Program-made: the position numbers and the translations under genes | Assembly (NCBI GenBank): GCA_903829085.1 | Contig: CAIKOL010000300.1 | Span: 1-22,341 of the forward strand | DNA: 22,341 nt | Direction: 5' to 3' | DNA from: an uncultured Anaerolineales bacterium | Lineage (GTDB): Bacteria > Chloroflexota > Anaerolineae > Anaerolineales > Villigracilaceae | The notes under the pieces: model-generated | What the model saw: only the letters and a program-made list of their open reading frames with translations | Database searches by the model: none | What the model was told of the DNA's origin: nothing | Part shown: positions 1 to 22,341 of the stretch, piece by piece | Layout: each line of letters begins with the position of its first letter | How positions within the stretch are numbered: the first letter of the stretch is position 1

Positions 1-3000
1 CCACGTCTTCCACGGTGGCGCCCTCAGGAAAATTGATCGTTTTGGATAGCGAATTGTCTACAAACGACTGGAGAGCAGCCTGCATATGGACATGTTCTTC
101 AGCAGAAATATCGCCTGCCACCACAAACACATTGCGCAGGGCTTCAGGGAGTTCAGGGATATCCTGGCAGGTGCCGTGCTGCATTACCCGTTCGATGATT
201 TCCTGGCGTGCTTCCCCGTTGATCCCGGCCTTTTCCAACGCCAGGTCAAAGCGCGGGCTGGCATAAGTAAGTTGCAGATCCTTGCCGTTGTCGTTGACAT
301 GGCGCACATACGCCAGGGCGAAGACCGGTTCACAACCGTACCCTTCGCAACCGGCGACCGTGGCGATCGTGCCAGTGGGAGCCACGGTGGTCTGGGCGGC
401 ATTGCGAATGCCATATTTCTGGATCCCTTCCCGGATCCCATCCCAATCCAGAACCGGCCGCCCCCATTGACCTGTGTACGGTTTCAGTGGTTGAGGCGGC
501 TGCCAGAGTAGTTTCTCAAAGTCGTAGATGCTGCCCTTGATGGCTGGGAAGGCCCCGCGCTCGCGTGCCAAATCCACACTAGTGTGCATGGCATGGAAAC
601 GAACGAACTCCATCACCTGCTCCCCGAACTCCTCTCCTTCCGGTGAGCCGTAGCGCACCCCTGCATGATACATCACATCTGCCAGTCCCATGATTCCCAA
701 CCCGATGCGGCGCGCCCTGTGGGCCGCCTCCTTCAGTTGAGGCACCGCCGGGACATATGCGTTGATATCAACGACATCATCCAGGAAGCGGGTGGCGGAT
801 TCAACACTTTGACGCAGGCCTTCCCAATCCACCTGTCCATCCGCTGCGCAGTGTTCGGCCAAGTTGACCGAACCCAGGCAACAGTTCTCGTAAGGCCCGA
901 GCCATTGTTCGCCGCAGCCCTTGGAAACAAACCCTTCGGTAATCCAGGTATCACTTTTCGGTTCATAAAGATCGTATACAGTTGCCCTTCCTGCCGGTTC
1001 GATGTTTACGACTTTTGCTGCCCAGTTTCCACCAGTAAAGTTCGTTTTGAGAGCAGCCTCTTCCATTCGCATTTGTTTCGCGGGATGGCTCAGGTGGATT
1101 TGTTCAAAGAATCTACCAAAACTTTCGCCTGATACTGTAACATCATGCTTGGGCCGGTCATAACGGATCGTGCGACCGTTAATATCATGGCGCGTGCGCT
1201 CACTTGTATTAATACGGGCGTAAATACCAAACATGAGCAGAGTGCGGCGTACTTGGCGTGCTAATTCAAAACTGGATGTGTGGAACCGGACTAAAGGATG
1301 GTTGCTCTGCAAATCGACGCTTCCATCCGTGGAAAAAAGGCCATCCAATAATCCTTCCAAGAATTCACGATTACTGTTTAAGTACACATCCGGAATTTGC
1401 TTTTCCGGACCTCGCGCAGGCACAAGCGGCAGGGATTTAACCCAGTTTGCTACCACGCGACCGGGTTTTGGATCCATCATCATGGAACGGCTGCCTTCAT
1501 TAACATAGGTAGACATCTTTTCTGCGCCAATTTTGGCAAACGCATTCATCAAAGTCTCGTTCCATTCATGTTCATCCGCATGGCTGCTGATGCGAACAAC
1601 ATTCTTGGAAAGTGCATGGGGGGTATAACAACCATCACCCACCAATACACCCACCAAAAACCCATATTCCCGGTCGTTGATATTATCCGATCGCCCGGGA
1701 ACTTCGTTGTCGGGGACAGCGGCCCGATAAACCCTGATCCAATCGCCTTCCTTGAGCTGGTCCAGTCGACGTTGCTCAAAGAATTTTGTCCGGGAATCGC
1801 GCGCATGGAACTGATGGGAGGCAGTTACACGCACAACCGCGCCATCAGATAGATGCAGGTCATAAACCGGCATGTTCTCATTCACTTCGACTGTTGCGAC
1901 CCGCCCCACCCCAAGGACCGTGCAGATCTCGTCACCCTCTTCTATGCTATCCGCTCGTTTCCAACCCAAAGGGGTGGCAACAAGCGTTTCACCTGTCACA
2001 CATGGATTCGTTGCCTCGAGCGGATACAGGTGTGGGACTGGGTTGCTGCGGTTGGCCGCATCCAGGAACAATAATCCCGGCTCTCCATTGTGGTGTGCCT
2101 GGCTGACAATTTTGGCAAATAGCTCGGCAGCCCGTACCGTTTTATAGGTGCGCAGCGGGATGCCCTTGGCTCTGGCCTGTTCCGGGGTGCCGCTGAAACC
2201 GCGGTATTCCGGTGCGGTTACATCCGGGAAGACCAGATCCCAGTCGGCGTTGTTCTTGACAGCCTGCATGAAGGCATCGGTGATGCCAACCGAAATATTG
2301 AAGTTGGTGATCTGGTTCTCATTGGTCTTGCAATTGACAAATTCTTCGATATCGGGATGATCCACGCGCAGGACACCCATGTTAGCACCACGGCGGGTAT
2401 TGTGCGTAACCAGACCGTTCGCCAGGTAGGTATGATTGCCTTCCACTTCAAGATCCAGAGTCAAGGCTTGGCCTTCGGGTTGGATATCCGATACCTGCAC
2501 GAACCATTTGTCGGCGGTGGAAACCGCGTGAGCGGCGAAGGCAGGATATGCCAAAGTAAGTTCGTCATAGGAGGAACGGGTCAGGTGGCGGTCCCCGCGC
2601 ATGTATCGTAGAAGACCACGCCGGAGGCGGGGCTCCTCGCTGTGGAATTTAAGACCGAGGCCACGACCTTGTTGATCACCCTGTTCAAGCGTGATCGCCT
2701 CCAGGACAGGTTTAAGCCAATAGCGGGCATTCGGCAGAATAAAACTTTGCTCGCGCCCGAGGTCGCTCTCCCAGGTCATACACGCCATAAAGCGCGAACG
2801 CGGATCACAGCCGATCTGCTTCCGCCATGCCTGTAGACCTGCATTGCTGTGAATGCGTATGTGGAAAGCATCATTCTTCCCATAATGGGAGGAACCTGGA
2901 GTAACCTTCCAAATCCGCACCGGGCAGCCCAGCCCGATGAGAAGAGTCGAGACTTCATCCACCAGATGAGAAGAGGTTGTCGTAAGGTCAGGATATCCAT

Positions 3001-4297
3001 ACGATACCGTGCCATCCGCTTCGAACAAACCGCGCAAAAATGCACCGACAATATTGGCAGGAGACTGACGGATAAGTCTCGGTACCGAAGCGCTGATACT
3101 TCGGTTTTTCAGTAACCCATTTAATTGCAGGAAATCCTTGACGGCACGATTGTCCATCACCAGCATGACGGAACGATCATTTTGTTTTTGCTGGGAGTGA
3201 ACGGTAACGCCAAATAACCTTTCCATGAGGGCAGGCATGTCTTCCATCAAGTAGGACTCATGGCTAACACTGACACCCACTCTATGGTCATCATCCCCAG
3301 CAGCAACAAATCCATCCCCGATCAGATAACCGATAAAAAAGGCAAGTTCCTCATCCAGGATGGGAGGCAGAAGCGGCCAATTTTGATTACCATGAGACTG
3401 CTCAGGGTGACGGAGAGCGCGTAGTTTTCCCTGGTGTTGACCCAATTGAACGAGCAACCAATCCCCAGGGTGCAGATCGCTCAATGCTCGCCAGACCGGG
3501 CCTTCGTCGCTCATCACTTTGACTTTGTGTTCAGGGGTTCCTGCCAGGCTCAATCCTTGCCGGGTGTGGACGCGCAGGATGTCCGCTATTCCATTATTAA
3601 AAGTACTCGGCGAAAGGCGCATGCCTTCATCCGTGGCTATTTGCAAAGAGTTCGCCTGCCAACCCGGCTGATCCACATCAACCAGTTCATCCAAACGGAG
3701 TAAACCATTTTCGGTGAAGACCAGGGTTTCGGGCAGAAGACAGCCTCCCTGAGCCACCTCGCCGAAGGCATGGTCATAAACTCGCAAGAACCCCACGGGA
3801 CCGGTTGCCTGCCCCGCGGATGATTTGACAAGCGCCCCCTTTGGCCGCAGACGAGAAAATGAGAAGCCGTTCCCGCCGCCGGTTTGTTGGATTAATGCCG
3901 CATCCCGCAGGGATTGGAAGATGCCTGCCGGGTCGCGGCCCATATCATCAGAGATCGGGATTACAAAACATGCAGCCAGCTGTCCCAGCGGCGTACCCGC
4001 ACCAGTAAAAGTGGGAGAATTGGGAAAGAATTTCCTGGAAGTCAACAAAACATAAAACTCGCGGGCGCGAGCCAGTACGTCGCCAAAATAAGCTTCCTCA
4101 GCTTTGGCGATATGCCAGGCCACCCGCCAGAACATCTCCTCAACGGTTTCGGCCGGATTCCCATCATCGTCCCGGCGGACATACCGACGCACCAACACCT
4201 GGCGGGCATTCTCGGTCAATTCCACACCAGGGAGGTCGCTTGGGACCGGAGGGGTGGACAGTATTTTCTTGTTTAAGACGGTTGTCGTCGCAGCCAT
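1..4297 (-). CDS. nrdJ: Class II (adenosylcobalamin-dependent) ribonucleotide reductase NrdJ. The 3' end is cut by the window edge and the frame is interrupted by two inteins.
   Basis: Hand translation from ATG 4297..4295 (GGAG 9 nt upstream) stays open for 1,432 codons down to position 2. It is absent from the ORF track because no stop lies in the window. Extein motifs: [132 protein letters not shown]. It lies directly downstream of nrdR. Confidence 0.93.
917..2002 (-). mobile_element. Intein 2 of NrdJ (362 aa), Hint plus LAGLIDADG domains, with a non-canonical C-terminal Lys-Gly junction
   Basis: It is inserted between ...YPLEATNP and [12 protein letters not shown]. It starts [14 protein letters not shown] (Cys1 codon 2002..2000) and has block B VTASHQF (TxxH). 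LAGLIDADG motifs are [14 protein letters not shown] and [16 protein letters not shown]. It ends [23 protein letters not shown] (Gly codon 919..917), followed by Cys+1 at 916..914. Sampled intein lines have lower GC than extein lines (line 1321-1380 about 38 percent, line 301-360 about 67 percent). Confidence 0.8.
2399..3742 (-). mobile_element. Intein 1 of NrdJ (448 aa), canonical Hint domain plus LAGLIDADG homing-endonuclease domain
   Basis: It is inserted between ...FGEVAQGG and TRRGANMG. It starts [13 protein letters not shown] (Cys1 codon 3742..3740) and has a block B-like GTPEHKV (TxxH). Two LAGLIDADG motifs are present: [14 protein letters not shown] and [16 protein letters not shown]. 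It ends [20 protein letters not shown] (Asn codon 2401..2399), followed by Thr+1. Confidence 0.9.
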
Positions 4298-4361
4298 ACC
4301 AGAATACTCCTCTGTATTTATAAATATTTCTTTCAATAAAAAGATGTGCAGAAAAGGAAAC

Positions 4362-4400
4362 GCACCGACACTCCACCCCAGGCACGGGGAGTATCGGTGC
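4362..4400 (-). terminator. Hairpin between nrdR and nrdJ, a possible partial terminator or attenuator
   Basis: Arm GCACCGACACTCC (4362..4374) pairs with GGAGTATCGGTGC (4388..4400), 13 bp with one mismatch. On the minus strand it is followed by the T-rich GTTTCCTTTTCTGC. It lies 11 nt after the nrdR stop codon. Confidence 0.4.
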
Positions 4401-4410
4401 AAGCTGATAT

Positions 4411-4863
4411 TTATGCTTCTAACAAAAGGCGGTCAATCTCGTTACGCAGAGCGTGCAAATCATCCAGCCGCAGGTAGACGATGGCATAGCGGATGTAGGC
4501 GATCTGGTCCAGTTCCTTCAATCCCTTGATGACCAGGTCGCCAACAATACGCGACGAAATCTCAGATTTGCCCTGGCGCTGAAGAGCCGCTTCCACCTGC
4601 CCCAACAACCGCTCAATATCCGCGGCGGAAACCGGGCGTTTGGCACAGGCGATGCGGATACCGCGTTCCAATTTCCCCCGTTCAAACTCTTCGCGGGTCC
4701 CATCCTGCTTGACGATCAAAGGAGTTGCCAGGATCGGACGTTCATAACTGCTGAATCTTTGTCCACATTTCAGGCATTCCCGCCGGCGGCGTATGCCTCC
4801 GTGACTGTCGTGGGTGGTATCGATTACTTTCGAGTCGTCGTTCTGGCAGTATGGACAACGCAT
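4411..4863 (-). CDS. nrdR: Transcriptional repressor NrdR (zinc ribbon plus ATP-cone)
   Basis: MRCPYCQNDDSKVIDT...ECLKCGQRFSSYE gives CxxC...CxxC, followed by ATP-cone-like sequence. The track ORF begins at GTG 4872. ATG 4863 gives the canonical MRCPYC N-terminus and has GGAG 8 nt upstream. Confidence 0.93.
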   Translation of the reverse strand: MRCPYCQNDDSKVIDTTHDSHGGIRRRRECLKCGQRFSSYERPILATPLIVKQDGTREEFERGKLERGIRIACAKRPVSAADIERLLGQVEAALQRQGKSEISSRIVGDLVIKGLKELDQIAYIRYAIVYLRLDDLHALRNEIDRLLLEA

Positions 4864-4897
4864 GAATAGCACTCCGTGAAATTTAGAACAAATGTAG

Positions 4898-4913
4898 CCG
4901 CCATATTTGGTGG
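4898..4913. promoter_or_regulatory. Candidate NrdR box 1
   Basis: CCGCCATATTTGGTGG matches most positions of the published NrdR-box consensus acaCwAtATaTwGtgt, including C4, A6, the central tAT, T11 and G13. It lies 35 nt upstream of the nrdR ATG. Confidence 0.55.
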
Positions 4914-4928
4914 TTTGTTCAATAAAAT

Positions 4929-4944
4929 CCCCTGTATATGGGGT
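4929..4944. promoter_or_regulatory. Candidate NrdR box 2
   Basis: CCCCTGTATATGGGGT matches the NrdR-box consensus core (C4, tATaT, G13). Its centre is 31 bp from the centre of box 1, about three helical turns, as expected for tandem NrdR boxes. Confidence 0.55.
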
Positions 4945-4951
4945 AACAATA

Positions 4952-4980
4952 CTATTATTCTAACATGGTTGTCAGGTCAA
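4952..4980 (-). promoter_or_regulatory. Candidate sigma70-type promoter for nrdR-nrdJ
   Basis: On the minus strand, TTGACC (4980..4975), a 17-nt spacer and TAATAG (4957..4952). This would place both NrdR boxes just downstream of the transcription start. The -10 element is weak. Confidence 0.25.
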
Positions 4981-5172
4981 AACAAGAGGACATACGGGTG
5001 ATTTACCTTAAAATTTCCCATGCATTAAGGATCGTTTGGGATATGGAAAGTCTCTCCGGTCAAACGAACCTTTTGGAATTCCCAGGACAGGCGGAATGAG
5101 ATCCCCATCGCCCTAAGTTCCCTTGAGAAATCGTTAAATAGCGTTTGATTCCTTGGATTAAGTCCGTTGCAG

Positions 5173-5178
5173 TATAAT
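5173..5178 (+). promoter_or_regulatory. Candidate -10 element for the membrane-protein gene pair
   Basis: A perfect TATAAT lies 35 nt upstream of ATG 5213. I found no convincing -35 element at 16-18 bp spacing. Confidence 0.3.
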
Positions 5179-5212
5179 TACCTTGATCACCCATTCCGTT
5201 CAAGGAGTCGGT

Positions 5213-5620
5213 ATGAATACTGTCATTGTATTGGTCATTATTCTGATTCCCGCCCTCCTGGTTGCCCTCCTGATCACACGTATGAACCGCAGCCAGTGGC
5301 GCCGCGTACAGGAAATGAAGGGGAAAGATACGGAATTGGAGGGCGGCTTCCTCCAGGCGATCGCAGCAGGAGCGATTGTGATCAGTAAGAGCGAGACCAT
5401 TGTCCCCAACGCGGGCGGGTATGCCAAAGTTGACCTACAGGTGGAAGTGCAACTATCCGGTAAAGCGCCTTACCAGGTGTCCACCTGTTGGCTGGTGGAG
5501 CTGGATTCGTTGAACCAGGTGCTGCCTGGTAAGAATGTGCCGGTTAAAGTGAATCCAAAAAAACCGCTCAAGGTTTTCCCAAATGTCCCCTGGGCAAAAC
5601 TCTGGGTTTTTGGGAATTAA
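5213..5620 (+). CDS. Small membrane-anchored protein of unknown function: one N-terminal TM helix plus a beta-rich domain with a DUF3592-like pattern
   Basis: AAGGAG lies 5 nt upstream of ATG 5213. The track ORF starts at the in-frame TTG 5183, which has no SD. The N-terminus is MNTVIVLVIILIPALLVALLI. The C-terminal ...LPGKNVPVKVNPKKP resembles the 'G..V.V.Y.P..P' signature of DUF3592, judged by eye only. Confidence 0.65.
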   Translation: MNTVIVLVIILIPALLVALLITRMNRSQWRRVQEMKGKDTELEGGFLQAIAAGAIVISKSETIVPNAGGYAKVDLQVEVQLSGKAPYQVSTCWLVELDSLNQVLPGKNVPVKVNPKKPLKVFPNVPWAKLWVFGN

Positions 5621-5623
5621 TCC

Positions 5624-6133
5624 ATGCCAATTGTCGAGTTCCAAACCCAACCAGGCGAAAGCATTTTGTTTCGCACCTCCCCCAACCGTAAATGGTATGT
5701 CATTGCCTGGAAGATCGGCAGCGGTATGGTGGGCATTACCATTTTGACATTTATCATCTACTCACTGCTCGCAAACCCAACCGAGGCTGCTTTCAATTCC
5801 TTTCTGCCAGCCTGGGTAGCCAGTTTGCTGACAAATGCGCTCTACCTGGGACTGGTTCCCCTGGCAGCCACCGCCTGGGTGGTAGAAGATGTGGTCTGTG
5901 CATTTATCGGCCAGATCATTTTGACTGACCAGCGCGTCTGGGTGCGCGGTTCTCCTTATGCGTGGACATTAGGTGAAACAACCCTTGATGACATTGTTTC
6001 GCTGACATGGCGGCGGGATGCCATTTTTATCAGGCAAAAGTCCACACGCAAGATCCAGGTTCATATGTTTCCAGAGGGTAAGTTATTCGTGAAGGCGTAC
6101 GAGCAATTCTTTGGAAAGACAAAAGAGAATTGA
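5624..6133 (+). CDS. Two-TM membrane protein with a possible C-terminal bacterial PH-like (YdbS/bPH_2-like) domain
   Basis: Its ATG lies 3 nt after the upstream stop, suggesting translational coupling. Hydrophobic segments are SGMVGITILTFIIYSLLA and PAWVASLLTNALYLGLVPLAATAWVV. The following ILTDQRVWVRG...IVSLTWRRDAIFIRQKSTRKIQVHMFPEG is consistent with a bPH fold. This is pattern recognition only. Confidence 0.6.
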   Translation: MPIVEFQTQPGESILFRTSPNRKWYVIAWKIGSGMVGITILTFIIYSLLANPTEAAFNSFLPAWVASLLTNALYLGLVPLAATAWVVEDVVCAFIGQIILTDQRVWVRGSPYAWTLGETTLDDIVSLTWRRDAIFIRQKSTRKIQVHMFPEGKLFVKAYEQFFGKTKEN

Positions 6134-6152
6134 TTTACGAATATCTCCTATG

Positions 6153-6186
6153 CTCCCGTTAAAAAACAGATGGGAGTCTTTTTTTC
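6153..6186 (+). terminator. Weak candidate terminator after the membrane-protein pair
   Basis: CTCCC (6153..6157) pairs with GGGAG (6172..6176), followed by TCTTTTTTT. The stem is only 5 bp and the loop is 14 nt. Confidence 0.3.
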
Positions 6187-6312
6187 ATTCCTGACTGTCT
6201 TGAAAATATCTACCCCCGAATGGTCAAAACCGAATTTCCTGAAGTTATATGGTGGGACTGATTTTCCAGGTGGTATTCAATCGCAATCTCCATTTGTGTC
6301 TTTGAGTTTTCT

Positions 6313-6732
6313 TCACTCCCATGGATTAATCACCTGTACTCCACATGGGATAAAGTCGGTTACATTTCGAGTGGCAATTATGAGGTTGTTTTTAAGAGCG
6401 GTTGCAACGATAAAGGAATCCATCACCGCCATTGGTTGCCCTGTTCTTTCCATGCGTGCGGCTAAAGAACCCCACATTAACATCGCAGACATATCTAAAG
6501 GAATAACACGTTGCTCAAAACGCTTGGCCAGCCCATTGTTCATCCAGACCAGTAGTTCGGTCTTGCGATGAGATTCTGGCAGGCGTTCAATACCATGCTG
6601 GATTTCGCCAATCGTGATAACGCTGATGAAAAGCTTCTCTTCATCGATGCTCTCCATCCACCGAATAACTTTCTCCTCCGGTTGGCGGCGAGTGAATTCG
6701 GAGAGTATACAAGTGTCCAGAAGATAGTTCAT
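6313..6732 (-). CDS. vapC: Type II toxin VapC (PIN-domain ribonuclease)
   Basis: MNYLLDTCILSEF..., with acidic and polar PIN residues in the usual order: D6, E in IGEIQ, D in VMDSFIVATA, and ATRNVTDF. Its ATG overlaps the antitoxin stop (ATGA). GC is low (line 6361-6420 about 38 percent). Confidence 0.9.
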   Translation of the reverse strand: MNYLLDTCILSEFTRRQPEEKVIRWMESIDEEKLFISVITIGEIQHGIERLPESHRKTELLVWMNNGLAKRFEQRVIPLDMSAMLMWGSLAARMERTGQPMAVMDSFIVATALKNNLIIATRNVTDFIPCGVQVINPWE

Positions 6733-6986
6733 GGCTCTATCTCAATGGTACGAGGCAGGCTCTTATCGCGTTCGATTGTTAATTCCGAACCAGATAGAGG
6801 GGAAGCCAAAAGAAATTGCGCGAGACTGCCAGTCTGGTGGTTCAGGCGTTCATATTCTTCAAAGGGCATCACAACCACAGTCCTCTTTCCCCGTCGAGTG
6901 ACAATTTGCACACCTTGTGCGAGCGCACGATCGACCACTTCGCTGAATTTACTTTTCGCATCCTGAAGTTGCCATATGTTGTTCAT
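6729..6986 (-). CDS. Phd/YefM-family antitoxin paired with VapC
   Basis: MNNIWQLQDAKSKFSEVVDRALAQGVQIVTRRGKRTVVVMPFEEYERL is a typical Phd/YefM N-terminal domain. AGGAGG lies 6 nt upstream of ATG 6986. The longer track ORF (start 7055) would begin inside the predicted promoter. Confidence 0.85.
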   Translation of the reverse strand: MNNIWQLQDAKSKFSEVVDRALAQGVQIVTRRGKRTVVVMPFEEYERLNHQTGSLAQFLLASPLSGSELTIERDKSLPRTIEIEP

Positions 6987-7003
6987 CAGTTGCCTCCTTT
7001 TTA

Positions 7004-7020
7004 GACTAGTCTGACTAGTC
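7004..7020. promoter_or_regulatory. Tandem palindromic operator candidate (GACTAGTC x2) of the TA operon
   Basis: GACTAGTC occurs at 7004..7011 and 7013..7020. Each copy is self-complementary and they are separated by 1 nt. The pair lies between the predicted -10 and the SD of the antitoxin gene. Confidence 0.5.
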
Positions 7021-7026
7021 GTTTTG

Positions 7027-7055
7027 ATTATACAGCACAATGGATTATTAGCCAA
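7027..7055 (-). promoter_or_regulatory. Sigma70-type promoter of the antitoxin-vapC operon
   Basis: On the minus strand, TTGGCT (7055..7050), a 17-nt spacer and a perfect TATAAT (7032..7027), about 41 nt upstream of ATG 6986. Confidence 0.6.
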
Positions 7056-7097
7056 GGGTTATATTCCTTGAGAACAGTAATTGCCATTCAAGTTCCT

Positions 7098-7132
7098 AAA
7101 AGGCTCCCGTCATTTTCGACGGGAGCCTTTTT
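7098..7132. terminator. Strong intrinsic terminator (bidirectional architecture) downstream of the MazG-family gene
   Basis: The 10-bp GC-rich stem GGCTCCCGTC (7102..7111) / GACGGGAGCC (7118..7127) has a 6-nt loop. It is flanked by AAAA on the left and TTTTT on the right. Confidence 0.8.
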
Positions 7133-7149
7133 CTTTGCGCATTTGATGG

Positions 7150-8598
7150 TTATTGTCTCTTTGCTTCCTGCCACAACGCTTCCATCTCATCAATGGACAT
7201 ATCCGAAAGTTTTCGGCCTTGTTTTTTCGCTCCCTGTTCCACATAAGCGAATCGCTTTTTGAAACGCATGCTGGTCCCCCGCAAAGCAGCCTCGGCATCC
7301 ACCTTCTTCCAGCGCGCCAGGTTCACCAGCGCAAAGAACAGGTCACCCATTTCGGCGATCAGTTCCTCCTGGTTGGTCACCTCCCGTACTTCCTGGATCT
7401 CTTCATTGATTTTATCCAGGACACCGCTGACTTCCTTCCAGTCAAACCCGACCCGCGCGGCCCGATCCTGGTATTCCTGCGCCTGTGAGAGCGCCGGGAG
7501 TGCCAGGGGAACACCGTCCAGCAGGCCTTTTTCCGGCTCGTGGCTGTTGGAGCGTTCCACCGCCTTGAGCTTTTCCCAGTTCGTCAAAACCCCCTGAACA
7601 CCGTCCAGCTTTACATCCCCAAAGACGTGGGGATGACGACGAATGATCTTGTCATAAATACCTTTGAGCACATCCGCCATGGTGAAATCACCGTCTTCAC
7701 CAGCGATTTGCGCATTCAAGACGATTTGCAGTAGCAGGTCGCCAAATTCCTCAGCCATTTCCGCCGGGTTGCCGGAATCCATCGCCGCCAGTACTTCGTA
7801 AGCTTCCCCCATCAAATGGTTGCGTAGAGACTCGTGCGTCTGCTCGCGGTCCCAGGGACAGCCATCCGGGGCACGCAGGTGTGCCACGATCTCCTGGAAA
7901 GCTTCCAGGGATGTCCCCTCCCCCAGTGGAGGGACATACAACACGGTCAACAAACCGATGTGCTCGGAACGGTCGATCTCGTAAAGCTGGAGATCTTCAA
8001 CGATCTCATTTTCCGTCCCGGCGGAATGCACCAGGCGCACCGGGTGTTCATCCGGGTAGACAGTATTGAGTGTCATTTTGACTTCGGCAGCCACCAGCCT
8101 GGAATACACCTGTGCCACCAACACCGGCATGTCCGGAGGAAAGGCCGGAACATGCGCCTGGCTCAATTCCATGGCGTCCATCAGGAACAGGTGCGGGTAC
8201 GGGTCAAGGCCCAGAGCGGCAAAAACCGGTTCAAGGAAGGAGAGACCGCTTACAATTCTCAACGGCAAGCCTAAGGCGCGGGCTCGCTGCGCGATCTCAG
8301 GGCAGGTGGCCTCGGCTACAAAAGGGTCGCCCGGTACGGCATAAACCACACCCTGAGGGGATTTCCCCAGTTCCAGCACTTTTTCCACAATGGCAGAATA
8401 CACTTCCTCGAAGGAATCACCAGTTTCATAGATTTCATCGAAGGAATGGATTTCAAGGCCAGGTGGAAGGCTTGCAACAGTGGGATGCTGATTCGTACGC
8501 AGCCAGACCTGACCGGTAGAAGCAAGCACTTCCCAGGCTTCGCGAGTCAACTTGGCGGGGTCACCAGGGCCGAGACCGAGCAGGGTAATTCCAGGCAT
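7150..8598 (-). CDS. mazG: Tetrapyrrole-methylase-like domain fused to tandem MazG NTP-pyrophosphohydrolase domains (YabN/MazG family)
   Basis: The N-terminus MPGITLLGLGPGDPAKLT is a TP-methylase-type GxGPG motif. Two MazG repeats follow: CPWDREQTHESL...EEFGDLLLQIV and GFDWKEV...EMGDLFFALVNLARW. AAGGAG lies upstream of ATG 8598. Confidence 0.9.
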   Translation of the reverse strand: MPGITLLGLGPGDPAKLTREAWEVLASTGQVWLRTNQHPTVASLPPGLEIHSFDEIYETGDSFEEVYSAIVEKVLELGKSPQGVVYAVPGDPFVAEATCPEIAQRARALGLPLRIVSGLSFLEPVFAALGLDPYPHLFLMDAMELSQAHVPAFPPDMPVLVAQVYSRLVAAEVKMTLNTVYPDEHPVRLVHSAGTENEIVEDLQLYEIDRSEHIGLLTVLYVPPLGEGTSLEAFQEIVAHLRAPDGCPWDREQTHESLRNHLMGEAYEVLAAMDSGNPAEMAEEFGDLLLQIVLNAQIAGEDGDFTMADVLKGIYDKIIRRHPHVFGDVKLDGVQGVLTNWEKLKAVERSNSHEPEKGLLDGVPLALPALSQAQEYQDRAARVGFDWKEVSGVLDKINEEIQEVREVTNQEELIAEMGDLFFALVNLARWKKVDAEAALRGTSMRFKKRFAYVEQGAKKQGRKLSDMSIDEMEALWQEAKRQ

Positions 8599-8609
8599 AC
8601 GGACTCCTT

Positions 8610-8664
8610 AAAAAGGAAAACGTAATGCGTGACCGCAGTGGATTGCCACGGCACACGCATTACG
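8610..8664 (-). terminator. Intrinsic terminator after rpsI
   Basis: The 11-bp stem CGTAATGCGTG (8621..8631) / CACGCATTACG (8654..8664) has a structured 22-nt loop. On the minus strand it is followed by TTTTCCTTTTT (8620..8610). Confidence 0.7.
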
Positions 8665-8697
8665 GTGAGGTTGAATTCAGGTACAACGCGCGAGCGA

Positions 8698-9093
8698 TTA
8701 ACGCTTGGTGTAGGTCGGGGCCTTGCGGGCGCGCTTGAGACCGGGTTTCTTGCGTTCCTTGACGCGGGCATCGCGGGTCAGAAAGCCACCTTTGCGCATG
8801 GCGGGTACGTTCTCTGGATTCATCTTAACCAGGGCACGCGCCAGGCCAAGTTGAACAGAGTCGGTCTGACCAGTCACACCGCCACCGCTGACAACCACGG
8901 TGATATCATAAATATTGGGTTCCTGACCGGCAGCCTTCATCGGAGCCAGAATGGCATCCATGTCACCCAGGCGGGTGAAGAAAGCCGGGGCATCCTTCTC
9001 GTTGACAATGAAGCGGCCCGAACCTGCCATGATCCGTACACGGGCGATGCTTTGCTTACGGCGTCCAACGCCTTCATAATATTGCACAGACAT
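8698..9093 (-). CDS. rpsI: 30S ribosomal protein S9
   Basis: MSVQYYEGVGRRKQSIARVR...KKPGLKRARKAPTYTKR is a typical S9 sequence. Confidence 0.97.
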   Translation of the reverse strand: MSVQYYEGVGRRKQSIARVRIMAGSGRFIVNEKDAPAFFTRLGDMDAILAPMKAAGQEPNIYDITVVVSGGGVTGQTDSVQLGLARALVKMNPENVPAMRKGGFLTRDARVKERKKPGLKRARKAPTYTKR

Positions 9094-9105
9094 ATTCCTG
9101 CTCCT

Positions 9106-9546
9106 TTACGCAACCAACTTCGGATTCTGAGCGCCGTGCGAATGCTCCGCACCACCGTAGATCTTGAGCCGCGTGATAAGGTGACGGCCCATCTTGTTGT
9201 GCGGCAACATGCCCCACACCGCAGCACGGATGACGCGGTCGGGATGTGTGCTCAACTGGTCGCGCAGGCTGATCGTTTTCAAGCCACCGGGATAGCCAGA
9301 GTGGTGATGGTAAAATTTTTCGGTCAGTTTGGTATGGGTGCGGGTGCCAGTGACGGTAATGTTTTGAGCGTTAATGACAATCACAAAATCGCCCATTTCA
9401 ACGCCGGGGGTAAAGGTCGGCTTGTGTTTGCCAAGCAGCAGCGCAGCCAGCTTGGTCGCCAGGCGACCCAGGGTTTCACCGTTGGCATCCACCAGCAACC
9501 ACTGGCGGTCAATCTCAGCAGCCTTGGGGTAGTAAGATTTGTACAC
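9106..9546 (-). CDS. rplM: 50S ribosomal protein L13
   Basis: (V)YKSYYPKAAEIDRQWLLVDANGETLGRLAT... The GTG at 9546 has GGAGAG 6 nt upstream. The 27-codon N-terminal extension in the track ORF covers the structured leader and is not L13-like. Confidence 0.93.
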   Translation of the reverse strand: MYKSYYPKAAEIDRQWLLVDANGETLGRLATKLAALLLGKHKPTFTPGVEMGDFVIVINAQNITVTGTRTHTKLTEKFYHHHSGYPGGLKTISLRDQLSTHPDRVIRAAVWGMLPHNKMGRHLITRLKIYGGAEHSHGAQNPKLVA

Positions 9547-9569
9547 TTTTGTCTCTCCAATTTCATTAT

Positions 9570-9619
9570 GGAATGCGGAAGCTTGCTTCCGCCTCCGCGA
9601 CGGCAAGCCGTCGCATTCC
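9570..9619 (-). promoter_or_regulatory. Structured RNA element in the truA-rplM spacer, a candidate rplM-rpsI leader
   Basis: RNA sense: GGAAUGC-GACGG(CUUG)CCGUC-GCGGAGGC-GGAAG(CAAG)CUUCC-GCAUUCC. A 7-bp closing helix encloses two 5-bp GC-rich tetraloop hairpins. No U-tract follows, and it ends 23 nt before the rplM GTG. Confidence 0.45.
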
Positions 9620-9630
9620 AAAATCATAAT

Positions 9631-10398
9631 TCAAACCAGATTATCGTATCGAACTTCGACGAGCGTCAGACCACTTGCCGGGGCAAGGCTGGCAGGGATC
9701 TGCGGTTCATTCCGGGTCTCCCGGGCTGAACCTGAACCGGTTTCAAGCGCCCGGATCAATGTTTCTGCCGGGAGTCTGCCCTGGCCAACCGCCACCTGGA
9801 CATACACCAGCCTGCGTACCATGCGGTACAGGAAGGCATCGGCCTGGATCTCAAAGATCCATTCATCACCACGCTTCTGCCACTCAGAGGCAAGTACGCA
9901 TCGTACCGTGCTACCTTCAGGCTTTAGCGGAGTCCCAAAAGCGGCGAAATCATGCCTGCCGGGCCAGATCGCAGCCAGGGGGGTCAGGTCGGTCACTGCG
10001 GGCCAGACTCGCCAGGTGTAGCGTTCCCGTAACGGGTCGCGTACACCATCGCAAAACAGCCGGTAGCGGTAGCGACGCGAACTGGCATCAAAGCGTGGGT
10101 GGAATGCATCCGCTGCCACTTTGATTTCCCGAACAGCCATATCGTGGGGAAGATGGGTGTTCAGGGCCTTGTGCAGGGCTTCCGGAGCGTGCCTCCAATC
10201 GAAGTCAAAGGCTGCCACCTGTCCACTGGCATGGGTTCCGGTATCCGTGCGCCCAGCCAGGGTGACGGTACGCCCTTCCCATCCGAGTTTACGCAGGGCT
10301 CTTTCGAGCTCGCCCTGAACCGTACGGGAGTCTGCCTGCCGCTGGCTGCCCAGAAAGTGGGTGCCGTCGTAAGCAAGGATAATCTGGTAACGAGCCAT
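9631..10398 (-). CDS. truA: tRNA pseudouridine(38-40) synthase TruA
   Basis: MARYQIILAYDGTHFLGSQRQ...LAGRTDTGTHASGQV contains the catalytic GRTDxGVHA-type motif. Confidence 0.93.
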   Translation of the reverse strand: MARYQIILAYDGTHFLGSQRQADSRTVQGELERALRKLGWEGRTVTLAGRTDTGTHASGQVAAFDFDWRHAPEALHKALNTHLPHDMAVREIKVAADAFHPRFDASSRRYRYRLFCDGVRDPLRERYTWRVWPAVTDLTPLAAIWPGRHDFAAFGTPLKPEGSTVRCVLASEWQKRGDEWIFEIQADAFLYRMVRRLVYVQVAVGQGRLPAETLIRALETGSGSARETRNEPQIPASLAPASGLTLVEVRYDNLV

Positions 10399-10405
10399 TT
10401 TTGAG

Positions 10406-10436
10406 AAAATAGAGATTAGAGATTAGTCTCTTCTCT
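10406..10436 (-). terminator. Weak purine/pyrimidine hairpin plus U-run between rplQ and truA
   Basis: RNA AGAGAGAAGAGA-CUAA-UCUCUAAUCUCU forms 5+5 bp with an AA bulge, followed by AUUUUCUC. It is low-complexity and has low predicted stability. Confidence 0.25.
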
Positions 10437-10447
10437 CTACTCTCGAA

Positions 10448-10831
10448 TTACTCTTCAACAAGTTCGAGAAGAGCCATCTCCGCTTTATCGCCAAAGCGAG
10501 GGCCGAGCTTGAGTACACGGGTATAGCCACCGTTGCGTTCGGCAAAGCGCGGGGCAATTTCATCGAACAGTTTCTTGACGATGTCATTGCTGTTGCCGCC
10601 CAGCTTGGCAACGATCAGGCGGCGCGCCGCTACTTTTTCGTCGTCAGTGGCATCTTTAACTTTCTTGGCAACAGTGATCATTTTTTCTGCTTCGCCGCGG
10701 ATCGCAGCCGCCTTGGTTACGGTGGTGCGGATACGCTCGTTTGCAAAGAATTGCTTGATCAGATTACGGCGCAAAGCGATGCGCGCGCCCTTGGTACGAT
10801 TGAGTTTATAACCAGCTACTTGGTGTCGCAT
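10448..10831 (-). CDS. rplQ: 50S ribosomal protein L17
   Basis: MRHQVAGYKLNRTKGARIALRRNL... is a typical L17 sequence. Confidence 0.97.
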   Translation of the reverse strand: MRHQVAGYKLNRTKGARIALRRNLIKQFFANERIRTTVTKAAAIRGEAEKMITVAKKVKDATDDEKVAARRLIVAKLGGNSNDIVKKLFDEIAPRFAERNGGYTRVLKLGPRFGDKAEMALLELVEE

Positions 10832-10838
10832 TGTTCAA

Positions 10839-11804
10839 TTACTCCGACTCTTTCTTGGGTTCGTCTTTCAAATAACCCTTCTCACGCATCTTGATGCGCA
10901 GTTCTTCGAGGCTCTTTTCACCAAAATTGCGGATGGACATGACAGCCTGGTCACCCTTTTCGAGCAGTTCCAGCACATCGCCGACGGTGATGATACCGGT
11001 TCGCTTGAGCGAGTTGAAGACACGCACCGAGAGATCAAGGGATTCGACCGGGGTCTCGGCTACTTCGCTGGTCAGGTGCGAACCAGACACTTCCTTTTCC
11101 AACGCAATGGAAAGAGTCTCTTCGCTGATTCCAGCAACATAGCGCAGGTGGTCGATCAGGATCTTGGCCGATGTGCTCAGGGCGGTTTCCGGCGGAATGG
11201 CACCATCCGTCCAGATTTCAAGGATCAATTTATCGTAATTGGTGCTCTGTCCAACGCGCGCCGATTGTACTTCCCAGTTGATCCGTTTTACCGGCCCGAA
11301 AATGGCATCCACCGGCAGTTCACCGATGGGCATCCGGCCGCGCTCATTGGAAGGAGCATACCCGCGCCCGCGCTCGACCGTGAATTCGATATCCAGGCGG
11401 GCCTTGGCGCTATCGGCGGTGAATAGATAAAGATCAGGGTTGATGATCTTGATCTCCGGCGGAGCAATAATATCCGCAGCAGTTACCACGCCTTCGCCCC
11501 GTACTTCCAGGTGCATACGGGTGGAATCCACACCTTCCATGATCAAGCGCAGTTGCTTGACCTGCAGCATGACCTGGAGAACATCCTCGCGCACGCCCGG
11601 AATGTCGCTGAACTCGTGCAGCACATCCACGATTCGGATGGATGTCACTGCTGCGCCTTCAAGTGACGAGAGCAGCACACGCCTCAGGGCGTTGCCCAAT
11701 GTCACGCCATAGCCATGTTCCAACGGGCTGATGACAAATTTGCCATAGTTCCGAGCTTCGGCTTCGCGCTCGATCTTCGGCATTACCATGTTTGTGATAC
11801 TCAC
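10839..11804 (-). CDS. rpoA: DNA-directed RNA polymerase subunit alpha
   Basis: ...PKIEREAEARNYGKFVISPLEHGYGVTLGNALRRVLLSSL... is typical RpoA. The start is GTG 11804, with GAGAGGG 4 nt upstream. ATG 11789 is an alternative start. Confidence 0.95.
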   Translation of the reverse strand: MSITNMVMPKIEREAEARNYGKFVISPLEHGYGVTLGNALRRVLLSSLEGAAVTSIRIVDVLHEFSDIPGVREDVLQVMLQVKQLRLIMEGVDSTRMHLEVRGEGVVTAADIIAPPEIKIINPDLYLFTADSAKARLDIEFTVERGRGYAPSNERGRMPIGELPVDAIFGPVKRINWEVQSARVGQSTNYDKLILEIWTDGAIPPETALSTSAKILIDHLRYVAGISEETLSIALEKEVSGSHLTSEVAETPVESLDLSVRVFNSLKRTGIITVGDVLELLEKGDQAVMSIRNFGEKSLEELRIKMREKGYLKDEPKKESE

Positions 11805-11861
11805 GGTACCCTCTCATCGGCGTACAAAACGGCACGCCGCGTCTAAAACAGTGGACCAGGA

Positions 11862-12521
11862 TTAGCGCGAGTAATACTCGACGATCAACTGCTCGTTCAG
11901 GTTGCCGTCAATCTCGGAACGCTCTGGCATGCGCATCACGTTGCCTGAAAGCGTCTTTATATCCCGACTTAACCAGACCGGAGCATTGCGCGTTTCAGCC
12001 AGGGCAGCCAAATCTTTAAAGTATGTGGCATCCATGGAGCCTGGGCGCACTGCCAGCACATCTCCCACACCCAAATTCATGGAGGGAACGTCTGTGCGGC
12101 GGCCATTGACAGTAAAATGGCCATGCGTGACCAGCAGTCGGGCCTGAGCACGGCTTGAAGCAAAACCAAGCCGAAAAACGACATTGTCCAGGCGGGATTC
12201 CAGGGTTTGCAGCAACATCAGACCTGTGATACCGTGCGTCCGCAAAGCGGTCGCATAGTAGCGGCGGAACTGGCGCTCAAAAACGCCATAGATGCGCCGG
12301 GCCTTCTGTTTGGCACGTAACTGCTTGGCGTAATCGGATTCACGCCCGGTTCCGCCTCGTCCGCCACGGCTGCCGCGGCTACCGGTGGGACCATGCTGAC
12401 CCGGAACAAAGCTGCGGCGTTCAAAAGCACACTTGGGAGTAAAGCAACGCTCTCCCTTGAGGAATAATTTTTCACCTTCACGCCGGCACAGTTTACAGGC
12501 CGGTCCAGTATATTTCGCCAT
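11862..12521 (-). CDS. rpsD: 30S ribosomal protein S4 (Zn-finger type)
   Basis: [31 protein letters not shown]...[12 protein letters not shown]... is typical S4. Confidence 0.97.
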
Positions 12522-12545
12522 ACTTACAAACCTCTCTCACCAAAA

Positions 12546-12950
12546 CTAGACGCGACGCTTCTTTGGAGGCCGGCAACCATTGTGCGGCACCGGGGTAATG
12601 TCCGCGATCGACTTGACTTTGAGTCCCATCGCCTGAACTGCACGAATGGCATTCTCGCGACCAGGGCCAGGTCCAGTGACGATCACATCCACTTCCTGAA
12701 CACCCATTGCCTGGGCAGCCTTGATGGCCTGCTCAGCCGCCAGGCGGGCAGCGAAAGGCGTGCTCTTGCGCGAGCCTTTGAAGCCCACCGAGCCAGCACT
12801 CCCCCAGCACAAGGTATTGCCGTCGGGATCGGTCACGGTCACGATCGTGTTGTTGAACGATGCGAAGACATGCACCTGTCCAGAAGACAGCGTGCGCTTT
12901 CCTTTTTTGGCGCCGCTCGAGCGACGCGCTGAACGTACAGTCTGAGCCAT
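12546..12950 (-). CDS. rpsK: 30S ribosomal protein S11
   Basis: ...[43 protein letters not shown]... is typical S11. Confidence 0.97.
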
Positions 12951-12980
12951 AATACCTCTCTGATTCCTGTTTCCGAATTA

Positions 12981-13364
12981 CTACTTACCGCCCTTGCGGC
13001 GGCCGCGCCCGGCAACTGTCTTCTTGATACCCTTACGGGTGCGGGCATTGGTGCGGGTACGCTGGCCATGGACTGGCAGGTTGCGGCGGTGGCGCAGGCC
13101 GCGGTAGCAGCCAATTTCAACCAGGCGCTTGATATTTAGCTGTTCCTGGCGGCGCAGATCACCTTCGACCTTCCAGTTCTTGTTAATATAATCGCGGATG
13201 GCCGCAACTTCGGATTCGGTCAGGTCTTTGACACGCGTATCCGGGGATATTTTGGTCGCAGCGAGAATCTCGCGCGAACGCGCAGGACCAATACCGAACA
13301 GGTAATTCAAGCCCACTTCGACGCGCTTATTGCGCGGCAGGTCAACACCTTCAATTCTTGCCAT
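12981..13364 (-). CDS. rpsM: 30S ribosomal protein S13
   Basis: [34 protein letters not shown]... is typical S13. Confidence 0.97.
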
Positions 13365-13375
13365 ATATCCTTATC

Positions 13376-13489
13376 CTATCCTTGACGCTGTTTATGCTTC
13401 GGATTTTCGCAGATGATGAACAATCTGCCTTTGCGCTTGACAATCTTGCACTTCGCACAGCGCTTGCGAATGGAGGGGCTTACTTTCAT
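13376..13489 (-). CDS. rpmJ: 50S ribosomal protein L36
   Basis: It is not in the ORF track because it is only 37 aa. Hand translation gives [43 protein letters not shown] lies upstream of ATG 13489. Confidence 0.93.
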
Positions 13490-13531
13490 GATTTCTTTCT
13501 CCTTACTTAAGGTAGTACAGGCAAACGTTGA

Positions 13532-13560
13532 ATTATACTTGTTCTAGTCGTATCCGTCCA
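13532..13560 (-). promoter_or_regulatory. Candidate internal promoter for rpmJ-rpsM-rpsK-rpsD-rpoA-rplQ
   Basis: On the minus strand, TGGACG (13560..13555), a 17-nt spacer and a perfect TATAAT (13537..13532), in the 94-nt map-rpmJ spacer. Confidence 0.4.
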
Positions 13561-13583
13561 GTTGCAGGATGTCTCGTAAAAGA

Positions 13584-14351
13584 TCACAGGACCGTCAGGA
13601 CGAGAGGGTCGCCTTCCGTGACTGCCACCGAATGTTCCTGGTGAGCCGTCAAGGACCCATCAGCAGAGACAACCGTCCACTGGTTGGACAGGACCCGGGT
13701 GCGGTGCGTACCGACGAGAACCATCGGTTCGAGGGCGATCGTCATACCGGGTCGCAACTCGACCCCGGTGCCTGGAGTGCCATAGTTCGGCACCTGTGGC
13801 CCCTCGTGCATCTTCCGGCCAACGCCGTGTCCGGTATATTCACGGACGACATGAAATCCCTGCGCCTCCACATACTGCTGGATGGCAGCAGAGACATCGC
13901 CCGTTTTATTCCCAGCGCGCATCATGGCGATGCCAACAGCCAGCGCCTGCTCGGTGACTGCGATCAGCTTCTTGGCCAGCGGGGAGATCTCCCCTACTCC
14001 AGCCGTAAAAGCCGAGTCACCCACGAAACCTTCCAGAACCGTCCCGCAATCCACGGAGACAATATCGCCTTCCTGGAGTTTACGATGACCAGGGATGCCG
14101 TGCACCAACTGCTCGTTGAGGCTGACGCAGATGGAAGCGGGGAAAGGAGGCCGACCATAGTTCTTGAAAGGAGAGTAAGCGCCATGCTTCCGCAGAATTT
14201 CCTCAGCAGCCGCGTTGAGGTCTGCGGTGGTAACGCCGGGTTGTAAAAGTTCTCGAACGGCCGCCAACGCTTCGGCGTTGACGCGCCCAGCTTCACGCAT
14301 CAGAGCGATTTCAGCTGCATTTTTCAGACTGATATCCCGGTCCCAGCTCAT
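13584..14351 (-). CDS. map: Type I methionine aminopeptidase
   Basis: ...VSVDCGTVLEGFVGDSAFT...YTGHGVGRKMHEGPQVPNYG...IALEPMV... shows the metal-binding D/D/H/E/E pattern. Confidence 0.95.
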   Translation of the reverse strand: MSWDRDISLKNAAEIALMREAGRVNAEALAAVRELLQPGVTTADLNAAAEEILRKHGAYSPFKNYGRPPFPASICVSLNEQLVHGIPGHRKLQEGDIVSVDCGTVLEGFVGDSAFTAGVGEISPLAKKLIAVTEQALAVGIAMMRAGNKTGDVSAAIQQYVEAQGFHVVREYTGHGVGRKMHEGPQVPNYGTPGTGVELRPGMTIALEPMVLVGTHRTRVLSNQWTVVSADGSLTAHQEHSVAVTEGDPLVLTVL

Positions 14352-15004
14352 TCTGGTTTCCTGAGCACTGCCAATAGATCGGCAGTCACTTTTTCGATTG
14401 GCTGGGCACCGTCAATTTCAGAAAGTAGACCGCGTTCACGATAATAAGCGATCAAGGGCTCAGTCTGAGCAAAATAAACCTGGATGCGCCGTATGACCGT
14501 TTCGGCGCGGTCGTCATCGCGTTGGTAAAGCTGCGAACCATCAAAGTCGCACAGGCCGCTTTTTTGCGGCGGGTTGTGCTTCTCGTGGAAGATGTGACCC
14601 TGCGCTCTACACGTCCAGCGTCCACTCAGGCGCTCGATCAGCGTACTCTCGGAGGCGCTGATATATGGCACGTAATTCACCTTGCCACCGAACTCGGCCA
14701 ACAGGTTCGCCAGGGAATCCGCCTGTACTGTCGTGCGTGGAAAACCATCCAACAGGGCCCCTGCTTTGCAGTCCGGGCGGGAAAGCCGGTCACGGATCAT
14801 GCGGATGGTCACATCATCTGGCACCAGTTCCCCTTTGTTCATGAAGGATTGGGCCAGTTTGCCAAGCTCGGTTTCGTTCTTAATGTTCTCCCGGAAAAGG
14901 TCACCCGAAGAAACGTGTGGCAGGCCGGTGGTCTCGGCGATAAGTTCCGCCTGAGTACCTTTGCCAACTCCGGGAGGGCCAAGAAGAACGATGTAAGTGG
15001 GCAT
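14348..15004 (-). CDS. adk: Adenylate kinase
   Basis: It has the P-loop LLGPPGVGKGTQAE and a LID segment with RDDD. Its stop overlaps the map start (ATGA). Confidence 0.96.
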   Translation of the reverse strand: MPTYIVLLGPPGVGKGTQAELIAETTGLPHVSSGDLFRENIKNETELGKLAQSFMNKGELVPDDVTIRMIRDRLSRPDCKAGALLDGFPRTTVQADSLANLLAEFGGKVNYVPYISASESTLIERLSGRWTCRAQGHIFHEKHNPPQKSGLCDFDGSQLYQRDDDRAETVIRRIQVYFAQTEPLIAYYRERGLLSEIDGAQPIEKVTADLLAVLRKPE

Positions 15005-15012
15005 GCCTGAAC

Positions 15013-16383
15013 CTACTTCACCAGCCGGGCGTCGTCGTAGCCATGCAGTTTCAATTCGGCATCAATATTCAGGAAGGTATCACGCACGACACCCACCACG
15101 ATCAGCAGACCAGCCGACGAAACCAGGAAGATGGAGGTGGAAGACAGGGCCGCGCCTATTCCAACCGCTTTCAGAAGCAGGTTGATCAGATATCCCAGAA
15201 CCGCCACAAAACCCAGGAATAATGCGCCCGGAAGCGTGATCCGGCGCTGGACCTTGGTCAGGTATTTCTGCGTCGGAGCGCCCCGGTTGATGCCAGGAAT
15301 CTGGGCGCCCACTTTCTTCAGGTTCTCGCCATAATTTTGCTGGGAGAACATCACGTCAGTATAGAAGAAGGTGAAGACCACCACCATCAGAAAGTACAGG
15401 AGTTGGTACACCCAGGAGGTGGGACTGAAAGTTCTCTGAGTACCGGTTGCAAAATTCGCCAGCCAGGCGGTCGTCGAACTGGTGAAATAGCTTGAAATGA
15501 TCGCCGGGAACTGCAGGATGGCACTGGCGAAAATAAGCGGGATCATACCAGCCAGGTTCACCATCAACGGCAGGGTGCCTTTGACCGGCATGGACATGCG
15601 GTTGCCCACACGCCGACCTGGATACATGACCGGCACATTCCGGCGTCCTTGTTGGACATATACGATGGCGTAGATCACCGCCACCATCACGACCACCATG
15701 GAAATCACCAGGATCCAGCCATGCTGCTTATCCGCCAGGAGGGTTCCAAATTGAGACGGAATACGGGCAACGATACCCGCAAAAATGATCAGGGAGAGGC
15801 CCTGGCCGCGAATGCCATATTCAGAGATCAGCTCACCCAGCCAGATGGCAAACATCGTTCCACCGATCATGGTGACCAGGATCGTCAGCGAGGGAAGCCA
15901 GAGGGCCGCAGTGAACCCAAAGGGTACGATCGCCACTCCGGAAGTCTGGTTTGAATAAGAGTTGAAAATGTTGATCTGGCCCAGGGCGGAAAGTGCAGCC
16001 ATCGGTACGGCCAGGTAATAGGTCCACTTTTCCTGCCACTTGCGAGCCTCGCGCGGATCTTCTTCCATTTTTCGCTGGAGGGCGGGGAAGATGGGGGTCA
16101 GCAATTGCAGGATGATCTGCGCCGTGATGTACGGGTAGACGCCCATTGACAGCAATGAGAAATGCGAAACCGTGCCACCAGAGAGCAAGTCAAGAAAAGC
16201 AAAAAATGAGCCGGTACTACTCAAGTTCGACATCAACGACTTGAGAGCAGCTCCATTAATGCCCGGCACAGGAACATTGGCTGCCAACCGGAAAATGACC
16301 AGAACAACCAGGGTCACGATCAGCTTGCGACGGATATCCTGCGACTTCCAGAGGTAAGGCACACCCGAAAATGGGTTTTTCAT
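15013..16383 (-). CDS. secY: Preprotein translocase subunit SecY
   Basis: It is a 456-aa polytopic membrane protein in the position conserved between rplO and adk. ...LSMGVYPYITAQIILQLL... is a SecY signature. Confidence 0.96.
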   Translation of the reverse strand: MKNPFSGVPYLWKSQDIRRKLIVTLVVLVIFRLAANVPVPGINGAALKSLMSNLSSTGSFFAFLDLLSGGTVSHFSLLSMGVYPYITAQIILQLLTPIFPALQRKMEEDPREARKWQEKWTYYLAVPMAALSALGQINIFNSYSNQTSGVAIVPFGFTAALWLPSLTILVTMIGGTMFAIWLGELISEYGIRGQGLSLIIFAGIVARIPSQFGTLLADKQHGWILVISMVVVMVAVIYAIVYVQQGRRNVPVMYPGRRVGNRMSMPVKGTLPLMVNLAGMIPLIFASAILQFPAIISSYFTSSTTAWLANFATGTQRTFSPTSWVYQLLYFLMVVVFTFFYTDVMFSQQNYGENLKKVGAQIPGINRGAPTQKYLTKVQRRITLPGALFLGFVAVLGYLINLLLKAVGIGAALSSTSIFLVSSAGLLIVVGVVRDTFLNIDAELKLHGYDDARLVK

Positions 16384-16407
16384 AAAAGGGCTCCTCGTAA
16401 GAACGAG

Positions 16408-16857
16408 TTATCCAATCAGCTCCACCGTGCCACCGGCGGCTTCGATCTTTGCCCTGGCGCTCTTGGTCACACGATCGACGCGCACCTTCAGGGCATTCTT
16501 CAATTCACCCCGTCCCATCAGCGCAACCGGGTTGCGTGGGTCGCGGATCAGATGAGCCTGGTCCAGGGTCTCGGGGGTGATTTCGGCATTGGCATTGAAG
16601 GAGGATAACTGGTCAAGGTTGACCTCATTAAATTCAACCTCGGTCGGCGGGGTGAAACCCTTGCCACGTACGAACGGCAGACGGCGGAAGAATGGCAGGT
16701 TACCACCTTGCCGGTATAGTCGCCCACCCGTGCCGGAGCGGGAATTCTGGCCCTTGGTACCGCGGCCAGCCGTTTTTCCCTGCCCGGCAGAGATACCGCG
16801 GCCGACACGTTTGCGGTTCTTTTTGGCCACATTGGGTATAAGATCGTTCAGTTTCAT
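16408..16857 (-). CDS. rplO: 50S ribosomal protein L15
   Basis: MKLNDLIPNVAKKNRKRVGRGISAGQGKTAGRGTKGQ... is typical L15. Confidence 0.97.
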   Translation of the reverse strand: MKLNDLIPNVAKKNRKRVGRGISAGQGKTAGRGTKGQNSRSGTGGRLYRQGGNLPFFRRLPFVRGKGFTPPTEVEFNEVNLDQLSSFNANAEITPETLDQAHLIRDPRNPVALMGRGELKNALKVRVDRVTKSARAKIEAAGGTVELIG

Positions 16858-16865
16858 CTTCGTCC

Positions 16866-17060
16866 CTATTCTTCAACACGAATCAGGTGGATCACTTTGG
16901 TTAACATCCCGCGCAAGGCAGGTGTATCTTTGTGTTCCACAGTCTGGTTGAGATGACGCAGGCCCAAGGCCTGTAAAGTTGCCTTCTGCGGTATTGGAAA
17001 ACCAATCCCGCTGCGTACCAGTGTCACTTTAATCGTCTTGGCTTCGGTGTTCTTAGCCAT
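16866..17060 (-). CDS. rpmD: 50S ribosomal protein L30
   Basis: MAKNTEAKTIKVTLVRSGIGFPIPQKATLQALGLRHLNQTV... The start is ATG 17060, with GGAGAGGAG upstream. It overlaps the rpsE end by 8 nt. The longer track ORF (102 aa) is not L30-like at its N-terminus. Confidence 0.93.
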   Translation of the reverse strand: MAKNTEAKTIKVTLVRSGIGFPIPQKATLQALGLRHLNQTVEHKDTPALRGMLTKVIHLIRVEE

Positions 17061-17595
17061 GTGTCTTTCTCCTCTCCCAGTACGGCAGCAGTTCTTCAAT
17101 TGGCTTGCCGCGCCGGGCTGCCTCTTCCTTGGGTGACTTGAGATCTTCAAGCGCCTGGAGAGTTGCCTGGACAATGTTCAACACATTGGAAGAACCCAGC
17201 GATTTGGTCAGGATGTCATGCACACCCACTGCTTCAAGGACGGCACGCACACCACCACCCGCGATCACGCCCGTACCGGGAGAAGCCGGTTTGAGCAGGA
17301 TAATGGCGCCACCGACCTTGCCGGTCGTTTCGTGCGGGATGGTCGTCCCGGAAAGAAAGACCGGGTGCATATTCTTGCGGGCGCGATCGGTCGCTTTGCG
17401 CATGGCATCCGGAACGGCGTTCGCCTTTCCCACACCCATGCCCACTTTGCCGTGGTTATCGCCCATGATCAACGTCACGCGGAATTGGAACCGGCGACCG
17501 CCTTTGACCACTTTCGCCACACGGGCAATTTCAATGACGCGCTCGTCCAGTGATTCTGCTTGCTGTTCTGCTTCTTTTACCTGGTAATCCAACAT
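17053..17595 (-). CDS. rpsE: 30S ribosomal protein S5
   Basis: ...RVIEIARVAKVVKGGRRFQFRVTLIMGD... is typical S5. ATG 17595 has GGAG 6 nt upstream, and the track start at 17607 is a TTG inside that SD region. Confidence 0.95.
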   Translation of the reverse strand: MLDYQVKEAEQQAESLDERVIEIARVAKVVKGGRRFQFRVTLIMGDNHGKVGMGVGKANAVPDAMRKATDRARKNMHPVFLSGTTIPHETTGKVGGAIILLKPASPGTGVIAGGGVRAVLEAVGVHDILTKSLGSSNVLNIVQATLQALEDLKSPKEEAARRGKPIEELLPYWERRKTHG

Positions 17596-17614
17596 AGCGT
17601 TCTCCAATCAGGCC

Positions 17615-17980
17615 TTAGAATTCCAGGCCGCCTTCGCGGGCGCCATCGGCCAGAGCCTTCACCCGGCCGGTATATTTGAATCCGCCGCGGTCGAACACGA
17701 CCGCTTTCACACCCTTGCCCATCGCCCGTTCGGCGACCGCTTTACCGACCAACTTGGCCTGTTCAGATTTCTTCAGGCCTTTCATCTTGCCACGTATTTC
17801 TCCATCAATGGTCGAAGCAGATGCAATGGTATTGCCAAGGGCATCATCAATCACCTGGGCATAAATTTCAGAGAGACTGCGGAAGACACTCAAGCGGGGA
17901 CGCTGTGTGGTCCCCAGCACACTCTTGCGCACGCGCGCGTGCCGCCGGATGCGAGCTTCAGAACGAGATTTCTCAGCCAT
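17615..17980 (-). CDS. rplR: 50S ribosomal protein L18
   Basis: ...[37 protein letters not shown]... is typical L18. Confidence 0.97.
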
Positions 17981-17983
17981 AGG

Positions 17984-18532
17984 TTACTTTGCCGCCTTTC
18001 CGGCCTTGCCAGCCTTACGTCGGATCTTCTCGCCCTGATAATGCAGACCCTTGCCATGATACGGTTCAGGCGGGCGCACGCTGCGGACATTCGCCGCAAT
18101 CTGGCCGACCAATTCTTTATCAAAGCCACGCACATACACTAGGCGGGCTTTCGTTTCCACATCAAAGGAGATCCCTTCGGGAGGTTCCATCACCACCGGG
18201 TGCGAATAGCCCATATTCAGAACCAGGTTCTTGCCATTCATCTCGGCCCGATAGCCAACACCTTCGATTTCCAGGATACGTTCAAAACCAGCGCTGACGC
18301 CTTGCACCATATTCGCAAGGACTGCGCGCGTGGTTCCATGCAAAGCGCGTTCAGCGGGCAGGTCAGAATTGCGCGTAATGACAATTTGACCATTTTCCAT
18401 ACCAATACCGACCAATGGGGAGAATGTGCGCTTCAATTCGCCTTTGGGGCCTTTCACGCTCACACTCGAACCTTTCAGTTCGATCTGCACACCAGCCGGG
18501 ATAACAACAGGCATTCGTCCAACTCGAGACAC
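17984..18532 (-). CDS. rplF: 50S ribosomal protein L6
   Basis: (GTG start) SRVGRMPVVIPAGVQIELKGSSVSVKGPKGEL... is typical L6. GGAGG lies 8 nt upstream. Confidence 0.97.
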   Translation of the reverse strand: MSRVGRMPVVIPAGVQIELKGSSVSVKGPKGELKRTFSPLVGIGMENGQIVITRNSDLPAERALHGTTRAVLANMVQGVSAGFERILEIEGVGYRAEMNGKNLVLNMGYSHPVVMEPPEGISFDVETKARLVYVRGFDKELVGQIAANVRSVRPPEPYHGKGLHYQGEKIRRKAGKAGKAAK

Positions 18533-18549
18533 TTTATTTACCTCCTCTC

Positions 18550-18963
18550 TTACCAGACTTTGCAGAGGATCTCACCGCCCACACCCAACTGGCGAGCTCG
18601 CTGGCCAGTCATGATGCCTTTGGGGGTGGACAGGATGGCTACACCGATGCCCGAAAGAACCCAGGGAATTTCCTGTTTCTTGGTATAGATACGGCGACCA
18701 GGACGGCTTACGCGTTCCAGACCAGTGAGAACCGGTTTGCGCTCGCGGCGCTCCCCGATATACTTGATCTTCAGGCGCAGGACCTTCTGGCTGGGACGTT
18801 CGCCATCCGCGACTTCAAAGTTTTCCAGATAGCCTTCTTCTTTCAAGATCTTGGCGATTTCCACTTTGATCTTTGAAAGAGGCATAGCTGTCATGGCCTG
18901 ACCACTCATCACGGCATTGCGGATGCGGGTCAACATATCAGCGATCGGATCTGTCATGCTCAT
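18550..18963 (-). CDS. rpsH: 30S ribosomal protein S8
   Basis: [22 protein letters not shown]... is typical S8. Confidence 0.97.
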
Positions 18964-18980
18964 TTCCTACCTCCACCCGG

Positions 18981-19163
18981 CTACCATGATGACTTCATGA
19001 CGCCGGGGATTTTCCCTTCCAGCGCAAATTCGCGGAAACAAATCCGGCACAGGCCAAACCGGCGAATATATCCACGCGGGCGTCCGCAACGCGAGCAGCG
19101 ATTGCGTACTTGATTGGGATACTTGCGGCGGGCTTCACGATACTTCATGCAAGTGCTTGCCAT
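18981..19163 (-). CDS. rpsZ: 30S ribosomal protein S14, type Z (zinc-binding; rpsN/rpsZ)
   Basis: It is 60 aa and carries CSRCGRPRG...CRIC (CxxC...CxxC). It lies between rplE and rpsH. Confidence 0.95.
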
Positions 19164-19165
19164 AA

Positions 19166-19714
19166 TTACTCTTCCTTTTTGAACGGCATGCCCAGCAGCG
19201 ACAACATCAGCCGTGCATGGTCATCGGATTTGGCTGTGGTCACAATCGTGACCTCCATGCCTCTCATCTTGTCAATCTTGTCGTATTCGATCTCCGGGAA
19301 GATCAACTGGTCACGCAAGCCAAGGGTATAGTTGCCACGCCCGTCAAAGGCATCCGGAGAAACACCGCGGAAGTCGCGCACGCGTGGCAGGGCAGTGTTG
19401 ACCAACCGGTCCAGGAAGTCCCACATCTTGGCGCCGCGTAAAGTCACCTTGGAGCCGATGATGCGCCCCTCACGCAACTTAAAGTTGGCAATGCTCTTGC
19501 GTGCTTTGGTCATGATCGGTTTCTGACCGGTAATGGTCGTCAAATCGCCCATGGCGGCTTCAAGCATTTTCGGATTATCCATCGCCTCACCGCCCAGGCC
19601 GATATTGACCACGACCTTTTCGATGTGCGGGACCTGCATGACATTCTTGTACTGGAATGCCTTGGACAGGGCCGGAACAGCTTCTTTCAGGTATTTTTCT
19701 TGCATTCTATTCAT
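19166..19714 (-). CDS. rplE: 50S ribosomal protein L5
   Basis: [41 protein letters not shown]... is typical L5. Confidence 0.97.
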
Positions 19715-19735
19715 AAATCATTGCTCCACCGGCGG

Positions 19736-20065
19736 CTAATCGATCAACGCCTGGCACTTCTTGCAAACACGGTGTGCGCCCTCATCATCGCGCTGGACAC
19801 CGACACGGGTCGGCTCGCTGCATTTCGGGCAGACCAGCATCACGTTCGAGATATCGAGCGGGGCCTCAAACTTGATGCGACCGGGGTTGATTGTGCGGCC
19901 CTGGGTCTGCACCTGGCGCTGATGCTTGGTGTGAACATTCACGCCCTGCACCACCAGCCTGTGCTCGTCCGGCAGAACCTTGATCACTTCGCCGCGCTTG
20001 CCCTGGTCTTCCATTTTTCCGCTGATAATTTCAACGGTATCACCTTTACGGATCTTGACTCTCAT
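19736..20065 (-). CDS. rplX: 50S ribosomal protein L24 (with C-terminal CxxC...CxxC ribbon)
   Basis: MRVKIRKGDTVEIISGKMEDQGKRGEV... is typical L24. ATG 20065 has GAGGAG upstream. The track ORF extension overlaps rplN and is not L24-like. Confidence 0.95.
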   Translation of the reverse strand: MRVKIRKGDTVEIISGKMEDQGKRGEVIKVLPDEHRLVVQGVNVHTKHQRQVQTQGRTINPGRIKFEAPLDISNVMLVCPKCSEPTRVGVQRDDEGAHRVCKKCQALID

Positions 20066-20084
20066 CGTTCGCTCCTCAACTGGC

Positions 20085-20456
20085 CTAGAGCACTTCCGGG
20101 GCCAGCGAAACAATCTTCATAAAGCCCTTTTCACGCAGTTCACGTGCCACCGGGCCGAAGATACGGCTGCCCTTCGGATTCTGACCGTCGGTATCCAGGA
20201 TGACGGCAGCGTTGTCGTCAAAACGGATATAGGAGCCATCCTCTCGGCGCCATTCCTTGGTACAACGTACGATCACGGCCTTGACGATCTCGGATTTCTT
20301 GATCGACCCATTCGGAGTCGCCAATTGGACCGCCCCGACCACGATATCTCCGATCCGACCATACCGACGGGTTGAACCACCCATCACATGGATGACCAGG
20401 ATCTCACGAGCGCCGGTATTATCAGCGATTTTTAGACGCGACTCGTGCTGGATCAT
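20085..20456 (-). CDS. rplN: 50S ribosomal protein L14
   Basis: [28 protein letters not shown]... is typical L14. Confidence 0.97.
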
Positions 20457-20788
20457 GGCTGGGCCTCCACCGGAGACTCTGCCACTTCGGGAACTGCCAC
20501 TTCAGGGGCAGCAGTGACCTCCGCCACGCCTTTGTCAGCGGTGCGGGTTTCATGCTTAAGGATCGCCTCAACCGCCCAGCGCTTATCGCGTGAGAGCGGG
20601 CGGCATTCCACGATCTGCACCTGGTCGCCAATCTGGCAACCCAGCTCATCCTGAGCCTTAACACGCTTGCTCAAGTGCACCACCTTGCGGTAGAGCGGGT
20701 GCCGGTAGGTCCTACTGATCTCCACCACGACAGTCTTGGTCATTTTGTTACTGGTAACCACACCAGTGATCCGACGACGCTCATTCAT
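20453..20788 (-). CDS. rpsQ: 30S ribosomal protein S17 (with Pro/Glu/Val/Ala-rich C-terminal tail)
   Basis: ...[31 protein letters not shown]... is typical S17. Its stop overlaps the rplN start (ATGA). Confidence 0.96.
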
Positions 20789-20997
20789 GCTTCACCTTCC
20801 TGTACAGTCGCCCGGTTGCGTTCATTGGAAATGGTTTCCATGCGGGCAACATCACGACGTAGCTGGCGCAGGCGGCTGGTATCGGTCAATTGGCCGGTCA
20901 CCTGTTGGAAGCGGAGTTTCATAAGTTCCTCACGCATATCCGACAGTTTGACCTGCATCTCTTCCACCGACATCTTGCGAATCTCTTCGGTTTTCAT
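20785..20997 (-). CDS. rpmC: 50S ribosomal protein L29
   Basis: [31 protein letters not shown]... is typical L29. Confidence 0.96.
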
Positions 20998-21425
20998 GCC
21001 TGCTCTCCTGCCGCTACATCACTACGGGCAATAATCTTGGTCTTGATGGCAAATTTATGCCTGGCCAGGCTCAGCGCCTCGCGGGCAGTAGCTTCATCCA
21101 GACCGCCGACTTCGAACATCACACGGCCCGGTTTGACCACCGCCACCCAGTATTCCACGCTGCCCTTGCCTTTACCCATGCGGGTTTCCGGCGGTTTCTG
21201 CGTATAGGGTTTATCCGGGAAGATGCGTATCCAAACTTTCCCACGGCGCTTCATGGCATGGACAAGCGTGCGGCGGGCAGCTTCGATCTGACGGGCGGTC
21301 ACCCACCCCGGTTCCAATGCCAGCAGGCCATATTCACCGAAGGAAATCTCGACACCGCGCGATTCCTTCCCTTTCATACGGCCGCGCATCTGCTTGCGGT
21401 ACTTAACACGTTTTGGCATTAACAT
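20994..21425 (-). CDS. rplP: 50S ribosomal protein L16
   Basis: [24 protein letters not shown]... is typical L16. Confidence 0.97.
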
Positions 21426-21455
21426 AAGATCAACCTCACTTCACAGACGCCTGTT

Positions 21456-22133
21456 CTACTCACTAACGTAGACGCCTTCGGTAGTCTCGACTTTTTCTTC
21501 AACTTCGGCTTTCATCTCGCCGTGATAGACCCAGACCTTGATGCCGATCCGGCCATAAGTCGTCGCTGCTTCGGCGCGGGCGAAATCAATATCCGCACGA
21601 AGAGTTTGCAGCGGAACCCGGCCATCGCGCAGCCAAACGGTGCGAGCCATTTCTGCACCCGCCAACCGGCCAGCGACCTCGATCTTGATCCCTTGAGCGC
21701 CCTGCCGCATCGCCTGCTGGATGGCACGTTTCATTGCACGGCGATAACTGATGCGGCGTTCCAGTTGATCTCCAATATTATGCGCCACCAGATAGGCATC
21801 ACAATCAGGAGCCTTGATCTCTTTGATATCCAGGTCCACTTTCTTGCCGGTCAACCCTTCGAGAGCCACGCGCACTTTCTTGATGCCCTCGCCCTTGCGA
21901 CCGATCAGGATGCCTGGTTTGGCAGTAAATACAGCCACTTTCAGTTTTCCAGGATAGCGTTCCACATCAATACGGGAAACGCCTGCCCGGCCTGACTCTC
22001 TGTAGAGCATATCGCGGATGGCGAAATCTTGCGACAACTGCTCACGGTATTGAGCCCCTTCTGCGAACCAGCGGCCACGCCAGTCCTGGTTGACATTCAG
22101 TCGAAAACCAATCGGATGAACTTTGCGACCCAT
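21456..22133 (-). CDS. rpsC: 30S ribosomal protein S3
   Basis: MGRKVHPIGFRLNVNQDWRGRWFA... is typical S3. ATG 22133 has GAAGGAGA upstream. The 19-codon extension in the track ORF is spurious. Confidence 0.96.
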   Translation of the reverse strand: MGRKVHPIGFRLNVNQDWRGRWFAEGAQYREQLSQDFAIRDMLYRESGRAGVSRIDVERYPGKLKVAVFTAKPGILIGRKGEGIKKVRVALEGLTGKKVDLDIKEIKAPDCDAYLVAHNIGDQLERRISYRRAMKRAIQQAMRQGAQGIKIEVAGRLAGAEMARTVWLRDGRVPLQTLRADIDFARAEAATTYGRIGIKVWVYHGEMKAEVEEKVETTEGVYVSE

Positions 22134-22161
22134 AAGATCTCCTTCGTCCTTTCTTTGCCGG

Positions 22162-22341
22162 TCAGGCAACCTCGCGTTCACGCAGGACAACTGTCACGTG
22201 CGATGAACGACGCAGGACCGGCTTGAAGCGACCGCGTGCTCCGAAACGGCGCCATTTTCGGGTGGGCGCTTCATCGGCAAAAATTTTAGCAACGAACAGG
22301 TCGTCGCGGCTGACACCGAAGTTCTCCTCGGCATTGGCAAC
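22162..22341 (-). CDS. rplV: 50S ribosomal protein L22, C-terminal 59 codons (5' end outside the window)
   Basis: Hand translation gives VANAEENFGVSRDDLFVAKIFADEAPTRKWRRFGARGRFKPVLRRSSHVTVVLREREVA*, with the stop at 22164..22162. Confidence 0.9.
   Translation of the reverse strand, partial: VANAEENFGVSRDDLFVAKIFADEAPTRKWRRFGARGRFKPVLRRSSHVTVVLREREVA

Follow-up and report, generated by a model that had tools for sequence, protein, structure and literature searches.

How can an intein leave its host protein when its last residue is glycine? The question is raised by an nrdJ-type class II ribonucleotide reductase (RNR) gene of an uncultured Anaerolineales bacterium, which carries two inteins within the stretch of 22,341 nucleotides analysed here (the window; Table 1). 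Intein 1 is canonical and ends in His-Asn. Intein 2 lies at the NPCGE motif and ends in Lys-Gly. To our knowledge, all accepted protein-splicing schemes (classes 1-3) conclude with the cyclisation of the intein's last residue, and it is because of this cyclisation that inteins are placed among the asparagine peptide lyases in MEROPS. In the intein reviews up to 2023, the terminal residues are Asn, Gln, Asp or Glu only. A Gly-ending intein is not mentioned in the intein literature that we covered, including the reviews of 2010, 2014, 2020 and 2023, the MEROPS paper, Dassa 2009 and Novikova 2016. The statement of the original prediction that no characterised intein ends in Gly thus holds as far as it can be checked, that is, for the literature to 2023.

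Table 1. Features of the nrdJ locus, with positions counted from the first nucleotide of the window
Feature	Position	Strand	Evidence or remark
nrdR, RNR transcriptional repressor, directly upstream of nrdJ	4411..4872	(-)	Zn_ribbon_NrdR 2.2e-17, ATP-cone 8e-19
nrdJ-type class II ribonucleotide reductase gene with two inteins	2..4297	(-)	Ribonuc_red_lgC 1.6e-115, Ribonuc_red_lgN 1.6e-22
Intein 1, 448 aa, canonical, GG/CLLPETLV...LVTHN/TRRGA	2399..3742	(-)	TIGR01443 29.3 bits, TIGR01445 27.3 bits
Intein 2, 362 aa, at the NP/CGE finger-loop site (EATNP/CGEQ) of nrdJ	917..2002	(-)	Member of the Asp(F:13)...Gly(terminal) clade
Cys1 of intein 2, N-terminal nucleophile	TGT 2000..2002	(-)	Cys in 100% of the clade
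Glu39 of intein 2, clade-specific acidic residue	1886..1888	(-)	Glu in 96% of the clade
Block B TASH of intein 2 (Thr60, His63)	1814..1825	(-)	In the clade, Thr 98% and His 100%
LAGLIDADG homing-endonuclease core of intein 2	1322..1660	(-)	PF14528, 56.9 bits
LAGLIDADG motif 1 of intein 2	1660-1631	(-)	Ends in GDG
LAGLIDADG motif 2 of intein 2	1351-1322	(-)	Ends in TDG
Block F of intein 2	935..982	(-)	F:4 Asp344 kept; F:13 is Asp351 (GAT 952-950), not the usual His
Block G GFVSKG of intein 2	917..934	(-)	Lys361 AAG 922-920, Gly362 GGC 919-917; Gly in 100% of the 96 clade members
Cys+1, first C-extein residue, Cys of the NPCGE motif	TGC 914..916	(-)	Aligns with NPCGE of T. maritima NrdJ

The nrdJ frame runs from the ATG at 4297 to the window edge and contains 1432 codons and no stop in the minus-strand translation, in agreement with the earlier claim of an intact frame. 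The C-terminus of the protein is missing, as the gene is cut at window position 1. The gene is located behind nrdR and among core ribosomal-protein and SecY genes. Removing both inserts in silico gives an extein of 622 aa that is colinear with NrdJ of Thermotoga maritima (PDB 1xjk, E 1.6e-103). The alignment is gap-free across both junctions, opposite which the T. maritima protein reads STNPCGEIGLSDYEACNLGS and GSRRRGALMG. Hence, both junctions are fixed, that of intein 2 at EATNP/CGEQ as proposed. The Lys-Gly cannot belong to the extein, an assignment that had been named beforehand as a possible refutation. A shifted junction was also considered and rejected: the sole formal possibility is to slide the shared Cys by one residue (intein VTG...KGC), which leaves no +1 nucleophile, and the extein alignment fixes NP/C and G/C. 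An alternative frame hiding a His-Asn near 917-930 is not present in the window sequence. We take the Cys+1 of this site, from established RNR knowledge, to be the thiyl-radical cysteine of the enzyme.

Translation confirmed the anatomy that had been described for intein 2, namely 362 aa with Cys1, TASH, the GDG and TDG motif ends, a Lys-Gly end and a missing block F His. From its two acidic motifs and the family profile, intein 2 is predicted to carry a LAGLIDADG homing endonuclease. Profiles of the splicing domain gave low scores. Pfam Intein_splicing reached 31.7 (cut-off 35.8), TIGR01445 reached 14.8 (cut-off 24.5), and the search of intein 2 with TIGR01443 gave no match, unlike intein 1 of the same gene, taken as an internal control, which passes both TIGR models. 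The AF2 model of intein 2 has a pLDDT of 75.5 and a pTM of 0.80, with most of the splicing domain at pLDDT 80-95. The top Foldseek matches were 7qsu, 1ef0 and 1dq3 (E 1e-13 to 1e-17), and the closest fold matches are the TliVMA, PI-SceI and PI-PfuI inteins. As modelled, intein 2 has the Hint fold. Its sole sequence match in the PDB is MchDnaB-1 (6rix).

Compared with the known classes, intein 2 agrees with class 1 as an in-frame insert with Cys1 and Cys+1 (100% in the clade described below), T60, H63 and D344. It departs from class 1 at the last residue, which is Gly362 and not one of the cyclisable residues Asn, Gln, Asp or Glu. The assisting His residues at F:13 and G:6, which are common but not universal in class 1, are absent, and the positions hold Asp351 and Lys361. 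Class 2 (KlbA-type), in which the amide is attacked directly by Cys+1, does not apply because position 1 is Cys, not Ala, in 100% of the clade. Class 3, marked by the triplet Trp(B:12)-Cys(F:4)-Thr(G:5), does not apply because intein 2 has Cys1 and F:4 of the clade is Asp (100%), not Cys. BIL domains lie in variable parts of non-conserved proteins and often lack a +1 nucleophile; a BIL domain does not fit either, as the insert interrupts the invariant NPCGE motif of an RNR and is followed by Cys+1.

A collection of inteins from the same site, with a tabulation of their last residues, had been suggested as a check. Terminal Gly occurs in 96 of the 178 inteins collected at the RNR NP/C site, a sample in which the Gly-ending clade is over-represented, as it was the source of the search profiles. 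Penultimate Lys was found in the window only and is the sole feature peculiar to its intein 2; in relatives, the position is occupied by Arg (76), Gln (12) or Val (7). In an NJ tree calculated without the three diagnostic positions and drawn without support values, all 96 Gly-enders form one pure clade. The nearest neighbour belongs to the same class for 175 of the 178 inteins, again with the diagnostic positions removed. The Lys-Gly end had been regarded as a singular anomaly; its Gly turns out to be invariant in a monophyletic clade of 96 members.

The terminal Gly is strictly coupled to the residue at F:13. Asp at F:13 and terminal Gly occur together in 96 inteins, and the 178 include neither an F:13 Asp with terminal Asn nor a terminal Gly without the F:13 Asp. 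The other pairs are His at F:13 with Asn (51) and terminal Asp, for which F:13 is Leu (9) or Lys (1). The clade motif is [ST]-D-T-W ... x-G/C, and the +1 residue is always Cys. In intein 2, Asp351 is followed by Thr-Trp, and the conservation across the clade is 100% for Asp351, 96% for Thr352 and 99% for Trp353. At position 39, where the clade has Glu, the other inteins at the NP/C site have Tyr, Phe or Trp. Two further candidate residues were rejected. Cys27 (GDEICTV), considered as a protease-like nucleophile, shows only 44% conservation, with Ser, Tyr or Ala in its place in mini-inteins and in other phyla. The penultimate Arg was considered as an essential catalyst, but Gln, Val and Lys are also found at this position.

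The clade ranges over Chloroflexota, Acidobacteriota, one candidate-phyla-radiation bacterium, gammaproteobacterial symbionts and viral contigs. Species-representative genome loci (plus the window) contain 41 independently assembled Gly-ending inteins with the block F Asp and no stop codon, which excludes a sequencing or assembly error. Their hosts are Chloroflexota, Blastocatellia, Daviesbacteria and Methylococcales symbionts. At least seven further Gly-ending inteins are found in IMG/VR viral contigs, and no Gly-ending intein was matched in GenBank phage records. The same ending is seen in dozens of 50%-identity cluster representatives, whose RNR exteins are diverse. On this comparative evidence, the Gly-ending inteins at the NP/C site make up a large, previously unrecognised clade.

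Judged from its coding sequences, the clade is under strong purifying selection. Across orthologues, both splicing halves and the endonuclease have a dN/dS of about 0.05-0.08 (about 0.07 for the endonuclease), with dS saturated. Of 276 pairs compared, 90% show higher conservation in the intein protein than in the C-extein. Recent horizontal spread was rejected as the cause of the high intein identity, as synonymous sites are saturated in the intein too. In the 41 genome-locus inteins, the terminal Gly is encoded by GGA (20), GGC (9), GGT (9) and GGG (3) and the F:13 Asp by GAT (21) and GAC (20), and for the penultimate Arg of the clade, all six codons are in use. Mini-inteins of less than 200 aa make up 10 of the 96 clade members, and all of them keep the D...G pair; those free of the endonuclease measure 132-167 aa, for example 143 aa in P0014/L035 and 133 aa in L044. 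Another intein, P0027, has no more than a degenerate endonuclease region and likewise keeps D...G. As endonuclease-free inteins persist only if splicing is required, the mini-inteins count for splicing. The splicing-dead insertion, which the original prediction ranked first, is contradicted by the Asp/Gly clade, the purifying selection and these endonuclease-free members.

Canonical class 1 inteins at NP/C (the His-Asn relatives P0024, P0025 and P0029) have the insertion point, Cys1, the block B TxxH, the F:4 Asp and Cys+1 in common with the clade. They share with intein 2 the Hint fold with a LAGLIDADG insert, at about 30% full-length identity. Whereas the canonical inteins read T-H-S-F ... 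V-H-N/C, the clade reads S-D-T-W ... [RQVK]-G/C. The differences are His to Asp at F:13, His to Arg, Lys, Gln or Val at G:6, Asn to Gly at G:7 and an aromatic residue to Glu at position 39. The Mth RIR1 mini-intein is reportedly another RNR NP/C-site intein, with Pro at -1.

Inteins that end in Gln (Pab PolII, CIV RNR) or Asp (Chy RIR1) have no terminal Asn and often no assisting His and still splice (PMC4031507). Their last residue has a cyclisable side chain, whereas the Gly of the clade has none. The Leu(F:13)...Asp(terminal) inteins at the NP/C site are of this atypical cyclisable-end kind and have the T-W motif in common with the Gly clade. This sister type may be linked to the characterised Chy RIR1; the second homologue search returned metagenomic proteins only and no named Chy RIR1 copy. 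The Asp-ending inteins are the nearest sequences outside the clade, at distances of 0.67-0.74 compared with at least 0.77 for most canonical ones.

Class 3 inteins (WCT motif; mycobacteriophage Bethlehem DnaB, Msm DnaB) provide a precedent for a catalytic group that has moved to block F and for a mechanistic class defined by co-varying positions (PMC2807308). They have no nucleophile at position 1, a Cys at F:4 and an Asn end, whereas the Gly clade keeps Cys1 and the F:4 Asp and would differ in the last step. Hedgehog/Hog Hint and BIL domains have the same Hint fold as intein 2 (1at0, 2lwy and 6y75 are among the fold matches). Hedgehog processes a Gly/Cys bond by an N-to-S shift (PMC3207474), and some BILs function without the canonical C-terminal set. 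However, these domains act by cleaving or by attaching a ligand, and they do not sit as precise in-frame insertions in a conserved catalytic motif, whereas intein 2 must leave to rebuild NPCGE.

We consider it somewhat better than an even bet (probability about 0.55) that intein 2 is a working member of the clade and that its C-terminal junction is resolved without cyclisation of the last residue, likely via the F:13 carboxylate. Steps 1 and 2 are probably canonical. Cys1 would form the thioester with the aid of the block B Thr and His and the F:4 Asp, and Cys+1 would next receive the N-extein. Cyclisation of the last residue is ruled out as step 3 by the lack of a side chain on Gly. In canonical inteins, F:13 and G:6 act on the terminal Asn and the tetrahedral intermediate (Mills, Johnson and Perler 2014, PMC4031507). 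In the Gly clade, the functional group would have moved: the F:13 side chain, which normally touches the terminal Asn, would itself provide a carboxylate, for which the terminal Gly would leave space next to the scissile Gly-Cys bond. Attack of this carboxylate on the Gly-Cys carbonyl, giving a transient anhydride, is one possibility, and activation of a water molecule for hydrolysis is the other. The Cys+1 amine would thereby be freed, and the final S-to-N shift would give an intact NPCGE. Carboxylate attack on a backbone amide, or its hydrolysis by a single carboxylate, is demanding chemistry, for which we know of no precedent among inteins. We infer that the clade inteins splice, and by what chemistry, from the conservation, the mini-inteins and the intact hosts. 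A Hint domain with non-Asn chemistry, the third option of the original prediction, is thus favoured, with its splicing and chemistry both conditional in this sense. The second option, a cleavage or regulatory role without ligation, is less likely than the third.

A mirror-image route is possible but clearly less probable. Here, Cys+1 would carry out an N-to-S acyl shift on the Gly-Cys+1 bond, and its freed amine would take the N-extein from the Cys1 thioester, with Asp351 as a general base. The intein-Gly thioester would then be hydrolysed, or be captured by Cys1 to give a circular intein. Hedgehog and SEA-type autoprocessing make such a shift at Gly/Cys and Gly/Ser. In favour of this route, Amitai, Dassa and Pietrokovski, in J Biol Chem 2004, are said to have observed that the Chy RIR1 intein, which ends in Asp, still cleaved at its C-terminus after an Asp-to-Ala mutation, a result that side-chain cyclisation does not explain. 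In Hedgehog, too, a Gly precedes the nucleophile (Gly-Cys; PMC3207474), the Gly is invariant in the clade, and the Hedgehog autoprocessing domain 1at0 is among the fold matches. The +1 residue of the clade is always Cys, but this Cys is dictated by the RNR active site, so its invariance is uninformative. The route also alters two steps, not one, and occupies the Cys+1 thiol that normally does the transesterification. The strict Asp/Gly coupling follows more directly from a relocated functional group than from this route.

It is unlikely that intein 2 cleaves at both junctions without ligation, or at the N-junction alone, so that the RNR would consist of two non-covalent chains or be regulated or inactivated, and the clade would be conserved for that role. 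Functional split RNRs do exist, as nrdA of Aeromonas phage Aeh1 and nrdJ-a/b of Thermus phage phiYS40 (PMC3653736), the host gene at one locus (L044) is a split NrdJa/NrdJb, and hydrolysis at the Gly-Cys bond would suffice to cleave. However, the nick would break the buried finger loop immediately N-terminal to the radical cysteine, and canonical His-Asn inteins that restore NPCGE are present at this site in related hosts. Three proteins have a canonical intein directly before Cys1 of a Gly-ending intein, an arrangement that is sensible only if both are cleanly removed. Cys1, the block B Thr and His and the F:4 Asp are all conserved, as ordered splicing predicts.

Resolution of the C-terminal junction by a trans-acting factor, either a host protease or a partner protein, is improbable. 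Such a factor would suit an intein that has lost every side chain known for step 3, but the clade spans at least four bacterial phyla as well as viral contigs, which makes a shared host factor unlikely, and no conserved partner gene is evident beside nrdJ in the window. The least probable explanation is a splicing-dead, decaying insertion, or else an error of sequencing or assembly in codons 922..917: it would fit the missing terminal Asn, the loss of both assisting His and the failure of the curated C-terminal intein models, but the Gly ending is common to 41 independently assembled loci with synonymous variation at Gly, Asp and Arg, dN/dS is about 0.05-0.08 with zero stop codons, the motif is kept in mini-inteins, and a change from His-Asn (CAY AAY) to Lys-Gly (AAG GGC) takes at least four base changes.

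If the proposed resolution via the F:13 carboxylate or another route without last-residue cyclisation is correct, a widespread and selected Gly-ending clade would mean that the last splicing step can be achieved otherwise, and the definition of an intein would have to be revised. The chances seem even that the Asp(F:13)...Gly inteins constitute a fourth mechanistic class, which would splice efficiently without a cyclisable end or an assisting His, by a relocated block F carboxylate or by a mirror N-to-S shift, even with a circular intein. The existence of the clade would also explain why pipelines label Gly-ending inserts as "LAGLIDADG homing endonuclease" alone. As these inserts carry only that label, intein censuses probably miss the Gly-enders. 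Protein engineers would gain mini-inteins of 132-143 aa with a different C-terminal chemistry, which might leave no succinimide, differ in pH or extein dependence, or allow cyclisation. The strict Asp/Gly coupling singles out the residues for mutation. As for the other insert of the window gene, intein 1 was found in only about 9 of the 32 related loci with a readable site.

The nrdJ frame encodes, by Pfam, a ribonucleotide reductase (RNR) large chain with two intein/LAGLIDADG inserts. With both inserts taken out, the spliced extein aligned to the solved Thermotoga maritima NrdJ (1xjk) with an E value of 1.6e-103 and without gaps over both junctions (STNPCGEIGLSDYEACNLGS). [quoted passage not shown] The original prediction had placed intein 2 exactly, and its Lys-Gly ending is confirmed by the frame translation and by this comparison with an intein-free NrdJ, which fixes both junctions.

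Coordinates of nrdJ, its inteins and neighbouring features (arrows mark splice junctions)
Feature	Position	Strand	Description
nrdJ frame	ATG 4297 to window edge	minus	1432 codons, zero stops
Intein 1	3742..2399	minus	448 aa, canonical, GG↓CLLPETLV...LVTHN↓TRRGA
Intein 2	2002..917	minus	362 aa, starts EATNP↓CVTGETLV
Glu39 of intein 2	1886..1888		second acidic residue
First V-Y-D-L of intein 2	1856..1867		residues 46-49
Second V-Y-D-L of intein 2	968..979		residues 342-345
nrdR	4411-4872		directly upstream of nrdJ
ORF pair	5183..6133	plus	adjacent, 145 and 169 aa, hydrophobic stretches, between nrdR and MazG fusion; no Pfam match
MazG fusion	7150..8598	minus	482-aa ORF, tetrapyrrole-methylase-type domain joined to MazG and PRA-PH pyrophosphohydrolase domains

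Intein 2 carries Cys1, the block B motif TASH, Asp at block F position 4 (F:4) and two LAGLIDADG motifs with their acidic residues. Towards the C-terminus it has Asp at F:13, Lys at the penultimate position (G:6) and Gly at the terminal position (G:7). The best fold matches of its AlphaFold model (pLDDT 75.5, pTM 0.80) are endonuclease-bearing inteins, namely TliVMA (7qsu), PI-SceI (1ef0) and PI-PfuI (1dq3). Intein 1 passes the C-terminal model TIGR01443 and the N-terminal model TIGR01445; intein 2 has no match to TIGR01443, and its scores for TIGR01445 and Pfam Intein_splicing are under threshold. Public names for such proteins read only "LAGLIDADG family homing endonuclease," probably because the curated intein models miss sequences of this type. 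Intein 2 has two copies of the motif V-Y-D-L, each at the end of one of the longest two strands in the AF2 model, and they may reflect, at the sequence level, the pseudo-twofold symmetry of the Hint fold. Of 32 related loci among L001-L038 whose intein 1 site (GG↓TRRGA) could be read, only about 9 have an intein there, a sporadic pattern that is usual for mobile inteins. Some relatives hold further inteins, such as one after NSLSK↓C in scan locus L018, with ORFs of up to 2083 aa and seven intein-like stretches in one representative.

The Gly-ending intein is a widespread clade rather than a single gene, which is a larger finding than the original prediction. Many RNR fragments in the first homologue search have the same kind of Gly ending as intein 2 (...SDTWITEG[FY]VSRG↓CGEQ), and the same search returned, at the same site, a subgroup ending in ...TLTW.TNGYCSLD↓CGEQ and more distant canonical inteins (...THSF.ANG.VVHN↓CGEQ). 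In a scan that took a single genome from each species, 47 loci were recovered, and 41 inteins in them had terminal Gly together with the block F Asp, all free of stop codons. Their hosts are many Chloroflexota lineages, a Blastocatellia MAG, a Daviesbacteria MAG and Methylococcales mussel symbionts. At least seven further Gly-ending inteins were found in IMG/VR viral contigs, within ORFs of ~690-1400 aa. A profile search over 1.84 billion cluster representatives yielded a list of 150 proteins, whose junctions, once parsed, showed inteins of three kinds at NP↓C[GAS]E.

We pooled the inteins at the RNR NP↓C site from all searches (n = 178) and tabulated their ends. Asp at F:13 occurs with terminal Gly in 96, His with Asn in 51, Leu with Asp in nine, Lys with Asp in one and other residues with Asn or Gln in 21; the query profiles derived from the clade, which enriches the sample for it, so the proportions should not be read as a census. 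None of the 178 combines Asp at F:13 with terminal Asn, and none has terminal Gly without Asp at F:13. The Asp/Gly coupling is absolute in this set.

When F:13, G:6 and G:7 were deleted from the splicing-domain alignment, the 96 Gly-ending inteins formed one pure clade in the neighbour-joining tree of all 178. On this reduced alignment, 175 of the 178 inteins have a nearest neighbour of their own class. The closest outsiders by distance are Asp-ending inteins. Clade members are 132 to 390 aa long; ten, from at least three lineages, are mini-inteins (<200 aa, without endonuclease). A compact, RefSeq-listed candidate for experiments is the 133-aa Gly-ending mini-intein of the Bathymodiolus platifrons methanotrophic symbiont (locus L044, 9050..12293), where the host is split into NrdJa (849 aa), which holds the intein, and then NrdJb (227 aa). 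The 275-aa protein P0018 has a 79-aa remnant (CVTGE/LVSGDSFGRFF...YVSRG) from which most sequence between block A and the endonuclease end is gone, either by internal deletion or by chimeric assembly.

The terminal Gly is encoded by GGA (20), GGC (9), GGT (9) and GGG (3), the block F Asp by GAT (21) and GAC (20), and the penultimate Arg by all six codons. This variety shows selection on the amino acids. Across 26 gapless 362-aa orthologues, dN is 0.08-0.16 with saturated synonymous sites, and dN/dS is ~0.05-0.08 in each of three parts, namely the endonuclease and the splicing regions on its N- and C-terminal sides. In 90% of 276 orthologue pairs (window and L001-L030), the whole intein protein with its endonuclease is better conserved than the 300 host RNR residues that come after it; between the window and L001, the intein has a pN of 0.066 and the extein one of 0.160. 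Synonymous sites are saturated in both. Such conservation is unexpected, and atypical of an element that is regarded as selfish. Neither a dead or decaying insertion nor an assembly error can give rise to a pure clade with codon variety and low dN/dS, and we therefore reject the dead insertion which had been offered as one option, as also argued by the 41 inteins without stops.

Cys1 (100%), Thr60 (98%), His63 (100%), Asp344 (100%) and Cys+1 (100%) are conserved in the clade, which retains all that the first two splicing steps need. The clade-specific residues are Asp351 (100%), Thr352 (96%), Trp353 (99%) and Gly362 (100%), as well as Glu39 (96%), which is Tyr, Phe or Trp in all other inteins at the site. 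At the penultimate position, 76 members have Arg, 12 Gln, 7 Val and one, intein 2 of the window, Lys; since all four occur, this residue is not essential. An internal Cys in GDEICTV looks conserved but is not retained outside Chloroflexota.

In known inteins, the C-terminal junction is cut when a terminal Asn (or Gln, Asp, Glu) cyclises, and the His residues at F:13 and G:6 act on the terminal Asn and the tetrahedral intermediate (PMC4031507, PMC2807308, PMC10663303). Inteins of the clade end in a residue that lacks a side chain, and the position that usually touches it holds a strictly coupled carboxylate. Our preferred reading is that the functional group has been relocated from the terminal residue to Asp351 in block F. 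Steps 1 and 2 would be canonical. Asp351 would fill the space vacated by Gly362 and either attack the Gly carbonyl, forming a transient anhydride, or activate water; once the Gly-Cys bond is cut, the amine of Cys+1 would be free to take part in the last step, the S-to-N shift. A second carboxylate might come from Glu39. The sister-like inteins with Leu at F:13 and terminal Asp fit a model in which one carboxylate is needed here and either of the two residues can provide it. Reportedly, Amitai and colleagues observed in 2004 that C-terminal cleavage of the Asp-ending Chy RIR1 intein persisted in an Asp-to-Ala mutant, which would support cyclisation-independent chemistry in the wider group, Chy RIR1 being a putative member of the Leu...Asp inteins. 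Unknown chemistry is favoured among the options first proposed, with a mechanism that we infer from the strict Asp/Gly coupling in a selected clade. The main alternative also leads to splicing: Cys+1 would perform an N-to-S acyl shift on the Gly-Cys bond, as Hedgehog does, combined with direct aminolysis of the Cys1 thioester. Double cleavage yielding a two-chain RNR and the help of a trans-acting factor are less likely.

Its fold, its position and its Cys1, block B, F:4 and Cys+1 residues make intein 2 an intein. It lacks the last-step feature that defines classes 1-3, and it is neither a BIL nor a Hog domain. Class 3 inteins are a precedent for a catalytic group moved into block F (PMC2807308), comparable to the relocation proposed here. 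Literature searches with thin coverage of subscription journals turned up no Gly-ending intein, and none is mentioned in reviews of 2010, 2014, 2020 and 2023, in the GOS split-intein paper, in the MEROPS paper on asparagine lyases or in the 2016 intein census, although an earlier mention elsewhere is possible; the terminal residues in that literature are only Asn, Gln, Asp and Glu. If biochemistry bears out splicing, the clade would be a new mechanistic class of intein.

Past nrdR lies a core chromosomal block (MazG fusion, truA, rpoA, rpsD, map, adk, secY, rpsE, rplF, rplE, rpsC), and no second RNR was found within the 22 kb window. Tandem inteins at one site occur in the proteins P0047 (about residues 343-1073), P0113 and P0115. 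In these, a canonical Asn-ending intein (...LGSVLTGN, ...TDWSWTGN, ...ANGVDVSN) abuts Cys1 of a Gly-ending one, so that the +1 nucleophile of the first intein is Cys1 of the second.
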